DNA of 64,000 nt from Escherichia phage DT571/2: the sequence record NC_047749.1; one strand, 5' to 3'. The notes beneath the pieces were generated by a model. The model was not told the DNA's origin, ran no database searches, and was given only the letters and a program-made list of their open reading frames with translations. The translations under genes and the position numbers were made by a program. Positions 1-64,000 of the stretch are shown here, piece after piece. Each line of letters starts with the position of its first letter. Within the stretch, counting starts at the first letter, position 1.

Positions 1-73
1 GCTCACCGCCGGAGGCGAAAATACTTAGTCTGCTAACCGCCACCCCCCGTTACTATTACTCTGCTAACTATTT

Positions 74-102
74 CACCTTGCAACCATTTTAATTGCAAGG
101 TG
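74..102. other. stable hairpin (10-bp stem CACCTTGCAA / TTGCAAGGTG, 9-nt loop)
   Basis: perfect inverted repeat read directly; lies just past the dmp stop. Confidence 0.5.
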
Positions 103-123
103 AAACAAATTCAACTGTAATTA

Positions 124-858
124 TTACGCTACTTTTAATTTCTCAATATATTGTTGTGGGCTGCAACTATATTCTGCGCGCTCCTCCTCGGTCATACCTT
201 CCCAACATAATTGCAAGCGGTCGGCTAGGAACTGATAATCATTATCATCTTCAAGAGATTCATCAATAAAGGTTTCGCCGATCAATGTGACGCCTATTGA
301 TAGAATATCGTTAACGGCTTGCGCGTCCAGCGTTTTAAATCCATATGCCGCCGCCGCTGATAATACGCCTTTATGATCATCAATCATCGTGAAATCAGCG
401 TTCGGATATAGCTGTTTGAATAGCTCAAAATAATGGCTTTTATATATAGCGTCTTTACTGTGGTATATTTCGCTAACCTTATCAGCCGTAAAATATTTGT
501 GAAGTGTATCGCGGGAAAATACGCGGATATTGCTATTCCCACGCCCTCGCAGACCTTGTTTGCGCAAATAATAATAATCCGACTTACTCATCAGGCGAGC
601 GGTGCAAATAATGTTTAACGTGTTGGCGTCATTCATGCATTGGCGCATATAGGTAACGAGCGGCAAAAGCGTATCCTGCATTATTAACTCATGTTTGCAC
701 GCTTCATTTTTATACTTATTTAAATCTAAATCGCCTTCAATATCAAAGCAAGGCGCTACACGGTGGGCGGAGTTAATGATCGTGCCGTCCAGATCCCAAA
801 TCATTACGCGGGAAATATGCGGGTAATTGCGGGAAATATTCTTTTTATCTTGATTCAT
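124..858 (-). CDS. dmp: 5'-deoxyribonucleotidase, HAD superfamily (T5 Dmp-like)
   Basis: 244-aa ORF; HAD motif I DxDGT (MIWDLDGTII) near N-terminus; first gene at left end as in T5. Confidence 0.8.
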   Translation of the reverse strand: MNQDKKNISRNYPHISRVMIWDLDGTIINSAHRVAPCFDIEGDLDLNKYKNEACKHELIMQDTLLPLVTYMRQCMNDANTLNIICTARLMSKSDYYYLRKQGLRGRGNSNIRVFSRDTLHKYFTADKVSEIYHSKDAIYKSHYFELFKQLYPNADFTMIDDHKGVLSAAAAYGFKTLDAQAVNDILSIGVTLIGETFIDESLEDDNDYQFLADRLQLCWEGMTEEERAEYSCSPQQYIEKLKVA

Positions 859-932
859 TTTGTTACGTTCTCCATTAAAGGGATTAAGTTAATTTAATCC
901 AGCCCATACAGTGGGCTGGAGTATTTCAGTCA

Positions 933-1334
933 TTAAAATACCAGACCATAAGCCAAAGCATCAGCGATAACAGTAATATCCTCGCCAGATACACCGGAAC
1001 GAATACCGGCGCATGTAAATACCTTCGCGCTCATTAACTGATCATCAAGACAAGCGGGGCAAGGCGCGACAACTGCGAAAGCTAAACCAGCTTTTGCGGC
1101 GTCAATAATAGTCGTTTCTTGTTTCATCGTATCAATGTAAACGCCTTTCGCCTTGATGCGGCTAGATAGCTTGCCCGTGGTGTAGGCGAAAGTAGTGATC
1201 TGTAGCGCCTCATTAAATTCGATTAAGTCATCAACAACGTGCCCCGCCTCGACGTGATAGCGCTCACCGGTAGAATAAACTAGGACGATTGCAGACTGCG
1301 CGCGATCGAATGGGATACGGTTGTAAGTAGTCAT
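933..1334 (-). CDS. pre-early protein, A2-like by size and position
   Basis: 133-aa ORF between dmp and A1; no motif recognised. Confidence 0.55.
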   Translation of the reverse strand: MTTYNRIPFDRAQSAIVLVYSTGERYHVEAGHVVDDLIEFNEALQITTFAYTTGKLSSRIKAKGVYIDTMKQETTIIDAAKAGLAFAVVAPCPACLDDQLMSAKVFTCAGIRSGVSGEDITVIADALAYGLVF

Positions 1335-1403
1335 GCGTATAACTCCAATTAATTTAATAAACTTTTATGGCGGCGGTATATTTCGCCCGCCCGCCTGATT
1401 TAT

Positions 1404-3068
1404 TTACGCGAAAAATTTGCCGTTTTTAAAGTCGATTAACGTGCGCTGCCCGTTTGCATATGTAATTACATGCGTTTGCGTCCAGCTTGATGCGCCGACG
1501 TTGTAGCCCATATCGAGGCTGCCCGATACGCCAGCAGTATATACGCCGCCGTAAATGCTGGCGGTATGGGTGTGCCCCGTGTTTAATTTGCCCAACTTTT
1601 TAAATTGCTTCGGATTGCCGCGGCTCCCGTTGATGCCGTTGTGACCGTGTACGCCGCACTCAATGCCTGCAATCTTGAATGATTGATCAGTCGTTAGGAA
1701 TATGGCGTTAAACTCACAGCCTGCAACCTTGCGCAGCGCATAATCCAGCACGTTGAAAGTATCGTCATTTTCTGCAATAGCTCCATAGATCGCGGCGTTG
1801 AGGCGGTGATATAGCTCTGCGTTTGCTGGATCGTCTTTAATGTTAGCGTTGCGATCATCCAGCCAACGGGATAACGCCAGATCGTGGTTTGACTCAACAA
1901 TGATTGTTTGCGAGAAATCGCGCTCCATTGATTCCAATACACGCCCCGTGTCGATAAGATCATCTAAAACCTTATCACGTCCGGCGGCGTACTGTTTTGC
2001 TAGGAATACGCCAGATGCGCGATTGTGGTGGTTGCGTGATGTAAAGTCATGCACATCATGCACGAACTGATATTTAGGTTTAAGAATATCAAGCAAACTA
2101 TTTTCGCCCGCCCATGACGCTTCAGCACACGCCTTATCTAATTTTTCAGCGTGCACGTCGCCATACTGTAAACCTAAAACATGCCCCGATGTTTCATAAC
2201 ATCCGGCGGGAGTGGCGCAAATATTCAAATCATAAAAAACGCCGGTTTCATCCATCGTCTCAAGCTGGCGAACAAAAAATGCCCCGTCCTCGTCAAACTC
2301 GACAATCAGCGCGCCAAAGTTATGTAACGCTTCGGCCTTTTGCCCTGCTTTCTGCTGAATGTAGTTTTTTAGCGTTGCCGCTCCCGTTGAGTACATACGG
2401 CGCACTACTTCACCTTTGAGCGCTGGAACGCTTTCTGCGGTGATTTTAGCTGCTCCAATTGCCAAACCTTCAAGATCAAGCGCTGTTGCAGTCTCAGCGA
2501 ATCCAGAAAGCGGGTAGTCTGCCGTTGGCAAAACATTAATCTCAGCCATGAAAGCAAAGCGGCGACTATTTAAAAACACGTTTTTATTACAGATATATTT
2601 ATCAAAAGCGGAATCATATTTGATCCCGTCCGCACCTTCTCCATTCTGGAATCCTTTTTTGTTATAAATGAACTTGCTAACCAGCAAATCAGCGCCGATA
2701 AATTGGGCGTAATGTTCAAGTGAGGCTAAAAAGTTTTTATGCGGGAACGTGTTGTTCTGGATTGATGTTATAATGAAGCGTTTGCCCTGCTTTACTTCCC
2801 ACTGTTCAACCGTGCTAGAAATAATTCCCGCCGCCTCTGGGCGCTCGTCGTTTTTAACGGCTTTTGATGCTTTCGCCTCTTTTGGTTTCGCTGGTTTGTT
2901 TGCTTCCAGCCAATCACAAATTGCGGTCGAATGTTTTGCCGTATCGTACACCGCTTTTGATATATCGTCGCAGACTTCCAATCTAGTAGCGCGCAGACGT
3001 TTACCGTAAAAATTAAAATCAGCGGCCAGCTTCAGGATAACGGTTTGTTTTTCTGCGGAAATAACCAT
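1404..3068 (-). CDS. A1: pre-early protein A1-like, calcineurin-type metallophosphoesterase (probable nuclease)
   Basis: 554-aa ORF; phosphoesterase motifs GDVHAE, VESNHD, GVHGH, GHTHT; size and position match T5 A1. Confidence 0.8.
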   Translation of the reverse strand: MVISAEKQTVILKLAADFNFYGKRLRATRLEVCDDISKAVYDTAKHSTAICDWLEANKPAKPKEAKASKAVKNDERPEAAGIISSTVEQWEVKQGKRFIITSIQNNTFPHKNFLASLEHYAQFIGADLLVSKFIYNKKGFQNGEGADGIKYDSAFDKYICNKNVFLNSRRFAFMAEINVLPTADYPLSGFAETATALDLEGLAIGAAKITAESVPALKGEVVRRMYSTGAATLKNYIQQKAGQKAEALHNFGALIVEFDEDGAFFVRQLETMDETGVFYDLNICATPAGCYETSGHVLGLQYGDVHAEKLDKACAEASWAGENSLLDILKPKYQFVHDVHDFTSRNHHNRASGVFLAKQYAAGRDKVLDDLIDTGRVLESMERDFSQTIIVESNHDLALSRWLDDRNANIKDDPANAELYHRLNAAIYGAIAENDDTFNVLDYALRKVAGCEFNAIFLTTDQSFKIAGIECGVHGHNGINGSRGNPKQFKKLGKLNTGHTHTASIYGGVYTAGVSGSLDMGYNVGASSWTQTHVITYANGQRTLIDFKNGKFFA

Positions 3069-3165
3069 AATATTAAAACTCCATTAAAGGGATTAAGAAC
3101 GTTTGTTATTGGCAAATATTGCCAAATATAACGCTGCTTATTAACAGCGTTATAATTTGCAATAC

Positions 3166-3411
3166 TTAACTGATCGGCATCAGGCTAGAACTAACACCAC
3201 AAACAACGGCGGTAATAAAACAAAATAAGCCTAAACGCTTTGCTAACTTTGATTTGCGTTTAAAGTAATATGAATCCAGATCATTCTGGAAATAAGCGAA
3301 CAATAATGAGGCCGCTACAATAAATAAACCTAGAATTAACGATTCAGTGGGATAAAAGATCATTTTAATAATTCCAGTTAAAGGGAAATTATAGTGGGGA
3401 ATATTCCCCAC
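3166..3411 (-). CDS. small membrane protein
   Basis: 81-aa ORF with two hydrophobic segments. Confidence 0.5.
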   Translation of the reverse strand: MGNIPHYNFPLTGIIKMIFYPTESLILGLFIVAASLLFAYFQNDLDSYYFKRKSKLAKRLGLFCFITAVVCGVSSSLMPIS

Positions 3412-3420
3412 TAATTAAAT

Positions 3421-3837
3421 TTATTCACCTGCGGATTGTTTTACTTCATCTGCTACGCCTAGTAATTGCGCTACGGCGTCCAGCGTTTCTAATTTTGCGC
3501 TTTCCAGACTTGCCAGATCGTCGGCGTCTTTGATAATGCCGGAATCAATGGCATGTTTAGCAATAACGCGCACATAATGCGCCTTGCGGATTGAACTACC
3601 GCCGCCAACTTTGCGCGGTTTATCGCTTTTCTGATACGCTTTTGCGCTGGTCAATTTTGAGCGAACAGACACAGGGGAAGTAGCGCCCACTGTTTTGGCG
3701 ATCTCTTTCAGGCCGTCGCTGTTTGCGAACTCTAAACCGTTTTCATTGATTAATTGCTGATACATAGAAACGGCTTTTTGGGTATTTTCTTCATTCCATG
3801 CAAATTTTGCGGATTTTTCGGTTTTAACGTTAGTCAT
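3421..3837 (-). CDS. hypothetical pre-early protein
   Basis: 138-aa ORF, tightly packed in leftward operon. Confidence 0.55.
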   Translation of the reverse strand: MTNVKTEKSAKFAWNEENTQKAVSMYQQLINENGLEFANSDGLKEIAKTVGATSPVSVRSKLTSAKAYQKSDKPRKVGGGSSIRKAHYVRVIAKHAIDSGIIKDADDLASLESAKLETLDAVAQLLGVADEVKQSAGE

Positions 3838-3937
3838 GGTATAAACTCCAATTAATTTAATTTAAGGGATAAGATTAACATAATGTTAATCGTTATATTT
3901 CCCCAATAGTTCGGGGAAATATAAAGTTAACACTAAA

Positions 3938-4189
3938 CTATGCTACAGCTTCCAATTTTTCGTTACGTTGAACAACTTTTACAACGTCGCCAGATTTAAC
4001 GCGAACACTAAAAACGGTTTTTCCGTTGTTGCTACGTTCCGTTTCTGCATATACTGCATCAATTACATCGAACGGCATGAGCGCCGCGCCTTTGATGCGT
4101 TCGGCCTTTCCGGTTGCCTCGTCTGTTTTAGTAACGAAAGGGATGAAAACGGATTGACCAATTTTTGGCGCGGTGATAGCGTTTTTCAT
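3938..4189 (-). CDS. hypothetical protein
   Basis: 83-aa ORF. Confidence 0.5.
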   Translation of the reverse strand: MKNAITAPKIGQSVFIPFVTKTDEATGKAERIKGAALMPFDVIDAVYAETERSNNGKTVFSVRVKSGDVVKVVQRNEKLEAVA

Positions 4190-4423
4190 GGTATAAACTC
4201 CAGTTATTTGATGGATTGTTCCGCATTACCTGCTAAAAAATAATAACAGGTAATAAGAAAAAATCCGCTCACCGTTAAAATCAATTTAAGGAACTCCACA
4301 CAGGCCGCTATATCCCGTTAGGGGGCGGGGCACATTATGGCAAGTACCGGCCGTCAAATTTTACCAAGTTATCGCTCTTGTTGAATCGGGTACATTTTAA
4401 AGCCTATCGGCTAGGGCGTCAAA

Positions 4424-4594
4424 TTATTTTTCGTTTTCTTTTAAATTAGAATTCTCCCAACTGAATTGCATCTCGCAAAATATTTTCCCATCTTTATGAT
4501 GGTAAGCGATCTCGCTCCCGTGGTTAGCACAGAAAGCGATCACTGCCTCAGCTTGTTCTACCGTGATATTGTTGGCCGTTTCTTTGATTTTCAT
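4424..4594 (-). CDS. small hypothetical protein (56 aa, not in ORF track)
   Basis: manual translation MKIKETANNITVEQ...; AAGGAG Shine-Dalgarno 8 nt upstream of ATG. Confidence 0.45.
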   Translation of the reverse strand: MKIKETANNITVEQAEAVIAFCANHGSEIAYHHKDGKIFCEMQFSWENSNLKENEK

Positions 4595-5220
4595 ATCGTC
4601 GTCTCCTTATAAGGTTAATAAGTTTGCCGCCGATGGGCTTTAAAATGCACCTGATTTTTAAAGAGCGCGGCGGTAAACTTTCCGCCGTGTAGTTCGTCAT
4701 TGCCGCCCTACGAGATAAATAATAGGGAATACCCAAAAAAGGTGCAACCTTAATTTTGTAAAGAAATGTAAAGAAAGCAAATACCCGCACCGCGTCCGGC
4801 GATCGCCCAAGTTTAAAGGAAACAGGCGCGCGGATACCATAAAACCGAGCTGATTGGCAAGTAATTTTTTCATTTTTATTTGCCTTGCCCTACTTGACAA
4901 AACTTAAAAAGCTCGTGGTGACGATAAACGGGCTATCCCTTTATGATGGGATACCTGAAAAATTTACCGCGTTGTAGGACGTTTTAGGCCGCTTATCTTC
5001 GATTTAACAAATATTTAACAAAAGCAAAATTGAAAAATAGTTTGAGAAGGTATTGACTTTTTAAAATCAAGACTAAACGAGTTATTTTAAAAAATTAATT
5101 AATTGACTTTTATTTGTTGTTGTGTAGTAGAAAGATAGCAGACTAATAATTGCTAGAATGATAATCATGCTGGTGATTGTAACAGACTGAACTATTAGCA
5201 GACTACTGATCCCGGAAAAT

Positions 5221-5260
5221 CTCATTAGCCAACTAACTATCTCATTAGCCAACTAACTAT
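5221..5260. repeat. 20-bp direct repeat x2 (CTCATTAGCCAACTAACTAT)
   Basis: two identical adjacent copies. Confidence 0.9.
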
Positions 5261-5270
5261 TTCATAAGTT

Positions 5271-5450
5271 ATAATAACTATAAAAATAATCACCGTTAAA
5301 ATAATCACTATAAAAATAATCACCATTAAAATAATAACTATAGAAATAATCACCATTATAATAATCACCATTAAAATAATCACTATAAAAATAATCACCA
5401 TTAAAATAATCACTATAAAAATAATCACCATTATTATAATCACTATAAGA
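5271..5450. repeat. 15-bp tandem repeat, about 12 copies (ATAATCACYRTTAAA)
   Basis: read directly; the 68-aa ORF 5237..5443 is its translation artefact. Confidence 0.9.
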
Positions 5451-5486
5451 AACTATCGGCTTAAGTGAGAACCACTATCATTTAAG

Positions 5487-5568
5487 TTATCCACAACGTT
5501 ATCCACAGCACAAAATGATTTGACACGATAGGCGGCGATATAAAGATTTATCCACAGACTTATCCACA
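5487..5568. promoter_or_regulatory. DnaA-box cluster, 4 perfect TTATCCACA in direct orientation
   Basis: boxes at 5487, 5499, 5548, 5560; two imperfect boxes follow to about 5600. Confidence 0.7.
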
Positions 5569-5872
5569 GGTTATCCTACTGTATATTTATCCAGGGTAAA
5601 AAGATAGTGTTTACAACTGCAATCAATTTTGAGCGGCCTAAAACGCTTTCTAACGAGCTGATCGCTGTAGGGTAATATTAAAGTAAAGCCTTTACCCGTC
5701 GGCCTAGAGGCTTCGCCGTGTTTTGCTCTTTACTGCACCGCTGCGCGGTTAGCATAAAACTAGGTGTTAGGCAAGAAAAATAAAAAGTAAAGTAAACGTT
5801 GCCCCTAGAAAGAAAATAATTTTACCGGTAACATCGAAAGCGGGTAATAATTAACCTAATGTAAAGTTTTGT

Positions 5873-5901
5873 AAGGCCCGCCATAATCAGCGGCCTTTTT
5901 T
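5873..5901 (+). terminator. putative rho-independent terminator
   Basis: stem AAGGCC/GGCCTT with 13-nt loop followed by TTTTTT. Confidence 0.45.
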
Positions 5902-5965
5902 GTTATACTGCCCTTACACCGTTTAAGGACGGTTAAAAATTTCCCGAAAAATTTGGAGGCTTAAA

Positions 5966-6145
5966 ATGGTTATTTTTCGATCTATTCTGGCGGGTATCTT
6001 GGGCGCTATTTTAACTCTATTTGCTACCGCTTACGGTATTCAAGATTCTTATTGCGGTTTAGTAAATACTAAACCTATGGTTATTATTGGCGCGGGTATC
6101 GCTGTTTTTTCTTATTTGCTGGGCTGCATGAATAAAGGAGAATAA
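5966..6145 (+). CDS. small membrane protein (59 aa, not in ORF track)
   Basis: GGAGG SD then ATG; hydrophobic translation MVIFRSILAGILGAILTLFATAYG... Confidence 0.45.
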   Translation: MVIFRSILAGILGAILTLFATAYGIQDSYCGLVNTKPMVIIGAGIAVFSYLLGCMNKGE

Positions 6146-6147
6146 AA

Positions 6148-6360
6148 ATGATCCGCAACGTTTCTCTTGCTCGTTCCAAAGGTTTTAAGCTGGTGGATGT
6201 AAACACGTTCGAGCGTCCTGGTTGTAAAATCGAATATATAGCGCGGAATAAAAACGCTTTCCGCGTTACAGAAAAGAGATTCGATAAACGCGGCAACGTG
6301 ATAGCTGAAACGGTTAAATATTTTGCCACCTTTTACGCGGCCTTTCGTGGGGTATTATGA
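6148..6360 (+). CDS. hypothetical protein
   Basis: 70-aa ORF with AGGAG SD. Confidence 0.5.
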   Translation: MIRNVSLARSKGFKLVDVNTFERPGCKIEYIARNKNAFRVTEKRFDKRGNVIAETVKYFATFYAAFRGVL

Positions 6361-6482
6361 AGAGCGTTGTTATTGTTATCCTTGCAATGGTTGGCGGTTT
6401 TACCACCACCTTGTTTAGAAATGATCCTCTTTTGCTAGGGATCTTTATGCTTTTATCTGGTTATCTGATCGGGAGGTTATAA
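6357..6482 (+). CDS. small membrane peptide (41 aa)
   Basis: ATGA start/stop overlap with upstream ORF; hydrophobic. Confidence 0.35.
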   Translation: MKSVVIVILAMVGGFTTTLFRNDPLLLGIFMLLSGYLIGRL

Positions 6483-6483
6483 A

Positions 6484-6828
6484 ATGGTGATTTATGAAGG
6501 TGATCGCCTTGTTGCTGATTGCCGTCCGGCATTGTTAGCAAACTACTTAAACCAGCTTTCGCCAGTATATAAAGGCGTTATAAATATTTATGAAGGCGGG
6601 GCGCATTATAAGATTAATGCGGTCGTTGCCCGTGAACTAGCGTTTCAATTTTTAACCTTTTCATCTTGCAATATTCAGGTCATGGGTGAGGCGTTAATTG
6701 CAGAAAATGAAGATGATTTTATTAATATCTTTCGCAAGATATGCACCGAGCGCCTGATAATGAAAGGGGCATATATTCAATCCACTGCGGATAGTATTGA
6801 AACGGCTTTTCGAAAGGTGGCACAATGA
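6484..6828 (+). CDS. hypothetical protein
   Basis: 114-aa ORF with GGGAGG SD. Confidence 0.5.
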   Translation: MVIYEGDRLVADCRPALLANYLNQLSPVYKGVINIYEGGAHYKINAVVARELAFQFLTFSSCNIQVMGEALIAENEDDFINIFRKICTERLIMKGAYIQSTADSIETAFRKVAQ

Positions 6829-6966
6829 AGCTATATATTTTCGCGGGTAATGTTGAGGCTGCAAATGATTCCGCTGGTGGCGATAGCGTTCGCCATTATT
6901 GGCAAAATTATATTTACTAGGCGTAATGATCACGGGGCACAACTATCAGGGAGTGCCCCTGATTCT

Positions 6967-6991
6967 CAAATGAGAATCATTCTCATTTGAC
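6967..6991. repeat. 25-bp perfect palindrome TCAAATGAGAAT-C-ATTCTCATTTGA
   Basis: read directly; shares the AATGAGAATCATT core with the downstream 22-bp repeats. Confidence 0.85.
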
Positions 6992-7209
6992 CGCGCCCGC
7001 GATGGTTAGCACACTAATGATTAGGGTGTTACGTGTCGCCTTGTGTGATCGTTAGCGGGCTAACTAATTTTCAAGCCTCCTCCAGATTTGCCCTTGTTTT
7101 AGTATCCCCATCAAAATAAAACGCGTTAGAAAGCGATTCAGGGCGTTTTAGGCCTATATTAGAATTATTCACTGCGTAGGAATACTGTATATTTATACAG
7201 TAGAATAAC

Positions 7210-7292
7210 CTGGGGATAAGTCGGTGGATAACGCTTCAAAATGGCTAGAATTTTGTCAAGGCAAATCGTGCTGTTGATAAGTCTGTGGATAA
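7210..7292. promoter_or_regulatory. DnaA-box cluster in opposite orientation to 5487..5568
   Basis: GTGGATAAC at 7224 and TGTGGATAA at 7284, plus imperfect TGGGGATAA at 7210. Confidence 0.6.
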
Positions 7293-7299
7293 CTTAAAT

Positions 7300-7590
7300 A
7301 ACAGTGTTTCTCACTTCCGTTTTTAAATGCGAATCATTATCATTTGCATTCCACTTCTTAAATGAGAATCATTTCACTTCTTGAATAGTTCTCATTCCCT
7401 TTCTTAAATGAGAATCATTTCACTTCTTGAATAGTTCTCATTTCACTTCTTGAATAGTTCTCATTCCACTTCTTAAATGAGAATCATTCCACTTCTTAAA
7501 TGAGAATCATTCCACCTCTTAAATGAGAATGATTATCATTCGCATTCCACTTCTTAAATGCGAATGATAATCATTCTCATTCGCATTCCG
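7300..7590. repeat. about 10 tandem copies of a 22-bp unit (CACTTCTTAAATGAGAATCATT / CACTTCTTGAATAGTTCTCATT) with flanking short inverted repeats
   Basis: read directly. Confidence 0.85.
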
Positions 7591-7617
7591 GCGAGCAGGG
7601 CAATTGCCCTGCGCTTA

Positions 7618-8350
7618 TGTGCAAATCCGACAATTGCTCCAAGGGTTACGCGAGGGCATGTATGTGCAAATCCGACCCATTTTTTGGTAGTGTGCAAATC
7701 CGACCCCAAAAATTTATAAATTCGTGAGAGTGACAAATCTGTCTCCCAAAAACTCCAGCAATCACGAACTGCGTTCGAATCCTGTGGGGTATGTGCAAAT
7801 CCGACACGGTTTTTCTAGGATTAAGATGTGCGAATCCGATGAAATTTTTGTGACTTCGATGAGAGGGTGTGTGATTGTATAGGTTTGAGGAGAAGATGAG
7901 AGAGCGAGAAAAATTTTGGGGCTAGAAGTGTATGGGCGCAGGATTGGTGCGGAGCACCTGATTTGCGGGGGTTTTGGGGGATAGTGGAGATAATTTGGGG
8001 AAATTTGAGATAGGTGCAGAAAAAGTAAAATTTTATTAGCTAAAGGGGGCAATATAGCTTGACAATTGAAAATTCTTGTGGCTCTAAAAACTCAGGCAAT
8101 CATGGGCCTTCGGCCCGAAATAATGCTGCTATTTTCAGGAGATTATATGTTCCTAAAAACTTAGGCGTTTGTGCAAATCCGACCATAAATTTCTAGAAAC
8201 ACAATGTGCAAATCCGACAGTAATTCCTGGAAATGTGTTTTCAAAAAATGTCTCCTAGAAATAACCGCCCTCCCTATAACCGCCCTCCCTATAACCGGCC
8301 TAGGTATGTAACGTTGGAGGGAAACTGCCCTAGAATATGTGCAAATCCGA
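7618..8350 (+). repeat. dispersed co-oriented 14-mer TGTGCAAATCCGAC, 8 copies
   Basis: copies at 7618, 7663, 7691, 7792, 7827 (variant), 8170, 8205, 8338; several preceded by CTAGAA. Confidence 0.85.
8261..8297. repeat. 15-bp tandem repeat x2.5 (ATAACCGCCCTCCCT)
   Basis: read directly. Confidence 0.85.
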
Positions 8351-8725
8351 TTAATATTTTTGTGTGATCCCTAGAATTTGTGCTTATCAATTTCCTAGAA
8401 ACTTAGGAGTCTGCTAGAAAGTGTTGAGCCATCCTAGCAGATGAGCGGCAACCGGTGTATCATCTTGAACACAGATATTGCCTTTAAATTTTTATCAGTT
8501 ATTTAAAAGTAAATAGTCCCCCATTTCATGTGAGATTCCTCGTGGGGCGCGTGAGTATTACGGAAGACTTAGTAATTAGATCTATACTCGTGCTGTCGCA
8601 ACGTATAGACGTAATACTAAGTGTAATAATCATCGCCCCTAGAGTTCAAAACAAGAGTTGTTTTTAATCTATGAGATTATTATAACATGTTTGGGTATGA
8701 GAATGCAAGAACTTTTTGTTAACGT

Positions 8726-9082
8726 TTATACTTCCTCCTCGAGATTGGTATTAGGATCGTAAATTTTCTTGGCTCCTGTATTTAATAGGAATCGCTCTGC
8801 AAGTAGTGGGTGAATATCAAAGAACTCTGTGCATCCTTCGAATCCCTTTAAATTACAGCGGTATTTCTTAAAGTAGATATGAGCAGCGGCTTCTAGATCT
8901 CTAGGATTATGGGTTTCATAAATCCCATACACGTATAAATCGTCAAAACCACGATAAACTATATTATCTAAGTTTAGTGTTTGAATCCTATTATGTGGAT
9001 TCACACTGATACCGATCTTTGTTCTTTTAGGGATCTTCGTCAGATCCCTATTTGCAAGAATATATGCTTTATATAGTGACAT
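8726..9082 (-). CDS. T5orf172 / GIY-YIG-like domain protein
   Basis: 118 aa; KIGIS.NPHNRI motif and C-terminal EFF resemble the T5orf172 domain. Confidence 0.6.
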   Translation of the reverse strand: MSLYKAYILANRDLTKIPKRTKIGISVNPHNRIQTLNLDNIVYRGFDDLYVYGIYETHNPRDLEAAAHIYFKKYRCNLKGFEGCTEFFDIHPLLAERFLLNTGAKKIYDPNTNLEEEV

Positions 9083-9809
9083 TCTTTCTAGCCTTTAGAT
9101 AGATTCCTTTAGATGCTAGATAGATATATGTAGCAAGGAATGAAGATGTAGATCCTGTTTCTTCAAGAGTAATAGATCCTTTTGCATAACGCTTAGTTCT
9201 AGGAGCCTGGTTAAGCACAAGTGCAGTGAGACTACCTAATCCTAGCGCATCCATTAAACGTTTGAAGGAGTCCTTTTCATCGTGGATAGCATATAGAATG
9301 TAATCTTCCGCTGTAGTTAGTTCTATATCGCGATGATGTGCCACTGCAATCCGTGCTACTACAGCTCCAATCGTTCTATAAATATCTTCAAACGTAATGC
9401 TAGTTTCAAAAGCTAATGCTGGAAGATGATCGAACTTACATTTCTTAGGCGGAATAAGAAGTTGTTCAGGATAAGCTTCTAGTGCCTGACGAACGTTTGC
9501 TTCTGGGTATGTTGGCAAAGGTTCATCTATAATAACATGTAAGAAATTAGCTCTGTGTCCTTTAGCAGTTGGATCTAAAGACTTCAATACTTTGTTCATA
9601 TCTACGTATGAATACGCTAGATCTGCTTGTGGGGCATTAATATCAAACTTAATCTTCTTACCCTCCCATTTAGCAGGGAACATCTCACAAACAAACATTA
9701 CTGCATGTTTAACCTCTGGCTCCAGCTCTGATAGACATTTGTGATCTGCTGTTACTGCTAGAGCGAGAATATTCTTAAATTTATTAGCTTCTTCAATCAT
9801 ATATCCCAT
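9069..9809 (-). CDS. hypothetical protein
   Basis: 246-aa ORF. Confidence 0.55.
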   Translation of the reverse strand: MGYMIEEANKFKNILALAVTADHKCLSELEPEVKHAVMFVCEMFPAKWEGKKIKFDINAPQADLAYSYVDMNKVLKSLDPTAKGHRANFLHVIIDEPLPTYPEANVRQALEAYPEQLLIPPKKCKFDHLPALAFETSITFEDIYRTIGAVVARIAVAHHRDIELTTAEDYILYAIHDEKDSFKRLMDALGLGSLTALVLNQAPRTKRYAKGSITLEETGSTSSFLATYIYLASKGIYLKARKNVTI

Positions 9810-10138
9810 GCCTGCTGACTATTATCACTAACTTGTGTCTTTTTCTCTCTTCGTGGTTTAAAAGTTCCTGTAGTATTACTTTTACTAGGTTCTAATTTAT
9901 ACCACAGCATTCCTAGCTGGTTAACCATATGAGCAACATTTCTAGGGGTCAATGGCGGTAGGGATTCACAGTTTGATATCTCCCTTAATATATTAAATAG
10001 TTCTGCCTCTTTAGCTTTATTGTTTACTACCACCACGTACTCTAATGTTTCTACCTCAGAATCCTCATCCTTATAGTAGAGGCTAAGAGTAATTAAATTC
10101 TCCCCAGCAGGGGCTATTTTTGTTTTACCAAATATCAT
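9797..10138 (-). CDS. hypothetical protein
   Basis: 113-aa ORF. Confidence 0.5.
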   Translation of the reverse strand: MIFGKTKIAPAGENLITLSLYYKDEDSEVETLEYVVVVNNKAKEAELFNILREISNCESLPPLTPRNVAHMVNQLGMLWYKLEPSKSNTTGTFKPRREKKTQVSDNSQQAWDI

Positions 10139-10734
10139 TAACTACCTCTCTTATCTTCGTTAAGAGCAGCTCCTAGTGCTTCCATAATTGCATCTTCTAT
10201 ACTTCCATGCTTACTAGGATTGCTTAAGTGAATAGTATATGAGTTCCTAGAAACTCCAGAGTCCACAGGTGCTGCGCTTTTCCTATCAGACTCAAAAGCT
10301 TCTTGGGTATGTTTCAACTGTACAGAAGGCCCATAGTCTTCCCCAACTCGATAGGACTGATTAGACGACAGCGTACCACCGCAGGGAACATTGTGCAAAT
10401 CCGATGGATTATTTAATAGTGCAATACCACCTCTTGGCCACGAGTCACTAACATGAGTACTAGGACGGTTAACCTCAGTCTTCACGAGTTTATAACCAGC
10501 ATCTATTAATGCATTAATAAGGTTATCAGCTGGAATGCGAGCCTTGCCAAAAATCTCACGAGCGTTGTTGAGCCTACCTTCAAAACCTTTACATGCTCTA
10601 ATATTAGTGTGTGCAAAGGTTAGCTTCATAGATTTGAATTGTACAGTAGCAGTTAAATCTTTAAAGCTATAATCCCACGTATTCAGTTCATGATCTGGTA
10701 CTACTTGAATAGATTGCTGTGCATATAAAGTCAT
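10138..10734 (-). CDS. hypothetical protein
   Basis: 198-aa ORF; contains one copy of the 14-mer at 10393. Confidence 0.55.
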   Translation of the reverse strand: MTLYAQQSIQVVPDHELNTWDYSFKDLTATVQFKSMKLTFAHTNIRACKGFEGRLNNAREIFGKARIPADNLINALIDAGYKLVKTEVNRPSTHVSDSWPRGGIALLNNPSDLHNVPCGGTLSSNQSYRVGEDYGPSVQLKHTQEAFESDRKSAAPVDSGVSRNSYTIHLSNPSKHGSIEDAIMEALGAALNEDKRGS

Positions 10735-10919
10735 TATTTATTCTCCAGTTTGTCTAACAGCTTATGAGCTGCTAGATTATATTGTTTAAGCTCACGGTTA
10801 AGGCTTTGGTTCTCACTATTTAATTCTAGATTCTCTTTATTAAGAAGATTGCAAATAAATAGAAGTGCTAGTATAACTAGCAGGGAACCTACAAGCATTA
10901 AAAGAAAAAGACTTTCCAT
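10734..10919 (-). CDS. small membrane protein
   Basis: 61 aa with N-terminal hydrophobic helix. Confidence 0.5.
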   Translation of the reverse strand: MESLFLLMLVGSLLVILALLFICNLLNKENLELNSENQSLNRELKQYNLAAHKLLDKLENK

Positions 10920-11461
10920 TATTTTATCTCCAGTCTTAGCTTTGAAAACTTATTATACCAAACTATATGATTATCGTCAATTACAAATTTATGATAACAT
11001 GCTGGTACGGTATAAGTTCCATAATCCGTGACACGCTGCACAACCTTGTGTGCACACAGTCGACATCCATGCCCTTCTAAATGAGATCTAGCAGTCTGCC
11101 AGTAATAGCCCTCGTGATCTGGGCAATAGATTTCGACTTGCTGTTGCATTGTCTTATAATTTACACGTTCATACCCGAAGAAAGCCCCGTGAGCTGCAAT
11201 GGCTTTCTTGATAAATATAAGGTTTAGCGCTTCTTGTTGAAAATCGGGATGTAGCTGCTTAATCTTAGTTCTATTAATAGATCCATCCGATTTGATGAAC
11301 CTATTTATTGGAAAGTTGTTAGCTTCCTCGATTAATAATCCATTTACTTTCTCTCTCATATTAGATACTCTCACAACTAAGATGGAAACATTCGTAAGCA
11401 TCCCCAGTAAACTCTTTATCTTGTAACAAACACTTAGCCTGGTCTTCTGGTACTCCAGCAT
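10919..11461 (-). CDS. Cys/His-rich protein, possible zinc-binding nuclease-like; true start probably internal Met near 11359
   Basis: CPDHEGYYWQTARSHLEGHGCRLCAH cluster; N-terminal 34 aa of ORF look non-coding. Confidence 0.5.
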   Translation of the reverse strand: MLEYQKTRLSVCYKIKSLLGMLTNVSILVVRVSNMREKVNGLLIEEANNFPINRFIKSDGSINRTKIKQLHPDFQQEALNLIFIKKAIAAHGAFFGYERVNYKTMQQQVEIYCPDHEGYYWQTARSHLEGHGCRLCAHKVVQRVTDYGTYTVPACYHKFVIDDNHIVWYNKFSKLRLEIK

Positions 11462-11564
11462 CTAATAATTGTTGTTTACTTGGCTTTTCAGCGAATACTT
11501 TTACAAAATACTCGCCATCCTGATTATACTCATTTATATCTCTAGTAAGGACATATACTTGCAT
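11361..11564 (-). CDS. hypothetical protein
   Basis: 67-aa ORF. Confidence 0.5.
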   Translation of the reverse strand: MQVYVLTRDINEYNQDGEYFVKVFAEKPSKQQLLDAGVPEDQAKCLLQDKEFTGDAYECFHLSCESI

Positions 11565-11620
11565 TTGAAGTTCCTTGAAAACATAAAAGGCCAGAACAAT
11601 TAAGTCCTGGCCTCCTAAAA

Positions 11621-12058
11621 TTAATGAAGTTGTTTACCACTTCTTAACATAGTGGCCGTTTCCATAAGACCTAGCGTAGTATCACGCTTACTGATCTGTT
11701 TACCAAGTTCATCAGTACGTTTACTGATGTAAGCATTAATAGCCATATTCATAGCGGTAGCGAGATCTTCTTTGGTTATCTCTTCATCGTCTAAAGCTAG
11801 TTTAGCTAAAGAATCAAATGTGCTAGAGAGTCCTATAAGGTCTGAGGTTTCTCCAGCCAAAATAGGATTAATATTATCTACTGTTACTTCTAGCATGGAG
11901 TTAACAATATCTTCACCGTCTATTAGACCAAATTCAATATTACTCTCCCACTCCTTCATCTGTTCCAGCAATGGATTTTTCTTTTCTGTCATGATAGAGG
12001 TTTCCTGTGTCAGTTGGTAAGAAGGATGATTGTGTCTTAGGAGGATGTTGTTTAGCAA
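11621..12058 (-). CDS. hypothetical acidic protein (start possibly 11982)
   Basis: 145-aa ORF overlapping upstream gene. Confidence 0.5.
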   Translation of the reverse strand: MLNNILLRHNHPSYQLTQETSIMTEKKNPLLEQMKEWESNIEFGLIDGEDIVNSMLEVTVDNINPILAGETSDLIGLSSTFDSLAKLALDDEEITKEDLATAMNMAINAYISKRTDELGKQISKRDTTLGLMETATMLRSGKQLH

Positions 12059-12401
12059 TCCAGTTAAGAATCAGCACGCGACTAGGAACAATATCGGTAT
12101 TATACCAAAAATCGTGAACCCATTGACGAGCATCTTCAAACTTACCAAATTTATACGCTTTCTTAAACAATTCAAATCCAAAACAATCTGGTGTAAAGTC
12201 TACTTCGCGATATTGAATTACTTTAGAACCAGTTAGGTCTTGGATCGCTGCATTAATTTCTGTATGTGAGAATTTTGTTTCATGAAACTTATTAAAGAAT
12301 CGGTAGTTGAAGCGTCCGTTCGTTTCGACAAATAACTGGATAAAGAGATCGTTAAATTGGTTATCAAACCAGTAATTCTGTAGTTGTTGTAGTGCTGTCA
12401 T
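11940..12401 (-). CDS. hypothetical protein
   Basis: 153-aa ORF. Confidence 0.5.
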   Translation of the reverse strand: MTALQQLQNYWFDNQFNDLFIQLFVETNGRFNYRFFNKFHETKFSHTEINAAIQDLTGSKVIQYREVDFTPDCFGFELFKKAYKFGKFEDARQWVHDFWYNTDIVPSRVLILNWIAKQHPPKTQSSFLPTDTGNLYHDRKEKSIAGTDEGVGE

Positions 12402-12598
12402 TTACGAACCCCGTTAATTGCCACAATGATGCCTTCGTACATAAAAGGAAGTAACCCAGAAGTATAGAATATATTTTCCGTTATTCCTAGATGTCGAAAA
12501 AGTATATTAAATAATGCTGTTAGAAATACAATCTGAGGAAGTAATACAAAATACTCAGTTACAATCTTTGGTGCTTGATAAACAAGACGTTTTATCAT
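12398..12598 (-). CDS. small membrane protein
   Basis: 66 aa, hydrophobic. Confidence 0.45.
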   Translation of the reverse strand: MIKRLVYQAPKIVTEYFVLLPQIVFLTALFNILFRHLGITENIFYTSGLLPFMYEGIIVAINGVRK

Positions 12599-12697
12599 TG
12601 TTTTTAAGTCTCCTTATTACTTTGGCCTGCTCCACAATAATGAAAACTGCGAGCACTAATAGTGCTATTAGCCCCGCAGTAATTGGTACTAAATCAA

Positions 12698-13042
12698 TCA
12701 TGGGAGACGCCATACGTAATTAGCTGTCTGTAGAACTTCGGAAACATCATCATGTTGCATCACTACAGACGTTGGAGAGTAACTATCCGCCAGTTCTGTA
12801 CGAACCATCTCACGTTCTTCTCCAGTATCAATATTTTTAACAATCACTTTCATACTAAGAGGTGTTAATGCAGAAAGTGGTTTCCAAGAATCCTCAAGTT
12901 CAACCCCTACCTTTTTCTCGATTAACATGAGAACTTCTAGTGTATCATCTGGAATACTAATATTATTATTTACAAACTGTAACAGCTCATGCAAAGTATT
13001 TAACTCATTGAAATTAAGTTTCATCTTTAATAATATCCTCAA
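12698..13042 (-). CDS. hypothetical protein
   Basis: 114-aa ORF. Confidence 0.5.
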   Translation of the reverse strand: MRILLKMKLNFNELNTLHELLQFVNNNISIPDDTLEVLMLIEKKVGVELEDSWKPLSALTPLSMKVIVKNIDTGEEREMVRTELADSYSPTSVVMQHDDVSEVLQTANYVWRLP

Positions 13043-13259
13043 TCATATCACAGGACTGTTGCAATTCGTCAGCAATGCGCTTAACATCGGTCTTCGTCAC
13101 TTTACCAATTAACATCACCAGTAACATAGAAAGTATAATAAGTGGTACTGGGATAACAAATAATGCTACCTTAGCTATATTCTTTGGTGTCCAAGTGCGG
13201 TACTTAGTAACTAGAACTCCCACCACGACTAGATAAAATGCTAGAATAAACATTATCAT
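13014..13259 (-). CDS. small membrane protein
   Basis: 81 aa with two predicted TM helices. Confidence 0.5.
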   Translation of the reverse strand: MIMFILAFYLVVVGVLVTKYRTWTPKNIAKVALFVIPVPLIILSMLLVMLIGKVTKTDVKRIADELQQSCDMIEDIIKDET

Positions 13260-13537
13260 TTTTTAATCTCCGTGATTATCTGTGTACGCATTACTTTAGC
13301 AGGTAATTTATTATTCCCAACTATTGCTTCTATATTATTTAATTTTTCTTTAAGAATATCCGAGCGTCTTTGTGCTATTTCAATATCTTGTTCTTGCTCT
13401 ATTAACCGGTGGTGTAGTCCATCATTAGTAATAAGCATACTTTCCATGTTTTTCCGTGCGTTTACAATCCCAATAACTCCACCAATCGCTACTAGCGTAG
13501 TAAGGACCAGTAACCCAATAAGAATTTCAATCAACAT
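13256..13537 (-). CDS. membrane-anchored coiled-coil protein
   Basis: 93 aa; N-terminal TM helix. Confidence 0.5.
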   Translation of the reverse strand: MLIEILIGLLVLTTLVAIGGVIGIVNARKNMESMLITNDGLHHRLIEQEQDIEIAQRRSDILKEKLNNIEAIVGNNKLPAKVMRTQIITEIKK

Positions 13538-13559
13538 TAATTATATACTCCCCTAGCCC

Positions 13560-13829
13560 TTATTTCTTACCTTTCAGTTGCTTAACTTCACGCTCAAAAG
13601 ATGCTGCACGACGTTCGGCGGTTGCCTGATGCTCTTTAGCAAAACGTGCTTCTTGTTTTGCAAGGTTGAATGCCATAGCGTTCTTATTAAGAGAATCGTA
13701 CATCTTTTTCATTGCTGGGATGGACATTTTCATCAGTTGCCCCTCAAATCCTTGCATATCGAGGAGAATTGCCAGAACGTTAGCCATTTCATTTTTAGTC
13801 ATGTTTTCCATTATAATTTCCTCTCTCAT
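13560..13829 (-). CDS. hypothetical protein (real start probably the third in-frame ATG)
   Basis: 89-aa ORF; first ATG lies inside the GAGAGG leader. Confidence 0.55.
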   Translation of the reverse strand: MREEIIMENMTKNEMANVLAILLDMQGFEGQLMKMSIPAMKKMYDSLNKNAMAFNLAKQEARFAKEHQATAERRAASFEREVKQLKGKK

Positions 13830-13842
13830 TAATTTATGAACT

Positions 13843-13872
13843 TATTATACAGAATTTTGAGGTTTAAAGCAA
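13843..13872 (-). promoter_or_regulatory. T5-early-type promoter
   Basis: reverse complement of TTGCTT-spacer-TATAAT followed by conserved leader. Confidence 0.55.
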
Positions 13873-13889
13873 CTGAATTTTTTAATTAC

Positions 13890-14318
13890 TTACCAATCGT
13901 TAACGAAACCTGAGAACTCAGAAGTTAATACTTGTTCAAATTTCTCTGCAATTTCAGGATGATCTTTGCAGATCAGCTCAATACATGCTTCTGGAGTCAT
14001 TCCTTCATCTTCAGGATCACCATAATACTTGTCCCAAAGATCATCAGGGATGATGTGCTCTGCCAAATCTTGGAAATAGACTGCCTGATAACGTGGGGCT
14101 TCTTCAGCAAAGAGTTCTTCGATCTCTTCATCTGCCTCACCTTTGTAATCTGCCATTAATAGGGCATCAGTTGCGTAACACTCCCAAACCATCAAGCGTT
14201 CAGAAATAGGATTAGACTTATCCTGAACGTAAGACTGAAACAGGGTTCGGAAAGTTGCCTTAACTTGTTCAAATTTATCTGCTGCTGCGAAAACTAGAGC
14301 TTTATCAACTTTGTTCAT
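13890..14318 (-). CDS. hypothetical acidic protein
   Basis: 142-aa ORF. Confidence 0.55.
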   Translation of the reverse strand: MNKVDKALVFAAADKFEQVKATFRTLFQSYVQDKSNPISERLMVWECYATDALLMADYKGEADEEIEELFAEEAPRYQAVYFQDLAEHIIPDDLWDKYYGDPEDEGMTPEACIELICKDHPEIAEKFEQVLTSEFSGFVNDW

Positions 14319-14348
14319 TTTTATTCCTTCTCATCAATTTATAAAGTA

Positions 14349-14377
14349 ATTATACAGAAACTTAGGCATTTTAGCAA
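14349..14377 (-). promoter_or_regulatory. T5-early-type promoter
   Basis: RC of TTGCTA-17-TATAAT. Confidence 0.55.
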
Positions 14378-14485
14378 ATAAAACTTTTAATTAAAATGCC
14401 TAGTCCTGTACCAACAGCAATACAAATGATTATAAGTATTGCTACTGCTTGTATGATTCGTTTAATAATAACCTCAGCTATACAC

Positions 14486-15007
14486 TTAGACATTTAACAT
14501 CCAGCTAGTTTTATCCTGAGAAGTATACTTACCACTCATGATGTCTTCCAGGCGTACTGGTGATTTTGCATACTCTACACAAACGTTAATATAACGAGGG
14601 TCTCCCATTAACTCAAAATGGGTATGCCCGTGTAAGTTCTTCTTGCCCCTTAGCTCTCCTGGATGTACTGGAGCGTGGGAAAGCCAAAAGTTTTTATACT
14701 TAACTAGGGATTGTACATTATCTACAATTCCCACTAAGTCTTTGAAAGATAACCCTTCTCGTTCTAAGTCGTGGTTCCCCAAAACTAATGTAGTTCTAAC
14801 ATTGCTAAAGAGTTTTTCGAACTTCTCCAAACCATTTCTAGATACAAATGCATCTCCTAAAATATAAAATACTGTACGCTTATCTTTCATGGATGTAATA
14901 GTATCCATGATAAATTCATCATGCTCTTCCATAGTAGAGAAGATTGGTCTGAATTTAGTAATATTTGCATGTCCTAAATGGAGATCACTCCAAAAGCAGA
15001 CTTTCAT
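14486..15007 (-). CDS. calcineurin-like metallophosphoesterase
   Basis: 173 aa; motifs DLHLGH, GNHD, HGHTH. Confidence 0.7.
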   Translation of the reverse strand: MKVCFWSDLHLGHANITKFRPIFSTMEEHDEFIMDTITSMKDKRTVFYILGDAFVSRNGLEKFEKLFSNVRTTLVLGNHDLEREGLSFKDLVGIVDNVQSLVKYKNFWLSHAPVHPGELRGKKNLHGHTHFELMGDPRYINVCVEYAKSPVRLEDIMSGKYTSQDKTSWMLNV

Positions 15008-15882
15008 TAAAGAATCCTCTGTATGCCACAGCTATCTTCTCGAAGCGTGGTAAATGTTGTGATTTTGCCAGTTTCATCATTAACTTGCGCAACCGTCAAC
15101 TGCCCGTTGAAGACACCGCCAGTATCTAGGTAAACACGATTCTGGTATAAAATAGGGTAAGGTACTCCAGTATGCCCATGAAACACAAAGTCTACTCCAT
15201 TAACTGGAGGTACTTCTACCATGTATTTTTCTTTAAATCCTGCATAACGCTGGAAGTACGGGTGTTCCTCACTATTTTTGGACAAATGGAAGCCTATTTC
15301 TTGTATTACATCTCGATCCCATAAGTATGGTTCAACATGGTATTCAGGATGGTCATGTGGGTCTTCCTTAGCTGCTTCTACTTGTGCAATAAGGCTATCC
15401 CATACTGGGGTTTCTACTTCGTTACCGCATTCTTTGTACGTAAAAGGTACACCACCATGAACAACACCATATTTCTTGCCACGATGCAGCACAGTCAGAA
15501 ATACTGGAAGTTTTTCAGCCATGTCTTCGGCAATATTTTTAATGGTATCTGTATCTAGTTCATTCATAGCCCACATACCACCGTTATACATCCAGTTAGT
15601 CCAATCTCCTCCAATCATAAACTGGTCGTGGTTTCCACGAACGCTACAGAAACGTGGATTATACAGGAATTTGGCTAAAACTTGCAGATTCTGTGTGCCT
15701 CGATCAATTAAATCTCCCACGCATACAACGCAATCTTTCTTGCCGTTATAGCCAGCTAATTGTAGTGCATCTTCTAGCAAATCGTTGCATCCATGAATAT
15801 CACCAACAAAGAATAAGTTAACATCATCAGGTACTACTAGTGTTTTATGTACATTAAATTCTTTTTTCATAATTATTCCCAA
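15007..15882 (-). CDS. serine/threonine protein phosphatase (PPP family)
   Basis: 291 aa; GDIHGC, GDLIDRG, GNHD motifs. Confidence 0.8.
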   Translation of the reverse strand: MGIIMKKEFNVHKTLVVPDDVNLFFVGDIHGCNDLLEDALQLAGYNGKKDCVVCVGDLIDRGTQNLQVLAKFLYNPRFCSVRGNHDQFMIGGDWTNWMYNGGMWAMNELDTDTIKNIAEDMAEKLPVFLTVLHRGKKYGVVHGGVPFTYKECGNEVETPVWDSLIAQVEAAKEDPHDHPEYHVEPYLWDRDVIQEIGFHLSKNSEEHPYFQRYAGFKEKYMVEVPPVNGVDFVFHGHTGVPYPILYQNRVYLDTGGVFNGQLTVAQVNDETGKITTFTTLREDSCGIQRIL

Positions 15883-16118
15883 ATAACATTTAAAATAGTT
15901 GTACCATAGTTATTAGATAGTTTGAGAGTATAACCCTCTTTATAAATGGCTTTCATAGCTTCATAACTAATTTCATCACGGTTAAACTGCACATAAGAAC
16001 CACCAATCTCCACAGAAGAAACTATTCTCTTTTTAACATACTTATATGGTTTCTTTCTACTCTTGAGAAGAGTAGCTCTATTAACCCTAGCTAAATGTTT
16101 TGCTTGTTCCGCTAACAT
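15873..16118 (-). CDS. hypothetical protein
   Basis: 81-aa ORF. Confidence 0.45.
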   Translation of the reverse strand: MLAEQAKHLARVNRATLLKSRKKPYKYVKKRIVSSVEIGGSYVQFNRDEISYEAMKAIYKEGYTLKLSNNYGTTILNVIWE

Positions 16119-16145
16119 TTAATCCTCCTATCAATCTATACAAAT

Positions 16146-16174
16146 ATTATACCAAAATTTTTAGCTGAAAGCAA
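16146..16174 (-). promoter_or_regulatory. T5-early-type promoter
   Basis: RC of TTGCTT-17-TATAAT. Confidence 0.55.
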
Positions 16175-16215
16175 GTAAAATAAAAGCCTGATCCGCTAAG
16201 ATCAGGCTTAATTTA

Positions 16216-16506
16216 TTAATCTTCTGGACTATCATCCAGGAAATTTTTAATGGCTTCGTGCATAGTTTCCTTACGAAGCTGACGTCCAATCAAAATATGA
16301 TTAGCTTCTATTCGACCATTAGGTAAGCGATCTGCCAGAACTACTACAGGTACTTGGCGCACACCAAATTTCTGCATTAATTCTGCATTATCAGTCTCTT
16401 TATGGACTTCCAAATTATAGTCATTGACTACTTTATCAAATACTGGCTCAAACATTTTGCAAGGATTGCAAGTGGAACCTTTTAATAGATATACTAATTT
16501 ACTCAT
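16216..16506 (-). CDS. thioredoxin/glutaredoxin-like protein
   Basis: 96 aa; CxxC active site CNPC. Confidence 0.65.
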   Translation of the reverse strand: MSKLVYLLKGSTCNPCKMFEPVFDKVVNDYNLEVHKETDNAELMQKFGVRQVPVVVLADRLPNGRIEANHILIGRQLRKETMHEAIKNFLDDSPED

Positions 16507-16930
16507 AGTTATTAATGGCCTCTAAGAAGTTTTTCATAGTTTTTACTGTTGCGGTGCTCAGATCAAGATTTACACCCAAACACTCGGTTAGTGCTTCCTG
16601 ATAAGGAGCCTTTAATCTGCCTTCTGGGACTTCTACCTTTTTATATTCTTTATTTTTGACCTTTTTAATCATAGTCTCTAGTACAAGAAGTGGTAATTTA
16701 GCACCTTCAATATCAGTACCCAAAAGTTCAGTTAAAATTTTATTAAGATCAAGACGAGTTAACTTTTTGCCCTTAGACATAGATGCACCTACCTTTGTAC
16801 CAATAGATTTTTCCGCTTTCTTTTCGAGCTTTTTGTACTCAGGAGAGTCATGATCACGGAGTGCAATGTTTAGCTCGTAATGTGGTATACGAAAATGTTC
16901 CGCCATTTGAGTGTAGAAACGATCAGACAT
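16499..16930 (-). CDS. hypothetical protein
   Basis: 143-aa ORF. Confidence 0.5.
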   Translation of the reverse strand: MSDRFYTQMAEHFRIPHYELNIALRDHDSPEYKKLEKKAEKSIGTKVGASMSKGKKLTRLDLNKILTELLGTDIEGAKLPLLVLETMIKKVKNKEYKKVEVPEGRLKAPYQEALTECLGVNLDLSTATVKTMKNFLEAINNYE

Positions 16931-17005
16931 AATATATACCTCTCTTAACTAATTTATGTATATATTATATAATAACTAGGGCTAAAAGTCAACTACTTTT
17001 TTATC

Positions 17006-17422
17006 TTAATCTACTGTATGTATACATCTTTTCCTAACTAGATACATAGTTATTGGGTAAATTGAGTACATAAGTATCGGGGAGAAAAGAGTGAAATATG
17101 CTGTAACTCCCCCAGCTAACATCAAAGGTATTAATGCTAGAGTAAGGGCCATAAGAATCATACCGAATGAAACAGCCAAAGCTATGGATATAGGATTCTC
17201 TAGTTCCACCCATAACCAACAATATTTCGAGTCTCTATGGCAATTGCATTTACAAACGCCGAATGAGCCCATAATTATATACTCTAGTCCGTGAATAACC
17301 TTTATTAATAAGCTATTTCGGGTAGTTAATGCAATGATAGTAAAGACTATCATTAAAACGAATACTACTAGACTTATTTTCCAGATACCTAGCAGTATCA
17401 TAATGAATAGTTCTGCAAACAT
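17006..17422 (-). CDS. membrane protein
   Basis: 138 aa, multiple hydrophobic helices. Confidence 0.5.
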   Translation of the reverse strand: MFAELFIMILLGIWKISLVVFVLMIVFTIIALTTRNSLLIKVIHGLEYIIMGSFGVCKCNCHRDSKYCWLWVELENPISIALAVSFGMILMALTLALIPLMLAGGVTAYFTLFSPILMYSIYPITMYLVRKRCIHTVD

Positions 17423-17500
17423 GTCTTTCTCCTATCTTCAAGAAAAAATTATTAAAGCCCCCTTGACTAAAAGCGGGAATATTCCCGCCTAAGTTATTAC

Positions 17501-17914
17501 TTAAACTAGTTCGACATGACCGCCATCATAGGTACCACGTTTTATTTCGTCGTGATAGTCTCCCGAAGCATTCCAATCAGCACCAAAACGAAGTTTAATG
17601 CCTAGTTCTTTACCAGCTTGTTCAAAAGCCTTTTTAATTGCCCAAAATGCTTCTAAATCATTCCAATCAATTTTGCCATTAATATATGGAGCAAAATCGA
17701 TAGCATCCCCAGTAATATGTTTGCTTTTACTAGGATCTTTTAGAAATGAAGTACCATTAGCAATGTTCTGGGCACTTTGTGCTACTGTACGAATACCTTG
17801 CACGATTGTGAAATCGTACGGAGATAATTCTAAAGCCCTACGAGCTACTTTTTGTAGTTCAGGCTTAACGGTTGCTAATTGTTTTTCGCTATTTTTACCA
17901 AATTTAAAACTCAT
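17501..17914 (-). CDS. endolysin, L-alanyl-D-glutamate peptidase (M15-type, EndoT5-like)
   Basis: 137 aa; LAS/M15 zinc-peptidase motif SKHITGDAID and C-terminal His. Confidence 0.8.
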   Translation of the reverse strand: MSFKFGKNSEKQLATVKPELQKVARRALELSPYDFTIVQGIRTVAQSAQNIANGTSFLKDPSKSKHITGDAIDFAPYINGKIDWNDLEAFWAIKKAFEQAGKELGIKLRFGADWNASGDYHDEIKRGTYDGGHVELV

Positions 17915-18594
17915 ATTGACCTACCTAAAGATCTCTGTTGTGGGGAACAGAGCTTTGCTAAATATTCCTTGAACTGTTCAGAATCGGCTGTATCTACCGG
18001 ATTATCTTTCCAAGCAATACCAATGTACCCAGCATAGATATTATTTAGATTGAAGTATGGACAAGTGTATATGTACTTAAAAGTAACGTTTTTAAACGCA
18101 GGTATATTTAACCCCATATATTTATTTACTCTTACACGTAAATCCGATACGTAGTTAAAGCCCTCTAAATGACGTCTGTATAATTCAGACGTTTTATTTA
18201 CCGCTTTATCGGCCAAGTCAGCCCTATCTAATTGCGCATTACTTTCCCATGCAATAATATTGGAATAATCATTGATAGCATCTGGTTTATACTTGACTAC
18301 AAAAACAGCATCTGCACCCGTCTGAGAGAAGAGAACCATGCTCTTTTCCCTCGCCACATTAGGGAAGTTATCTATCCTCTGGGTTTGTAAATCTTGTAAA
18401 ACTGCAGACGTGGAAAAAGTCTTTAAGAATGACATCACTTCACTAGTATGACTAACAAATAAGAAAATAATGACAGCAACTAAGATAGTTAGCAGACGTT
18501 TAAGAAGCGATGCTGGGTCTTTCGCTTCTTGGAGCAGTACTGTTAATAATTGTAAGAACTTTTCCAATTTGTAACCTCCTCTAACCATTACCAT
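17911..18594 (-). CDS. holin-like membrane protein
   Basis: 227 aa with TM helix, immediately upstream of endolysin. Confidence 0.55.
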   Translation of the reverse strand: MVMVRGGYKLEKFLQLLTVLLQEAKDPASLLKRLLTILVAVIIFLFVSHTSEVMSFLKTFSTSAVLQDLQTQRIDNFPNVAREKSMVLFSQTGADAVFVVKYKPDAINDYSNIIAWESNAQLDRADLADKAVNKTSELYRRHLEGFNYVSDLRVRVNKYMGLNIPAFKNVTFKYIYTCPYFNLNNIYAGYIGIAWKDNPVDTADSEQFKEYLAKLCSPQQRSLGRSI

Positions 18595-18724
18595 TATACT
18601 AATTTTGGAGGAAAATTACAATGTGTTTTTAAAGATTTTCTTTGGAGCACAAAATTATGTCGTTGTCAAGAAGAATTTTAGATAAAAGAAAAGCCAGAGT
18701 CGTTAAACCCTGGCTTAAAATTAC

Positions 18725-19324
18725 TTACTCTTCGTTGTGCTCCTCGGATTGAGGTAACTGAGCTTTATTATATTGCTCAGATCGATATTTTGCCAAGATT
18801 TCAATACGCTTATGGATTTCCTCGCTATCTAGATAGATGTTTTTGTTGTCTTTTACCATCTCGTCGATTTCATCTATTGAGAAGAACGGATAGTAGACAT
18901 CTAGCATCATATCTTCTACGAACTTGTTATAAGATTCATAGGCTTTCTTGATTTCTTGACCTTTCTCACAGAACCCGCCAGAGAACGTGTGTCCCATTAG
19001 CGTAGCATGTGGATGTACTACCCATCCATGACAAGATAAGAAAATTGTGCAGTAAGCAGAAGCACTAGGACCAATCAGGTGTCCTATAACTGTTCCACGG
19101 CAATTAGCAATTAAGTTAGATAACTGTGCAGCGGTATCAACATAGCCCCCAGGGCCATTAATCATCAGATTAATTTCGTCGTCCTCATTTGCCTGCATAA
19201 GTACCATTGATAAATCACGGTATTCATCCGGCGGACCAAGTTCTTCATCAAAGAAAAAGGTATACTCGTTAGATTGGCGAATGGAGTGAAACAGGTTAGT
19301 CTTTTCTTCTTTTTTATTAGTCAT
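18725..19324 (-). CDS. ClpP-like serine protease
   Basis: 199 aa; INGPGG and GPSASAY...HPHATLMGH align with ClpP Ser and His motifs. Confidence 0.65.
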   Translation of the reverse strand: MTNKKEEKTNLFHSIRQSNEYTFFFDEELGPPDEYRDLSMVLMQANEDDEINLMINGPGGYVDTAAQLSNLIANCRGTVIGHLIGPSASAYCTIFLSCHGWVVHPHATLMGHTFSGGFCEKGQEIKKAYESYNKFVEDMMLDVYYPFFSIDEIDEMVKDNKNIYLDSEEIHKRIEILAKYRSEQYNKAQLPQSEEHNEE

Positions 19325-19336
19325 AGCAATCCTTGA

Positions 19337-20089
19337 TTATCCAACTAGTGGTTCTAGCTCTAAGTCACAGAAGTTATATACTTCTAGTTTAAGGTTATTG
19401 ATACCATTGAATTTATTAACTAATTCGTGAGTAATATATTTTGCAGGAATACCACTTTCAGATGAATGATCTGATTTAATAGTGAACTTCTGCTCAGCGG
19501 GCACTATATTTACTAGTAAAGAATCCATATCTAAATGGTTCGTTTCTCTGAGTAATTCTCCTTCATTGGGGAATCTCACATCTGTTATTACGGCGACATC
19601 TGGGTCGTCTTTAGCGATGGATTGCTCCAGAATTATGAGCCAAATGCGTTCATGTACCAGCTGCCTTCCTAGCTCTGTTCCTACGAGCTGTAACATTTTT
19701 CTCGGAGAAATAAATAAACTATAAAGTCCGTCTTCTTTATTCTCTGAGATAAGTTGCTGAGGATTAAGATATTTTTCCTCAAAAATCGGCCAAACGTACG
19801 AGAAGTCTTCAAACTTATTGATACCGTACTTAGACCATACGTCTCTAGCTCGCTCCAATTGAGATTGTGTGATCGTAAACCATTGGTCAATCTCTTTTCC
19901 CCTGCGCTCTCCTAGAAACTCTGGAGTTACACCGAGGATTACGGATGCAAGTTCATAAACGGGCTTAGCAAAACTATAACGACGGGGTAAACACGTTGGG
20001 TACATATCATTACACCAATCGATAATTAATTTTGCAACAGTGTCTTTTCCAGAACCAGCCCCGCCATGTAAACCTACTAATACTGACAT
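19337..20089 (-). CDS. dnk: deoxynucleoside monophosphate kinase
   Basis: 250 aa; P-loop GGAGSGKDT; size matches T5 dNMP kinase. Confidence 0.75.
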   Translation of the reverse strand: MSVLVGLHGGAGSGKDTVAKLIIDWCNDMYPTCLPRRYSFAKPVYELASVILGVTPEFLGERRGKEIDQWFTITQSQLERARDVWSKYGINKFEDFSYVWPIFEEKYLNPQQLISENKEDGLYSLFISPRKMLQLVGTELGRQLVHERIWLIILEQSIAKDDPDVAVITDVRFPNEGELLRETNHLDMDSLLVNIVPAEQKFTIKSDHSSESGIPAKYITHELVNKFNGINNLKLEVYNFCDLELEPLVG

Positions 20090-20442
20090 TAATCTTTCCT
20101 ATTGTTAATTGGTGGATAGTAAACTAAGCAACGTTTTTCTTGTAAATCTTGGCGGTAGAAGCAAACCATACTAGTCAATCGTGAGATATATGAATATTCT
20201 GCCTCCCGGCATTTTGCTAACATATTCCAATCTTTATATGGTACAACAACGACTACGCCATCTTCCCCATTTGTAGCTAATTTCTTTTCAAACTTAAAGT
20301 CAAAGCTACAAGGCTGAAGTCCTTTAGGCCAATCCACATGGGCTGTTGGTAGCTCATGTGATGGCTCTGATACTACCGTTTCTGCACAGCCTGTGATTGT
20401 GATTGCGGCTGCGAGCAGTATTCCACGCTTCCAGAAAGACAT
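20089..20442 (-). CDS. lipoprotein, o-spanin-like
   Basis: 117 aa; signal peptide with lipobox ITGC; overlaps upstream gene end. Confidence 0.55.
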   Translation of the reverse strand: MSFWKRGILLAAAITITGCAETVVSEPSHELPTAHVDWPKGLQPCSFDFKFEKKLATNGEDGVVVVVPYKDWNMLAKCREAEYSYISRLTSMVCFYRQDLQEKRCLVYYPPINNRKD

Positions 20443-20816
20443 GCTAATCTCTCCTCAAATTCTTTACTCTGCTTTTTAGCAATTAATGTAACCAATCCAG
20501 GCTTTGCAGCTATAATATCTTGACGACTAAGTGCTTTATCAAGCTGACTAATTTTCTTGTCTAGATCTGCTTGCGAAACATTATTCATAGTGAAATACTG
20601 ATTCATTCTAGTCTCACGAAGTTCACTCTCAGCCCTCACATTATTAAGGGAGGTTTCTAGAGTAGAGATCTTTTTAGTAGCTACTGCAAGATCACCTGAT
20701 AGAGTCTCAACCTTATTAAGTAAGTGATAAGCACCGAATCCGATGCCTATCGCTAGACCTGCTCCCAGGATAAACCATTTACCTTGCCATAGAGAACTAA
20801 TAAAGTTTTTTATCAT
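20373..20816 (-). CDS. i-spanin-like protein
   Basis: 147 aa; N-terminal TM helix then coiled coil. Confidence 0.55.
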   Translation of the reverse strand: MIKNFISSLWQGKWFILGAGLAIGIGFGAYHLLNKVETLSGDLAVATKKISTLETSLNNVRAESELRETRMNQYFTMNNVSQADLDKKISQLDKALSRQDIIAAKPGLVTLIAKKQSKEFEERLACLSGSVEYCSQPQSQSQAVQKR

Positions 20817-21493
20817 CTTTTCATATTCCTAAAAGAAGTAACAGTATCAAATCCATGTGCTGCTAGGCGGTCTTTATCTGATACAGTAATCATATCAGGC
20901 TCACCAGTACCTAGTACTCCCCAAATATACTGTTCTATAACCTGATGTAAACGGTATAGGTTAGGTTCCACACTCTGCCACGGAATACCTGATAGGTGTA
21001 GACGCGGATTAGTTATAACCTTGAAGTATTTATTGTTATCTTTATCATTTGGAACTAATGAATCTAGAATCGCTAACGGTACTCTTATCTCAGATAATGC
21101 TTCTTTAGCTTTCGGGGTAACTTCCTCTTGCCATGCTAGGATAGACTCTTTTGGCTTCTCCCTATTTATGTCTAGTAAAGAAAATCCTGCTGACCATCCA
21201 TTCTCTTCCAGAACTTCTAATGCTTCATCCAGACTGAAGGTTTTTACTTGGGTATCCAGTACATCAATGTGGTATAACCAGTAAATCTCTCCGGCTAGGA
21301 AGAAAGGCAAAATTTTAAAGTAGCCAATCTTTCCCTCAATACGAGCGACCATACGTTCCTGCATGATCATATAGTTGCCATCATCTGGGGCTTTTATTGT
21401 TAGCTCTTCAGTTTTACGCTCCCAAACACGATCTGAGTCAAATAAACTGTTCTGCAAATCATACACATCTGCAAATTTAGAAATGATTCTCAT
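20813..21493 (-). CDS. hypothetical protein
   Basis: 226-aa ORF. Confidence 0.55.
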   Translation of the reverse strand: MRIISKFADVYDLQNSLFDSDRVWERKTEELTIKAPDDGNYMIMQERMVARIEGKIGYFKILPFFLAGEIYWLYHIDVLDTQVKTFSLDEALEVLEENGWSAGFSLLDINREKPKESILAWQEEVTPKAKEALSEIRVPLAILDSLVPNDKDNNKYFKVITNPRLHLSGIPWQSVEPNLYRLHQVIEQYIWGVLGTGEPDMITVSDKDRLAAHGFDTVTSFRNMKR

Positions 21494-21524
21494 ATTTAAT
21501 CCTCTTGCCTCAATCTATGAATAT

Positions 21525-21553
21525 ATTATACAAAAGTTTGGGCATCTATGCAA
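21525..21553 (-). promoter_or_regulatory. T5-early-type promoter
   Basis: RC of TTGCAT-17-TATAAT. Confidence 0.55.
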
Positions 21554-21647
21554 CTAAAATTTTATCACAAAAATAGCCCAGTCGCAAAAGTGCAAGCTGG
21601 GCTTTGTCATTATTTGCTTTTGCTAGTAAGTTGACTTAGCGTCAATC

Positions 21648-22028
21648 TTATGTAATATTAGTTTCTCTAGCTTTGCGTAGTACCCCTGCATTTCTCCATA
21701 ATTTGATGTTAGCAACTGTTTCTTTATACGGAGCAATAGTAGAACCAATTGGGCCAGCAATTAATAACCCCAAGAACCCTATAATACGTAGGTAGAATAA
21801 ACATTCTTTGGCTGTTAGTTTCTCTATTGCCTTTTTCTGTTTTTCATCCTTAAATTCACGTTCCTGATCATCAATACGAAGGTGTTTGATGAACCATTCA
21901 GCAGAATATTCATCTAAGTGTCTAAGTATGGCTACTGCATACCCAGCACCAATTAAAAACCAGGTGGTAATAAGAATTAATACTATAGTCATATCATCTC
22001 CAGTTAGGGCTAGCAGCCACCTCACCAC
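21648..22028 (-). CDS. membrane protein
   Basis: 126 aa, hydrophobic segments. Confidence 0.5.
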   Translation of the reverse strand: MVRWLLALTGDDMTIVLILITTWFLIGAGYAVAILRHLDEYSAEWFIKHLRIDDQEREFKDEKQKKAIEKLTAKECLFYLRIIGFLGLLIAGPIGSTIAPYKETVANIKLWRNAGVLRKARETNIT

Positions 22029-22102
22029 TCACCGCACTAAGGGGCACGACTCCCTTATCCGTAACAGTTGCAGGTGACGCAACTCGGTCCTACGCGAGTT
22101 CT

Positions 22103-22387
22103 TTAAGTATTCTGCATTTTTGCTCTAAGTCTTTTCATATTACGAGTTTTTCGGTAATAGAAAAATACAGATGCTGGTCCTAGCAGAATATCTATAATAA
22201 ATAGCATAGACATACCACATCTTAGCAGCGTTTTATCATAAAGAGGTGCCAGGTCGGGTGGGCATGTTTTATGTATAATATATAAAAGTACGTCTTTGTT
22301 CTTGGAGATGAATAAATCATCTATTAGATTATAAATAGCAACCACAGAGCCGATGACGAACCAAAGAGCAAATGGAGAGATACTCAT
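22103..22387 (-). CDS. membrane protein
   Basis: 94 aa, hydrophobic segments. Confidence 0.5.
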   Translation of the reverse strand: MSISPFALWFVIGSVVAIYNLIDDLFISKNKDVLLYIIHKTCPPDLAPLYDKTLLRCGMSMLFIIDILLGPASVFFYYRKTRNMKRLRAKMQNT

Positions 22388-22540
22388 TTCAGATCCTTTT
22401 CATTAATTAGAATATCAGTAAACAGAGGGGCAAATTCTAAACTCATAGTAGGTCCAAATGTTTTCATAACTACAGAGTAATCATGCCATCTTTAATTTCT
22501 AGATCATATATCAGCAATTCTTTTAACCTTTCTTGTGTAA

Positions 22541-22948
22541 TCATTCTTCCACCTCAATATCACAATCGTAACGACAAGTAAAAGAACTAGAGCTATTAGT
22601 ACGTTGAGTAGTTATCTCACCACGTTTGCTAACAGTAACAGCCGGAGTAGAGAAGTTTTTGTTAGTATATATCTCTACTTTACCATTACGTTCTTTAACA
22701 TCACGAACTTTACCATATTCGGTAATAATGCCGTTCTGTTGTATCCTAACACTACCGTTTTTCATAAAAACTTTGGTAGATGCTAGAGAACCGAAACTAA
22801 CTGCGGAGATCATCAGTGCAATAATAAACTTATTCATCTTCATCCTCCCCACTACAATCACGACATACATCATAATCGTTGAAGGAATGTTCGTGAGCTT
22901 CACACCACCAGGAGCAGGAATCACAGAGGAATATTTCTGTTTTCTCAA
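22541..22948 (-). CDS. secreted protein (start probably near 22843)
   Basis: internal Met followed by signal peptide MKMNKFIIALMISAVSFGSLAST. Confidence 0.5.
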   Translation of the reverse strand: MRKQKYSSVIPAPGGVKLTNIPSTIMMYVVIVVGRMKMNKFIIALMISAVSFGSLASTKVFMKNGSVRIQQNGIITEYGKVRDVKERNGKVEIYTNKNFSTPAVTVSKRGEITTQRTNSSSSFTCRYDCDIEVEE

Positions 22949-23111
22949 GTGCTTGACCTAAAAGATCATCAGCTTCATCAGCAGTAATCTTCAATCCACA
23001 TACATCTGCCACACGTTCTTTGATTAAGCGACCTGCTTCATGGTAAGACATACAGGTTCCAACAACACTATGCTCGACAACGTGAATAGCACAGTCTAGA
23101 CGATTTTTCAT
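22830..23111 (-). CDS. small Cys-rich protein
   Basis: 93-aa ORF with 7 Cys. Confidence 0.5.
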   Translation of the reverse strand: MKNRLDCAIHVVEHSVVGTCMSYHEAGRLIKERVADVCGLKITADEADDLLGQALEKTEIFLCDSCSWWCEAHEHSFNDYDVCRDCSGEDEDE

Positions 23112-23141
23112 TTCAAACCCCTCTCATCAATTTATATAAAT

Positions 23142-23170
23142 ATTATAACAAGAAAAGAGAGGTTTAGCAA
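23142..23170 (-). promoter_or_regulatory. T5-early-type promoter
   Basis: RC of TTGCTA-17-TATAAT. Confidence 0.55.
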
Positions 23171-23187
23171 ATGAATTATTTCAGAAG

Positions 23188-23535
23188 TTAATCATATGCC
23201 CACCATAACCCACGCTTACGCATGTCATGATCGCGATTATAGTCGTAATTTTCTGGATCTTTCATCACGCGGTGGAGTTCTTGACGATTCCCTTGACGAA
23301 CCATTTTATTAGAATGCCACTTAACATTCTTACTAACAGAATTCCAGTTATAACCATCCTTTTTCTCATTACGAATGGTTGCTTCTTCCATTTCCTGTTC
23401 TACCACATCCCAGGATTTAGCATAAGTAACACGAATCCAGCAGCCACTTGCTTTGAGGAAAGTATATCCCTGGGTGTAATTAGCTTTAGACTTCCACCAC
23501 TGATCACCAGATTGTTTGCGATAAGTACGGCTCAT
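23188..23535 (-). CDS. hypothetical Trp-rich protein
   Basis: 115-aa ORF. Confidence 0.5.
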   Translation of the reverse strand: MSRTYRKQSGDQWWKSKANYTQGYTFLKASGCWIRVTYAKSWDVVEQEMEEATIRNEKKDGYNWNSVSKNVKWHSNKMVRQGNRQELHRVMKDPENYDYNRDHDMRKRGLWWAYD

Positions 23536-23656
23536 ATTACCTCCATTAAGTCTTTTGAATTAACCTAATGTGGATGAATTTTATTATACATAAATTATTT
23601 ACCTGTATACAGAAAAACCCCAGACTACTTATTCAATAGCTGGGGTTTGTTATTAA

Positions 23657-23971
23657 TCACAGATCGGGGTACTTATCTTCTAAACAGTCCGAGCTAATAT
23701 ATTCTTCGAGTCCTACAAAGCCATCAAATTCATCATTTGAAATATCCGTAATCAGTGCTTCCATTTTCCTAATTTCCGAGGTTTTCATGCCTGCTTTACT
23801 ATTCTTAAAGTATTTGCGAGGATTCCCGCACATCCAACAAGAACAGATGCAAGGAGTAGTAGCGATAATACCTAACCGCGTAGGACTTTCTTCATGAGGG
23901 AAGACTGTCCAATACTTCTTGCGGTTGTTCTTTACACGTTGCCGGTGATGACGTCTTAATGCTCGATCCAC
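23657..23971 (-). CDS. small Cys-rich (zinc-binding?) protein
   Basis: 104 aa; CICSCWMCGNPRKYF cluster. Confidence 0.5.
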   Translation of the reverse strand: MDRALRRHHRQRVKNNRKKYWTVFPHEESPTRLGIIATTPCICSCWMCGNPRKYFKNSKAGMKTSEIRKMEALITDISNDEFDGFVGLEEYISSDCLEDKYPDL

Positions 23972-24052
23972 ACATTTCTCCTAAAACTTGGGAGATAAAT
24001 GGAGTTTGCTCGACTACCTTACGTAGTTCGTAGAAACCGTATCCAAGCCCCA

Positions 24053-24421
24053 TTACATCGCCTGAGTAAATGTACGACTAATAACATCGTTCTGCTGTTC
24101 ACGCGTCAGTGCGTTAAAACGTACAGCGTACCCTGAAACACGGATAGTTAATTGAGGGTATTTTTCAGGATGTTTCTGTGCATCCAAAAGCTGATCACGA
24201 CTTAACACATTGACATTTAGGTGTTGACCCCCTTCAATTTGAGGGGCGACTTCCACCTTGACTTCACGAAAGGATTCAGAGTCAAAGTGAGGTGTGATAC
24301 CTTCTAGATCTTCAACTAGAACTTTCTGCTTAAGTTCGCCATCTTTAGAGTACAGTTGAATAATCTGATTATTATGAACAATATTAATCACGCCAGATTT
24401 AAGATTTTGGTACGCTTTCAT
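24053..24421 (-). CDS. autonomous glycyl-radical cofactor (GrcA/YfiD-like)
   Basis: 122 aa; C-terminal glycyl-radical motif RVSGYAVRF. Confidence 0.75.
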
Positions 24422-24528
24422 TAGATCTCCCCGATGTTAGAATTTGGTAGTTAGTAGTGGGTTTGAGTCGCTGTAGTCGTTCCGAGTGCCTTAGATCGCT
24501 GGGCTATCGAAGCATTAGAATATCTACA

Positions 24529-24819
24529 TCATACACTGTCTAAGTAAGAAGTATAATGGAATTTAGTTTCTCCAGTCTTATCTACTTCTACCTCAGTTCG
24601 TGGTACTTGACGAACCACACCATGAATCATCTTATAGCGAGTGCCTTTAGCTGGTTCATAATCTTTTGAGAATACTTGTTTAACCGTTACTACTTTATAC
24701 CCTTCACGCGGTGTTAGCACTACTACTTGATCACCTTCTTTGATTCTCCAAGAAGATGGAAATTCATAGGTGTATCTTTGATCACCAGTTTGGAATACTA
24801 CAGAAAGATAACGTTTCAT
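24529..24819 (-). CDS. hypothetical protein
   Basis: 96-aa ORF. Confidence 0.55.
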   Translation of the reverse strand: MKRYLSVVFQTGDQRYTYEFPSSWRIKEGDQVVVLTPREGYKVVTVKQVFSKDYEPAKGTRYKMIHGVVRQVPRTEVEVDKTGETKFHYTSYLDSV

Positions 24820-24849
24820 TTGGTTTCCATCTCATTAATTTATATAAAT

Positions 24850-24878
24850 ATTATAGCAATAAATAAGAGAGAAAGCAA
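24850..24878 (-). promoter_or_regulatory. T5-early-type promoter
   Basis: RC of TTGCTT-17-TATAAT. Confidence 0.55.
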
Positions 24879-24893
24879 ATGAATTTTTAAATT

Positions 24894-24968
24894 TGGTGCG
24901 GGATACGAGAGTCGAACTCGTGTCTACTGGTTGGAAGCCAGTTATTCTAGCCGCTGAACTAATCACGC
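24894..24968 (-). tRNA. tRNA-Gly (anticodon UCC)
   Basis: hand fold: encoded CCA, perfect T-arm ACGAG/TTCGACT/CTCGT, anticodon arm ACTGG-CTTCCAA-CCAGT. Confidence 0.7.
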
Positions 24969-24979
24969 ATTAATTTGGT

Positions 24980-25057
24980 TGGCAGGGGATATTGGATTTG
25001 AACCAATGATCTCGACTTCAAATGCCGTAGCTTTAGGCCAAGCTAAGCTAATCCCCA
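24980..25057 (-). tRNA. tRNA-Gln (anticodon UUG), U1-U72 mismatch
   Basis: hand fold: CCA, G73, T-arm ATTGG/TTCAAAT/CCAAT, anticodon loop ATTTGAA. Confidence 0.55.
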
Positions 25058-25063
25058 ATTGTT

Positions 25064-25139
25064 TGGCAGAAGGTAGTGGATTTGAACCACTGATCAGGGT
25101 TTCAGAGACCCCAGCCTTAACCGACTTGGCTCAGGTTCT
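25064..25139 (-). tRNA. tRNA-Gln (anticodon CUG), imperfect acceptor stem
   Basis: hand fold: CCA, G73, D-arm resembling E. coli tRNA-Gln, anticodon loop CTCTGAA; 5' boundary uncertain. Confidence 0.5.
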
Positions 25140-25303
25140 TCAAGGCGCTTACCTTCATGATCTACTCGAATGAGTCCACATCCTTCGCAAACCACAACTG
25201 CACCATAACCTTCTTTGACCTCAGCTTCTGTAATCAGACCAGAAAGATCACCAGTATCTCTGCCCCACATATCAATGGAGCATTGTTTGCAGAAATCAGC
25301 CAT
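25094..25303 (-). CDS. small zinc-ribbon-like protein; 3' end overlaps tRNA-Gln
   Basis: 69 aa; CxxC...CxxC (CKQC, CEGC). Confidence 0.4.
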   Translation of the reverse strand: MADFCKQCSIDMWGRDTGDLSGLITEAEVKEGYGAVVVCEGCGLIRVDHEGKRLEEPEPSRLRLGSLKP

Positions 25304-25305
25304 AA

Positions 25306-25533
25306 TTAATCCTTATTACAAGTGGTAGAGAGGATGGTACGATCGGAGATCCAACCGCCAGTGTAAGCACCATTGACTTTATATTCAGTCAAAGTACCGT
25401 GACCACGAATAGCGAAAACTGTTAGGGTTTTCGTGCCCCCATAACCATCTTTAACAGTTACGGTACAATCTAATGATGTGCCGATAGTGCAGCCAGCTAA
25501 AGTCAGAGCAGCAATCAATACTAAGTATTTCAT
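25306..25533 (-). CDS. lipoprotein
   Basis: 75 aa; signal peptide with lipobox LAGC. Confidence 0.55.
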   Translation of the reverse strand: MKYLVLIAALTLAGCTIGTSLDCTVTVKDGYGGTKTLTVFAIRGHGTLTEYKVNGAYTGGWISDRTILSTTCNKD

Positions 25534-25556
25534 GTTGTTATCCTTGTTAAGTTAAT

Positions 25557-25631
25557 TGGTGCATCCTCAGGGAATCGAACCCCAATCGTAAAGTTCGTGG
25601 CTTTACATTCTTTCCATTGAAATAAGGACGC
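25557..25631 (-). tRNA. tRNA-Arg (anticodon ACG)
   Basis: hand fold: CCA, perfect anticodon stem TAAAG/CTTTA, loop CCACGAA (C at position 33). Confidence 0.65.
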
Positions 25632-25637
25632 AATATT

Positions 25638-25714
25638 TGGGGTGGCTAGTGGAATTCGAATCCACATAGGCCTGATTCACAATCAGGATCATTAACCAAT
25701 TATGATATAGCCAC
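25638..25714 (-). tRNA. tRNA-His (anticodon GUG)
   Basis: hand fold: perfect acceptor GTGGCTA/TAGCCAC, T-arm GTGGA/TTCGAAT/TCCAC, anticodon loop TTGTGAA, CCA encoded. Confidence 0.8.
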
Positions 25715-25938
25715 AATTGAAAACTCGCAGGGTTAGCGAAACCATCCTCAATTAGCATGTTCTAGAATACTAATCAAGTTATCTCCTATTGCACGCAGCT
25801 CAAGACGAGTACGAATTTTCAATTGTGGCGGCTCTCAGAAACTCTTCTATTCTAGCCTCAGAAGCTTACCCCCGAACGCATGTCGGGAAAGTCTTTCCAA
25901 GAGCATCAAATAGCACCGTTACACTTTGAGCCATTATT

Positions 25939-26033
25939 TGGAGGTAGGTAAGGGGATCGAACCCTTACACCGTATCACTACGATCAACCGATTTCAAGTC
26001 GGAGTCCAGCGCCAGCCGTTGGATTGACCTACC
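25939..26033 (-). tRNA. tRNA-Ser (anticodon UGA), class II
   Basis: hand fold: perfect acceptor and T-arm, anticodon loop CTTGAAA, long variable arm. Confidence 0.7.
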
Positions 26034-26045
26034 ATATAAATTGTT

Positions 26046-26136
26046 TGGCGGAAGAGGAGAGATTTGAACTCTCAAGCCGTTTTACCAGTCAGCCACTTTC
26101 CAAGCGGTTTTCGTCGCCAATTCGATTTGCTCTTCC
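26046..26136 (-). tRNA. tRNA-Ser (anticodon GGA), class II
   Basis: hand fold: perfect acceptor GGAAGAG/CTCTTCC, T-arm GAGAG/TTCAAAT/CTCTC, loop TTGGAAA. Confidence 0.65.
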
Positions 26137-26172
26137 AATAATAAGATGATGCCTCTATCACGCCAGGCAGTT

Positions 26173-26245
26173 ACGCCTCGCTGGGATTCGAACCCATTAA
26201 AACAGCTCAACCGAGATAGTAGGTTTAATTTACTCTGACCATCAA
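26173..26245 (-). tRNA. tRNA-like element (T-arm only, no acceptor pairing found)
   Basis: canonical T-arm TGGG/TTCGAAT/CCCA at 26181..26197 but no complementary 5' acceptor located. Confidence 0.3.
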
Positions 26246-26248
26246 ATT

Positions 26249-26325
26249 TGGTGCGTGACAAGGGATTCGAACCCTCAAAACCCGACTTCTAGGGACGGTA
26301 TGTATGCCAATTCCATCAATCACGC
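26249..26325 (-). tRNA. tRNA, anticodon not confidently assigned (loop CCTAGAA would give UAG)
   Basis: hand fold: CCA, good acceptor and T-arm, anticodon stem with one U-U mismatch, D-arm unclear. Confidence 0.55.
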
Positions 26326-26330
26326 GTATT

Positions 26331-26405
26331 TGGTGGAGAAAGAGGGAGTTGAACCCTCGTCTTCTGCGTGCAAAGCAGATGTTCTACCATTAAACTATAT
26401 CCCCA
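26331..26405 (-). tRNA. tRNA-Ala (anticodon UGC)
   Basis: hand fold: CCA, T-arm GAGGG/TTCAACT/CCCTC, perfect anticodon arm TCTGC-TTTGCAC-GCAGA. Confidence 0.65.
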
Positions 26406-26642
26406 AATTCTTTAGTTTACTAAGGCTATTAGCTCGGCGTAACTACAGCACCTTCACTTCGAGCGGAAGGAACCGCGTCATCTCGCAAACCCGATACACT
26501 ATTCAGTTGCCGCTGAATCTAGTGGACTAATCTAGAACCTCCCCCAAATTGTAGGGATCGTGCTTTTTGGCAGCCAGTCCTAGGTCGAGCTAATACCTTA
26601 GTGAACTATGATGAGGATTTCTCCCCATCAATTTATATAAAT

Positions 26643-26671
26643 ATTATAACAAGAAATTAAGCATCAAGCAA
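26643..26671 (-). promoter_or_regulatory. T5-early-type promoter driving the tRNA cluster
   Basis: RC of TTGCTT-17-TATAAT; no ORF downstream, leads into tRNAs. Confidence 0.55.
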
Positions 26672-26772
26672 ATGAGTTTTTCCTTGAAATTGGTAGCGGG
26701 TTCCAGTACTGCCCTGGACTTACTTAGCTTATGAGACTAAGAAGAACTCTATGCCTTCCACCCGCAATTGTT

Positions 26773-26836
26773 TGGTCAGTGCGGCAGGACTCGAACCTGC
26801 GACCTGAAGCATCCAAGGCTCCCACGCTACGCACTG
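26773..26836 (-). tRNA. atypical 64-nt tRNA-like element (no room for a D-arm)
   Basis: CCA, perfect 7-bp acceptor CAGTGCG/CGCACTG and perfect T-arm GCAGG/TTCGAGT/CCTGC, only 29 nt between them. Confidence 0.4.
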
Positions 26837-26844
26837 AAAGTTTA

Positions 26845-27192
26845 TTAGTTTAACCGTAAAGTATTATCTACTTCACCATTAATTGTTCGGCATTCCTCTG
26901 GGATTGTCGGAGTGGCCTTGTATTCCCACCACTCAGCACCGTCATATTCCCCACGTTCTAGCCAAGTTCCATCGGCAAACCATACATTACCATAAAGTAA
27001 TTGTCCACCGTATCCAGAATCATATTCAAAGTCTAGGTTATTAAGAAAATCCTCAATATCTTCTTCTGTATAACCTAAAGGTAATACCCAGACTTTTTTA
27101 TCCCCATAATACCCGAATTCTATTTTAATACACTTAACTTTAGAATTGGTATTTTTTAAGGCGAGTAATAGCTCTTCTTTAGCATTACGCAT
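26845..27192 (-). CDS. hypothetical protein
   Basis: 115-aa ORF. Confidence 0.55.
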   Translation of the reverse strand: MRNAKEELLLALKNTNSKVKCIKIEFGYYGDKKVWVLPLGYTEEDIEDFLNNLDFEYDSGYGGQLLYGNVWFADGTWLERGEYDGAEWWEYKATPTIPEECRTINGEVDNTLRLN

Positions 27193-27217
27193 AGTATATT
27201 CTCATACTGAGTTAATT

Positions 27218-27291
27218 TGGCGCGACCGATGGGATTTGAACCCACATTCCCCGTGACAGGGGAGTACCATTACCAAGCCAGCCCCTGTCGC
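27218..27291 (-). tRNA. tRNA-Asp (anticodon GUC)
   Basis: hand fold: CCA, T-arm, anticodon loop CTGTCAC. Confidence 0.7.
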
Positions 27292-27300
27292 ATAATTCAT

Positions 27301-27486
27301 TTACTCATATTTGAGTTTTTCAATAGCTGCATTAAGTTCTTTTAGAGCTTCACGACGTTCTACCTGACCTTGAAGTTCTTCAAGAAGTTCCGCTTTCAGA
27401 GTCTCAATAATTTTACCACGAACCTTGATATTATTAATCAGATTATCACGATCAGCTTCTAGTCGAGCAATTGCATGAGTTGTCAT
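27301..27486 (-). CDS. small coiled-coil protein
   Basis: 61-aa ORF. Confidence 0.45.
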   Translation of the reverse strand: MTTHAIARLEADRDNLINNIKVRGKIIETLKAELLEELQGQVERREALKELNAAIEKLKYE

Positions 27487-27513
27487 ATCTATTTCCTCAG
27501 TTATTAATGAAAA

Positions 27514-27586
27514 TGGTATCTGTGGCTGAATTCGATGTCAGCAATGATAGCTGGTTGGCTACCGGTTTACTTAACTCTACACAGAA
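27514..27586 (-). tRNA. tRNA-like element with non-canonical loops (possible pseudo-tRNA)
   Basis: CCA plus 6/7 acceptor pairing, but T-loop and anticodon loop are 8 nt. Confidence 0.3.
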
Positions 27587-27588
27587 TT

Positions 27589-27666
27589 TGGCGGGCCGTG
27601 TAGGATTCGAACCACCAACCCCGAAGGGCACGGATTTACAGACCGCTGCAATAGCCATTCTGCCAA
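27589..27666 (-). tRNA. tRNA-like element with Tyr-like anticodon loop CTGTAAA (degenerate)
   Basis: CCA, weak T-stem, variable-arm hairpin CCC-TTCG-GGG, no acceptor pairing found. Confidence 0.35.
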
Positions 27667-27750
27667 CGATGTATATTTAAAAGTATTCAAATACTTGTTT
27701 AAACACTTTTAAATATGTTTCCAACTTAGATAACTATTATATCTAGGTTT

Positions 27751-27792
27751 AAGGCACTGAGCAAGTCAGATTTTGAAGAATTTGCTCAGTGC
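27751..27792. other. stable hairpin (11-bp stem GCACTGAGCAA / TTGCTCAGTGC)
   Basis: read directly; lies in leader between promoter at 27868 and tRNAs. Confidence 0.6.
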
Positions 27793-27867
27793 TATATTAG
27801 TTAGTCGAACTTAGGAGTAACAATTAAAGAGAATGGGAGTTCGAAAACTTCATCAATTTATATAACT

Positions 27868-27897
27868 ATTATATCAGAAATTTAAAGCAAAAGGCAA
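27868..27897 (-). promoter_or_regulatory. T5-early-type promoter (tRNA leader)
   Basis: RC of TTGCCT-18-TATAAT with conserved leader. Confidence 0.45.
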
Positions 27898-27927
27898 GTA
27901 CTTTTTTAAAAATTCTGTTTGGAGGAG

Positions 27928-28134
27928 CTAAACTCCAGATTCTTCAGCCAAGTCTAGACTAATAAGAGTTATAGCCATAATTGCCGCACCGTGTTCTTTT
28001 TCTCCGGTGTTTTTAGCAGAGTCTATAATACCCTTAATCTGTTCGTAATAACTTTTTACTTCTTGTTCAATGCCGGCCTCGGCTATCATGCCTTTAGTCA
28101 TGAGTCGTTGCATGGTAATTTCACGGTTAGCCAT
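27928..28134 (-). CDS. hypothetical protein
   Basis: 68-aa ORF. Confidence 0.45.
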   Translation of the reverse strand: MANREITMQRLMTKGMIAEAGIEQEVKSYYEQIKGIIDSAKNTGEKEHGAAIMAITLISLDLAEESGV

Positions 28135-28309
28135 GATGTTTCTCCAGTTTCATCTTTAATAGTTTACAAATGAAGTCAATATCTTCATCCGTGCCTAGAT
28201 CTCTATCTTCAAGAGTTGCCTTGAAGTTTTTAGTCAACTCCATAAGGATGACTTCCCTAGAACGACGTGTTGGCGGAGGTGGATGTCTATACATCTTATT
28301 TCCTTAATT

Positions 28310-28384
28310 TGGTGGGTCGGAGGAGAATCTAACTCCTACTCGTTAGCTTATGAGGCCACCGCTTTAACTTTAAGCTACCGACCC
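28310..28384 (-). tRNA. tRNA-Met (anticodon CAU)
   Basis: hand fold: perfect acceptor GGGTCGG/CCGACCC, perfect T-arm, D-stem GCTT/AAGC, loop CTCATAA. Confidence 0.75.
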
Positions 28385-28390
28385 TATGTT

Positions 28391-28479
28391 TGGCGGAAGA
28401 AGCGGGAATCGAACCCACAAGGCTATATTTCAAACCGACAGATTAGCAATCTGCTGCAATACCGTTATGCTATTCTTCC
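28391..28479 (-). tRNA. tRNA-Ser (anticodon GCU), class II
   Basis: hand fold: perfect acceptor GGAAGAA/TTCTTCC, anticodon arm GCAGA-TTGCTAA-TCTGT, long variable arm. Confidence 0.7.
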
Positions 28480-28500
28480 GAATTTATAAGATATATTATA

Positions 28501-29037
28501 TTAGAAATTTAGCTTCATAGCAAGAAAATTTTTCAAGTTTTCGGTAGACATCTCATCCACATCTACAGGAGAAACAAACCCATCTAATTGTCTAGCAAAT
28601 TTTTCACCGGCAGGATCATTATCCCCAACAGCTACCAATTTAAAAGGTAGTAATTTCAATTGCTTTAACAACGCTTTTCCGGGGGAAGAACCCAACATTG
28701 CTAGGGCAGGATAACCAGCATTATGTAATGCTACAGCCTTAAATACAGATTCAGCAATCAATACTACTTTTTCATCCCCATTGAGAGTTTCTAGCCCCCA
28801 TACACACTGTGTGGTAGAATAAGTAAAATATCTAGCTTCAGAGGGGCACTTACCATGACCTTTTGGAGCAGAAGGATTATAAATCTGATAGCCTCTCAGC
28901 ATCCCAGAGAAGTCGTACAATGGGACTGTTAGCCATCCCTCCGGGCTTAACCAGCAATGATATTTATCTGTATCAAACCCTCTGGATAAGAGATGTTCTG
29001 TTAGTTCATCAACAGTCATATTAGATTCCTCTCTCAA
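28501..29037 (-). CDS. small Toprim-like domain protein
   Basis: 178 aa; LIAESVFKA and VAVGDNDPAGEKFA resemble Toprim E and DxD motifs. Confidence 0.5.
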   Translation of the reverse strand: MREESNMTVDELTEHLLSRGFDTDKYHCWLSPEGWLTVPLYDFSGMLRGYQIYNPSAPKGHGKCPSEARYFTYSTTQCVWGLETLNGDEKVVLIAESVFKAVALHNAGYPALAMLGSSPGKALLKQLKLLPFKLVAVGDNDPAGEKFARQLDGFVSPVDVDEMSTENLKNFLAMKLNF

Positions 29038-29048
29038 ATTATAAATAT

Positions 29049-29077
29049 ATTATACAGAGAATTTAGCATTCAAGCAA
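29049..29077 (-). promoter_or_regulatory. T5-early-type promoter
   Basis: RC of TTGCTT-17-TATAAT. Confidence 0.55.
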
Positions 29078-29163
29078 TTGAATTTTTAAACTTTTTAGTG
29101 GAAAATCTCAAGACATTTAATGGCAGCACGTTGTTGCTGTAATAAGAGTATATGGTTCTAAAG

Positions 29164-29206
29164 AACCAAACAATAAAGCCCTGCGCTCTCCAGGGAACGC
29201 AGGGCT
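29164..29206 (-). terminator. rho-independent terminator
   Basis: 9-bp GC-rich stem AGCCCTGCG/CGCAGGGCT followed on the minus strand by a U-rich tract. Confidence 0.65.
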
Positions 29207-29230
29207 TACTTCAGAGATTACATGCGGGTG

Positions 29231-30178
29231 TTATTTGTTACGCATGTCCATGATCATCTGGCCATCGTAACCAGTTCCCACAACTGTTTGCGGTACACCA
29301 CCTTGATACTTCTGAGCACGAATCATTTCAACTTCTAGTTGTTTCCAACGAATCATCTCAGGAGTAATGGTACGTTGCAGAGCGGCGTTAGCCTCAGCTT
29401 CTTTCTTAGCTGCGTACAGTTTAGCATCTGCATCACGTTCGTTTGCAATAGCTTGGTTGTTACGAGCTTCACGATCTGCTTCTGCTTGTTTAACCTTCTG
29501 CTGTGCTTCTTGTTCAACACGAGCCAACTCAGCTTTCGCAGCATTAACTTGTTCTTCACGAACTTTGGTATTCTGTACCTGTTCCATGATTACAGGCGGC
29601 AAAGTAATATCCTGAAGGAACACTTGCTTAACTGTGTAACCATAAGGGCGTGCATACTCTTCAACTTCCTGTTGAATTGCAGTTTGTAATTGAGCCTGAA
29701 TTTTAGCATCAAACAAATCTTGTGCTTTAGGAACAGACTTGCCGAACTCACGAATAGTAGACAGTAATTTTTCAGTTACATATTTGTCTAACGCTTGATC
29801 CTGAGTACCTGCATTAATACGGTTAATCGGTGCCTTAGAACCATCAAATTGTAACATAACAGTCAGGTCAACAGTGGATTTAAACTTATCCTGACTAGGA
29901 ACCTGAAGTTTATCTAATTTTACAGCAATATCTTTTGTACTAAAAGTATCGAAAGATGCAAAGGGGTTTACAAGATGGAAGCCAGGTAATACTGGGTTAG
30001 GATCTACTTTACCAAGAAATGTTTGGGTTTTAACCGTACCATCGGAAACAATAGTATATGAATTAAAAGCTAGGATTAAACCTGCTAAACCAACTACAGC
30101 ACCAATACCCCAACGTTTAATAGTGCGCATTACTTTTTGCTCAGAAGTCAGTTCTTTCATATTTTTAGTATTAAACAT
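29231..30178 (-). CDS. SPFH/band-7 (HflC/prohibitin-like) membrane protein
   Basis: 315 aa; N-terminal TM helix, SPFH-like core, Ala/Glu/Lys-rich coiled-coil tail. Confidence 0.7.
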   Translation of the reverse strand: MFNTKNMKELTSEQKVMRTIKRWGIGAVVGLAGLILAFNSYTIVSDGTVKTQTFLGKVDPNPVLPGFHLVNPFASFDTFSTKDIAVKLDKLQVPSQDKFKSTVDLTVMLQFDGSKAPINRINAGTQDQALDKYVTEKLLSTIREFGKSVPKAQDLFDAKIQAQLQTAIQQEVEEYARPYGYTVKQVFLQDITLPPVIMEQVQNTKVREEQVNAAKAELARVEQEAQQKVKQAEADREARNNQAIANERDADAKLYAAKKEAEANAALQRTITPEMIRWKQLEVEMIRAQKYQGGVPQTVVGTGYDGQMIMDMRNK

Positions 30179-30212
30179 GTATTTCCTTTGTTTTAGTTAC
30201 AGTTAATAAAAT

Positions 30213-30287
30213 TGGCCGAGGTGACAGGATTCGAACCTGCATAAAGGAATTTAGAAGACTCCTGCCTCTCCCTTAGACTACACCCCG
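30213..30287 (-). tRNA. tRNA-Arg (anticodon UCU)
   Basis: hand fold: CCA, acceptor with one G-U, T-arm, anticodon arm GGAGT-CTTCTAA-ATTCC. Confidence 0.65.
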
Positions 30288-30788
30288 TTTAAGTATTTTT
30301 AAGAACTCTCGTAAAAACTCTTAAAAATACAGACGATACCGGGAGAGTCATAAGTCTCACTCATTAAGTATTTCAAGACAAAATACAGTAACGTCTATTA
30401 TTTTCCAGTTTAAGTCAAGGTGACTTAGTGGTTATGCCCTGCGGTATACTGAGGACTCGGTTAGGCTAGGGTCATGACTCCCCGCTTTTTGCTGCTACTC
30501 AACAGGAATTATCGCGAATTACCTGTGCTATTGTGCACCATTAGTGGCATCTCTCATGCCAGCATTTCCCACTTTGTGGATAGTTTGAAAAACTACTCCG
30601 ATATGGAGGGAGAACTTCACTATCCTAGAATACCTTCTAAAGTTCTTCTTTAGCCTGGACATAGTTAAATCGTAATAAAACTATTCAGCAGACTGGTTGG
30701 TTAGCCTGGAACCAACTACCGCGTGGTTTAGGCAGTGCGCAACTAACCTCGGAAGCTTTTACGTTAAAAGCACCAGTTATCCAGTTCT

Positions 30789-30860
30789 TACCGATCGTAG
30801 GATTCGAACCTACATCTTCCACCAGTTACGGCTTGATAATACCGTTTATACTAGATCGGC
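30789..30860 (-). tRNA. tRNA, CCA not encoded, anticodon undetermined
   Basis: perfect T-arm GTAGG/TTCGAAT/CCTAC and 7-bp acceptor with one G-U. Confidence 0.5.
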
Positions 30861-30935
30861 AGTGTTACTACATAAGTGATTTCCACACCCCACTATCAAT
30901 AAATTAGGGAAGAATTACTCTCTAATTTATGAATA

Positions 30936-30964
30936 TATTATACAGAATATATAAGCATTTAGCA
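30936..30964 (-). promoter_or_regulatory. T5-early-type promoter (leads into tRNA at 30789)
   Basis: RC of TTGCTA-17-TATAAT. Confidence 0.55.
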
Positions 30965-30973
30965 AATGAATTT

Positions 30974-31408
30974 TTAGAAAAATTCACTAGCAATCAGAGC
31001 GGCTGTTTTACCATCATAACGCCCTGGAAACTCTGCCTTAACAGTTTTCATTAAGAGAGCTTTGGTAATACCTGGGTTTAGCTTAACCAATTCTGCAAAA
31101 TATTTACGAATTTCAGTTTCAGTCAGTTGACTTGGCTGATACTCTTGCAGCATGAAATAAAGCAGTTGCTCGTAGTCTACATCAGTAGGAACTTTCGTAC
31201 CAACTTTAATAGCACGCTGCTTTGCAGTTTCTAGAGCTTTAATCTGGGCTTTCAGATAAGCTACGAACTCGGTTCGAGTAACAACGTCTTTATTAATGCG
31301 TTGCAAGTCACCAATCATAGTCTGGAGATTGATTGCCCGCTCTTTGTCACCGTGGATACGTGCTAGACTAAGCAGTCCACGAAGGGTCATTAGAATATTT
31401 TCACCCAT
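30974..31408 (-). CDS. hypothetical protein
   Basis: 144-aa ORF. Confidence 0.55.
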   Translation of the reverse strand: MGENILMTLRGLLSLARIHGDKERAINLQTMIGDLQRINKDVVTRTEFVAYLKAQIKALETAKQRAIKVGTKVPTDVDYEQLLYFMLQEYQPSQLTETEIRKYFAELVKLNPGITKALLMKTVKAEFPGRYDGKTAALIASEFF

Positions 31409-31578
31409 TATTTCATCCCCAATGCTTGGTTGAAAGATTGTTCTGTCATAACTGCTGAGACTTTGGCGAAATCAAACTTTTTAGGGTTCGTAGTGATCTC
31501 AGCAACGTTGGAAGTTTTAACAGTTTTCGTAGTACGAATACCGCGAGTGTTAACACCAATAATTACAACTGATTTCAT
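31408..31578 (-). CDS. small hypothetical protein (56 aa, not in ORF track)
   Basis: manual translation MKSVVIIGVNTRGIRTT...; GAGAGG SD; TAATG overlap with downstream gene. Confidence 0.45.
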   Translation of the reverse strand: MKSVVIIGVNTRGIRTTKTVKTSNVAEITTNPKKFDFAKVSAVMTEQSFNQALGMK

Positions 31579-31609
31579 ATTTCGCTTCCTCTCATTAATT
31601 TATGAAAGT

Positions 31610-31638
31610 ATTATACAGAAGTTTAAGTATTTAAGCAA
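31610..31638 (-). promoter_or_regulatory. T5-early-type promoter
   Basis: RC of TTGCTT-17-TATAAT. Confidence 0.55.
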
Positions 31639-31646
31639 ATAAATTT

Positions 31647-32096
31647 TTAAGTTTTAGTGACAGCAGGCTTATAAAATGTATGTCCCTTAATCTTGGTTGT
31701 TTTCTTAAACTTCTTTGTCCAGTATGGTTTATCTTTACCACTATGGAAGTATAAGGCCCCATGTGTAGGATCTTGTGGTAAATCAACGTAGTATATCACT
31801 CTAGCTAAATTCTTGGCGGTTTGCCAAGCCTCATCGGTTTTATCAACTTTTGGTCTCTTAGATACCCAAGAGAACTGGTTAGACTGATATACTACTTTAC
31901 AGTAGGAATCTGGGAATTTACCGGAGTTTACACGGTTTTTAGTAACGTGTGCAATCGCCGTCATTCCCTTTATGCCCTCACCACGACTTTCGAAATAGAT
32001 ATTTTTAGCAATGCAATCTATTTCTTTTGCATCGTGCGATGCTTGACTACTAAAGCTGAAGGTAAGGGCAGCTACTAAAAGCAAAGCTGCCTTCAT
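31647..32096 (-). CDS. secreted cell-wall hydrolase (SleB/CwlJ-like)
   Basis: 149 aa; signal peptide; NIYFESRGE and VTKNR motifs. Confidence 0.6.
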   Translation of the reverse strand: MKAALLLVAALTFSFSSQASHDAKEIDCIAKNIYFESRGEGIKGMTAIAHVTKNRVNSGKFPDSYCKVVYQSNQFSWVSKRPKVDKTDEAWQTAKNLARVIYYVDLPQDPTHGALYFHSGKDKPYWTKKFKKTTKIKGHTFYKPAVTKT

Positions 32097-32102
32097 TCTT
32101 TT

Positions 32103-32420
32103 TTACTCCTGCCAATCGTATTCAATACGATTGGGGTTTTCTTTGTATCCCAAGTCAAGCAAATCATTACGCATAGTTTGCTTAGCTACGGGATTCGAGG
32201 TTACTAGTACCACTTTCTTTGGTCTCTGCCCAAATTCTAAGAGTAAACGAAGAATTTGATAACCTTCCATACCATCTACAGCCAAATCGTTGTCGAAATA
32301 AACAAAATGGCCAGTGGTATCAGTCTTATTCAGAAACTCAACAGCGGCTTCTGGGGTTCGAATGATAATGTCCATTCCGTGAAGATTACGCACATCATCA
32401 ATCAAAATATGAAAAGTCAT
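32103..32420 (-). CDS. hypothetical protein
   Basis: 105-aa ORF. Confidence 0.55.
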   Translation of the reverse strand: MTFHILIDDVRNLHGMDIIIRTPEAAVEFLNKTDTTGHFVYFDNDLAVDGMEGYQILRLLLEFGQRPKKVVLVTSNPVAKQTMRNDLLDLGYKENPNRIEYDWQE

Positions 32421-32450
32421 AATAGCCTCGTTTCATCAATTTAAAAATAT

Positions 32451-32479
32451 ATTATACAGAGAACTTAATAAATTAGCAA
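32451..32479 (-). promoter_or_regulatory. T5-early-type promoter
   Basis: RC of TTGCTA-17-TATAAT. Confidence 0.55.
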
Positions 32480-32862
32480 ATACATTTTTAAATTGTGAAA
32501 CTAGTAAACCGATAAACAGCCTAGGGGCGCCACAGGCCATATCTTACGAGCCATGTACCTTTGATCTAGGGTTTGAATCATCAACGAATACTTTGCATCT
32601 TTTAGCTTTAGAAGTTTAGAAGTTTGAGTTCTTTAAACTTTTCAGCTTTCATACTTAAATGTTGATCTTTGAAGTTGTGTCGGTAATATCAACGACTCTT
32701 TGTTTTTACGTGTCAGATTAAATGTCCGATGTAATAAACATAATCTCCAATAGATTATACTTTATAGTATGGTCAGCGGTCTTATTTAACCTCGTATTTC
32801 AACCGCTGCTGCGAGGTAAGATGCTTGGGCTTTCGTCTACCGATTTACTAGCTTTTAAATTA

Positions 32863-33501
32863 TTACTCTACTTCAATGAAAGTAGAGGCGTTAGACTCGG
32901 ACAGAACAAAGTCAACATTAGTTGCAAAGTCCTGATATTCCTCGTCATGTTGTTTAATCAGCTTCTCCAGTTCCAGCGGATCAATCAAGAATGGGGTATT
33001 CTTGAGTTCCAACAGGTTGAGCTGCATTTTAACTTCATCTTCGGAAGTTTTCTTATCGCGGGTAGCCATGCTATCCTGCAAACGCTCATATTTAGCATCA
33101 AACTGTGCTTTCTGCGTATTAAACTTAACCGTAGCGGCATGGAACTGCTTACGCATATTAGCCAGCAACTGAGCTTTAAGCTCCATAGAACGCTTAGCTT
33201 CAATTGCTTCTGCAACAGTCATTTTACGAGAGCCAATCTCAACGATTGTTTCCGCATTGCTCTTAATCAATGCTGCTTTGATACGATCACGCTGGGACAT
33301 CATATCCAGCAGAGACTGGAAATCTGTCTTAATACGATTAGACAGATCTTCTACTTCGATTGCAGCGCCAACTACAACCTTATTTTTATCCTTACCTTCA
33401 CCAACAGCGATCAGAAGCTGTTGTTCAGTAGCTTTACGGATTTTAGCTTCCAGAGATTTGATGGTTGCCAGAGCACGAGTTTTAGAGATACGAGCGGGCA
33501 T
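32863..33501 (-). CDS. hypothetical coiled-coil protein
   Basis: 212-aa hydrophilic ORF on the strand shared with neighbours. Confidence 0.6.
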   Translation of the reverse strand: MPARISKTRALATIKSLEAKIRKATEQQLLIAVGEGKDKNKVVVGAAIEVEDLSNRIKTDFQSLLDMMSQRDRIKAALIKSNAETIVEIGSRKMTVAEAIEAKRSMELKAQLLANMRKQFHAATVKFNTQKAQFDAKYERLQDSMATRDKKTSEDEVKMQLNLLELKNTPFLIDPLELEKLIKQHDEEYQDFATNVDFVLSESNASTFIEVE

Positions 33502-33553
33502 TGTTTATTCCTTACATGAAGTTTAAGATTTGAATTTGTTTAAAGTTGGTCTA

Positions 33554-33736
33554 TTACAGACCCATTGCCAGTAAGGTACGCAGAACAGTATCTTTACTGT
33601 TATCAATTTTAGGATTAACACGATTTAGCAGATCAAAGATTTTCTGGACACCTGATTGACGTTCAGCCATACGACGGATACCCAGATTACGAGTAGCTTT
33701 CTTACCATTTTTACGGACATTTTTAGATACTGGCAT
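33554..33736 (-). CDS. small basic protein
   Basis: 60-aa ORF rich in Lys/Arg. Confidence 0.5.
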   Translation of the reverse strand: MPVSKNVRKNGKKATRNLGIRRMAERQSGVQKIFDLLNRVNPKIDNSKDTVLRTLLAMGL

Positions 33737-33763
33737 ATTTGTTTTCCTTTTGTTGTTTTCTCA

Positions 33764-33815
33764 AATTTATGAATATATTATACAGAATTTATGAATATAT
33801 TATACAGAATTTTGG
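33764..33815. repeat. 26-bp tandem duplication (ATTTATGAATATATTATACAGAATTT x2)
   Basis: read directly; duplicates the -10/leader part of the promoter. Confidence 0.85.
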
Positions 33816-33827
33816 AGCCGGAAGCAA
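33799..33827 (-). promoter_or_regulatory. T5-early-type promoter
   Basis: RC of TTGCTT-17-TATAAT. Confidence 0.55.
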
Positions 33828-33828
33828 A

Positions 33829-34530
33829 TCAAATTTTCATTTTTTCGATCATAGCTGCAACACAATAGCTCTCAACTAAGGCATCGAATGCTGGGTCGTG
33901 CTTAACCGGATATATCCCGTAACGAATGGTGTCCATCTTCTCCATCTTGGCTTTTGCCCAGCTAATACCTTCGGTCTCTAGAGCCTTATAACTGTATCCA
34001 GCTTGCATCCAGAGATTACGAAGAGATCGAACATTACCCAAATTCCAGAATTTCCACGGAACTATTTCTTCATTGGTTCCAGCATGGAAAGTGTTTGCAG
34101 AGTAGATAGTCATATCAAACTCTGGGCCATTGCCGTAATATAAAGCATTTTCGCCTAGAGCCAACTCCATAATATTTTGGGTCATAGAGAAGGCAGCATG
34201 GTTAGAGCCGAGCTTATTAGTACAGTGATGTTTACCATCTCGAAAAGCAATCAGCTTTGGATTATGCTCATTCATAGCTTCCATAATGTGGAGAGCAGAC
34301 GGACTATTTTTAGCTTGATCCATCCAGAATGCTAGAGTAGATGCCGTAACTTTAGCTCCAGAATTAAGCTGGTCTTGCACATCCAAAGTAACAAACACTA
34401 GATCAGGGTCTTTATCAATTCCATGCATAGCCACAAAAGCGAAGGAAGGCATTGCGATATGAGTAGTACCACAATCTCCTGGAGTTCCTAGAGATTCAAT
34501 ATCTAACATACCAAATGGTTTTACTTTCAT
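33829..34530 (-). CDS. putative DnaQ-like 3'-5' exonuclease
   Basis: 233 aa; N-terminal Exo I-like motif MLDIESLG. Confidence 0.5.
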   Translation of the reverse strand: MKVKPFGMLDIESLGTPGDCGTTHIAMPSFAFVAMHGIDKDPDLVFVTLDVQDQLNSGAKVTASTLAFWMDQAKNSPSALHIMEAMNEHNPKLIAFRDGKHHCTNKLGSNHAAFSMTQNIMELALGENALYYGNGPEFDMTIYSANTFHAGTNEEIVPWKFWNLGNVRSLRNLWMQAGYSYKALETEGISWAKAKMEKMDTIRYGIYPVKHDPAFDALVESYCVAAMIEKMKI

Positions 34531-34558
34531 AACTTATCCTTTATTGTGTAGAAAACTA

Positions 34559-34795
34559 TTAAAGAGCTGTCTCTTTAATAGACTCCCACTTCTTGGGGTC
34601 TTTAAAACCAGGAAGCATATCTTCACTAACATCCCAGTTTTCTTCCGTAGAAAAGTCTGGCCATTCATTCCAGTTACCTTCCAGCTCTTCATACCAGGTA
34701 TCCATTACCTCGCGATTAGAAAGTCGTGTATAGTCTCTAGCGGACTTATGAGTGCTAGCACGGTTAAAATCATTCTTTGCTACAAAATTACGCAT
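34559..34795 (-). CDS. hypothetical protein
   Basis: 78-aa ORF. Confidence 0.5.
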   Translation of the reverse strand: MRNFVAKNDFNRASTHKSARDYTRLSNREVMDTWYEELEGNWNEWPDFSTEENWDVSEDMLPGFKDPKKWESIKETAL

Positions 34796-34837
34796 AGTTT
34801 CTCCAAAAATATGAGGGGCTTTCGCCCCTCTTATCTA

Positions 34838-35353
34838 TTACTTCGCTTTACGTTTACGAGCTGGTTTAGCAGATTTACGAGCAGAATCACCCGTAAATTT
34901 AATACCCACACCATAGCACAGAGCACGAACGTTATCTTTGCTATATTCTACGCCGAAGATATTTGGCTTAACAGAACCAAACTGGCCACGAGTATCACGC
35001 AGTACATCTGCCGTTGGTTTACGCTTCTGGTTAACTGCTTTTTCGTAATCTTTCATGGCCATGCCATTACGAGGGAACAATTCAGCTCCAGCATTGAAAC
35101 TCAGTGTTACTGGAACAGATTTGTGACCGTAACCCTGTACATAGGTTACGAGGCGGACTACAGAACGAGTAGCATTCTTAGCCTTCGGCTTTTGACGAAT
35201 CGGAGCCGGACGATTCAGTGCCTGTGCAGCTTGAGCATCAGTAGGATGCTTGCGCAGGTGGCGTTCCAGACGAGCTTTGCGGTTAGCCTCAGTCTGTGGG
35301 AAAGTTTTAACTGCCGGAGCTGCTTGAGTTTTTGCGTTTTTCTGCTTAGCCAT
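34838..35353 (-). CDS. basic hypothetical protein
   Basis: 171 aa, Lys/Arg-rich termini. Confidence 0.55.
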   Translation of the reverse strand: MAKQKNAKTQAAPAVKTFPQTEANRKARLERHLRKHPTDAQAAQALNRPAPIRQKPKAKNATRSVVRLVTYVQGYGHKSVPVTLSFNAGAELFPRNGMAMKDYEKAVNQKRKPTADVLRDTRGQFGSVKPNIFGVEYSKDNVRALCYGVGIKFTGDSARKSAKPARKRKAK

Positions 35354-35391
35354 TATTTGTTTTCCTTTTTGTTTATCAATTTATGAAGTAT

Positions 35392-35420
35392 ATTATACGA
35401 GAATTTGAAGCGTTCAGCAA
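35392..35420 (-). promoter_or_regulatory. T5-early-type promoter
   Basis: RC of TTGCTG-17-TATAAT. Confidence 0.5.
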
Positions 35421-35436
35421 ATGAATTTTTTAAAAA

Positions 35437-35715
35437 TTATCTGCCAACCATCTTAGCTTGTTCGGCATCTGAGACATATTGATACGCTCCTTTATTATAC
35501 GCTGGAGCAGTACACATTTTCTTACGCTCAATCTCTTCTTGAGCTTTTCTTTCGCGTTCAGCTAATTCTTCATCCAGATAAACTAAACGTTGTTCTGGAG
35601 GAGGTGGAAGACGTGTTTCTGGCTCACCAATATTAGCCTTTCTTATTTGACGAGGTGATTGTGCACGTTTTCTCAACGGTTTAAATCCTAATGAATTTGA
35701 GTTATAAATTCGCAT
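35437..35715 (-). CDS. hypothetical protein
   Basis: 92-aa ORF. Confidence 0.5.
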   Translation of the reverse strand: MRIYNSNSLGFKPLRKRAQSPRQIRKANIGEPETRLPPPPEQRLVYLDEELAERERKAQEEIERKKMCTAPAYNKGAYQYVSDAEQAKMVGR

Positions 35716-35742
35716 AAAGCCCTCCTCACTTTCAATACGAAT

Positions 35743-35771
35743 ATTATACTAAATTAGAGGGCTTTAAGCAA
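35743..35771 (-). promoter_or_regulatory. T5-early-type promoter
   Basis: RC of TTGCTT-17-TATAAT. Confidence 0.55.
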
Positions 35772-35791
35772 CTGAATTTTTAAATTATTTA

Positions 35792-36280
35792 TTACATCTC
35801 CGCAAGTTCTTGCTCAGTAATAACTGTATTACACAGTGCATCTACAGCTTCATTACCACTAATACCAGAATGTCCTTTAACCTTAATAAAGGTAGGATTA
35901 GTATTGTGAAAGTTGATATACTGCTGTGTTAATTTAAATGCTTCCTGCCAAAGTTCTAGATTAAGAGGAACCTCACCATCTGCTTTCTTCCAGCCTTTCC
36001 TTTGCCAAGAAAACATCCAGCTTTCCATGCCATTTTTGCAATAAGCAGAGTCAGTATAGATAACAATTGGTCTATTATCCTTTTTAACGGACCAACGTAG
36101 AGCTTCTACAATAGCTGTGAGTTCCATCTCATTATTTGTAGTTTTAGGACTATAGCCAGATTTAGAGCCTAGACGATCGTCATTATCATCATAGACAATA
36201 AAACCCCAAGCACCGGGACCTGGGTTGGACTTACAAGCACCATCTGTGTAAATGTGGAAAACCGACATTATTTGCTCCAA
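35792..36280 (-). CDS. rnh: ribonuclease H
   Basis: 162 aa; RNase HI motifs YTDGAC, TNNEMELTA, YTDS, GHSG. Confidence 0.85.
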   Translation of the reverse strand: MEQIMSVFHIYTDGACKSNPGPGAWGFIVYDDNDDRLGSKSGYSPKTTNNEMELTAIVEALRWSVKKDNRPIVIYTDSAYCKNGMESWMFSWQRKGWKKADGEVPLNLELWQEAFKLTQQYINFHNTNPTFIKVKGHSGISGNEAVDALCNTVITEQELAEM

Positions 36281-36328
36281 TTAATAGTTACCCAATAGCC
36301 TTCACGCTAATTACGATCAAGTAAAATA

Positions 36329-36358
36329 TATTATATTTGAAATTATACCTAATAAGCA
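36329..36358 (-). promoter_or_regulatory. T5-early-type promoter within a 20-bp inverted repeat
   Basis: RC of TTGCTT-18-TATAAT. Confidence 0.45.
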
Positions 36359-36378
36359 AGTATAATTTCAAATATAAT

Positions 36379-36395
36379 AGCCCCGAAGGGCTATT
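36379..36395 (-). terminator. hairpin after thyA (AGCCC-CGAA-GGGCT)
   Basis: GC stem with tetraloop, AT-rich flank. Confidence 0.4.
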
Positions 36396-36399
36396 TAAG

Positions 36400-37239
36400 T
36401 TAAGAGGACATTTTAGCTTTAAGAGCTGGATGAGGATCGTACCCCTCTAAGTGGAATGACCAGGCTGCTGTATTATTTTCTAATAAGTCGTAAAGATCTA
36501 CAAATTCTGGCATTACTAGAGTTGGTAAAGAACGAGGTTTACGTTTTACCTGTTCTTCTACCTGTTCCATGTGGTCATTATAGATATGAGTATCACCGCC
36601 ACTAAAGATAAGATAACGAGGTTTTAATCCTGTCAGTTTTGCTAATATATGCGTTAATAAAGCATAACTAGCGATATTGAAAGGTAAACCGAGGAAACAA
36701 TCCACAGAGCGTTGTGTCCATTTAAGATCTAAGTACCCATCATTACTTACATAGCACTGGAAGCCGTAGTGACAGGGTGGTAATGCCATTTTATCAAGTT
36801 CAGCTACGTTCCATGCAGAAACTAGATGTCTGCGGCCATGTGGATTATTCTTGAGTCCTTCAATAAGTTCTAGAATCTGATCTCGCCCACCAAAGTTACG
36901 CCACTGTTTACCATATACTGGTCCTAGATTACCATTATCATATCCCATACTTATAGCTTGGTCTTCATAATTTGGAGTCCAGATGGTCCACTGTCCTTCG
37001 TCACGACCAAATGTGAATACACGTAGATCATGAAGATTTGTGGAACCAGACAAGAACCATAAAAGTTCTCCAACTACCGATTTCCAAGCTAGACGTTTAG
37101 TAGTTACAGCCGGGAACCCGTCACGTAGATCGAACTTAGCATAGGAATCAAAAATTGAAACTGTGCCTGTTCCTGTACGGTCATTACGGGGTTCACCTAG
37201 TAAAATTACATCTGTCAAAATTTTTAAGTATTGTTGCAT
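36400..37239 (-). CDS. thyA: thymidylate synthase
   Basis: 279 aa; active-site LPPCH motif and other ThyA blocks. Confidence 0.9.
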   Translation of the reverse strand: MQQYLKILTDVILLGEPRNDRTGTGTVSIFDSYAKFDLRDGFPAVTTKRLAWKSVVGELLWFLSGSTNLHDLRVFTFGRDEGQWTIWTPNYEDQAISMGYDNGNLGPVYGKQWRNFGGRDQILELIEGLKNNPHGRRHLVSAWNVAELDKMALPPCHYGFQCYVSNDGYLDLKWTQRSVDCFLGLPFNIASYALLTHILAKLTGLKPRYLIFSGGDTHIYNDHMEQVEEQVKRKPRSLPTLVMPEFVDLYDLLENNTAAWSFHLEGYDPHPALKAKMSS

Positions 37240-37772
37240 TAATAAGTAACCAATTCCTGTACAAATCGCAGGCTGTTATCACTGTTTGCGCCAGTTGCGT
37301 AAACTAATCGAGTAGATTCATAGTTGTAATCTAGAATCGTATTATCCAGATGTACATCTGCCTCTAGCTTCTGTTCGCTAAAGATTGTAGATACAAAAGC
37401 ACTTTCTATATGCCCATGTTGGTACATCTCTAGAAGAAGATTAGCTCCGCCTAGAACTACTGTTTGCTGATCTTTTAAGAACGTGGGCAATGTATCCCCA
37501 ATCTTAGAAATTGGGGTGTAAATATCATGTGTAATATCGTCTGGCAATGGACGATCAGCACGAATAAATAGGTCAGAAGTTCCAATCATACGTTCCCTAA
37601 CGGCGTATGGAAGAGCTAAATAAGTACCAGCACCAATAATAATATTATTAGGATTTAGTACATCTAATTGTGAATAAAAAGCACCTAGTTCTTCTTTAAA
37701 AGAACCCCAGGGAAGCTTACCTCGGAGGCCGAACTCCCCATTCGGCCCAACTGCATACATTGCTGTAATCAC
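37239..37772 (-). CDS. frd: dihydrofolate reductase
   Basis: 177 aa; DHFR-like N-terminus; adjacent to thyA as in T5. Confidence 0.75.
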   Translation of the reverse strand: MITAMYAVGPNGEFGLRGKLPWGSFKEELGAFYSQLDVLNPNNIIIGAGTYLALPYAVRERMIGTSDLFIRADRPLPDDITHDIYTPISKIGDTLPTFLKDQQTVVLGGANLLLEMYQHGHIESAFVSTIFSEQKLEADVHLDNTILDYNYESTRLVYATGANSDNSLRFVQELVTY

Positions 37773-38914
37773 AGGAAATCTCCAAATTCATTGCCCAGAT
37801 CTTTCAGAGTATCAGTAGAAGTCTCAGTTACCTGACCTACACGATAGGCTGCACCAATCTGGATTTCTTGTGGAGCAGGCTGTAGAGAAGTAGTATCCAA
37901 CCAGTTCATGATCCACGGAATAGGGTTTTTAGTGATTACTGGTAAGTGACTAGGCCATTCTACGCCAATGTGCATAAACGCGTTGCGTCCTACAAAGTAC
38001 AGGTACTCTTCTAACAGTTCTGCATTCAAACCAATCAGGCTACGACCGTTGAAAATGAAATGACCCCATTCAATTTCAGTTTTCAGAGTTTTCAGGAGCT
38101 GTGCTGGTGCTTTAGCCACTGCTTCATCTACCAGATCTTTGTCAAACTGCTGGAACATAATCTGGATGATTGTTTTAGACATCTGAGTATGTAAGGCTTC
38201 ATCTTTAGCAATCAATTGCAGATTTTTAGCAATACCTTGCAGAATATCGTTCTCTGCTAACGCAAAGGTACATGCAAAGGATGCGTAAAACTGCATTGCT
38301 TCCAGACCGTAGATTGCAAAATAAGCATCTAACAGTTTAGCCTGAGTTTCACGCTTAACTTCAGGGAACTCAGTTTCTGGATACGTATTGTCACCACGAT
38401 GATCACGTACTGCGATGAAATACTGACCTAACTGGTACAGTTCATCAAACAGTTCAACAGAATCTGCGATACGTGCGAATGCTTCTTGGTTTTTGGTTAC
38501 AGAATCAATAAATTCTGCTGGATCAGTCAGCACATTACGAATAATATTACTATATGCACGGCTATGCAGATCTTCGAAGTAGCTCCACTGCTTGAGCATA
38601 CCTTCCAATTCTGGACGGCTTACCAGCGGCATAATAGCTGCTTCAGGCGCTCGACTGATAAAGGAATCAGTTTGAGTCTGCCATGCTAAGTTCAGGAGTG
38701 TGATTTCCTGAATTTCACGTGGGAGATTGGGCCATTGTTTCTTATCGGCTTCTAAACTGATTTCTGTCTCAGTCCAAAATTGAGAGCGAGCTAATAACGC
38801 CAGCCTTTCCAGCTCTGGATGGGCTACTCGTACATAATCTGCGATACCTAGAGAATCACCGAGAAATAGATCTTTATTGGTATGATCCCAGTTTAAGTTA
38901 AGTAAAGTTGTCAT
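37769..38914 (-). CDS. nrdB: ribonucleotide reductase class Ia beta subunit
   Basis: 381 aa; di-iron ligand blocks including EALHT. Confidence 0.9.
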   Translation of the reverse strand: MTTLLNLNWDHTNKDLFLGDSLGIADYVRVAHPELERLALLARSQFWTETEISLEADKKQWPNLPREIQEITLLNLAWQTQTDSFISRAPEAAIMPLVSRPELEGMLKQWSYFEDLHSRAYSNIIRNVLTDPAEFIDSVTKNQEAFARIADSVELFDELYQLGQYFIAVRDHRGDNTYPETEFPEVKRETQAKLLDAYFAIYGLEAMQFYASFACTFALAENDILQGIAKNLQLIAKDEALHTQMSKTIIQIMFQQFDKDLVDEAVAKAPAQLLKTLKTEIEWGHFIFNGRSLIGLNAELLEEYLYFVGRNAFMHIGVEWPSHLPVITKNPIPWIMNWLDTTSLQPAPQEIQIGAAYRVGQVTETSTDTLKDLGNEFGDFL

Positions 38915-38922
38915 TAGTTCTC

Positions 38923-39438
38923 CTATTTATCTGTGTTTCTAAGTAGTGTTGGATCTTTGGTTATAGAGAGGATTAAAGAATCTCGATACTCTATCGCCTC
39001 TTCTAGAGTTGGAAGAGTTTTCACGTATTCTTTTCCGTTAATGGATTTTCTAACTTGAAATCCAGACCCTTTCTTCCGAATATTCTTAGTACCCAATATA
39101 TTGTTTTTACTGGTTTTTCTATTTTGACTATTTAACTGCCAGTCTGCTTCTCTTAGATTAGTCCACTTATAGTTTAGTGGATCTCCATCTATATGGTCAA
39201 CCATAACTTTGGGTAAGTTTCCTGTCATGTACAGAAAAGCAATATTTTGTGCAGGGTACTTCTTACCCTTGATTTGTATTACTAAGTCTTTTCGGTTAGG
39301 ATCTACTGAGTGTGGTTTTAAACAACCAGCAGGTAGTCCTCTTACTTTATTGTGTACTTCTTGGTTATTTAACCAAGTAAATGTTCCTTCATCTGGATTA
39401 TACTCCAGAATCCTTTTTAATTCATCTTGTGTTATCAA
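38923..39438 (-). CDS. HNH homing endonuclease
   Basis: 171 aa; HNH motif VDHIDGDPLNYKWTNLR followed by AP2-like region; sits between nrdB and nrdA. Confidence 0.8.
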   Translation of the reverse strand: MITQDELKRILEYNPDEGTFTWLNNQEVHNKVRGLPAGCLKPHSVDPNRKDLVIQIKGKKYPAQNIAFLYMTGNLPKVMVDHIDGDPLNYKWTNLREADWQLNSQNRKTSKNNILGTKNIRKKGSGFQVRKSINGKEYVKTLPTLEEAIEYRDSLILSITKDPTLLRNTDK

Positions 39439-39539
39439 AACTAATCTCCTTAACTAATAGAGATATTATAGCAAATCAGATAGCGATTAGCAAGTAAAAT
39501 TTCAAAGAAAAAGGAGACCCGAAGATCTCCTTGTTTTTA

Positions 39540-41975
39540 TTAAATAGTACAACCGCCTGATGCACAACCGGCTGCTTCTTCACCAGCCCCACCACCATTT
39601 GCAGTGTTGAAGTTAGCATAATACCAAGTTTTCCACCCGTATTTAACAGCAGTCATGAAATCACGAACTACTACTGGGCCAGGAATAATTTCATTCTCAA
39701 ACTTGGTGTAGTCATAGTACATATTCGTACTGATAGACTGACTGAAGAATTTCTGCATAGTTGCTACCCATTTGATCCATTCAATACGATCCACATCGTA
39801 AGCCAGTTTATAGCTCATGAGAGTATCCCAATCAGTTGCACCTGGAGCGATTGCAATTACTTTATTCACTGCACTACCCTTAATAGATACAATCTTACGG
39901 GGTGGTTCAATAGAGTTAGTAACCCCTAACAGAACGGAAGAACTTTCTCCTGGCATCTGAGCAGTCAGAACAGAGTTACGCATACCGTATTTCAGAATAT
40001 CTGCACGCAGAGATTCCCAATCCATTTCTAGACCTACTGATACCAGCTCATCAACAGTTTTCTTGTACGTGTCGATTACCAGAGTTCCTTTGGATGGTTT
40101 AGTACGATTAAACCATTCACATGCACCTTGCTCTTTGGCTAGACGTACAGAGGCTTTATGCAGGAAGTAAGACAGTTTTTCAGCTTCACGATGAATCCAG
40201 TTACGTGCTTCAACGCCTTCATAAGCCAAACCTTCCGCCGCCATTGCACCTGCTGCGTTCATCAGACCAATACCAACGTTACGACGTTTCTTAGCTGTAT
40301 ATTCCATAGTTGGGAACGGATAATCCTGAATTTCAATAATTGTATCAACGAATTTCAGGAGGATGTAGCAAGTTTTTTCCCACTCAGCCAGAGATTCCAT
40401 GCGTCCAAGTACAACACCACCTAAGTTACACAGAGATACTTCACCAATATCCTCCGGCTTCATTTGATCAAGTTGTTCTTTTGTTTTATACAGCTCTGTA
40501 ATGTGGTGGAATGGGCGTGTAGGCTGATTAATTTCAAGGCATAAATTACTCATACGGATTGGATCAAGGAAGTTACCGTGACGATTAGATTCCCCGATGT
40601 GGTGCGCATACATACGTCCTGTTTCCATTCTGATACGTAGCCAAGTATCTAGGATTTCTTTTGCAGAGACTTTAGGAGCTGCTGGAACTGTTTTTCCTTC
40701 ATGGTCGATCTTTGTAAGAGATGCCACACGTTTCTCCGCTGCCACATAGATTTCTTCAAATTTAGCCTCGTCATCACTATAAAACGCTTCATGAACTTCT
40801 GGAGCATAGAAGTATGACATTAGCGTAATATCTTCATTTTTCAGATAACGTTTTAACAAAAGATTATTAAAGTTCAGAGAATAATCCATCTTATCGATTT
40901 TATTCTCGTCTGTAGCACGTTGCTGCTTAACCTGCATCAATTGGATGATTTCAGGGTCAAAGTAAGGATAGGATACAGTAGCAGAACCACCACGAGTTTG
41001 CTGAGTATTAGCCTTTACTGATCGGTCAATGTGTCGATAATATGGCAGTTTTCCGGAATGCGGGAATGCCCCGTTTCGCACCGGATCAGCAATTGATCGG
41101 CTTTCAAGATGATACCCGATTCCCGCTCTGGCTGCAACCATTTTGAAGACGATGTGTTCGGCTGTGTCGATTGAATCCAATGTGTCAGTGGAATCAACGA
41201 GGCAACAACTAGCAAATCCACGGTCACTAGAGCGCAAGCCAACCAATGGCGGCGTAGGAACGTTGATCTTGTGGAGCGACATTGCATTGTAGAGATCGAT
41301 TGCATCTAGAATTGTCCAATTAGGTTGAGATAACATCGCCATTGCCATACCCATATAGGCAAATTGCGGGGTTTCGTAAATTTCGCCAGTTGCGATATTA
41401 CGACGGGAATACTTATCAAAGAATTGTTTCAGTCCTCCACTAGTGAAAAGACGGTCGCGATCATGGTCGATAACCTGATTCAGAGCTTCAAATTGCTCAT
41501 CGGTAATCCATGCACTCATGTCTTCCCATGCACCTACACTAACCATATGATCGTGGAAGAAGCGTAGGGAAGGTGGTTCGAAGGAATCATAAAGACGTTT
41601 ACGCATCTGCGCAAGACGTAATTCCTTTGCGGGCACGTCGTATGCTGGGTTATCTTTGATAAGACTTTCAGCAGCTTTAATTAACGCATCCATCAGAGTA
41701 TCGGAATCTACAACCCCTTTAGGTAGAGTTTTTTGAGCAGCCATAGTAATGGCTGACCAACTTACATCAACTGTTTTGCAACCATACTCTGCCCAACCAT
41801 TGAGTTTTTCAGGAGCAAAGTCTTCTACAGTACCGTCACGTTTAATTACTTTTTCAATGCGATGGCTCATTTGGTTTTCCTTTTTATGGTTATCAGGATT
41901 TAGGAAATAGTTTACTTTATTCTCAGTCATTTGGCAAATAAAATTTTCTGATAGAAAAGGCCCGAGTATTTTCAT
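39540..41975 (-). CDS. nrdA: ribonucleotide reductase class Ia alpha subunit (start may be an internal Met)
   Basis: 811 aa; ATP-cone VIKRDGT, catalytic Cys blocks, C-terminal CxxC tail. Confidence 0.9.
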   Translation of the reverse strand: MKILGPFLSENFICQMTENKVNYFLNPDNHKKENQMSHRIEKVIKRDGTVEDFAPEKLNGWAEYGCKTVDVSWSAITMAAQKTLPKGVVDSDTLMDALIKAAESLIKDNPAYDVPAKELRLAQMRKRLYDSFEPPSLRFFHDHMVSVGAWEDMSAWITDEQFEALNQVIDHDRDRLFTSGGLKQFFDKYSRRNIATGEIYETPQFAYMGMAMAMLSQPNWTILDAIDLYNAMSLHKINVPTPPLVGLRSSDRGFASCCLVDSTDTLDSIDTAEHIVFKMVAARAGIGYHLESRSIADPVRNGAFPHSGKLPYYRHIDRSVKANTQQTRGGSATVSYPYFDPEIIQLMQVKQQRATDENKIDKMDYSLNFNNLLLKRYLKNEDITLMSYFYAPEVHEAFYSDDEAKFEEIYVAAEKRVASLTKIDHEGKTVPAAPKVSAKEILDTWLRIRMETGRMYAHHIGESNRHGNFLDPIRMSNLCLEINQPTRPFHHITELYKTKEQLDQMKPEDIGEVSLCNLGGVVLGRMESLAEWEKTCYILLKFVDTIIEIQDYPFPTMEYTAKKRRNVGIGLMNAAGAMAAEGLAYEGVEARNWIHREAEKLSYFLHKASVRLAKEQGACEWFNRTKPSKGTLVIDTYKKTVDELVSVGLEMDWESLRADILKYGMRNSVLTAQMPGESSSVLLGVTNSIEPPRKIVSIKGSAVNKVIAIAPGATDWDTLMSYKLAYDVDRIEWIKWVATMQKFFSQSISTNMYYDYTKFENEIIPGPVVVRDFMTAVKYGWKTWYYANFNTANGGGAGEEAAGCASGGCTI

Positions 41976-42014
41976 ACCCAGGCCTTCTGTGTTGTCAGTC
42001 TAGTTTTTGGCCAC

Positions 42015-42212
42015 TTAAGTTCTCAGCAGAATATCTATTGAGGTACTTAGTTCATTATAATTGAAGGGCCGATTTGGATTTGAGGTTACAATTTTCCACG
42101 CTAGGGTAGTCTTAGGACTATCTTCCCCTTCCTTACGTGTAATCATATTAGCAGCACTCAATGAGGTATGATGAATTTTAGTTTTTCGGCGTAGATGTAC
42201 AACGTTTCCCAT
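42015..42212 (-). CDS. small hypothetical protein
   Basis: ATG immediately after phoH stop; the longer track ORF 42015..42281 overlaps phoH. Confidence 0.4.
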   Translation of the reverse strand: MGNVVHLRRKTKIHHTSLSAANMITRKEGEDSPKTTLAWKIVTSNPNRPFNYNELSTSIDILLRT

Positions 42213-42213
42213 A

Positions 42214-42975
42214 CTACACCTTCCCCATGTCTTTAAAAATATCGTAGAATGCTTTAGACTCAGCAGAACGAACGTTATCAATCAATTCGATCATTGAGAA
42301 TGGGGCATTTTCATACTTCTCATAAACTTCCATAAGAAGTGCTAGACCTGAGTCACCTTTAATGTCTTTTTGGGCTATATCTCCGCAGATAATTAAACGG
42401 CAGTCTTGTCCTACACGAGTTAGGAGACAAACCATTGCCTCAACGGAAATATTCTGAGCTTCATCGACAATTACATAGGAGTTGTTGAAAGTTCTGCCAC
42501 GAGCATGTTCTATAGCCAAAAATTTAATTTTCTGACGTTCGACATATCCCTTATAGGCGTGATCACCGATGGCCCATTTCATACCATCAGCTATTGGCTC
42601 CAACCAAGGCTCTAGCTTTTCTGCTAGATCACCAGGAAGCATACCAAGAGACTTACCTAGAGGTTCATTAGGACGGACGAGAATCACTTGCTCAATATCT
42701 GAGTGAATGTCTACGAGTTCCTGAGCTGCAAGAACGGACGGAATAAAGGTTTTGCCAGTACCTGGCTCACCGATACCCACAGTCACTGTGTTGTTCTTGA
42801 TCATATTGATATATGATTTTTGCTCGCGGTTTTTACCTACTAGGGATTTAGCAACTGGGTTGACGTAATCATTAGAAAAATCAGCCTGAATTACGTTACT
42901 CTCATATTTGTTGCCACGCTTTCTTGAACCATTGCGGTTCTCTCTTTTTTGACGTGCTTTTCCCATAAATAACAC
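42214..42975 (-). CDS. phoH: PhoH-like ATPase
   Basis: 253 aa; Walker A GEPGTGKT and PhoH blocks. Confidence 0.85.
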   Translation of the reverse strand: MLFMGKARQKRENRNGSRKRGNKYESNVIQADFSNDYVNPVAKSLVGKNREQKSYINMIKNNTVTVGIGEPGTGKTFIPSVLAAQELVDIHSDIEQVILVRPNEPLGKSLGMLPGDLAEKLEPWLEPIADGMKWAIGDHAYKGYVERQKIKFLAIEHARGRTFNNSYVIVDEAQNISVEAMVCLLTRVGQDCRLIICGDIAQKDIKGDSGLALLMEVYEKYENAPFSMIELIDNVRSAESKAFYDIFKDMGKV

Positions 42976-43041
42976 TCCTATAGTGTACTTTGCTTCTAAC
43001 AGAGGATCAACAAAAGATCTTGTTTATCAACTTACAAATAT

Positions 43042-43070
43042 ATTATACCAGTATATACAGTAAAAAGCAA
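43042..43070 (-). promoter_or_regulatory. T5-early-type promoter for the phoH-nrdA operon
   Basis: RC of TTGCTT-17-TATAAT. Confidence 0.55.
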
Positions 43071-43207
43071 CTACAATTTTAAATAAGCCTATGATATTGC
43101 ATTTAAATAAAAAATTTGCTTGCTTATAAAGGTAAAAGTATGATACTAGATAATCATTTATTTATACGCGAAATACTACAGTATTAGATGGCGAAAGAAA
43201 AATTTAA

Positions 43208-43236
43208 TTGACATAGTGGGTAATATTTAGTATAAT
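43208..43236 (+). promoter_or_regulatory. consensus sigma70 promoter TTGACA-17-TATAAT
   Basis: perfect -35 and -10 hexamers with 17-bp spacer upstream of nrdD. Confidence 0.65.
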
Positions 43237-43370
43237 AAGTGTAAAAATTCTGAGGAGAAAACTAACCCACAGTAACTACTGTAAAGAGTAGAACTGTCAG
43301 TACAGAAGTTTTAACGGGGGTATAGAGGTCCTCGGTACTGTAGCTACAAAATTTATAGAGGAAATAATTA

Positions 43371-45197
43371 ATGACAGAGAATGAATTAATTGAGAATTGC
43401 AAAGGTCTGCTCACTCTAACTGCGGATAAAGACTTACAACATAATAATGCTAATAAGCCTAGTGAGATGTTCCATACTCAAAGAGACTTATTGGCCGGAG
43501 AAATCAACAAGTATCTAGTATCGCAGGAATTACCCAAACATCTATTAGACGCCCATAATCTAGGTAAGATACACATTCATGATATGGATTACAGAGCACA
43601 GGGGTACACTAACTGTTGCTTAGTAGACCTTGGTGGCATGCTGAAGAATGGTACTAAAATTGGTAATGCAAATATTGAAACTCCTAAATCCATAACTACT
43701 GCATGTGCAATCACTGCTCAGATTATTGCACAAGTATCTGGTGCTCAGTATGGTGGCACCTCTATTGATCGTATCGACGAGGTTCTAGCCCCGTATGTCA
43801 GAAAGTCTTACAATAAACATCTGGGTCGTGGTCTACGTTGGCTCAAGGATGAAAGAAAAGCTGCCGTGTACGCTACTGAGCTTACTGAAAAAGAGTGTTA
43901 TGATGCATTCCAAGCCCTAGAGTATGAAACTAATTCATTATTTAACTCTAACGGACAGACTCCTTTTGTTACGCTTGGCTTTGGGCTAGGACAGGGGTGG
44001 GAGGAAAGGATGATTCAGAAAGCCATCCTCCAAAATCGTATTAAAGGTTTAGGTGCTGCTGAGTCAACCCCTATCTTCCCTAAACTAGTATTCTCAGTTA
44101 AAGAAGGATTAAATAAAAATCCAGGCGATCCTAACTACGATATAAAACAGCTAGCACTTGAGTGTTCTGCTACCCGTATGTACCCGGACTATTTAAGTTA
44201 CGAGAAAGTTGTAGCTGTTACTGGTGATTTTAAAGCTCCTATGGGTTGTCGTAGTTTTTTATCTGCTATCCCCTCTGGAGAAATTGCAGGGCGTAATAAT
44301 TTAGGTGTAGTGTCTATCAATCTACCTATGGTTGCTGCTGAGGCAGATGGAGTTTTTGAAGATTTCTGGGATATTCTAGACAAATATGTGGATGAGGCTT
44401 TTGAAGCACATGACTTCTTCTTAAACAGACTGAAGAAAGTTAAGGCTAAACAAGCCCCTATTCTTTATATGCACGGTGGTTTTGGTGTACGTTTAGATGG
44501 GGAAGAGTATGTATGGCCTATTTTTGAAGGTAGATCCTCTGTATCTCTTGGGTATATTGGGGTCTATGAGATGTGTCAAATAATGTTTAGTTTACCACAG
44601 ACTCATAGGGACTGTATTGAATTTACAGAGGAGGTTCTCACTCACCTAAAAAATCGTTGCGAAGTTAAAGCTAATGAGACTAATCTTGGGTTTAGCTTGT
44701 ATGCAACTCCTAGTGAGTCTCTATGTAATCGCTTTAATAAACTACTGGAACGTAGGTTCCCTGAGTATTCTTGGCTAACAGATAAAGGTTATCTCACTAA
44801 TAGTCATCATTTGGACGTAAGGGAGAAGGTAGCTCCAGATACTAAATTTGAGTATGAAGCTCATTTCACCAAAATAGCTAATGGTGGTAATATATCATTT
44901 GTGGAACTACCACAAATGAAAAAGTTCCATAAAGCTCTTGAATACGTAGTAGATAAGGGACTAGAATGTAGCCATTATATTGGTGTTAATATACCGATTG
45001 ATGAGTGCTTCAACTGTGGGTATATGGGTGAATCTGTTGCCTCTGAACGTGGGTTTGTATGTCCGAGTTGTGGATCTGAAGAAATAGAGGTTACACGTAG
45101 GGTTTGCGGGTACCTGGGGTCCCCGGGCAGTAGGCCTTTCAATTCTGGGAAACAAAAAGAAGTGCTTGGTAGAGTAAAACACTTAAATCTTAAGTAA
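43371..45197 (+). CDS. nrdD: anaerobic ribonucleoside-triphosphate reductase
   Basis: 608 aa; C-terminal glycyl-radical motif RVCGYLG and zinc ribbon CFNCGY...CPSCGS. Confidence 0.9.
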   Translation: MTENELIENCKGLLTLTADKDLQHNNANKPSEMFHTQRDLLAGEINKYLVSQELPKHLLDAHNLGKIHIHDMDYRAQGYTNCCLVDLGGMLKNGTKIGNANIETPKSITTACAITAQIIAQVSGAQYGGTSIDRIDEVLAPYVRKSYNKHLGRGLRWLKDERKAAVYATELTEKECYDAFQALEYETNSLFNSNGQTPFVTLGFGLGQGWEERMIQKAILQNRIKGLGAAESTPIFPKLVFSVKEGLNKNPGDPNYDIKQLALECSATRMYPDYLSYEKVVAVTGDFKAPMGCRSFLSAIPSGEIAGRNNLGVVSINLPMVAAEADGVFEDFWDILDKYVDEAFEAHDFFLNRLKKVKAKQAPILYMHGGFGVRLDGEEYVWPIFEGRSSVSLGYIGVYEMCQIMFSLPQTHRDCIEFTEEVLTHLKNRCEVKANETNLGFSLYATPSESLCNRFNKLLERRFPEYSWLTDKGYLTNSHHLDVREKVAPDTKFEYEAHFTKIANGGNISFVELPQMKKFHKALEYVVDKGLECSHYIGVNIPIDECFNCGYMGESVASERGFVCPSCGSEEIEVTRRVCGYLGSPGSRPFNSGKQKEVLGRVKHLNLK

Positions 45198-45204
45198 GCT
45201 AATC

Positions 45205-45240
45205 AGCCAGGTTGCTAGTCGACCTGGCTTTTATTTTATT
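45205..45240 (+). terminator. rho-independent terminator after nrdD
   Basis: 8-bp stem AGCCAGGT/ACCTGGCT then TTTTATTTTATT. Confidence 0.7.
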
Positions 45241-45268
45241 TGCTTTCAGCCAAAAATTTATATATAAT
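45240..45268 (+). promoter_or_regulatory. T5-early-type promoter
   Basis: TTGCTT-17-TATAAT then GAGAGG leader. Confidence 0.6.
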
Positions 45269-45296
45269 AGATTTGTAAATTTGAGAGGAGAAAGCT

Positions 45297-45509
45297 ATGA
45301 GGATTCATAAGGTAGATAAAGATCGTATCTATTTTGTTATGGACTCCGGAGCATATGGATCTATTCTAAGAGAAGATGTTACTAAATTTTGCTTAATAAA
45401 TACTTGGATGGATAAGGAGAAGATTGACCCTAGATCAGGCATATGCTTATCGGAACCAGCTCTTTTAATTGCAAATGCAGAAATTGAATTGTTTGAGGAC
45501 ATAGAATGA
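45297..45509 (+). CDS. hypothetical protein
   Basis: 70-aa ORF. Confidence 0.5.
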   Translation: MRIHKVDKDRIYFVMDSGAYGSILREDVTKFCLINTWMDKEKIDPRSGICLSEPALLIANAEIELFEDIE

Positions 45510-45736
45510 AAAACGTAAAACACCTTAAATATCGCTTAATTTATAACGGACGTATGGAAACAGAAGAGCTAGCTCAATTAGCTATTAACTCTAATGAGGT
45601 TATGGTGCGTGCGCTAGCAATTGAAAAGTTGCGTGCTTCTTATGAAAGCCGTATTATGCGGCTGGAGGAAACCCTTTATGGACTTCTTGAATCAGAAGCT
45701 AGAAGCAACCCAGAGGACAGGCCTACTAAGCAATAG
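45506..45736 (+). CDS. hypothetical protein
   Basis: 76-aa ORF. Confidence 0.5.
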   Translation: MKNVKHLKYRLIYNGRMETEELAQLAINSNEVMVRALAIEKLRASYESRIMRLEETLYGLLESEARSNPEDRPTKQ

Positions 45737-45789
45737 AAGGTATGTATATAGGGAGTAATTTTACCTCAAAACATTATCGAAGGATTTAA

Positions 45790-46629
45790 GTGAGGAATTG
45801 TACAGTGCGTAGATTAATTATTATTAGCGGTGCAGGTTTGAGTGTTGAAAGTGGTGTACGAGCCTTCCGTACTGATACTGCTAGTGGTAAAGCATTGTGG
45901 GATGATTATGATCTAGAAGAAGTATGTAATATTCATGCCTTTCGGGGTAATTTTTACCATAAAACCCACACGTTTTACAACAAACGTCGTGAAGAGTTAG
46001 AAACTGTTGAACCCAATCTTGCACACTTGCGTATTGGTGAATGGTATAAGAAATACCCAGGTCAAGTAGTAAACTTGACTACTAACGTTGATGATCTTAT
46101 TGAGCGTGCTGGCGTTCCACATAGTGACATTCTGCACATTCATGGATACTTAAAGGAGGTTGTTGTAGCTGATAGCTACAACAGTAGTAATAAACGAATT
46201 ATTGATGTTGGGTATAACTCTATTGACCCAGATGATTATAAATGGGTTAAACCTAATGTAGTCTTCTTTGGTGAGCATGCTCCAGCGTACGCAGAAATGT
46301 ATAATATTTTTGATGGTATTACCAGTCAAGATATGATCATTATGGTTGGTTGCTCTAACCAAGTAATTAACTTCTACTGGGAATTATTCCCTGTTCTTAA
46401 TCTGACTGCTGCAAAACTTATGGTGGTTAACTACTACGATAGTGCTCTAGCGGTGGGACCAGGCTATCAAGGTATGACTCGTAGTGAGATGTACCAACTG
46501 GAAGAACGGGGTATTCCTTACTGGGGTAAAGGTGCGGTAGATGCTTTCAGTGACCCTGATTTTATTGCTCGTGTGGAAGCCCATCTAGAGGGTAGACCTT
46601 ATATGCCGGGAAAACAGATATGTCCATAG
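45790..46629 (+). CDS. Sir2-family (sirtuin-like) NAD-binding protein
   Basis: 279 aa; GAGLSVESGVRAFR, TTNVDDL, HIHGYL, VVFFGE; no zinc-ribbon Cys. Confidence 0.75.
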   Translation: MRNCTVRRLIIISGAGLSVESGVRAFRTDTASGKALWDDYDLEEVCNIHAFRGNFYHKTHTFYNKRREELETVEPNLAHLRIGEWYKKYPGQVVNLTTNVDDLIERAGVPHSDILHIHGYLKEVVVADSYNSSNKRIIDVGYNSIDPDDYKWVKPNVVFFGEHAPAYAEMYNIFDGITSQDMIIMVGCSNQVINFYWELFPVLNLTAAKLMVVNYYDSALAVGPGYQGMTRSEMYQLEERGIPYWGKGAVDAFSDPDFIARVEAHLEGRPYMPGKQICP

Positions 46630-46802
46630 TTAAATCTGTGTATACACATCCCGATGATATATTTGTATGGGCGGATGGTAGTTGGTGTTATCGATGTGAG
46701 TTATGGGAAATGGACTATAAATCCGATGACTATGGTGTCATATATGTTGATACGGTTGAGTATGATATGTTCTTAGAAAGGAACAAAAATGGAAATAAGT
46801 AA
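46620..46802 (+). CDS. hypothetical protein
   Basis: 60-aa ORF. Confidence 0.45.
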   Translation: MSIVKSVYTHPDDIFVWADGSWCYRCELWEMDYKSDDYGVIYVDTVEYDMFLERNKNGNK

Positions 46803-47295
46803 TACTCCAATTATTTTTCTAGACATTGATGGGGTGCTCAACTCGAGCATCTCCCATCACCATGCACCTGATGATGAAAAGATTTTCTTTGGAAGTGACT
46901 GGGTTTTTAAACCGCTTCTCAAGGCTTTTCAGGACTTTATTCGTCCTTCTCCAATAATGATTGTTGGGGTATCTTCATGGTTCTCTGTCAGGAATGAGGT
47001 GGAGAACGTTCAGATTATGACCAGATTAGATCTTATCGATCGTTTTCTTGGTATAACGGATTTTACTGGTGGTGGGCTATCTAGGGGTAATTCTGTTCTT
47101 CGCTTCGTCGAAAAGCATAAGCTCAAACATTGGTGTGTGCTGGATGATGCTGGTGCTATGATGTATCAGTATCCAACAGTTATAGTCAACGGTAGAACTG
47201 GAATAAATCTTCAAGACTTAAGAGCTGTTAGCTATATGTTAGAATTTAGTCCAGATCTTGAAATGTGTAAAGCCCTACAACAATTTAAGGTGTAA
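46789..47295 (+). CDS. HAD-like hydrolase
   Basis: 168 aa; motif I FLDIDGVLN, later VLDDAG. Confidence 0.6.
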   Translation: MEISNTPIIFLDIDGVLNSSISHHHAPDDEKIFFGSDWVFKPLLKAFQDFIRPSPIMIVGVSSWFSVRNEVENVQIMTRLDLIDRFLGITDFTGGGLSRGNSVLRFVEKHKLKHWCVLDDAGAMMYQYPTVIVNGRTGINLQDLRAVSYMLEFSPDLEMCKALQQFKV

Positions 47296-47297
47296 AT

Positions 47298-47726
47298 ATG
47301 TTCAATAATGTATTCTCTAAAGAAGCTAACCCAATATTGGTTAATTTTTGGCGTACTCTTCCAGCCAACCTGTACAATGAGGCTATTAATGCTCTGAAAA
47401 TATGGTGTGAGAATAATGAAATCTCCTTTGCTTTTAAGGATGAGATTGAAGAAGCTCCCTGTATTGGTTTAATTGTGCAGGTAGAGGATGGCTTTGAAGA
47501 GATTATCGGATGGAAAGAGCTGGATGAAATGGGATTGGTTTTTGCATTAAACTATAAGCTATTTATGCCCAATAAACACCGTATTGTTGTTAATTATAAA
47601 ACCAGTGAATCTCCGGGCTTTCAAGTTAATGAACATTACGGTTGGTCTTACTCACCGGAAGAAGTAAATGATGGTATCCAAAGACTTCGTCGTTTTGGTT
47701 ATCAAATTCCGGGTTTAACCGCCTAA
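47298..47726 (+). CDS. hypothetical protein, tandem paralog A
   Basis: 142 aa; shares blocks with the next ORF. Confidence 0.55.
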   Translation: MFNNVFSKEANPILVNFWRTLPANLYNEAINALKIWCENNEISFAFKDEIEEAPCIGLIVQVEDGFEEIIGWKELDEMGLVFALNYKLFMPNKHRIVVNYKTSESPGFQVNEHYGWSYSPEEVNDGIQRLRRFGYQIPGLTA

Positions 47727-47735
47727 GGGGACACA

Positions 47736-48128
47736 ATGGAACAAGTATATTGGCGTCAGATTGATCCTAGTTTGGTGAAGAGTGCGGAGAAGCTGCTACA
47801 ACGTTGGTTGGGGGTAAGACAAGCCTCCTTCACTTTTCCGGAGCAGCAAATAGACGATCCCTGTGTTGGTGTTTTCCTATCAGGCTACGCTAGGGAAGTG
47901 GAATTGGATTGGAATGAATTGTCTGCTATGGGTTTAATTGTTGCACTAAATTTCTCTTTGTTCCATCCACGTGGGTTGGCAATATGTCGTGTGCCTGATG
48001 ACGGTTGTTCGCCCCATCTTTTACAGGTGGAAGATGATATTTGGGAGTACCCTCCAGATATTCTCAAAGAAGCTAAAGAACAATTAAATCGTGTTGGGAT
48101 TTATGTTCCAGGCCTGAATGATGAATGA
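47736..48128 (+). CDS. hypothetical protein, tandem paralog B
   Basis: 130 aa; similar to upstream ORF. Confidence 0.55.
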   Translation: MEQVYWRQIDPSLVKSAEKLLQRWLGVRQASFTFPEQQIDDPCVGVFLSGYAREVELDWNELSAMGLIVALNFSLFHPRGLAICRVPDDGCSPHLLQVEDDIWEYPPDILKEAKEQLNRVGIYVPGLNDE

Positions 48129-48219
48129 TTTTTATTAGCTGAACTCTGATTACCGAGTCATTTTGGCTCGGTTTTCTCTATGCTCAAAGACACTGGTAGC
48201 AGCCCCTGGAAAAATTTAC

Positions 48220-48248
48220 TTGCTTGATGCTCAAAATCTTGATATAAT
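48220..48248 (+). promoter_or_regulatory. T5-early-type promoter with no ORF for about 600 nt
   Basis: TTGCTT-17-TATAAT plus leader AATTGAGAGAC but no start codon. Confidence 0.6.
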
Positions 48249-48842
48249 ATTTATATTGAATTGAGAGACATTAGTAAAAATTGATTTTGCTAATTTTTCT
48301 TAGTGAAGCTGACAAGGGATTTACGGCGAGAGGAATCGATGACCCGTAAATAGCTGCATAAGGTACGTTGCTAGAGCTTTACGAAAAAGTTTTTTCTTGT
48401 TTACAATCCGCGATACGGAACAGTTAGGCTGCCCCATTAAGGGTTGTTTTAACTATTACTAGTGTTTATATTGCATTAGTTAACCTTCAATTAAGTGATC
48501 TGTGTACCCTGAATTCGGAAAGGTAAATCCAAACCGTGCATATTTAGCTCGTTATATAGGCAGAGCTTTATATGGGGGTGCGAACGAAAAGAGCAGCGAA
48601 TGGCGGCACGTACAGTAGTCACCTACCAATAGGATAGTGAGGACAAGTAGAATCGGCTTAGCGGCCAATGACCTAGGTTCTATTCTGTATAAGAGCGAAG
48701 AGAGCACAGCACTGAGATATGATAACTTATTCATATTGTTTGATGATAATTGATGTTTACGTAAATAGTAGTAATAGTTGTTCTATTCTTTCTGAATAGT
48801 CCTAAAGAAAAGATTTCGATTAACCAACACAGGAGTATTATT

Positions 48843-51632
48843 GTGTTTTCTATCCTCCAAGGTCACGCCGGGTTTTCTCGTGATTTAGCAACAGGTATTT
48901 GGCGAGAAATCAAAGCGGGAGATTATACCTTTGCCAAGCGATTCTCGAAAGAGCATCCAGAAGGTAAACCAGCTTCTATGCCCTTCAAATTTGATGTAAT
49001 AGAAGAGCACGACCCACAAAGCCTTGCAGAAATGTTACCACTTATGAGACGTTTAACGTCTGACCCTCATATCGTTGCGGTACGAGGTCGATGTCTTGCA
49101 CCTAAAAATAATGTGCGACGTAAGAAAGATAACTTTAATGTATCTAATCCTAGTAATATTATTGCTATGGACGTGGATGGTATCCTAGATACCGGTGGGT
49201 ACGACAAATTTAATCTTGTTGGTATGGCCCGCCACATTATTAAGATGTTGAATAGTATTAGTGAGGATATGTTTCCTCTTGATGCAGGCTTTATAGCTCA
49301 TGCATCATCTTCGGCTGGGCTAAAACCAGGTATCCGAATGCACTTAATACTAGAATCTAACGTCAAGGTAACTCAGGGTCAGCTAAAGTTCTTATTTACA
49401 TCTATCAATGATAGTAGTAAGCAAAAATTTGGTTTTGATATTGCCGACCTAGCTTATTACTCATCTGTCCAGCTCCACTATTTTGCCGACCCCTTATTTA
49501 GCGATGGTATTGTTGATCCGTTTAAAGCGGAGAGTAAGCCACGTCTGGTGTATGTTAAAGGCTCAAAAGTAAACTTACCTAATAATCTAGTTGACTATGA
49601 AACAACTAGAGGAGAGTTTAAAGAGGAATTCTACTCTTTACTCGATCAAATTAAAGGCAAAAAGATTGCTTCTGATAAAGTAGAAGAAACCATCAGCGAG
49701 TTAGAAGAGGCTGATGATGGAGTGTACTTGCGTATTATCCCCAAACTATACCATAGAGCATTAGAGGATGGTGTTGATTTTGAATGGCTAGAACGTGAGA
49801 TTAAACCAGCTTTATCTGAATATATTGCAACTAAAGATAACAGTCGTAATATTCAAGATTACTTTAATAACGGTCGCAAGCAGGCTCTCAAAGCGTTTGT
49901 TAATAATTCTAAACGTGAGATTCCACCAAATCTGAAAGGTGTTCCACTTAAGAAATTAGAAGTGGATTCTCCACCAGAAGTTCCGTACCTGAAGATTAAC
50001 ATTGTGCCCCCAAAAGGTCATATAACATTTGTTAAGGCAAGTCTTGGTACGGGTAAAACTACGGCAGTAACTAAATGGCTGGACGCAGGTGTTCTTCCGG
50101 GCAACTTTTTAGCAGTTACAAATACTAGAGCACTGGTATCTTCAAATGCCAAGAAATTTAGTGCAGGACAATACGATAAGTCTGTAGATATGCTCAACTT
50201 TAAACGTGGGGCTATTGATCGTATGTCCACAACTATTCACTCTTTGCATAAGTTCAAAAGTTTTATTGGGCAAATAGACACCATTTTTATTGATGAATGT
50301 GACGCTGTAATGAATGACCTATTATTCGCCCCTGTTGTTAAACAACGTCGCGAGTGTATTCAAGTTCTACGTGACATCCTCATGACAGCTAAGACTGTAA
50401 TCTTATCCGATGGTGATATTAGTGCGGAAACAATTGAAGCATATGGTTCTTTGATTGAGTTCGATAAACCAGTTGCATTTTACAATCACCACCGTAAAAT
50501 GTTATCAAAGGCTCATGCTTATGAATTCCCTGATGAATCCAGTATTTGGGTTGCACTTCAGACTTCTCTAGAGATGGGTGAGAAATCTATTCTAGTATCT
50601 GATTGTGGTCCTGATGAGCTGAATGAGAAGGGTATGGCACTACGTCGTAATACTGGTGCATTAGTTAAAGAAATCCATTCAAACTCCACTTCAGATGTGG
50701 ATATTCGACGTATTCTGGATTATACAACTAATGAGCTAATTGATCAACAAATTGATTGCTTATTATGTAGTCCATCCGTAACGAGTGGAGTTGACTTTAA
50801 CTATTTTGATAACGTATTTGTTATTACTAGAACCAGTAATCAGGCGCCAAACATGCGTTTTCAAGCAATCAGGCGCGACCGTGGTGCTCAGAATATCTAT
50901 TATTTTATTGATAAATCCACTAGTGGATTCTCTGCGGGTTCTGAACAATATAATATCGATGAAGGTTGGCTGGAGTTAGCACAGCAATTATATGCACGTC
51001 GCAGGGAGCTGGAGTCTAGGAACTATACTAGTACTTTACGTTATTACTTGCTTGATCAGGGTGCAACTATTGATATTTTCAGTGAAAGCTGGGGAACTAT
51101 TGAAGGTGCTGGTAAAGAATACACAGAAGAGCGAATCAAAGCTATTCTACATTCAACTCCTGATTATTGTGCTCCACGTCATGCGGATGCGTATGAGGCT
51201 AAACTACTTATTGTTCGCTATTATCATCTTGAGTCTATTAAAGATGTAACAGTTGAGCATGTTGAACAATATATCAAAGATAAGCCGAATGATCGAGCTG
51301 CATTCTTCCATAAGATGCACGAGATGTTCTGGGAAGATATTAAGAAGTGTTCAAATGTGACCATTAAACCATTCATAGAAGCTCTGAAAGGTAAGAAGAA
51401 AGATTTCTTCCTTAAAACAGGTCAGAGTGCTAACCCAAAATATGCTAGAATGTATCTTGGTATGATGGGTATTGGTAAAGATATGAACACGGAGAATATC
51501 GTAGACTGGTATAGAACCTACTGCAAAATCGAATGTATGCCAATCCCTCTCAAATTCATGACTGAAGAAGAGAAGGCTATGGCAGAAGAAGCAATGTCAG
51601 AACTAGGTGCTAGAAATGACAGTGAAGAATAA
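48843..51632 (+). CDS. large P-loop NTPase, helicase or origin-binding-like (GTG start)
   Basis: 929 aa; Walker A GTGKTT, Walker B IDECD; AGGAG SD before GTG. Confidence 0.7.
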   Translation: MFSILQGHAGFSRDLATGIWREIKAGDYTFAKRFSKEHPEGKPASMPFKFDVIEEHDPQSLAEMLPLMRRLTSDPHIVAVRGRCLAPKNNVRRKKDNFNVSNPSNIIAMDVDGILDTGGYDKFNLVGMARHIIKMLNSISEDMFPLDAGFIAHASSSAGLKPGIRMHLILESNVKVTQGQLKFLFTSINDSSKQKFGFDIADLAYYSSVQLHYFADPLFSDGIVDPFKAESKPRLVYVKGSKVNLPNNLVDYETTRGEFKEEFYSLLDQIKGKKIASDKVEETISELEEADDGVYLRIIPKLYHRALEDGVDFEWLEREIKPALSEYIATKDNSRNIQDYFNNGRKQALKAFVNNSKREIPPNLKGVPLKKLEVDSPPEVPYLKINIVPPKGHITFVKASLGTGKTTAVTKWLDAGVLPGNFLAVTNTRALVSSNAKKFSAGQYDKSVDMLNFKRGAIDRMSTTIHSLHKFKSFIGQIDTIFIDECDAVMNDLLFAPVVKQRRECIQVLRDILMTAKTVILSDGDISAETIEAYGSLIEFDKPVAFYNHHRKMLSKAHAYEFPDESSIWVALQTSLEMGEKSILVSDCGPDELNEKGMALRRNTGALVKEIHSNSTSDVDIRRILDYTTNELIDQQIDCLLCSPSVTSGVDFNYFDNVFVITRTSNQAPNMRFQAIRRDRGAQNIYYFIDKSTSGFSAGSEQYNIDEGWLELAQQLYARRRELESRNYTSTLRYYLLDQGATIDIFSESWGTIEGAGKEYTEERIKAILHSTPDYCAPRHADAYEAKLLIVRYYHLESIKDVTVEHVEQYIKDKPNDRAAFFHKMHEMFWEDIKKCSNVTIKPFIEALKGKKKDFFLKTGQSANPKYARMYLGMMGIGKDMNTENIVDWYRTYCKIECMPIPLKFMTEEEKAMAEEAMSELGARNDSEE

Positions 51633-51849
51633 AAAATGGGAAACAAGGAAGTTTCCAGTAAAAGAACGTAAAGTTCCTGTTTATGATACTTCGGAGAAGC
51701 TATGTAGGGTGGTTCCTGCTAGACTAGCAGGTATCCCTAACATATCCGAGTGGTTACTTAAACAACGGAGGACTAGCGTATCCCTTCGCATAGGGTTTGA
51801 GTTGGATAAAGTATATGCTGAACTTTCTTCTTTGCTCAAGGAATCATAA
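51607..51849 (+). CDS. hypothetical protein
   Basis: 80-aa ORF overlapping upstream gene end. Confidence 0.4.
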   Translation: MLEMTVKNKKWETRKFPVKERKVPVYDTSEKLCRVVPARLAGIPNISEWLLKQRRTSVSLRIGFELDKVYAELSSLLKES

Positions 51850-51858
51850 AAAATTTAC

Positions 51859-51887
51859 TTGCATAGTTCAAAAAATTTCTGTATAAT
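51859..51887 (+). promoter_or_regulatory. T5 PN25-like promoter
   Basis: TTGCAT-17-TATAAT in a context matching the T5 PN25 sequence as recalled. Confidence 0.7.
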
Positions 51888-51918
51888 AGATTCATAAATT
51901 TGAGAGAGGAGTTTAAAT

Positions 51919-52623
51919 ATGGCTGGTTCTCGCAGAAAGAAACATATCCATGAAATCCCGGATGAAGTCTTTAAAAAAGTTATAGAGCATCTGGAGAACG
52001 GTGGTACTAAGAAAGCAGCATGTGAGATGCTCGGCGTATCATCCAATCCGACTATGGAAAGGATGATAGAAGAGTGGCAAGATCGCCAAATTCAAGTTGC
52101 CGAGATGAAGAAAAAGAAACGTGGTACACTCATTGAAGGCATCGAGTTAGCTAACGTTATTGAACAGTATTTATCCGGTGATTCTTTTGAAGAGATTGCC
52201 GATCGTAATTATCGCTCTGTAGCAATGGTTAAATCTGTTCTGGAACGATATGGTGCTCTACTTCGTTTGAACGATATTGTAGACCCGTTGAATCCACCAA
52301 TTATTCCTGATGATGCTGTAGCAGAAGAATTTGAAGTAGGTGAGCTAGTTTGGGTTCCTGGATACCAGTGTATCGGTGAAATCAAAAAAGCAATGGATAA
52401 CCCTGTTGGTTGTTACCGTGTATGGCTTCTATCAGAAGGCAAACAACAGAATGTTCATTATATGAATTATGAATTAGCTTCTGTAAAGCATTTAGAAAAG
52501 CTAGGGGTTGACGTAAAATCTCTGGGGTATAAATGGTCCCGGGAAGAAGTTATCACACTGATTAACGAAGCTGTTAAGGCTGCCTTGAAACTTGATAAAG
52601 AAAAAGGAAAACGCCGTGAGTAA
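51919..52623 (+). CDS. putative DNA-binding regulator (HTH-like)
   Basis: 234 aa; HTH-like segments, basic termini. Confidence 0.55.
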   Translation: MAGSRRKKHIHEIPDEVFKKVIEHLENGGTKKAACEMLGVSSNPTMERMIEEWQDRQIQVAEMKKKKRGTLIEGIELANVIEQYLSGDSFEEIADRNYRSVAMVKSVLERYGALLRLNDIVDPLNPPIIPDDAVAEEFEVGELVWVPGYQCIGEIKKAMDNPVGCYRVWLLSEGKQQNVHYMNYELASVKHLEKLGVDVKSLGYKWSREEVITLINEAVKAALKLDKEKGKRRE

Positions 52624-52867
52624 ACTAACTGATTTGCTTAAAGATGGGGAAGTAAAAACACTATATCGTAGAAGCTGGGATAACGATAATAACGGCTTAG
52701 TGTTACTAACTTTAGATGCTGACTCGGATGTAGCTACTCAACATACCTGGGTAGCGGGCAACTATCCATATAGCGAAGTTGTTTCATTAACAGTATGCGA
52801 AGCTGTTGCAGACGATTGGGAGATTGCCAGCATTGATGATATGCTCGCTGTTGGCCTGGTGGAGTAA
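52592..52867 (+). CDS. hypothetical protein
   Basis: 91-aa ORF. Confidence 0.5.
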   Translation: MIKKKENAVSKLTDLLKDGEVKTLYRRSWDNDNNGLVLLTLDADSDVATQHTWVAGNYPYSEVVSLTVCEAVADDWEIASIDDMLAVGLVE

Positions 52868-52884
52868 CTACTTAAAAATTTCAG

Positions 52885-52913
52885 TTGCTTAATCCTACAA
52901 TTCTTGATATAAT
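52885..52913 (+). promoter_or_regulatory. T5-early-type promoter
   Basis: TTGCTT-17-TATAAT. Confidence 0.6.
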
Positions 52914-52970
52914 ATTCTCATAGTTTGAAAGAACTATTCTGTTTAATTCTTAATTAAGGAAATATAAAAT

Positions 52971-53381
52971 ATGACTACTCCAACTCAGTGGACTGATGAA
53001 CTGTTCGAAAAAATGTCTTCCGAATACGTTGCTCGTATGGAGCAATTCCCAGAGGATGAACGTCCGAGTGTTAGCATGGAAATTGTTAGTGAAATTGCCC
53101 AGGAAAATGGTGTAACTCCGAACGGTTTTCGTATGAAGCTGACTAAAGCAGGTTTGTATATTAAGAAAGCTGCTGGCTCTGCTTCTAAATCTAGTGCATC
53201 TACTGGAGAAAAAGCTTCCGGTGGTTCTCGTACCTCCAAAGCCCAGGCTCATGCCGACCTTCGTTCAGCGTTCTCTGATGCTGGCTTAGCACCAGATTTT
53301 CTGGATGATGCAATTATCGACAAACTGACCGGTAAAGCGGCTGCTCATCTGGCAGAAGCAATCCGAGCTATCACTAAGTAA
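52971..53381 (+). CDS. hypothetical protein
   Basis: 136-aa ORF. Confidence 0.55.
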   Translation: MTTPTQWTDELFEKMSSEYVARMEQFPEDERPSVSMEIVSEIAQENGVTPNGFRMKLTKAGLYIKKAAGSASKSSASTGEKASGGSRTSKAQAHADLRSAFSDAGLAPDFLDDAIIDKLTGKAAAHLAEAIRAITK

Positions 53382-53395
53382 TAGGGAGATTATAC

Positions 53396-53683
53396 ATGAA
53401 TAAACAAGAAATTATCTCCGCATGTGAAGCCCATAATGAGTTCTACCTTCATTATGAGAAACTACGCCAAAAGGGTACTACATACCTTCAGGGTACTATG
53501 GATTTTTCTGATAAGTACCTAAGTAAACGTTTTGCTCAGGAGCGTATCCGTCAACCAAAAGATGACGAAATTCTAGTGTTTAGTCGCACTAATGACAGCT
53601 TCCGATTTATTCCTGTTGCGAAAGTTCGTCGCATTACGAGCCTTCAGTCAGAGTTAGATCGTGCTTCTCCAGTAGGCCGATAA
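53396..53683 (+). CDS. hypothetical protein
   Basis: 95-aa ORF. Confidence 0.5.
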   Translation: MNKQEIISACEAHNEFYLHYEKLRQKGTTYLQGTMDFSDKYLSKRFAQERIRQPKDDEILVFSRTNDSFRFIPVAKVRRITSLQSELDRASPVGR

Positions 53684-53733
53684 GAAACCAATTAGCCCCT
53701 ATATGGGGCTTTTTGTGTATTTGAGAAACGTAA

Positions 53734-54042
53734 ATGAGCGATCAGGTAAACCAAAACTATGAAGGACACGTTGATGATCAGTCAATCCTTCTATGGGAAA
53801 GAGAAGGGGAACAAATAAGATTGACAGTATCTGAATTTCGTGGGAATCTATACATGGGAATTAGGTATTGGCTCCAGGATATTACTGGAGAATGGTTTCC
53901 AACGAAATCCGGCTTCTCTTTTCCGTACACTCTAGAAACTACTTCACAGCTATTCTATGCTTTTACGCAAATCCTTAGTGAATCTGAGGTTTTACATGAA
54001 GTACAGAAACGAGCTGAAGAACTCAAAGCCAAGAATGCCTAG
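53734..54042 (+). CDS. hypothetical protein
   Basis: 102-aa ORF. Confidence 0.55.
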   Translation: MSDQVNQNYEGHVDDQSILLWEREGEQIRLTVSEFRGNLYMGIRYWLQDITGEWFPTKSGFSFPYTLETTSQLFYAFTQILSESEVLHEVQKRAEELKAKNA

Positions 54043-54069
54043 TTCTTGGCTTTTTCTTTATAAATGTAT

Positions 54070-54098
54070 TTGCTTTCAACTCAGTTTTGTTATATAAT
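54070..54098 (+). promoter_or_regulatory. T5-early-type promoter
   Basis: TTGCTT-17-TATAAT then leader. Confidence 0.6.
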
Positions 54099-54112
54099 AT
54101 TTATATAAATTA

Positions 54113-54328
54113 ATGAGAGGATCAATCATGGCAATGACAATAACACTTCCCAAGATTCAAGCAAAACTTAATCTACTTTCCACAGCACGCATTAATTATC
54201 AAGATAACATAGGCACAGTAAATCAAAAGGCGTACAAAGATGCGTTTCTGAAAGAATCTGCTGATTTGATGGATATGGTTACACAATATAATAAAGAACT
54301 CAAGATGGAAATCGCCGATGATGACTAA
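54113..54328 (+). CDS. hypothetical protein (true start probably ATG at 54128)
   Basis: first ATG lies inside the RBS-like TAATGAGAGG leader. Confidence 0.5.
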   Translation: MRGSIMAMTITLPKIQAKLNLLSTARINYQDNIGTVNQKAYKDAFLKESADLMDMVTQYNKELKMEIADDD

Positions 54329-55292
54329 TGTAAAAGAATTTATTAAACGCTGTCAAGAAGCATATTATCAAGGCATGTCTTTAATCTCTGATGAAGAATA
54401 TGATCGCCTGGTAAAACGCTTCCCGTTAGAGGAAGAGATCGGGCCTAAGGGTGATATTCCACATCTATACCGTATGTATTCTTTACAGAAAGTTTATTAT
54501 AATCGTGGAGATAAACCCCCATTTAACCCGTTAGGTCAAGTAGAAACTGATAAGTTAGATGGTTGTGCAATTTCCCTGCTATATATTAATGGCGAATTTG
54601 TTCAAGCACTAACTCGTGGTAATGGTATTCTGGGAAATGATGTCACAAGCAACGTAAGATTGCTGAACATCCCTAAAAAGATTTCTCAAAAAGTACCTAC
54701 TCAAATCACTGGTGAAGTTCTAATTACAAAAGAAGTAGAAAATAAACGTAACTTTGCCTCTGGTGCTATTAACCTCAAAGATAGTGATGATTTCGTACAG
54801 CGTATCGGGGAAGGTGGTTTAATCTTCGTTGCATACGGTATCCAGTGTTCTGCTGAATCTGTAGGTATTACAGAAGCGTATTTAAAAGATATGCTTTGGC
54901 TAGAGAATGAGAACTTCTTAACAGTTGTTAATGTACGTTCCTTCTTTAAATGGATTCCAACGGACGGTAAAGTTGTTCGTATTAATGATAACAACAAATT
55001 CTTCCGTGAAGGCTGGACTAATAAATTTCCTCGCGGTGCATTTGCTATTAAAGAGGATGAAGAAGGTGAGACTACAACTCTTACTAAAGTTGAATGGAAT
55101 GTAGGGGCTTCTGGTAAAGTAACTCCAGTCGGTTATTTTGAACCAGTAATTATTGATGATGCTACAATTGTTAAAGCGACTCTTAATAACGTTGATTATA
55201 TTAACTCTCTCGATCTAGAGATCGGTTGCCAGATTCGAGTGATTCGTGCTGGTGGTGTAATCCCGTGCATAGTAGAACGAGTATACGATTAA
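54318..55292 (+). CDS. NAD-dependent DNA ligase, N-terminal adenylation part
   Basis: 324 aa; adenylation motif KxDG (ETDKLDGCAIS). Confidence 0.8.
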   Translation: MMTNVKEFIKRCQEAYYQGMSLISDEEYDRLVKRFPLEEEIGPKGDIPHLYRMYSLQKVYYNRGDKPPFNPLGQVETDKLDGCAISLLYINGEFVQALTRGNGILGNDVTSNVRLLNIPKKISQKVPTQITGEVLITKEVENKRNFASGAINLKDSDDFVQRIGEGGLIFVAYGIQCSAESVGITEAYLKDMLWLENENFLTVVNVRSFFKWIPTDGKVVRINDNNKFFREGWTNKFPRGAFAIKEDEEGETTTLTKVEWNVGASGKVTPVGYFEPVIIDDATIVKATLNNVDYINSLDLEIGCQIRVIRAGGVIPCIVERVYD

Positions 55293-55435
55293 TACATAAC
55301 CCTTTGCTACCCATTTACCATATCGGAATTATAAAGTGGTTATTGACATTTTCGCCGCTTAGGTATATACTATTATCATTCAGTTGAGGGATAGAAAGTT
55401 ATGGCGAGGGTAAGCAAAGTTAGTTAAAATTGTAG

Positions 55436-55474
55436 TTGCTAAATGCTTAAATACTTGCTATAATATTTATATAA
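55436..55474 (+). promoter_or_regulatory. promoter with extended -10 (TGCTATAAT) inside the ligase split
   Basis: read directly, followed by consensus leader and ATG at 55492. Confidence 0.5.
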
Positions 55475-55491
55475 ATTGATAAGGAAGAAAT

Positions 55492-56274
55492 TTGATGAAA
55501 ATCGAAATTCCAACACAATGTCCCTCTTGTGGTTCTAAGCTAGATCTTGTCAACGGACAATTATTCTGTCGTAATAAGTCCAACTGTCCAGCGCAATCAA
55601 GTAAGTTAATTGAGAACTTCTGTACAAAAATGAAGTTAAAGGGCTTTGGCCCGAAAACTATTGAGAAGCTGGAGCTGACGAAGATTTCAGAACTATTTTA
55701 CCTAACCGAAGAAGATTTGGTTAGAGCCGTGGGTAGCAAGGTTGCCGCTAAGTTAATTAGCGAATTAAATACTAAAGTTCGCGGAGACATTGACTTTGGT
55801 TCAGTTCTCGGTTCTTTAGGAATCCCTCTAATTGGAGAGGTTGCAGCAAAGAAATTATCCCAAAATTGCACTAGCTTCCACGATGTGAAGGCTGACGGCA
55901 AGGCTGGAGAAAACTATAAAGCCTGGCTAAATTCCCCACAAGGCAAGGATGTTATCGAATTACCGTGGAAATTCTCAAATGGTATTAAAGGTGCTAAAGC
56001 TGACATCATCATTACAGATGAATTAGTTGCCCCGCCAAATGGAATCACGGTGTGTATTACCGGATCTTTGCAAGATTTTGCAAATCGAACGGATGCAACA
56101 AACTATCTAGAAGGTCTAGGGTATACTGTTAAAAAATCAGTTACCAAAGACGTTAAATACCTCATCTGTGAGGATGAATCTAAGCGTTCTTCCTCATCTT
56201 ATAAGAAAGCCGAAACGAATGGGATAGAAATCCTGTCGATTAAAGAACTATTGGAGAAAAATAATAATGTCTAA
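55492..56274 (+). CDS. NAD-dependent DNA ligase, C-terminal part (Zn finger, HhH, BRCT-like)
   Basis: 260 aa; four-Cys zinc finger CPSCGS...CRNKSNC. Confidence 0.8.
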   Translation: MMKIEIPTQCPSCGSKLDLVNGQLFCRNKSNCPAQSSKLIENFCTKMKLKGFGPKTIEKLELTKISELFYLTEEDLVRAVGSKVAAKLISELNTKVRGDIDFGSVLGSLGIPLIGEVAAKKLSQNCTSFHDVKADGKAGENYKAWLNSPQGKDVIELPWKFSNGIKGAKADIIITDELVAPPNGITVCITGSLQDFANRTDATNYLEGLGYTVKKSVTKDVKYLICEDESKRSSSSYKKAETNGIEILSIKELLEKNNNV

Positions 56275-57034
56275 ACTGAACTGGAACGTAGAAGGTGTAA
56301 CCGAGTCTCTGAAAGCAAAAGCCACTGCTCTGGGTGTTGCTGTAATCTCTCAAGAACAAGTAGCTGCTATCGCTGCTGAACTGGCTGCTGAAACTGGCAA
56401 AGACGTTACCGCTCGCTCTGTTGGCTCTAAGCTGCGTAAAGAAGGTTTCGAAGTACAGAAAGCTAACGAAGTACAGAAATCCCCGTGGACTCCTGAGCAG
56501 GAAGCTGAACTGGTTGATTTCCTGAACTCTCATGCTGGTCAGTATACTTATGCTGAAATCGCTGCTGCTGTAGCTGGTGGTCAGTTCGGTGCTAAACAGG
56601 TACAGGGTAAGATCCTGAGTCTGGAAATGACCGCTTCTGTTAAACCAACTGAAAAAGCTGCTGCTGTTCGTTCCTTCACTCCGGATGAAGAAACTGATTT
56701 TGTTAATCAGGTTGTTGCTGGTGCTACTATTGAAGCTATCGCTGCCCACTTCGGTCGCAATATTAAGCAGATCCGTGGTAAAGCTCTGAGTCTGCTTCGT
56801 GAAGGTCGTATCGCTGCTATGCCGGTACAGGAAACTTCAAGTGCTAAAACTCGTGAAGATCTGCTAGAAGGTCTGGATCTGGCTAACATGACTGTTGCTG
56901 AGATCGCTGAGAAAACTGGTAAGTCTGAGCGCGGTGTTAAATCTATGCTGTCTCGTCGTGGTCTGGTTGCTAAGGACTATGATGGTGCCGCTAAGCGTGC
57001 TAAACTGGATGCAAAAGCTGCGGCTGCTGAATAA
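56267..57034 (+). CDS. Ala-rich abundant protein, possibly T5 D5-like DNA-binding protein
   Basis: 255 aa; strongly biased codon usage; followed by terminator. Confidence 0.55.
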   Translation: MSKLNWNVEGVTESLKAKATALGVAVISQEQVAAIAAELAAETGKDVTARSVGSKLRKEGFEVQKANEVQKSPWTPEQEAELVDFLNSHAGQYTYAEIAAAVAGGQFGAKQVQGKILSLEMTASVKPTEKAAAVRSFTPDEETDFVNQVVAGATIEAIAAHFGRNIKQIRGKALSLLREGRIAAMPVQETSSAKTREDLLEGLDLANMTVAEIAEKTGKSERGVKSMLSRRGLVAKDYDGAAKRAKLDAKAAAAE

Positions 57035-57051
57035 TCTGGTAAATTAAACCT

Positions 57052-57084
57052 AAGGGGAGGGGGCTATGCTCCTTCCCCTTTTTG
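57052..57084 (+). terminator. rho-independent terminator
   Basis: stem AAGGGGA/TCCCCTT then TTTTT. Confidence 0.6.
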
Positions 57085-58589
57085 CATTTAGAAGGCACGA
57101 AAGCGTGCAAAGGAGAATGACCTTGTTTAACGTGCAAGCTGTAGTGTTGAAGATGCTTCTAGCTTCAGAACAGAAGCAAATAGCATTGGAAACATTCTCA
57201 AAACTGCATAAAGATCATTTTAATGACGCTTTCTCCTCAATTTACCAAGCCGTCCAGAATTATTATAAAAAGTATAACACAATGCCGTCCATTGACGCAC
57301 TGATGCTTGAGGCTAATAGGAACGCCCGCCTTTCTCAAGCTCTAGTCGTTTTAGCTAACACTCAAATTCCAGAAGTTAGCATGGAACAGGCACTTGAAGT
57401 CCTAGAGGCCGAGTATACACAGGATTTATTCCTGAAGCTTCTAGAAACAGACGTGCTTCAAGATTTAACAATGCTGGATCAGGGAGAAATTCTTAACCGA
57501 GTTGCCTCCCTTCACTTAAAATTAGAAGAGAAAGTAACGAATACTGGAAAAGTATTCAACGCAGATAACATGCGTATTTTCCAGAGAGAAGAAGATACCA
57601 AACTGAACTTAATCGCTCTTGGTATTTGTAATGAGTTCGACGCTCAAATTGGTTTAGCTCGCACAGAAACGTTACTGCTTGGTGGTTGGCGTGGTACTGG
57701 TAAATCCATTATCTGTTCAAACATACAGGTTCAGCAATATTTGAATGGAGATATTGCTCCATACTTCTCAATTGAGATGAAAGAACATGAAGTATTTAGA
57801 CGTAATCTAGCTATGTTAGCTGGTGTATCAGCACTAGCAATGCGTAATAATACTCTAGAAGGTGCAGCTCTGTTGAGATTAGCCAGAACTAGAGCTAGGA
57901 TGTTTAACGGTGGTGAAGAGCTTTTCGATAACTTCGTTAAACAGTATACAATGGCTAAGATGTGTGATTTCTACGATATGGAAAGTAAGCTAATAGAAGG
58001 GTATGAGCTACATACTCCTATGATTATTGTTTATGATCCTGAGCTGTCTATTACAACAGTTGACGTAGAATTAAATAAATTAGTTGCTAGATACGGGGAT
58101 AAAGTTACAGTAGCTTTACTAGACTATATTAACCAAACCCGACTTCCAGACTCTAAAACCATTGATATGTATGACTGGAAAGAACAGATGGTTGTTAGCT
58201 CGTCTTTCAAATCTATCTGCCAGAAACATAACGTGGCTGGTGTAGCTCCTTACCAGATCGATCAAGATGGTAGAACACGTATGTCGAAGGGGATTCTTGA
58301 TTCCGCAGACATGGCTGCTAATCTTAATGCTGCAAAAGCTGATAATGGTCAAGGTGCTATTATGTTTGACTTCGTTAAGACTCGGTCTTCTGATAGCGTG
58401 AAGTTTATGCCTAAAATGAACTGGGAAACCCTGCGGATGGATAACACTACCAACCTAGCAATGGAAGATATATCTCAAATGGAAGCTGAGTTCGTTATCC
58501 CTATTGAGAAGGATAAGCCGGCTCAATCCAAACGTGCTAAGAAAGACAAAGCTGAAAATTCAACAGGTGAACAGGCCAGCGATATATGA
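57066..58589 (+). CDS. DnaB-like replicative helicase (true start probably ATG at 57117)
   Basis: Walker A GGWRGTGKS; track start lies inside terminator hairpin; AGGAGA SD precedes 57117. Confidence 0.8.
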   Translation: MLLPLFAFRRHESVQRRMTLFNVQAVVLKMLLASEQKQIALETFSKLHKDHFNDAFSSIYQAVQNYYKKYNTMPSIDALMLEANRNARLSQALVVLANTQIPEVSMEQALEVLEAEYTQDLFLKLLETDVLQDLTMLDQGEILNRVASLHLKLEEKVTNTGKVFNADNMRIFQREEDTKLNLIALGICNEFDAQIGLARTETLLLGGWRGTGKSIICSNIQVQQYLNGDIAPYFSIEMKEHEVFRRNLAMLAGVSALAMRNNTLEGAALLRLARTRARMFNGGEELFDNFVKQYTMAKMCDFYDMESKLIEGYELHTPMIIVYDPELSITTVDVELNKLVARYGDKVTVALLDYINQTRLPDSKTIDMYDWKEQMVVSSSFKSICQKHNVAGVAPYQIDQDGRTRMSKGILDSADMAANLNAAKADNGQGAIMFDFVKTRSSDSVKFMPKMNWETLRMDNTTNLAMEDISQMEAEFVIPIEKDKPAQSKRAKKDKAENSTGEQASDI

Positions 58590-59476
58590 GTAGAATAACA
58601 GAACTACTTGATCTGAAAGGCATTGAGTATAAAGACACAGGTGGGGACATCCTCATCTGTTGTCTCAACCCAGATCATGATGATAAACACCCAAGTTTGC
58701 GTATTGACCCTGAAACAGGTATTATGCACTGCTTGAGTTGTGGCTTCGGTAAAGGTATACCGAGCATTTACCATTATTTTAATGAGACTCAGTACCGACA
58801 GTCCCCAAGACTATCCCAAGTACGTAAAAAGATTTCAGAGATTAGAAATGGATCTACAAATCTTGCAATCCCAGAATCTGCTTTTCTTTTTGAAGGTGAT
58901 TTCCGGGGTATCAGTTCTAAGACCTTAAAGAAATATTTTGCTTTCCAACACCAAGAGGACTGGGAGGGCAGAATTGTATTCCCAATCACAGATGCTGTTG
59001 GACGCAATATCCTATTTTTGGGTCGTTCTATAAACAGTTCTGCCCCTCCTAAATACTTAGTAAAACCAAAACAAGTTTCACCACCAATTTTCCCTGTACG
59101 ATATAATACTCCAGTTCTTATTCTAGTTGAAGGCATCTTTGATATGCTGAAGCTAGAGGATAATGGTATAGACTATGCTTCCTGCTGCTTTGGTACACAT
59201 CAGTTTACTTCTGATAACATTGCAGATAAGTTCAGTCCTTATATTATTGCCGGCGTAAAAGTTGTTGTTATCTTACTAGATAATGATGCTTCTGGTAATA
59301 AAGCTGCACAAGCACTGGCCAAGCTAATTCGTACAAAAACGCGTTTAACACCTGTAGTTGCTAACTTTCTTCTGCCTGAAGGTAAAGACCCTGGTGATTT
59401 AAATAAAGAAGAAGTCGATACGTTAGCAAAACGTATTGAAATTTTAGTTGCTGAATCACTTAAAGATTTGGTATAA
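58586..59476 (+). CDS. DNA primase (zinc finger plus Toprim)
   Basis: 296 aa; CCLNPDH...CLSCGFG zinc finger; Toprim EGIFDMLKL and LDNDASGNKAA. Confidence 0.8.
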   Translation: MSRITELLDLKGIEYKDTGGDILICCLNPDHDDKHPSLRIDPETGIMHCLSCGFGKGIPSIYHYFNETQYRQSPRLSQVRKKISEIRNGSTNLAIPESAFLFEGDFRGISSKTLKKYFAFQHQEDWEGRIVFPITDAVGRNILFLGRSINSSAPPKYLVKPKQVSPPIFPVRYNTPVLILVEGIFDMLKLEDNGIDYASCCFGTHQFTSDNIADKFSPYIIAGVKVVVILLDNDASGNKAAQALAKLIRTKTRLTPVVANFLLPEGKDPGDLNKEEVDTLAKRIEILVAESLKDLV

Positions 59477-59477
59477 T
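59448..59477 (+). promoter_or_regulatory. promoter with extended -10 (TGGTATAAT) for the polymerase gene
   Basis: TTGCTG-18-TATAAT overlapping end of primase gene. Confidence 0.5.
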
Positions 59478-59538
59478 ATATTGGTAAGTTAGAGAAGAAA
59501 CACTGAAGTTATACTTACTTACCAAGAGGAGATTAAAT

Positions 59539-62106
59539 TTGAAAATCGCAGTAGTTGATAAAGCTCTAAACAACACTCGTTACGATAAACATTTCCAGCT
59601 ATACGGCGAGGAAGTTGATGTATTCCATATGTGTAACGAGAAGTTGTCCGGTCGTTTGCTCAAAAAGCATATTACTATCGGGACCCCGGAAAACCCATTT
59701 GACCCGAATGATTATGATTTTGTTATACTGGTAGGTGCCGAACCTTTCCTGTACTTTGCGGGTAAGAAAGGTATTGGTGATTATACTGGTAAACGTGTAG
59801 AGTATAATGGATATGCTAACTGGATTGCTAGTATCAGCCCAGCCCAGCTACACTTTAAACCTGAAATGAAACCAGTTTTTGATGCAACAGTAGAGAATAT
59901 CCACGATATTATCAATGGTCGTGAGAAGATTGCAAAAGCTGGTGATTACCGTCCTATTACTGACCCCGACAAGGCAGAAGAATATATCAAGATGGTGTAT
60001 AATATGGTTATCGGACCTGTCGCATTCGACTCCGAAACCTCAGCACTATACTGTCGAGATGGTTATCTGCTTGGTGTTTCTATGTCTCACCAAGAGTATC
60101 AGGGTGTATATATCGATTCTGATTGTCTTACAGAAGTTGCAGTATATTATCTCCAGAAAATTCTGGATAGTGAAAACCATACTATTGTTTTTCACAACTT
60201 GAAGTTTGATATGCACTTTTATAAGTACCATCTGGGACTTACTTTTGATAAAGCACATAAAGAACACAGGCTCCATGATACCATGTTGCAGCATTATGTT
60301 CTAGATGAACGTCGTGGTACTCATGGCTTGAAATCTCTAGCAATGAAGTATACCGATATGGGTGACTATGACTTCGAACTAGATAAGTTCAAAGATGATT
60401 ACTGCAAAGCACATAAAATCAAGAAAGAAGATTTCACCTATGATTTGATTCCATTTGATATTATGTGGCCTTACGCTGCAAAAGATACAGATGCTACCCT
60501 ACGTTTACACAACTTCTTTTTACCAAAAATTGAGAAGAATGAAAAACTTTGCAGTCTGTATTACGATGTTCTAATGCCTGGTTGTGTATTCCTACAGCGT
60601 GTCGAAGATCGTGGCGTACCTATCTCTATTGATCGTTTGAAAGAAGCTCAGTATCAATTGACTCATAATTTGAATAAAGCCCGTGAGAAACTGTACACTT
60701 ATCCAGAAGTTAAACAGCTAGAACAAGATCAGAATGTAGCATTTAACCCGAACTCTGTTAAACAACTTCGTGTTCTTCTATTCGATTATGTTGGTTTGAC
60801 TCCAACTGGTAAGTTAACGGATACTGGTGCAGATTCTACAAACGCAGAAGCTCTGAATGAACTGGCAACCCAGCATCCGATTGCTAAAACTCTTCTAGAG
60901 ATTCGTAAGCTGACTAAGCTGATCTCTACTTACGTTGAGAAGATTCTACTGAGTATTGATGCAGATGGTTGCATTCGTACTGGTTTCCATGAACATATGA
61001 CTACTTCTGGTCGTCTGAGTTCTTCTGGTAAACTGAACCTGCAACAGCTACCTCGTGATGAATCTATCATTAAGGGTTGTGTAGTTGCACCACCTGGATA
61101 CCGTGTAATCGCATGGGACTTAACAACTGCGGAAGTTTATTATGCTGCTGTTCTATCTGGTGATAGAAATATGCAACAAGTATTTATTAACATGAGAAAT
61201 GAACCTGATAAATACCCTGACTTCCACTCTAACATCGCCCACATGGTATTTAAATTGCAATGTGAACCTCGTGATGTTAAAAAGTTATTCCCAGCTCTGC
61301 GTCAAGCAGCTAAGGCAATTACCTTTGGTATTTTGTACGGTTCTGGCCCGGCTAAAGTAGCACATTCTGTTAACGAAGCATTGCTAGAACAAGCAGCCAA
61401 AACTGGGGAACCATTTGTTGAATGTACTGTTGCAGATGCTAAAGAGTACATTGAGACTTACTTTGGTCAATTCCCACAGCTTAAGCGTTGGATTGATAAG
61501 TGCCACGATCAGATCAAGAATCATGGATTTATCTATAGTCACTTTGGTCGTAAACGTCGTCTGCATAATATCCACTCCGAAGACCGTGGTGTTCAGGGTG
61601 AAGAAATCCGTTCTGGATTTAACGCAATCATTCAGTCTGCTTCTTCTGATAGTCTCCTTTTAGGTGCTGTAGATGCAGATAATGAGATCATTTCTCTTGG
61701 CCTAGAACAAGAGATGAAGATTGTTATGCTGGTTCATGACTCCGTAGTTGCTATTGTTCGTGAAGACTTGATTGATCAATACAATGAGATCCTGATTCGT
61801 AATATTCAGAAAGACCGTGGTATCAGTATTCCTGGCTGTCCAATTGGTATTGATTCAGATTCTGAAGCTGGAGGTTCTCGTGACTATTCTTGTGGTAAGA
61901 TGAAGAAACAGCACCCATCAATCGCTTGTATTGATGATGACGAATATACTCGTTACGTTAAAGAAATGCTTCTTGATTCTGAATTCGAGTATAAGAAATT
62001 AGCTGCAATGGATAAAGAGCATCCAGACCACAGCAAGTACAAGGATGATAAGTTTATTGCTGTATGTAAAGATCTGGATAACGTGAAAAGGGTTCTCGGT
62101 GCTTAA
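59539..62106 (+). CDS. family A DNA polymerase (T5 DNA polymerase-like, TTG start)
   Basis: 855 aa, the size of T5 Pol; 3'-5' exo motif FDSETSAL and Pol A motifs. Confidence 0.9.
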   Translation: MKIAVVDKALNNTRYDKHFQLYGEEVDVFHMCNEKLSGRLLKKHITIGTPENPFDPNDYDFVILVGAEPFLYFAGKKGIGDYTGKRVEYNGYANWIASISPAQLHFKPEMKPVFDATVENIHDIINGREKIAKAGDYRPITDPDKAEEYIKMVYNMVIGPVAFDSETSALYCRDGYLLGVSMSHQEYQGVYIDSDCLTEVAVYYLQKILDSENHTIVFHNLKFDMHFYKYHLGLTFDKAHKEHRLHDTMLQHYVLDERRGTHGLKSLAMKYTDMGDYDFELDKFKDDYCKAHKIKKEDFTYDLIPFDIMWPYAAKDTDATLRLHNFFLPKIEKNEKLCSLYYDVLMPGCVFLQRVEDRGVPISIDRLKEAQYQLTHNLNKAREKLYTYPEVKQLEQDQNVAFNPNSVKQLRVLLFDYVGLTPTGKLTDTGADSTNAEALNELATQHPIAKTLLEIRKLTKLISTYVEKILLSIDADGCIRTGFHEHMTTSGRLSSSGKLNLQQLPRDESIIKGCVVAPPGYRVIAWDLTTAEVYYAAVLSGDRNMQQVFINMRNEPDKYPDFHSNIAHMVFKLQCEPRDVKKLFPALRQAAKAITFGILYGSGPAKVAHSVNEALLEQAAKTGEPFVECTVADAKEYIETYFGQFPQLKRWIDKCHDQIKNHGFIYSHFGRKRRLHNIHSEDRGVQGEEIRSGFNAIIQSASSDSLLLGAVDADNEIISLGLEQEMKIVMLVHDSVVAIVREDLIDQYNEILIRNIQKDRGISIPGCPIGIDSDSEAGGSRDYSCGKMKKQHPSIACIDDDEYTRYVKEMLLDSEFEYKKLAAMDKEHPDHSKYKDDKFIAVCKDLDNVKRVLGA

Positions 62107-62596
62107 TTTCAAATTGCCCGTCTATGCGTTACGGGCGTTTGTATCAATTGAGCAAGAAGGTGATTATTCCGTAATTACAACAAGATATAATAAATATGTG
62201 CTAGATAACAGGAAGTTGCCTGGCACGTTTTCTCAACGTAGGCTTATTCTATTTGAGAAACGGAAAGAATTACCATATAAGCTCTATCCTATTAGAGGTA
62301 GAATATCAATGTTGTCTCAATTAGTTGGGTCAAAGCGTAACCAATTTGTAGATTCTGATGGAAATCTTATTAATTGGAAGAAAACTACGTTCTATGATGT
62401 TGTCACCTCTAAAGTTTTGCATTCAGCTAGAATTTACAATGGAAAATACCAATGCTATGTGGCTAAAGTCCCTTATCCATTTGTATTATCCTATGTTCCA
62501 GCTTATATAAGCTATATTCTGGTAAATAATAGCCCTGTTATTTATCAAGTCCATCAAGAGGAGCCTGAAATTCCTAGACTTAGAATAAAATTATGA
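62099..62596 (+). CDS. hypothetical protein
   Basis: 165-aa ORF between polymerase and helicase. Confidence 0.5.
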   Translation: MLNFKLPVYALRAFVSIEQEGDYSVITTRYNKYVLDNRKLPGTFSQRRLILFEKRKELPYKLYPIRGRISMLSQLVGSKRNQFVDSDGNLINWKKTTFYDVVTSKVLHSARIYNGKYQCYVAKVPYPFVLSYVPAYISYILVNNSPVIYQVHQEEPEIPRLRIKL

Positions 62597-63945
62597 AGGT
62601 TGTTATATCTAATAAAGCCTATTTCAAGCCCGATGATGAACTTTGGGATTATTGTAGTAAGCAAACCACTTACCACATAGAGACAATGACTAGTAAATAC
62701 CCTATTATGTATAAGAATAGTGGTGTTGTTGCCAAAGAGATTAAGTGGATTCCTATTACACGTCTGGATTTACTAGATGCTAAAGGAATAAAATACGAAT
62801 TAGTTGATAAACGCACGTTAGCTCCGGTAGATATACCAAAACCGTCGTTTAAACTGCGTGAAGAAGATCAGCTTCCAATATATGAAGAATGCGATGATAC
62901 CTGCATTATTAATGGTAAGCCTGGGTTTGGTAAAACTATCCTAGCCCTTGCACTTGCGTATAAATTTGGCCAGAAAACTTTGGTAATCTGTACGAATACA
63001 TCCATTCGTGAAATGTGGGCAGCAGAAGTTCGTAAATGGTTTGGGTTTGAACCGGGCATCATAGGTTCTGGGAAATACAATATCGATCCACCAATTGTAG
63101 TCAGTAATATTCAAACAGTGAATAAACATGCGAATAATCTTTCTAAAGTATTCGGTACTGTTATAGTTGATGAAGTTCACCATTGTGTGGCTACAACTTT
63201 CACTAACTTCCTAGAAATATCATGTGCTCGCTATAAAATTGGACTATCTGGTACGTTAAAACGTAAGGATGGCTTGCAAGTTATGTTCAAAGATTTCTTT
63301 GGATATAAAATATTTAGCCCGCCGGTTAATAATACTGTTGCACCTACAATCCATAGGTACTCCGTACCAGTTGAATTGTCTGGAAACCAAAACGTACCGT
63401 GGGCATTACGTGCTAACGATGTGTATAACCACCCTGAATATCGAGGAGCTATTATAAACCTAGCACATTTATATGTGAATATGGGACATAAAGTACTCAT
63501 TGTAAGTGATAGAACAGAGTTAATCCAAACAGTACTAGAAGCTCTTACGCAGCGGGGTGTCACAACATATGAAATTATAGGGGCAACCCACTTAGATGAC
63601 CGATTAAAAATTCAGGAAGATATAGCAAAAGGTGGGCCTTGTGTACTTGCAGCAGCTCAAAGTATCTTCTCTGAGGGTATTTCCCTTAATGAGCTATCTT
63701 GTTTAATAATGGGAAGCCTCATTAATAATGAATCTCTCATTGAACAGCTTGCAGGCCGTGTTCAACGTATTGTCGATGGTAAACTCGACCCTATTGTTGT
63801 AGATCTAATTATGAAGGGGGGCACTGGACTAAGACAGGCTTCTGGACGTATGGCAGTATATCGTAACAACGGGTGGAAAACTATTACTATGACTCCAGAG
63901 AAAGCAGTTCAATTAGCTAAAATTGCATTTGGCAACAGCTCATAA
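62593..63945 (+). CDS. SF2 helicase (T5 D10-like)
   Basis: 450 aa; Walker A GKPGFGKT, DEVHH box. Confidence 0.8.
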   Translation: MKVVISNKAYFKPDDELWDYCSKQTTYHIETMTSKYPIMYKNSGVVAKEIKWIPITRLDLLDAKGIKYELVDKRTLAPVDIPKPSFKLREEDQLPIYEECDDTCIINGKPGFGKTILALALAYKFGQKTLVICTNTSIREMWAAEVRKWFGFEPGIIGSGKYNIDPPIVVSNIQTVNKHANNLSKVFGTVIVDEVHHCVATTFTNFLEISCARYKIGLSGTLKRKDGLQVMFKDFFGYKIFSPPVNNTVAPTIHRYSVPVELSGNQNVPWALRANDVYNHPEYRGAIINLAHLYVNMGHKVLIVSDRTELIQTVLEALTQRGVTTYEIIGATHLDDRLKIQEDIAKGGPCVLAAAQSIFSEGISLNELSCLIMGSLINNESLIEQLAGRVQRIVDGKLDPIVVDLIMKGGTGLRQASGRMAVYRNNGWKTITMTPEKAVQLAKIAFGNSS

Positions 63946-64000
63946 ATGATGTATAATATATACATAAATTTGAGAGAGAAAGTTTCGGATTGATAAGAAA

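Follow-up and report, generated by a model that had tools for sequence, protein, structure and literature searches.

The stretch of DNA analyzed here (the window, 64,000 nucleotides) corresponds to positions 1-64000 of phage DT57C at 100% identity. Between positions 5966 and 6930, the ORF map shows five translationally coupled open reading frames on the plus strand, namely, ORF59 (DT57C_000009, 5966..6145), the T5.013 orthologue of 59 aa and 6.2 kDa; ORF70 (DT57C_000010, 6148..6360), the T5.014 orthologue, a soluble, basic protein of 70 aa and 8.1 kDa with a pI of 10.3; ORF41 (6357..6482), with 41 aa, 4.5 kDa and two hydrophobic segments; ORF114 (DT57C_000011, 6484..6828), the T5.015 orthologue, an acidic, soluble protein of 114 aa and 12.8 kDa; and ORF31 (6825..6920), with 31 aa and 3.6 kDa, hydrophilic and acidic. 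The first-pass annotation had proposed four to five such back-to-back rightward ORFs, and all five were recovered on the plus strand at the coordinates given there. Its statement that three are missing from the ORF track applies to the 59-, 41- and 31-aa frames, because they fall below the usual 60-aa cutoff, but in the GenBank record of DT57C only ORF41 and ORF31 lack a CDS. The annotated genes on either side (124-5431 and 8726 onward) are all located on the minus strand, and the block is thus, as had been noted, oriented opposite to every neighbor, including the dmp-A1-A2 genes (annotation and ORF map). It is present in 391 phage records and occurs twice in the DT57C record.

Overlapping stop/start codons had been claimed for the whole series; ATGA overlaps are indeed found at the 70/41-aa and 114/31-aa junctions, whereas the 59/70-aa and 41/114-aa junctions are gaps of 2 nt and 1 nt, respectively. 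Each start is preceded by a Shine-Dalgarno (SD)-like sequence, in agreement with the earlier description (GGAGG, AAGGAG, GTGGGG, GGGAGG and AAGGTGG for ORF59, ORF70, ORF41, ORF114 and ORF31), with anti-SD duplex energies of -6.1 to -11.0 kcal/mol compared to random ATGs of the window, for which the median is -2.2 and the 5th percentile -6.4 kcal/mol. The five ORFs tile 99.7% of positions 5966-6920; coverage averaged 31% among 2,000 dinucleotide-preserving shuffles, with a maximum of 81%, and none of them reached 90%. Both the tiling and the SD strength are far beyond chance. In 12 to 25 distinct relatives, all five frames remain intact and show purifying selection: no in-frame stop was present in the 9 to 25 distinct relatives available per gene, third-position bias is strong, and in-frame pN/pS values, which are pooled pairwise p-distances from related and hence nonindependent sequences, range from 0.08 to 0.25 versus 0.45 to 3.4 in the out-of-frame controls. 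Every product matches a PHROG family (E values between 1e-23 and 2e-62), whereas none of the five scored above threshold in Pfam or NCBIfam scans, and PDB sequence searches found no relatives. Hydropathy analysis bears out the two membrane peptides that had been predicted, with hydrophobic hairpins in the 59-aa and 41-aa products, and indicates that the remaining three are soluble.

The block is situated, as first described, between two clusters of DnaA boxes, which lie within the arms of an inverted repeat outside the operon. The left arm (5463..5594, 132 nt, IRC-spacer-IRD of Wang/Davison) and the right arm (7185..7316, IRD'-spacer-IRC') are 77% complementary according to a repeat search. 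Perfect DnaA boxes, TTATCCACA, occur 5 times in the window compared to an expectation of 0.75; four are located at 5487-5568, arranged as two pairs (5487-5507 and 5548-5568) with 3 bp between paired boxes, and one at 7284-7292 in the right arm, which contains three variant boxes in addition. Such 132-nt DnaA-box inverted repeats have been described for T5-like phages by Davison, and the right arm belongs to the proposed injection-stop region (bioRxiv 10.1101/866236).

Immediately upstream of the block, a terminator-like hairpin on the plus strand (5873..5901, AAGGCC-GC ... GCGGCCTT, followed by a T6 run) is not exceptional by its RNA fold alone (-10.5 kcal/mol, z -1.3), but its stem is retained and its loop variable in 21 distinct relatives. 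It aligns to positions 7534-7559 of T5, annotated as a "putative rho-independent terminator" after T5.011, the coding sequence of which is deleted upstream of the hairpin in DT57C. The hairpin abuts a candidate extended -10 element on the same strand (5901..5909, TGTTATACT; TGTTATAAT in nearly all relatives). The TGnTATAAT motif recurs at 21 of 21 aligned loci, and only DT57C (TATACT) and L020 deviate from it, by one base each. Conservation makes it the operon's likely proximal promoter, from which transcription is predicted to start near 5916. This candidate came solely from the comparative alignment, since the two-hexamer promoter scan upstream of 5966, which returned nothing useful and no more hits than expected from shuffles, is blind to an element that has no -35 match. 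In the retained T5.011 (P11) promoter region (approximately 5780-5830), no convincing -35 and -10 hexamers were found. The predicted 5' end of the leader carries a small plus-strand hairpin (5918..5933, ACCGT-ttaagg-ACGGT) that is conserved in the 21-locus alignment; five loci differ in sequence and yet pair (CACC..GGTG). The 3' end of the block is marked by two adjacent plus-strand hairpins (6934..6990), i.e., GGGGCAC..GTGCCCC at 6934-6959 and the palindrome TCAAATGAGAA..TTCTCATTTGA at 6966-6990, with a joint RNA fold of -33.6 kcal/mol (z -5.75) that was not equaled in stability by any of 200 shuffles. Repeat Region 3 begins with these hairpins, which probably represent the transcript end or a 3' stabilizer. 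The first hairpin is kept in most relatives, whereas T5 and three further loci (L026, L035 and L036) have a canonical hairpin plus T-run terminator in its place. An Rfam scan of positions 5300-7500 returned only two subthreshold chance hits.

The counterpart in phage T5 is the T5.011-T5.017 block of the left terminal repeat (AY543070/NC_005859), which occupies the same site between DnaA-box inverted repeats, has the same orientation opposite to dmp-A1-A2, and shows the same order of T5.013, T5.014, T5.015 and the 31-aa ORF, with amino acid identities of 89 to 98%. The leader and ribosome-binding site sequences are also shared, as is a hairpin at the 3' end, although that of T5 is a canonical terminator and that of DT57C a GC hairpin without an immediate U-tract. 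ORF59, ORF70 and ORF114 are cross-referenced to the T5 genes in the GenBank notes of DT57C. DT57C lacks T5.011, T5.012, T5.016 and T5.017; T5.012 and its downstream hairpin were lost through a deletion that fused the leader of T5.012 with the start of T5.013 at a microhomology of 8 nt, AAATGGTT. Conversely, DT57C has the additional 41-aa gene between T5.014 and T5.015. The layout of phage Gostya9 is identical, with five genes (T59_00007-T59_00011; 59, 70, 41, 114 and 31 aa), the same overlaps and a nucleotide identity of 93.6%, and all five are annotated as CDS. Gostya9 differs in the end points of the T5.012 deletion and in the additional annotation of an overlapping frame, T59_00012.

ORF59 is 98% identical to T5.013 over its full length (tblastn), matches phrog_5607 (E 1e-30) and has a pN/pS of 0.22 compared to 0.9-2.0 out of frame; its hydrophobic stretches comprise residues 1-25 and 37-55. 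Overexpression of gene 013 in T5 is toxic and produces lysis-like ghosts (bioRxiv 10.64898/2026.04.02.716235), which is reminiscent of holins and similar proteins that are likewise very short with two hydrophobic segments, as is also the case for ORF41. Holin genes are, however, part of late lysis cassettes, whereas ORF59 and ORF41 are encoded in the pre-early region, and the best Pfam holin match of the two proteins, Phage_holin_10, remained below the cutoff (E 0.088; 13.3 versus 27 bits). The likeness to holins is one of behavior only. A paralogy between ORF59 and ORF41 was not detectable (BLASTP E 0.65).

T5.015 has been reported to bind Ung and to nick AP sites, with a toxicity that is restricted to ung+ cells (Mahata et al. 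2021, PMC8201957). ORF114 is 89% identical to T5.015 (AAS77062.1) over residues 1-114, matches phrog_4379 (E 2e-62) and shows the lowest pN/pS of the block (0.08). It carries every residue that is invariant in the family (G38, E69, T88 and E89, in homologues down to 26% identity), and E37 and G68 are kept in at least 90% of the homologues, which bear a precomputed PF26847 tag. ORF114 is the best candidate for the Ung-dependent abasic-site nickase. The respective UniRef cluster is named "DNA-(apurinic or apyrimidinic site) endonuclease," and UniProt and the papers point to the 114-aa protein, whereas in RefSeq and PHROGs the nickase name sits on the 70-aa protein. ORF70 is 93% identical to T5.014 over its full length (tblastn), belongs to phrog_4227 (E 9e-49), has a pN/pS of 0.10-0.15, and is modeled by AlphaFold2 as a helix, five strands and a helix with a pLDDT of 83, compared to an unreliable model of ORF114 (pLDDT 58). 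When the two models were compared to the PDB with Foldseek, all matches had E values of 0.58 or higher (best E 1.6 for ORF114).

That the 70-aa protein (6148-6360) is the actual nickase, as stated by the RefSeq product names YP_009149791.1 and YP_006842.1 and by the annotation of phrog_4227, is unlikely in our assessment. A basic, lysine-rich protein would suit DNA binding or AP-lyase chemistry, a three-lysine mutant is mentioned in PMC8201957, and the 70-aa protein is called "ORF015" in the alternative T5 record AY587007. Nevertheless, PMC8201957 names T5.015 in a list that follows the locus tags of AY543070, where T5.015 is the 114-aa CDS at 8300-8644; the column and size details in the text of Mahata et al. 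do not discriminate between the two proteins. The same numbering, with 013 as the two-transmembrane protein, was used by an independent laboratory, which found genes 013 and 015 of T5 to be toxic, observed the phenotype of 015 again and described no toxicity of 014 (bioRxiv 10.64898/2026.04.02.716235). The conserved acidic residues E69, E89 and E37 are moreover a property of the 114-aa family. The product name of the 70-aa T5.014 family in RefSeq and PHROGs, [quoted passage not shown] was therefore probably attached to the wrong neighbor, and it is passed on by automatic annotation to hundreds of T5-like genomes.

The two genes without a CDS in DT57C are conserved as well. ORF41, with hydrophobic stretches at residues 1-20 and 23-41, occupies the T5.014/T5.015 interval as an optional cassette, which T5 itself lacks. 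It is already annotated in Gostya9 (T59_00009), SP3 and Bas33 (bas33_0173), matches phrog_19184 (E 4.9e-23, positions 1-41 of 46), and is found at full length in 158 phage records with identities down to 44% (tblastn). Its pN/pS is 0.24 versus 0.5-1.2 out of frame, and a diverged orthologue that is 46% identical and has a TTG start retains the residue pattern. ORF31 corresponds to "ORF017" of the T5 record AY587007, is annotated in Gostya9, SP3 and T5, matches phrog_22819 from end to end (E 3.2e-23, positions 1-31 of 31), and is present at full length in 145 phage records with identities down to 61%. Its length is exactly 31 codons in each of 12 distinct sequences, which come from two genera and three genomic contexts, and 32 codons in one further phage, falkor; its pN/pS is 0.25 versus 1.4-1.7 in the overlapping frame (alignment with 39 variable sites).

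Alternatively, only the 59-, 70- and 114-aa genes might make protein, and the 41- and 31-aa frames would be conserved without a functional peptide, e.g., for spacing, RNA structure or as translational-coupling leaders. Both frames are unannotated in the DT57C record, T5 and many relatives manage without the 41-aa cassette, and the RNA-seq value of bas33_0173 is close to zero (1.6 TPM versus 340-600 in its neighbors; PMC13250531 Dataset S1), but this gene comprises only 126 nt and the low value may be a counting artifact. We regard this reading as improbable in view of pN/pS values of about 0.25 in frame and higher ones in the shifted frames, the constant length and stop position of ORF31, the residue pattern of the distant ORF41 orthologue, good SD sites with ATGA coupling at both ORFs and a PHROG family for each of them. 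The two peptides appear to be members of a variable array. In a set of 25 distinct loci, zero to two micro-genes from at least three families occupy the slot between T5.014 and T5.015, and the slot after T5.015 is filled by at least eight families. Such an array may consist of micro-genes, mostly for small membrane peptides, that are exchanged at start/stop junctions. It is conceivable but rather doubtful that ORF41 and ORF31 are translated pre-early microproteins with specific host targets within this hypervariable array.

Very little speaks for the possibility that the block ends not with ORF31 but with a membrane-like frame of 46 aa that overlaps it on the plus strand (6850-6990), a remnant of the T5.016 frame. 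This frame is open in DT57C, Gostya9 and SP3, has been annotated in Gostya9 as T59_00012, contains a hydrophobic stretch and matches the first 19 to 24 residues, approximately, of the annotated T5.016. On the same bases, however, its pN/pS is the 1.4-1.7 given above as the counterpart of the 31-aa frame. Its length varies (29, 32, 46, 90 and 91 aa), L030 and L032 have lost its first ATG, and falkor has a stop; the SD is weak (-3.9 kcal/mol), no PHROG family is matched, and translation would run through the 3' hairpins. The 46-aa frame is neither under selection nor coding, and the annotated N terminus of T5.016 is probably noncoding, too. Finally, the view that all of the ORFs are chance open frames in a noncoding spacer of the injection-stop repeat region, for which one could invoke their position between repeat regions, described as untranslated by Davison, and a spurious CDS nearby (5237-5431), is refuted for practical purposes by the conservation analysis, i.e., the low pN/pS and strong third-position bias, together with a tiling beyond that of any shuffle, the PHROG matches and the experimentally shown activity of orthologues (PMC8201957).

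Expression data are available for the orthologous blocks. The pre-early promoter P11 of T5 was shown by primer extension (PMC7472727), the whole orthologous block of Bas33 is expressed according to RNA-seq (46-3540 TPM; PMC13250531 Dataset S1), and ten pre-early proteins of Bas33 were detected by proteomics. The deletion of hegG-017 in T5 is viable (bioRxiv 10.64898/2026.04.02.716235). Overall, the block is very probably a shortened rightward pre-early transcription unit in the left terminal repeat, i.e., the first-step-transfer DNA, of the T5-like phage DT57C. The rightward mini-operon of coupled small genes that had been postulated is thereby supported by conserved frames and by the transcription of its counterparts in T5 and Bas33.

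In the proposed scenario, the first ~8% of the genome would enter the cell, and the block would be transcribed by the host sigma-70 RNA polymerase as one polycistronic RNA, as shown for the orthologues of T5 and Bas33. Transcription would probably start at the conserved extended -10 element, possibly with read-through from the T5.011 promoter region that is retained upstream, and would probably end at the 3' hairpins. The five cistrons would be translationally coupled via ATGA overlaps or 1- to 2-nt gaps. The predicted products are a T5.013-type inner-membrane protein with two segments, whose overproduction would damage cell integrity; a small basic protein of the T5.014 type; a 41-aa microprotein forming a hydrophobic hairpin; a T5.015-type protein that would bind the host uracil-DNA glycosylase and nick the abasic sites it creates, thereby arresting host replication and division; and a 31-aa acidic microprotein. 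All five would be accessory host-takeover genes that are dispensable in the laboratory, in a region that appears to gain and lose small genes at gene boundaries. More speculatively, because the genes for membrane peptides adjoin the DnaA-box injection-stop DNA, their transcription and translation, coupled to membrane insertion, might help to tether the first-step DNA to the inner membrane.

The original observation is accordingly correct but ordinary. The literature already covers the block together with its position, transcription class and dispensability, T5.013-T5.015 have been named, and the two other genes are annotated in sister phages and PHROGs, so the mini-operon reading is right but not new. 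The value of the analysis lies mainly in housekeeping, i.e., in the gaps left by two conserved micro-genes in both the GenBank and the RefSeq annotation of DT57C, the noncoding 46-aa frame and the probably misplaced nickase label.

Some further frames in and near the block were rejected. The CDS annotated at 5237-5431 falls within a tandem array of 15-bp units and is a spurious ORF. Of two antisense ORFs, the one at 6694-6942 contains interruptions in 10 of 25 relatives. The other, at 6084-6329, stays open in 24 of 24 relatives and has a pN/pS of 0.16 without a PHROG match, but it is regarded as a mirror-frame artifact: its wobble positions are those of ORF70, so that selection is mimicked.

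The segment 5900-6960 matched phage DT57C (KM979354 / NC_027356) over its full length with 100% identity and identical coordinates in a megablast search of 50,697 phage records, and a homologous segment was present in 391 T5-like phage records; the window thus corresponds to the left end of a Tequintavirus genome, i.e., first-step-transfer (FST) DNA followed by early genes. The region 5966-6920 is a version, shortened by deletion, of the pre-early accessory gene block already known from T5-like phages, and the analysis supports the proposal of the first-pass annotation that these tiny genes form a rightward operon. ORF listing and direct reading placed all five ORFs, named here by product length in amino acids, on the plus strand with ATG starts where they had been claimed: ORF59 (5966-6145), ORF70 (6148-6360), ORF41 (6357-6482), ORF114 (6484-6828), and ORF31 (6825-6920). 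All five starts are preceded by a Shine-Dalgarno-like sequence, as had been noted, and their predicted pairing with the 16S rRNA 3' end (-6.1 to -11.0 kcal/mol) ranks among approximately the best 5-10% of ATGs in the window. The overlapping stop and start codons exist at two junctions (ATGA), whereas the other two have gaps of 1 and 2 nt. Hydropathy identified two hydrophobic segments each in ORF59 and ORF41, in agreement with the two membrane peptides suspected at first, and classified ORF70, ORF114, and ORF31 as soluble. The block also runs against its surroundings, since the annotated genes to the left (124-5431) and right (8726 onward) are all located on the minus strand. That the ORF track omits three ORFs, as reported, is explained by the customary 60-aa threshold; GenBank lacks only ORF41 and ORF31. 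The five ORFs tile 99.7% of 5966-6920, compared to a mean of 31% and a maximum of 81% in 2000 dinucleotide-preserving shuffles; the description of the block is accurate and far from chance.

Reading-frame conservation and synonymous-site analysis, the checks originally suggested, pointed in the same direction. The block was taken from 25 distinct loci (T5, Gostya9, SP3, and 31 IMG/VR loci, de-duplicated), and later also from four Epseptimavirus genomes. Based on pooled Nei-Gojobori p-distances of related sequences, the in-frame pN/pS values were 0.22 for ORF59, 0.10-0.15 for ORF70, 0.24 for ORF41, 0.08 for ORF114, and 0.25 for ORF31, whose alignment contains only 39 variable sites, versus 0.45-3.4 in the two shifted frames of the same alignments, which carry stops in all or nearly all sequences. 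ORF31 has a constant length of 31 codons (32 in falkor) in three contexts, whether it directly follows T5.015, an inserted gene of 53, 61, or 66 aa, or, in EPS7-like phages, a small membrane ORF.

The three annotated CDSs are cross-referenced to T5.013, T5.014, and T5.015 in the DT57C record, and ORF59, ORF70, and ORF114 are 98, 93, and 89% identical to the respective T5 proteins (tblastn). All five products matched PHROGs with E-values between 1e-23 and 2e-62 (ORF59, 5607; ORF70, 4227; ORF41, 19184; ORF114, 4379; ORF31, 22819). The residual value of the analysis lies in three annotation points, the first being that the DT57C record misses the micro-genes ORF41 and ORF31. The sister phage Gostya9 has the same five-gene layout with all five annotated; ORF41 is annotated in SP3, SP1a, and Bas33, and ORF31 corresponds to ORF017 in the T5 record AY587007. 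Full-length products were detected by tblastn in 158 (ORF41) and 145 (ORF31) phage records, the latter gap-free with a lowest identity of 61%.

The second point is an alternative frame over ORF31, which, together with the annotated T5.016 start, is probably spurious. T5.016 as annotated in T5 (AY543070, 8681-8938) begins with MIPLVAI..., and this N-terminal part overlaps the 31-aa ORF in another frame. The frame of this start has a pN/pS of 1.4-1.7 versus 0.25 in the ORF31 frame, has a variable length (29-91 aa), and is interrupted in some phages. The more likely start of T5.016 is an internal ATG (MITLICVK...) just 3' of the 31-aa ORF stop, and the 46-aa DT57C frame at 6850-6990, which overlaps ORF31 and for which no PHROG match was found, would accordingly be a non-coding remnant.

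The third point concerns the nickase, the Ung-dependent abasic-site endonuclease. In RefSeq and PHROGs (phrog_4227), it is the 70-aa T5.014 family that is labeled [quoted passage not shown], whereas UniRef uses "DNA-(apurinic or apyrimidinic site) endonuclease" for the 114-aa T5.015 family; the databases thus disagree between 6148-6360 and 6484-6828 (8086-8298 versus 8300-8644 in T5 NC_005859). Among the cloned genes T5.002-T5.017, T5.008, T5.011, and T5.015 were toxic, and T5.015 was shown to bind Ung and to nick Ung-made abasic sites, resulting in replication and division arrest (Mahata et al., PMC8201957). The gene list of that study follows the AY543070 locus tags, in which T5.015 is the 114-aa CDS, and a second laboratory using the same numbering reproduced the phenotype (bioRxiv 10.64898/2026.04.02.716235). 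Since the other T5 record gives the 70-aa protein the name "ORF015", an off-by-one name transfer is likely. ORF114 is very probably the nickase, and the RefSeq/PHROG name is probably misplaced. A profile search of 1.84 billion representatives yielded 13 matches to the ORF114 family at an E-value of ≤0.001 with identities down to 26%. Remote homologues outside the close T5-like set share 26-44% identity and comprise 112-130 aa. The family has four invariant residues (G38, E69, T88, and E89) and five nearly invariant ones (E37, G68, L91, T107, and R110); these positions are candidate catalytic residues, and the pattern fits an enzyme with acidic catalytic residues. A low-confidence model suggests three beta-hairpin-plus-helix repeats; structure-based attempts added no insight beyond this.

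On the minus strand, 6084-6329 contains an antisense ORF of 81 aa that starts with GTG; it is open in 24 of 24 relatives with a pN/pS of 0.16, an apparent selection that results from third codon positions shared with ORF70, and as a gene this PHROG-less frame is probably a mirror-frame artefact.

Effects of block members have also been reported by Annor et al. (bioRxiv 10.64898/2026.04.02.716235): 013, the sole toxic pre-early protein with two transmembrane segments, causes lysis-like ghosts, 015 is toxic too, deletion of hegG-017 preserves viability, and these genes occur in >75% of Tequintavirus genomes. The orthologous block of Bas33 is expressed at 20 min according to RNA-seq (PMC13250531, Dataset S1), with TPM values of 3540 (T5.011), 2363 (T5.012), 537 (T5.013), 594 (T5.014), ~340 (T5.015), 594 (53-aa gene), 430 (T5.016), and ~46 (T5.017). 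The exception is the 126-nt ORF41 orthologue bas33_0173 (1524-1649 of the Bas33 / HildyBeyeler locus), with 1.6 TPM compared to 340-600 for adjacent genes (PMC13250531), which may be a read-assignment artefact of a short, overlapping gene.

In relatives, the pre-early rightward block is strikingly modular, with the full order T5.011, T5.012, T5.013, T5.014, up to two micro-genes in a first slot, T5.015, up to two variable genes in a second slot, the 31-aa ORF, T5.016, T5.017, and a 37-aa ORF. Both slots are hypervariable (related loci L007-L041). The T5.014/T5.015 slot holds 0-2 genes from at least three families: the ORF41 family (41-47 aa, MKSV..GYLIGRL), a 40-aa family (MIQQIK), and a 35-aa family (MERAIV). 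The slot after T5.015 harbors at least eight different small genes, whose products comprise 45-87 aa and include several membrane peptides. Across the two slots, membrane peptides are frequent, and all junctions are ATGA or near-abutting. According to the DNA alignment, DT57C has lost T5.011 as well as T5.012 and the hairpin 3' of it, and it lacks T5.016 and T5.017 of T5. The T5.012 deletion has fused the start codon of T5.013 to the leader of T5.012, with the microhomology AAATGGTT at the joint. The ORF41 cassette is bordered by the similar short sequences GGGGTATTATGA and GGAGGTTATAAA at the 3' ends of ORF70 and ORF41, a similarity suggesting that it is gained or lost at gene boundaries. DT57C has the smallest terminal repeat, and the rightward region is the most variable FST part (Davison).

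An alignment of 21 distinct loci shows high conservation of the 125 nt that precede the first gene of the T5.012/T5.013 unit. They comprise, in order, the terminator annotated after T5.011 in T5 (a GC hairpin whose loop varies, plus T6), an extended -10 motif TGTTATAAT (DT57C version TGTTATACT, 5901-5909), a short leader hairpin at the would-be RNA 5' end with two alternative versions that both pair, and GGAGG followed by ATG. The module of terminator-like hairpin, extended -10, and leader hairpin (5873-5933) precedes the unit in every T5-like phage examined (21 loci), and it is the inferred proximal promoter. A homologue of the region of P11, an experimentally mapped pre-early promoter (PMC7472727), is retained upstream in DT57C at about 5780-5830 and could likewise drive the operon by transcription past the hairpin. 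The T5.011 deletion places this homologue ~50-100 nt 5' of the old T5.011 terminator hairpin (~5780-5905), so that DT57C may produce a very short orphan transcript or read-through into the operon. The 3' end carries two stable, conserved hairpins (6934-6990; -33.6 kcal/mol, z -5.75), in place of which some relatives have a canonical terminator of hairpin and U-tract. T5 has a GC hairpin (GGGGCG-ttacttt-CGCCCC, 7855-7900 of the T5 locus) between T5.012 and T5.013 that was lost in DT57C; it coincides with a roughly 4-fold RNA drop between the orthologous Bas33 genes and may be an attenuator.

The block lies between DnaA-box clusters, as originally described, with four perfect boxes on the left (5487-5568) and a single perfect box accompanied by variants on the right (7210-7292), each cluster within a 132-nt inverted-repeat arm (5463-5594 and 7185-7316). 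Flanking inverted repeats with eight DnaA boxes have been described, and a role in the injection stop was proposed (Davison, bioRxiv 10.1101/866236). The CDS at 5237-5431 (minus strand), annotated as "repeat completion protein" (MIIIMVIIFIVIIL...), had no PHROG match, is located in a tandem repeat (15 bp x 11.5, 5271-5443), and is probably a spurious ORF. The direct repeats of Repeat Region 3 lie on the right side of the inverted repeat as tandem arrays (periods 23, 69, and 35 bp; CATTCCACTTCTTAAATGAGAAT...; 7347-7582), and they account for a sub-threshold Rfam match to CRISPR-DR34.

Follow-up and report, generated by a model that had tools for sequence, protein, structure and literature searches.

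The repeat array on the left of the 7.9% nick homologue in phage DT57C is the central block of a T5-type injection-stop (iss) region, known in T5 as Repeat Region 3, and the dyad repeated in it is, by its sequence, a binding box of the host repressor Fur. The analysis covered a window of 64,000 nt (the whole stretch of record NC_047749.1 that was analysed), whose coordinates are those of the DT57C record KM979354.1. The repeats themselves were already known; what appears to be new is that they are near-consensus host Fur sites that stand in a conserved order with LexA and DnaA boxes, running from the LexA box through the DnaA-box pairs, the Fur-box array and the 7.9% nick site to the TGTGCAAATCCGAC repeats (Table 1). 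The "Matryoshka of repeats" description is thereby converted into a short list of candidate factors for the pause in T5 DNA entry.

Two-step transfer of T5 DNA has been known since the 1960s, and descriptions of Repeat Region 3 have reportedly been given by Heusterspreute in 1987, Wang in 2005 and Davison in 2015. This region has stood in the literature as the presumptive iss of T5 since 1987, the calculated shear point of the first-step DNA falls inside its repeats, and DT57C is among the phages in which it has been compared (Davison, 2020). The first-pass annotation of the window, made from the letters alone, had proposed a comparison with the T5 repeat units, and this comparison yielded a homologous stretch that is annotated as "injection stop signal (iss)" in T5, to which the DT57C stretch is approximately 86% identical. 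The homologous T5 region (9140-10149) is untranslated, repeat-rich and located at the inner end of the left terminal repeat. Its flanks are found in DT57C as well: an IRD'-spacer-IRC' arrangement with paired DnaA boxes precedes the array on the left, and the 7.9% nick and the DRD repeats follow on the right, the T5 iss stretch ending about 30 bp from the nick.

We looked for genes and expression signals in and around the array. The deposited record contains no CDS between 6829 and 8725, no ORF of at least 30 aa is present in 7173-7553, and an Rfam search of 6700-8800 gave no match. No sigma-70-like promoter was detected within 7300-7590, promoter-like matches in 6700-8800 did not exceed those in shuffled sequences, and neither did terminator signals in a simple scan. 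The coding, RNA-gene and classical operator readings of the array were therefore rejected. The simple scan missed the G+C-rich hairpin listed in Table 1 because no T-run follows it; its relative position corresponds to that of the rho-independent terminator annotated in T5 (9275-9296), which lies just left of the iss repeats.

Table 1. Sequence features of the injection-stop region of phage DT57C (window coordinates; a point in the strand column means that no strand is assigned; scores in bits refer to the Fur matrix).
Feature	Position	Strand	Remarks
G+C-rich hairpin GGGGCAC...GTGCCCC	6934..6959	+	End of rightward pre-early operon
Isolated 25-bp palindrome TCAAATGAGAAT-C-ATTCTCATTTGA	6966..6990	.	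12-nt arms, 100% complementary around 1 central base
LexA (SOS) box TACTGTATATTTATACAGTA	7183..7202	.	19/20 match to consensus TACTGTATATATATACAGTA; CTGT-N8-ACAG palindrome
DnaA-box pair 1, TGGGGATAA-3 bp-GGTGGATAA as read on + strand	7211..7231	-	Part of T5 IRD'
DnaA-box pair 2, TGTTGATAA-3 bp-TGTGGATAA	7272..7292	-	Part of T5 IRC'
Left composite unit TTAAATGCGAATCATTATCATTTGC	7323..7347	.	Two Fur-type sites 6 bp apart, 16.4 and 16.5 bits
Eight regular 23-bp tandem units, order A B A B B A A A	7347..7530	+	One Fur-type 19-mer each
Right composite unit 1 AATGAGAATGATTATCATTCGCATT	7519..7549	.	Three sites 6 bp apart: 15.1, 21.7 and 9.4 bits
Right composite unit 2 AATGCGAATGATAATCATTCTCATTCGCATT	7554..7587	.	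Three sites 6 bp apart: 9.2, 21.7 and 18.4 bits
Palindrome GCAGGGCAATTGCCCTGC followed by GC, homologue of T5 7.9% major nick site	7595..7614	-	Identical sequence in T5
Eight dispersed TGTGCRAATCCGAC repeats (DRD repeats of T5)	7618..8351	+	Span the inferred inner end of the terminal repeat

The assignment of the repeated dyad to Fur rests on matches in both directions between phage and host. The consensus of the phage sites, GAGAATGATAATCATTCTC, agrees with the Fur consensus GATAATGATAATCATTATC at 17 of 19 positions. When a matrix made solely from phage sequences (61 19-mers) was run against 259,843 positions of E. coli K-12 (260 kb), its top five matches were in the ryhB, fur, fecI and fepB-entC operators. 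Nineteen of the 40 best matches fell in intergenic regions under Fur regulation (about 1% of the positions), and all 12 Fur promoters tested were matched within the top 48; in a control with 500 column-permuted matrices the mean was 1.65 such matches and none reached 19. Conversely, a Fur matrix derived from 13 Fur-regulated K-12 promoters, with no phage data in it, scored eight phage sites within 6966-7584 at 21.7, 21.7, 18.4, 18.0, 16.5, 16.4, 15.1 and 14.3 bits, which is in the score range of footprinted operators (8.7-23.3 bits for real Fur operators, leave-one-out, n=13). Ten sites of at least 14 bits occur in the 64-kb window, all of them in the terminal repeat, and the site counts observed in 7300-7590 were never approached in 2000 dinucleotide shuffles of that interval. 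Chance resemblance to a Fur box was rejected on the strength of these shuffles and of the column-permuted matrices.

Individual host operators resemble the phage sites closely. The exact core of the repeats, AATGAGAATCATT, is present in the aerobactin (iucA) promoter, and right composite unit 2 has an 18-nt identity in common with the ryhB operator. A blind BLAST search of 7500-7600 against 5,426 E. coli genomes found one locus only, in three of the genomes: a 25/27 match between the same composite unit and the promoter of the iron/manganese uptake gene sitA, 73-99 bp upstream of the gene. Overlapping sites in natural Fur clusters are offset by exactly 6 (or 3) bp (Chen et al., 2007), and the phage sites start 6 bp apart in the isolated palindrome (6966/6972) and in the composite units (7323/7329, 7519/7525/7531 and 7554/7560/7566); the 23-bp units are outside this rule. 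No promoter overlaps the array, which we therefore class as an array of Fur-type sites and not as an operator, and for the same reason the earlier label "operator-like" does not hold in its regulatory sense. The accompanying suggestion of cooperative binding by a repressor or a packaging/injection factor is supported in part, for injection by the homology to the T5 iss and for a repressor by the motif; no link to packaging emerged; judged by its letters, the motif would be the operator of the host repressor Fur and is not obviously that of a phage pre-early protein. We found no link between the T5 repeats and Fur or LexA in the searchable literature and no Fur binding experiment on the array; the comparison by Davison (2020) names only the DnaA boxes and does not mention Fur, LexA or iterons.

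The array is more elaborate than a plain tandem repeat. Tandem Repeats Finder reported a period of 23 bp over 7347-7534, with 8.2 copies and 82% matches. About ten tandem 22-bp units had been annotated at 7351-7590; the array exists and the count is fair, since composite palindromic units flank the eight regular ones (7347-7530), but the period had been set 1 bp too short. Unit A is CATTCCACTTCTTAAATGAGAAT and unit B is CATTTCACTTCTTGAATAGTTCT, in which the inverted core is degenerate. The A units score 11.0-12.2 bits except for the one at 7508-7530, whose 15.1-bit site at 7519 is common to right composite unit 1; among the B units a score of 9.4 bits is reached at 7381 only and the other two stay below 8. 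Altogether, approximately 16 phased or overlapping 19-bp Fur-type sites lie in 7323-7587 and two more at 6966-6990. The isolated palindrome that holds these two (18.0 and 14.3 bits, overlapping) has the perfect arms that had been claimed for it, at 6966-6990 rather than at 6967-6991. At its place a Fur-like site that is as good or better is present in phages Kenya-K18 (18.0 bits) and Seafire (22.2 bits), phiR201 has one of 15.4 bits, and T5 has none there. The core shared by palindrome and units was confirmed: allowing at most one mismatch, the 64 kb contain 12 copies of AATGAGAATCATT, of which 11 lie within 6969-7581, and dinucleotide shuffles gave a mean of 0.25 and a maximum of 2. The inverted repeats noticed at the array ends are equally real, with arms of 25 nt at 7522-7546 and 7557-7581 (100% complementary, one in each right composite unit) and of 26 nt at 7326-7351 and 7562-7587 (77% complementary).

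The elements that flank the array also carry signatures of host DNA-binding proteins. For the LexA box the recA operator TACTGTATGCTCATACAGTA, verified in K-12, served as reference; CTGT-N8-ACAG sequences occur four times in the window vs. 0.78 expected. Most of the phage loci examined, one from a Vibrio phage among them, keep this box at the same position, with 16-19 matches out of 20. Read on the minus strand, DnaA-box pair 1 consists of TTATCCCCA and TTATCCACC and pair 2 of TTATCAACA and the consensus TTATCCACA; paired DnaA boxes with 3 bp between them were described by Davison (2020). The T5 record places a "major DNA single-chain interruption" on the minus strand at 9748/9749, within a sequence identical to that of DT57C, and a nick is accordingly predicted on the minus strand between 7614 and 7615. 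The inner end of the terminal repeat can be placed, again by identity with T5, whose terminal repeat ends at 10219, at a probable 8084/8085.

Lack of the motif in relatives would have refuted the proposal of the first-pass annotation, as the latter pointed out, and it was not observed: every enterobacterial and Aeromonas relative examined has the motif. The Fur-like character of the array is kept in five enterobacterial lineages, an Aeromonas phage and 21 metagenomic loci. The arrays of T5, Kenya-K18, phiR201, Seafire, KpGranit, K7rec11, My1 and Erwinia phage KEY contain 3-6 sites of at least 14 bits each. An IMG/VR scan with the 15-mer TAAATGAGAATCATT gave, among the matches listed, mostly single chance ones in unrelated contigs and was replaced by a scan with the nick/DRD motif alone. 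This retrieved 21 distinct IMG/VR loci. Within 400 bp of the nick they have 2-7 sites of at least 14 bits on its left side and none on its right side, and they score at least 18/20 for the LexA box. Proteus phage 1 and Aeromonas phage Akh-2 are more distant, with A1 proteins 41% and 34% identical to that of DT57C, respectively. In both phages the Fur-like core is kept and the unit sequences are otherwise unrelated; the order of DnaA boxes, Fur-like array and CCTGCGC is maintained, with a LexA-like box (CTGT-N8-ACAG, 15-16/20) next to the DnaA boxes. A box of the same form and score is found there in Vibrio phage D124. The array adjoins the conserved CCTGCGC nick motif in all cases. In two Vibrio T5-like lineages the architecture is kept and the arrays are not Fur-like: phage IW18 has GATCACTATATTAGTGATC at 15-bp spacing, and D124 has 8-bp and 48-bp repeats. 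It may be, therefore, that the array position is set aside for a factor specific to the lineage. The spacer (CACTTC) is likewise conserved within Markadamsvirinae, which may point to another constraint or to concerted evolution among the repeats.

In the reading that we consider likeliest, the array is a pad at the boundary of first-step and second-step transfer onto which proteins already made by the host would load; that this central block of the iss, with its Fur-box dyads, is in fact loaded by host proteins at that boundary we would put at slightly less than an even chance. The left terminal repeat enters the cell first, so the iss module would be the last DNA in before transfer pauses, and resident host proteins would bind there: Fur-Fe2+ may nucleate on the strong composite end sites and then fill the weaker 23-bp units, while DnaA and LexA would occupy their own boxes beside the array. 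The large nucleoprotein complex thus formed on the membrane-proximal end of the first-step DNA could keep the DNA in place or label it while transfer is halted, until the phage proteins A1 and A2 restart it. That a factor already present in the cell takes part is to be expected, since the pause occurs without phage protein synthesis and the DNA is ejected completely into receptor proteoliposomes, without halting at 8% (Davison, 2020). Fur would quite probably bind the array in vitro; the chances that the Fur sites matter to the phage seem about balanced, and a causal role of Fur in the pause is doubtful. Rather improbable is the far-reaching version in which Fur polymerised on the array, with DnaA and LexA on their boxes, would be what acts in trans at the T5 injection stop, tethering the end of the first-step DNA or locking it in place. 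Host proteins would in that case determine the pause, which might be tunable by iron status, SOS state or the liberation of these proteins from the degrading host chromosome, until A1/A2 dismantle the complex or cut past it. If Fur binds, the array would be by far the largest natural Fur-site cluster, and T5-like phages would be unusual among virulent phages in using host repressor sites to construct a checkpoint for DNA entry; if it does not, the array remains a conserved element without an assigned role.

A number of observations count against the Fur model. The two Vibrio lineages have non-Fur-like arrays though Vibrio Fur uses the same box. Fur is soluble and needs Fe2+, and the arrest of DNA driven by capsid pressure by a cytoplasmic protein is not obvious. 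Occupancy would be lowest in iron-starved cells, where the TonB-dependent receptors are most abundant. The array does not overlap a promoter, its 23-bp and 35-bp spacings are unlike those of natural Fur clusters, and the CACTTC spacer is conserved besides the Fur 19-mer. To our knowledge, screens for T5 host factors have reported the receptor and not fur. A sponge role, by which titration of Fur would derepress host iron genes, was judged unlikely, because each genome carries only about 18 sites and host DNA is degraded within minutes of first-step transfer (Davison, 2020).

It is conceivable, if on balance unlikely, that a phage protein, most plausibly the pre-early dimer A2 alone or together with the membrane-associated A1, binds the array to recognise the end of the first-step DNA and restart transfer, the likeness to Fur being incidental or reflecting competition with Fur. 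A2 is a DNA-binding dimer that is needed for second-step transfer and associates with A1 (Davison, 2020); tandem dyads with inverted end units are typical for sites of dimeric phage or plasmid proteins, conservation extends into the spacer beyond the Fur 19-mer, and the Vibrio phages, with their lineage-specific array motifs, also encode A1 and A2. However, the 17/19 consensus match, the reciprocal matrix matches and the 25/27 identity at sitA are very unlikely to be accidental, and the neighbouring boxes belong to the host proteins LexA and DnaA. Moreover, the A2 proteins of DT57C and Proteus phage 1 share only 42% identity and the A1 proteins of DT57C and Akh-2 only 34%, yet in Proteus phage 1 and Akh-2 nothing of the units except the Fur-like core is kept; the A2 of Vibrio IW18 has diverged to a similar degree (41%), so the kind of array does not follow the divergence of A2. 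Nor can A2 bring about the stop, because no phage protein synthesis is needed for it, and A2 is without a match to a known DNA-binding family: Pfam and PDB sequence searches with A2 and the other pre-early proteins found none. A DNA structure could in principle jam or slow passage through the tail or channel by means of hairpins, cruciforms or a stiff or curved segment beside the nick, and this is the least probable of the readings we weighed. The single-strand DNA fold of 7300-7625 is strong (-63 kcal/mol, z-score -11.5 vs. shuffles), and the nick, 27 bp away, could allow strand separation. But the complete ejection into receptor proteoliposomes, with no stop at 8% (Davison, 2020), means that DNA alone does not jam, the packaged linear duplex lacks the supercoiling needed for cruciform extrusion, and the Fur-like cores persist in the Proteus and Aeromonas phages, which no longer have the long perfect inverted repeats.

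Very improbable, too, is an iteron-type origin of replication or recombination, in which DnaA boxes, 23-bp and inverted iterons and a phage initiator would replicate the genome or circularise it via the terminal repeats. Its appeal lies in the layout, with paired DnaA boxes followed by 8-12 direct repeats at 23-bp spacing and inverted end copies, and a likeness to oriC has been noted by Davison. There is, however, no initiator-like gene nearby and no Rep-like family among the pre-early proteins, T5 origins map around the middle of the genome and first-step DNA does not express replication genes (literature cited in Davison, 2020), and both the Fur identity and the LexA box would be left unexplained. 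The array might also be a cis signal for a late function, directing the nicking enzyme to the 7.9% site or helping terminase to define the terminal repeat in packaging, which we regard as very improbable. It is true that the array always abuts the nick motif and that it is situated within the terminal repeat, about 500 bp from the inferred end at 8084/8085; but that end falls inside another repeat family (TGTGCAAATCCGAC), not in the array, and no other such cluster exists in the 64 kb, which should include the 18.5% and 32.6% major nick sites. The array is therefore not a general determinant of nicks, and a general role in nick placement was rejected.

Returning to the loading of host proteins, the array can be set beside several known systems. 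Iteron-type plasmid origins (P1 oriR, F ori2, pSC101, RK2 oriV) and plasmid centromeres (F sopC, R1 parC) are built from tandem repeats of about 20 bp at 22-23-bp spacing by DnaA boxes. The array resembles them in these respects and in its inverted border copies; it differs in having no cognate Rep or Par gene and in using the box of a host repressor instead of a private motif. The IHF sites in lambda cos and attP offer a probable parallel for a phage cis element made from sites of an abundant host DNA-binding protein, although here the proteins would be Fur, LexA and DnaA, the process would be DNA entry, and the role of the host proteins is putative. Fur operator clusters (iucA/aerobactin, fhuF, ryhB, fepB-entC, sitA) share with the array the 19-bp dyad, the hexamers GAGAAT/ATTCGC and the 6-bp offset, and the phage sites score in the range of footprinted operators. 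Natural clusters contain about 2-5 overlapping sites on a promoter, whereas the phage array has approximately 16 sites over 265 bp, an additional 23-bp and 35-bp phasing and no detectable promoter, and belongs to a virulent phage in which Fur binding is predicted from sequence. The closest counterpart is Repeat Region 3 of T5, in which DRE2, DRC1-4 and palE-palJ correspond to the DT57C array by position and order, with about four regular units in T5 vs. eight 23-bp units in DT57C.

Positions 6900-7900 match Escherichia phage DT57C (KM979354.1), a Tequintavirus, at 99.8% identity and with identical coordinates (megablast). The array lies within a gene-free 1.9-kb gap (6829-8725 in the annotation of KM979354.1), with rightward pre-early genes on one side and the first early genes on the other; no ORF of at least 30 aa, no Rfam match, and no promoter or terminator signal exceeding shuffles was found in the array stretch. 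The 25-bp palindrome reported in the first-pass annotation exists, with perfect 12-nt arms and one central base between them, but it is located at 6966-6990 instead of 6967-6991. The tandem array is likewise real, with a period of 23 bp rather than 22 bp: Tandem Repeats Finder gives 8.2 copies at 7347-7534, and set in register the array comprises eight units, ordered A B A B B A A A, where unit A is CATTCCACTTCTTAAATGAGAAT and unit B carries a degenerate inverted core. Composite palindromic units bracket these regular units, and the two right-hand composite units are perfect inverted copies of each other over 25 nt, in agreement with the inverted repeats noticed earlier at the array ends. The core said to be common to palindrome and array was also recovered: AATGAGAATCATT, allowing up to one mismatch, is present in 12 copies in 64 kb vs. 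0.25 expected from shuffles, and 11 of the 12 are located here.

Coordinates of features in and around the array
Feature	Position	Sequence or match	Setting or basis
Weaker LexA-box copy	5577-5596	16/20	Repeat Region 2
LexA/SOS box	7183-7202	TACTGTATATTTATACAGTA, 19/20 vs. SOS-box consensus	just left of DnaA boxes
Composite palindromic units	7324-7346, 7519-7549, 7554-7587		bracketing the regular units
Palindrome GCAGGGCAATTGCCCTGC, then GC	7595-7614	identical to T5 7.9% major nick site	
DT57C nick-site homologue	7614/7615	CCCTGCGC/TT	27 bp right of array; alignment with T5
DT57C terminal repeat end (inferred)	8084/8085		alignment with T5

Comparison with the T5 repeats, proposed earlier as a check, showed that the homologous T5 interval (AY543070, 9140-10149) is annotated as "injection stop signal (iss)"; the same record contains a minus-strand "major DNA single-chain interruption" at 9748/9749 and a terminal repeat ending at 10219. 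The region has been termed Repeat Region 3 and likened to a "Matryoshka" of direct repeats and palindromes (DRE, DRC, palE-J, DRD), in a comparison of 25 phages including DT57C that emphasized the DnaA-box pairs of IRD'-spacer-IRC' and located the calculated shear point of first-step DNA within these repeats (Davison, bioRxiv 10.1101/866236). The feature itself was therefore already described. That 2020 paper mentions none of LexA, SOS, Fur, or iterons, the LexA box is not mentioned in the accessible iss literature, and neither the Fur-box identity nor the adjoining LexA box was found in searchable papers (the 1987 and 2015 primary papers excluded). The repeats are known; their reading as Fur boxes with an adjoining LexA box is apparently new.

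The array core is identical at 12 of 13 positions to the center of the E. coli Fur consensus GATAATGATAATCATTATC. A 52-mer that we take to be the aerobactin promoter region with its Fur operator contains GATAATGAGAATCATTATT and matches hundreds of plasmids at 100%, ending 21 bp upstream of iucA; the exact phage core therefore belongs to the promoter region of a gene classically repressed by Fur. A phage matrix constructed from 61 unique 19-mers of eight phages, without E. coli data, was used to scan 259,843 positions of K-12 (loci L129-L137). The best five matches are the operators of ryhB, fur, fecI, and fepB-entC (two matches); 12 Fur-regulated intergenic regions (~1% of positions) account for 19 of the top 40, and each of the 12 contains at least one match among the top 48. 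Column-permuted palindromic matrices (n = 500) gave a mean of 1.65 such matches, and none reached 19. The sixth and seventh best matches in the 260 kb are at CAAATTGAGAATCATTCTGAATTTC in the map-rpsB intergenic region (L130, 44579-44603). This is not one of the promoters listed as under Fur control, and the sequence may be either a Fur site missing from that list or a false positive.

A K-12 matrix (16.8 bits) was derived from 13 Fur-regulated promoters with the published consensus as seed and phage data excluded. On the phage DNA the sites, named by start coordinate, score 21.7 bits (7525 and 7560), 18.4 (7566), 18.0 (6966), 16.5 (7329), 16.4 (7323), 15.1 (7519), and 14.3 (6972), compared to 8.7-23.3 bits for left-out real operators; A units score 11-12 bits, and the only B unit above 8 bits is 7381 (9.4). 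All 10 sites of at least 14 bits in 64 kb are within the terminal repeat, and 7300-7590 contains 6 of them vs. 0.01 in dinucleotide shuffles. Predicted sites in the composite units are exactly 6 bp apart, the same offset that is the rule in natural Fur clusters (Chen et al., 2007). When 7500-7600 was searched against 5,426 complete E. coli genomes by BLAST, a single locus was hit in three genomes, where AAATGCTAATGATAATCATTTTCATTC (25/27) is located 73-99 bp upstream of sitA, encoding an iron/manganese transporter. The sit operon is regulated by Fur and MntR. In the sitA promoter of E. coli BCE049 (L146, 2540-2565) the palindrome AAACATAGCCGTTGCTATGTTT, presumably the MntR box, is directly 3' of the Fur-like 27-mer, which would make the 27-mer a separate, Fur-type element. 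At the sequence level, an array of predicted Fur-type sites with LexA and DnaA sites on its flank is strongly supported; we rate it as a putative cluster of Fur sites without precedent in size, set in a DNA-entry context and not at a promoter.

The region can therefore be read as a conserved module with this order of elements: terminator-like hairpin, Fur palindrome, LexA box, two DnaA-box pairs, Fur-box array, GCGC nick site, TGTGCAAATCCGAC repeats, and terminal-repeat end. With the recA operator verified in K-12 as reference, a LexA box occupies this place in all phages examined: it is conserved in most of the T5-like phages, one Vibrio phage among them, and takes the form of a weaker CTGT-N8-ACAG box (15-17/20) in K7rec11, Akh-2, Proteus phage 1, and Vibrio phage D124. 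Conservation of the CCTGCGC motif immediately past the array extends to Proteus and Aeromonas phages. At 7618-8351, eight dispersed TGTGCRAATCCGAC repeats (DRD of T5) span the inferred terminal-repeat end, and a short tandem repeat (ATAACCGCCCTCCCT, 2.7 copies) lies just beyond that end at 8261-8305. Vibrio phages have a similar DRD-type motif (GTGCAAAT), but Aeromonas phage Akh-2 has a different one (AGTACTAAAYYGA); variation of this motif is thus independent of the Fur-like array, and a phage protein may bind it.

The region is present in 528 phage records (blastn). The first-pass annotation had made its reading depend on conservation of the motif in relatives, and the Fur-like core was found in enterobacterial relatives, Proteus phage 1, and Akh-2. 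The arrays of T5, Kenya-K18, phiR201 (Yersinia), Seafire, KpGranit and K7rec11 (Klebsiella), My1 (Pectobacterium), and KEY (Erwinia) each contain 3-6 sites that reach 14 bits; the maxima are 18.6-23.1 bits across the eight, and unit type and copy number vary. In 21 distinct IMG/VR loci, retrieved by the nick/DRD motif alone, there are 2-7 sites of at least 14 bits (median 5) in the 400 bp on the left side of the nick but none in the 400 bp on its right, and the LexA box scores at least 18/20. Proteus phage 1 (A1 41% identical) has an array of three 46-bp units whose sole resemblance to the DT57C units is the Fur-like core AGTGATTATCATTACT (15.7 bits). In Akh-2 (A1 34% identical), a LexA box, a DnaA box, and a CCCTGCGCC site frame three Fur-like units (14.2-16.2 bits) that do not resemble one another. 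Two Vibrio lineages retain the architecture with different arrays, both below 11 bits: a GATC-containing palindrome GATCACTATATTAGTGATC at 15-bp spacing in IW18 (L139, 312-386), and TTATATTA (8-bp) plus 48-bp repeats in D124 (L145, 3812-4018), each at the array position.

The T5 pause takes place without phage protein synthesis and is absent with receptor proteoliposomes, and restart of transfer requires A1 and the DNA-binding dimer A2 (Davison, bioRxiv 10.1101/866236). Given such a pause and a factor missing from proteoliposomes, predicted high-affinity sites for abundant host DNA-binding proteins would be a natural candidate for what acts in trans at the stop signal. We infer that pre-existing host DNA-binding proteins would load on the array, the last first-step DNA to enter, and that this loading pad would hold or mark the membrane-proximal end of the first-step DNA until A1 and A2 act. 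Several weaknesses count against this model: Fur is soluble and iron-dependent, it is not obvious how a cytoplasmic coat resists capsid pressure, the Vibrio lineages carry another motif, the spacer is conserved too among close relatives, and no promoter is involved.

The chief alternative is binding of the array by A2 or A1-A2. A2 has no match to any known family, and its divergence does not follow array type: identity is 42% in Proteus phage 1 (Fur-like array) and 41% in Vibrio IW18 (non-Fur-like). An iteron origin, which the anatomy would fit, is less likely: it lacks an initiator gene and is at odds with the mapped T5 origins. A signal residing in DNA structure is similarly less likely: the single-strand fold, with a z-score of -11.5, speaks for it, but complete ejection in vitro contradicts it. 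Less likely too is a nicking or packaging signal, a reading weakened because no second such cluster is found in 64 kb. With the array identified as putative Fur boxes, a question open for ~60 years becomes directly testable.

Other Fur-like sequences are present elsewhere in the window. Two strong, overlapping Fur-type sites (18.5 and 17.3 bits; GGAACTGATAATCATTATCATCTTC) at 228-252, inside the 3' part of dmp and ~230 bp from the first-entering genome end, are conserved in T5, and the corresponding part of dmp in Proteus phage 1 carries a site of 18.8 bits; the sites in dmp may be a coding coincidence. A 12.9-bit site (CATAATGTTAATCGTTATA) at 3879-3897, intergenic upstream of A2, has an identical sequence at T5 4175. 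A 15-bp tandem array at 5271-5443 (ATAATCACCATTAAA, 11.5 copies; units of 8-13 bits with the Fur matrix) overlaps the "repeat completion protein" CDS (5237-5431, minus strand); this CDS looks like a non-coding repeat misannotated as a gene.

Follow-up and report, generated by a model that had tools for sequence, protein, structure and literature searches.

Bacteriophage T5 pauses after 8% of its DNA has been injected and restarts through A1 and A2, and how it does so is a question standing since the 1960s, to which the repeats described here attach. Second-step transfer requires A2, a DNA-binding protein (Davison, bioRxiv 10.1101/866236; 2026 work), and papers of 2026 still describe the process as poorly understood. 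A2 was purified as a DNA-binding dimer, as cited by Davison, and the accessible literature reports no cis target for it. The T5 record (GenBank AY587007) annotates copies 1-12 of a 'direct repeat D' (DRD), with copies 1-9 at 9672-10409, copy 10 in ORF019 and copies 11-12 within exo2/D13. Davison (bioRxiv 10.1101/866236) lists the repeats in T5 Repeat Region 3, the injection-stop-signal region, and his model gives them no role; the text also provides the repeat spacing for 'DST57C', and phage DT57C appears to be among those compared.

Arrays with a comparable layout are known from other systems. The lambda cosB R sites, the SPP1 pacL/pacR boxes and the P1 pac hexamers are short repeats lying by a terminase cut, as the DRD copies do here, and T7 carries the short repeat arrays SRL and SRR next to its terminal repeat. 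The iterons of theta-type plasmids and lambdoid phages are co-oriented non-palindromic repeats that, as at this locus, stand by DnaA boxes and AT-rich repeats. Finally, oriC-like clusters of DnaA boxes have been proposed to act in the T5 injection stop, and the array has real DnaA boxes 330 nt to its left.

The direct repeat D array of phage DT57C

The window, that is, the whole 64,000-nt stretch of DNA analysed, is 100% identical to bases 1-64000 of the Escherichia phage DT57C record (KM979354.1; genus Tequintavirus). The motif TGTGCAAATCCGAC occurs in eight plus-strand copies at 7618-8351 and in a ninth at 10392 (Table 1). An earlier note on this DNA had reported eight near-identical copies in one orientation and a further one inside a CDS, and both statements are borne out: six of the eight are exact, one has a single mismatch and one has two, while the ninth, also with one mismatch, lies in a minus-strand CDS. 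The same note had regarded a frequency no higher than local chance as fatal to its reading; allowing up to two mismatches there are 10 matches against 0.28 expected, and none of 100 shuffles reached 10. The tenth match (36253) was discarded as a chance DnaA-box-like site that T5 lacks.

These co-oriented 14-mers are the already annotated DRD family of the T5-like phages. Their sequence, order and orientation are the same as those of T5 DRD copies 1-9, with eight clustered copies in DT57C versus nine in T5, DT57C being without an equivalent of T5 copy 4; the copy at 10392 is T5 'direct repeat D copy 10'. The family assignment takes in the consensus (six exact and three near copies of the 14-15-nt TGTGCAAATCCGAC), the position (to the right of major nick 1 and the DRC/DRE repeats, across the terminal-repeat end and with a copy in the ORF019 homologue) and the single orientation with conservation in T5-like phages. 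Hence, the sequence feature itself is already annotated and published, not new. The motif string was not found in the literature accessible to search. Nor did we find the following stated in accessible sources: the strict polarity of the repeats, their constant straddling of the repeat end, the nick-plus-repeat composite, the identity of the core out to Vibrio phages together with its lineage variants, the DNA-level conservation of the distal copy, or a comparison of candidate reader proteins.

Comparison of the two ends of the DT57C record reveals a direct terminal repeat of 8085 bp (1-8085 and 99981-108065, 99.975% identical), and the array is situated at the right edge of its left copy. It lies inside a 1.9-kb non-coding stretch, between rightward pre-early genes that end at 6828 and leftward early genes that start at 8726. 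Since the latter (8726 onward, minus strand) point towards the array, it is downstream of them and not upstream. Two discrepancies in the deposited annotation of KM979354.1 were seen in passing: the annotated 'terminal repeat region' (100104-107699) disagrees with the computed repeat, and the annotation is out of register in mid-genome, where the helicase is annotated at 48315-51104 and the ORF is at 48843-51632.

The earlier note had favoured binding sites for a sequence-specific protein over promoters, stating that the copies do not match the T5-early promoter consensus. Indeed, no promoter-like site is found at any copy. In the region 6800-8800, promoter-like sites of sigma-70 type (-35/-10 with 16-18 nt spacing) number four against 5.6 expected, none of them at a copy; such sites are thus no commoner than in shuffles of this region, which lies between convergent genes. 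Likewise, terminators in the region are not above chance, and the best match to the Rfam covariance models reaches 25 bits against a threshold of 100. The preference for binding sites over promoters accordingly gains from the sharp edges, co-orientation and conservation of the repeats and from the absence of promoters, while the binding itself is putative and any reader a candidate. What the note's array reading left out was its annotated status in T5, its straddling of the terminal-repeat end and its abutment on a nick site.

One detail of the note did not hold up. It had described several copies as preceded by CTAGAA at a fixed distance; only two of the nine copies have this hexamer within 40 nt upstream, with gaps of 6 and 2 nt. 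Instead, CTAGAA forms a separate co-oriented plus-strand cluster of seven copies at 7922-8419, at 12.7 per kb compared to 0.73 per kb window-wide. The hexamer is also seen after nick 2 (CCCTGCGCtctcCTAGAAactc) and in distant relatives.

The region left of the array contains further elements. Five perfect TTATCCACA boxes are present, arranged as two plus-strand pairs with 3-nt gaps and one minus-strand box, in agreement with Davison's IRC/IRD description. In the AT-rich repeats just left of the array are Fur-box-like 19-mers, GCGAATGATAATCATTCTC, at 7525-7543 (minus) and 7560-7578 (plus), which match GATAATGATAATCATTATC at 16 of 19 positions; another pair lies inside dmp (228-252), giving four matches against 0.06 expected. 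Units of the aatgataatcatt type are found at the equivalent place in Proteus, Aeromonas and Vibrio relatives.

Table 1. Features in and around the direct repeat D array (DT57C coordinates, except where a locus is named; conservation values are for 22 related phages)
Feature	Position	Strand	Remarks
A2 gene	3421..3837	-	pre-early DNA-binding protein; leading candidate reader
Palindromes and DnaA boxes	TTATCCACA at 7284; four more at 5487-5568		leftmost part of the region
AT-rich repeats	7330-7590		left of the nick consensus
CCCTGCGC, T5 major-nick consensus	7607..7614	+	nick 1 (7.9%); abuts DRD copy 1
DRD copy 1	7618..7631	+	exact; 3 nt after nick-site consensus; T5 'direct repeat D copy 1'
DRD copy 2	7663..7676	+	exact; conservation 0.955
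DRD copy 3	7691..7704	+	exact
DRD copy 4	7792..7805	+	exact
DRD copy 5	7827..7840	+	TGTGCGAATCCGAT, 2 mismatches; last one within the terminal repeat
Purine-rich spacer between the two DRD clusters	7841..8058	+	read from sequence
Most conserved block of the region	8059..8130	+	TTGACA...CTTGTGGCTCT, repeat end at 8085, AAAAACTCAGG, hairpin GGGCCTTCGGCCC at 8104-8116
DRD copy 6	8170..8183	+	exact; first past the terminal repeat, 85 nt after its end; conservation 1.000
DRD copy 7	8205..8218	+	exact
DRD copy 8	8338..8351	+	1 mismatch; least conserved (0.558), in some relatives only
Distal DRD copy	10392..10405	+	1 mismatch; inside minus-strand CDS 10138-10734 (T5.019 homologue)
DRD-like copies in D13/sbcC of DT57C	66849-66877 (L005 2849-2877)		tandem, at 66849 and 66864; counterparts of T5 copies 11-12
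Other D13/sbcC DRD-like copies	L072 3020-3049; L080 984-1006

Conservation and lineage-specific variation of the repeats

A search for the motif across related phages was the check that the earlier note had proposed, and the array came through it. We gathered 51 loci from IMG/VR with A1 as probe, and in all 41 with at least 65% A1 identity the array is present in the same order; the 326 core matches in these loci are without exception in one orientation. The resulting logo, w-a-T-GTGC[A/g]AATCCGA[C/t], has information close to zero in its flanks, apart from a weak T-run 6-8 nt downstream. Thus, the motif is a sharply bounded 14-15-mer. Among 22 distinct close relatives its columns are conserved at 0.914 compared to 0.793 for the rest of the region, a value reached by 114 of 5000 random placements. 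Beyond these relatives, the 12-mer core recurs unaltered in phages of Klebsiella (IME260-like), Pectobacterium (My1-like and L043/DU_PP_V) and Serratia (Slocum), and in Vibrio phage Dax. In Dax the core GTGCAAATCCGA is unchanged even though its A1, A2 and TerS are only 31%, 41% and 44% identical to the DT57C proteins, and across the distant core-sharing phages the spacers between copies cannot be aligned.

The same comparison uncovered variants of the motif. Phages pVp-1 and VspSw_1 keep GGTGC[A/G]AA with a loose second half, whereas Vibrio phage D124 has ATGTGCGAA (GTGCGAA) followed by acct or ttca; three Vibrio phage lineages carry motifs that differ from one another. Aeromonas phage Akh-2 has GTA[C/A][T/A]AAAyCGAy. 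In Proteus phage 1 the DRD array has decayed to a single remnant (TGTGCGTAATCGAC) after its CCCTGCGC, and a different co-oriented array stands in place of the second cluster. The latter (L068 5170-5357) consists of about 10 co-oriented repeats of 15-18 nt, GAATAATAGAATGGTGGG in T5 orientation, located past the TTGACA..GTGGCTG block. That the variants track the phage lineage and not the host suggests a reader encoded by the phage instead of a host protein.

About 2.3 kb beyond the repeat end, the distal copy stands out from the surrounding part of its CDS by its higher conservation. Serratia phage Slocum has an exact copy 2.1 kb past its repeat end in an unrelated CDS, and the frames in which the two are read differ, with RICTM in Slocum and SDLHN in the other. 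Retention of the motif in two reading frames of unrelated CDSs points to a constraint on the DNA and not on the protein. These patterns bear on the idea that the repeats are non-functional products of duplication or slippage in a repeat-rich non-coding region. The region is indeed full of other repeat families, and the poor conservation of copy 8 (0.558) would fit; however, such an origin would not account for a 12-mer that is identical where A1, A2 and TerS have only 31-46% identity and spacers are unalignable, for a uniform orientation in 326 of 326 matches, or for a distal copy kept across differing frames. We regard it as the least credible of the explanations and as very improbable.

A related question is whether the sites serve a host protein, either as weak DnaA boxes or as sites for a conserved gammaproteobacterial protein that holds the DNA at the membrane, which would extend Davison's DnaA model. 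The earlier note had excluded a match to the DnaA box. This stands insofar as the copies are not canonical boxes, but their reverse complement ATTTGCACA fits eight of the nine positions of TTWTNCACA; moreover, genuine TTATCCACA boxes are nearby, and phages of Escherichia, Klebsiella, Pectobacterium, Serratia and Vibrio share one and the same core. Against this, the repeats are longer than DnaA boxes and their conservation is unlike that of DnaA recognition: the invariant part runs 5 nt past the box (CCGA[C/T]), the terminal position, matching the final A of CACA, may be T, A or G, and the 'N' position is invariant. Further, the Proteus phage is without the array although its DnaA boxes are kept, and the variants follow phage lineage. 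A scan for paired 12-mer cores in one genome each of 185,579 bacterial and archaeal species recovered, besides one T5-like fragment, nothing but unrelated repeats, tandem or coding. A host factor is hence very improbable as the reader. A separate 2.3-kb contig from an alphaproteobacterial MAG (L063 440-640) has iteron-like tandem repeats of 22 nt, two of them with GGTGCAAATCCGA, which is probably a coincidence with a plasmid or phage origin.

Candidate phage-encoded readers

From the oriented, lineage-specific pattern we infer protein binding, and we consider it probable that DRD functions as an array of oriented sites to which a protein encoded by the phage binds. Judged from sequence, it alone among the elements of the injection-stop region has the look of a discrete and oriented site for a protein, and it is retained in coliphages and Vibrio phages alike. 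We propose that the array constitutes cis-acting iterons for a phage-encoded sequence-specific protein, placed where the DNA of the first transfer step, the terminal repeat, gives way to the remaining genome. Pfam searches with A2, TerS, SciA and the neighbouring ORFs recovered no informative domains.

We tentatively prefer A2, acting in second-step transfer, as this reader. A2 is produced while injection is paused, from the 8% of the DNA that enters first, and its N-terminal three-helix HTH, with the recognition helix V-R-S-K-L, could then bind the co-oriented GTGCAAATCCGA sites. The sites begin at the pause boundary and become sparser over the next ~2.8 kb. A2 might, together with A1 at the membrane, engage this DNA, upon which transfer would resume. 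It is possible, if somewhat doubtful in this fuller form, that DRD is the missing cis partner of A2 (or A1-A2), providing polar loading sites at the pause to restart entry of the remaining 92%, and that it is reused for the repeat end and nick 1. Our preference for A2 derives from when it is made, from where the array lies (at the pause boundary, with its distal copy in the DNA that enters first once transfer resumes) and from how well the recognition helix is conserved. If A2 does read DRD, the array would offer a testable switch for DNA entry, a defined DNA-protein switch for two-step injection.

Several observations accord with this choice. The nick and shear point at 7.9% precedes the array by 3 nt. 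In the AlphaFold model of A2 (mean pLDDT 81), a three-helix HTH at the N-terminus is joined by a disordered basic linker to a helical C-terminal part; a Foldseek search of this model against the PDB gave no significant match, the best (E ~1) being to a transposase HTH protein and Myb-like domains. The third helix reads VR(S/T)KL in every lineage with the GTGCRAA core and VRQKL in Akh-2, the one lineage that has a GTAnnAA core. A22, S60, Y88 and R90, from the 22 columns of A2 invariant in eight core-bearing phages, are changed in both Akh-2 and Proteus phage 1, and the invariant columns changed in variant lineages amount to 16/33 in A2 versus 12/44 in TerS. The residue covariation thus leans towards A2, as far as a sequence comparison resting on one or two independent lineages may indicate. 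S60 alone does not set the specificity, as A2 of Slocum has VRTKL with a canonical motif. We counted for A2 that the A1-bearing phages without A2 have no array; these distant contigs (L048-L057) have neither A2 nor TerS nor array and so cannot tell the candidate readers apart.

Other observations speak against A2. A symmetric dimer is expected to prefer inverted sites and not direct ones. Moreover, a pause located exactly at the nick would mean that the sites have yet to enter the cytoplasm at the time of A2 synthesis. The A2 model also leaves unexplained why the array invariably spans the terminal-repeat end, why copies stand beside the nick consensus at two separate loci, and why T5, DT57C and Slocum have copies in D13.

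The anatomy of the region raises the further option of a replication origin, in which the co-oriented repeats would be iterons read by the UL9-like D2 helicase or a similar initiator. As in plasmid origins, DnaA boxes are followed by AT-rich repeats and then by direct repeats. D2 matches the Pfam model Herpes_ori_bp (30.6 bits versus a cut-off of 20) and has been proposed in the literature as a replication initiator, and multiple origins have been reported for T5. Read in reverse complement, the G variant of the repeat contains TTCGCAC. This heptamer is the core of the HSV UL9 box, GTTCGCAC. The match between D2 and UL9, however, covers only the helicase motifs (residues 389-533) and no DNA-binding domain. 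Further, the putative HTH segment of D2 fails to follow the motif, being 70% identical in Proteus phage Stubb, whose genus lacks the array, and only 35% identical in Thalassavirus, the genus of Dax, which keeps the core. On account of this limited homology and absent covariation we rejected D2 as the reader. Unlike at iteron origins, there is no initiator gene adjacent to the array. The copy-to-copy spacing resembles that of iterons in the My1-like and DU_PP_V-like phages (17 and 27 nt) but is irregular in the T5-like ones (45, 28, 101, 35, 343, 35 and 133 nt in this array). Electron microscopy has placed the origins near the genome centre (Davison, bioRxiv 10.1101/866236). An origin function is consequently improbable, if a little less so than a host-encoded reader.

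The terminal-repeat end, nick sites and copies in D13

The two DRD clusters flank the right end of the terminal repeat (8085), which comes 245 nt after the first and 85 nt before the second. The same placement is seen wherever ends are defined: in T5, BF23, Slocum, DT57C and seven other records, and in My1-like phages, Dax and IME260-like phages, the end of the last being placed by its position relative to the repeat copies. The T5 end has the same sequence in two independent records; in BF23 the end determined by PhageTerm is separated from copy 6 on its left by 257 nt and from copy 7 on its right by 87 nt, and PhageTerm likewise puts the Slocum end in the gap between the clusters. In Vibrio phage Dax an exact copy is found 18 nt past the repeat end.

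A comparable regularity holds for the nick consensus. CC(C)TGCGC stands 2-4 nt ahead of the first copy in all nickase-bearing lineages examined except D124, in which the sequence before the first copy shows no clear nick consensus. The composite of nick and repeat recurs in D13 of Slocum, where a single exact copy, preceded by CTGCGCtctt, is at a position homologous to T5 major nick 4. In DT57C and T5 the DRD-like copies in D13 are in tandem, ~360 nt downstream of T5 nick 4. The D13 copies are at ~65% of the genome in T5, DT57C and Slocum. That the repeat is itself the nick signal was considered and rejected, as it has no GCGC and major nicks 2 and 3 are without DRD; in addition, a My1-like phage keeps the array while having neither sciA nor the nick consensus.

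The principal alternative to A2 is that DRD is a packaging signal, whose copies would be sites for the small terminase subunit (TerS, labelled 'probable SciB' in several records) and would position the right-end cut and the nick by copy 1. We hold this to be possible, albeit doubtful, and it explains the end straddling and the nick pairing better than the A2 reading. Repeats adjoin the cut site in T5, BF23, DT57C, Slocum, Dax and others, as in terminase pac/cos arrays, and the end falls between the clusters in every lineage with defined ends. By the last-in-first-out rule, the left end being injected first implies that the right end is packaged first, which is why an initiation site would be expected here. 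The succession of nick consensus and DRD at nick 1 (D124 being unclear) and in Slocum D13 would fit a joint role, with the nickase gene sciA in the packaging module and terS labelled putative sciB; further, a ring-shaped oligomer would suit co-oriented direct repeats. If the small terminase does read DRD, this would be the first defined packaging signal of a long-terminal-repeat phage.

On the other hand, the HTH region of TerS is not conserved along with the motif, being hypervariable among phages with identical cores; its predicted recognition helix is SEIAFRDIMNRSEV in DT57C versus PVAEVEAQLKKNEV in Dax, with only E51 and Y55 invariant there. From sequence conservation, the GFRN(R/K) segment of TerS is a possible DNA contact. 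The left boundary of the terminal repeat is without a nearby DRD copy, as are major nicks 2 and 3. Unlike cosB and pac repeats, DRD copies also occur 2 kb away and in D13, and it would be unusual for a pac site to include a distal copy, ~2 kb from the cut, that is under selection as DNA. Moreover, the terminase could in fact recognise the block around the cut (8059-8130), which is the best conserved of the region.

The ends themselves share certain features. Right ends finish with CTGTGGCTC, whereas most related records start with (T)GTCCAGTGGCC and DT57C starts with GCTCACCGCC. Left and right ends have C[AT]GTGGC[CT]C in common, possibly a terminase cut-site motif. At the nicks, CCCTGCGC is found on the plus strand at 7607, 19900 and 29179, the expected positions of major nicks 1-3. 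A TTACGCG-like box lies downstream, at 19 nt for nicks 2 and 3 and at 31 nt for nick 1 and T5 nick 4, which suggests that the box and the consensus might form a bipartite nick site.
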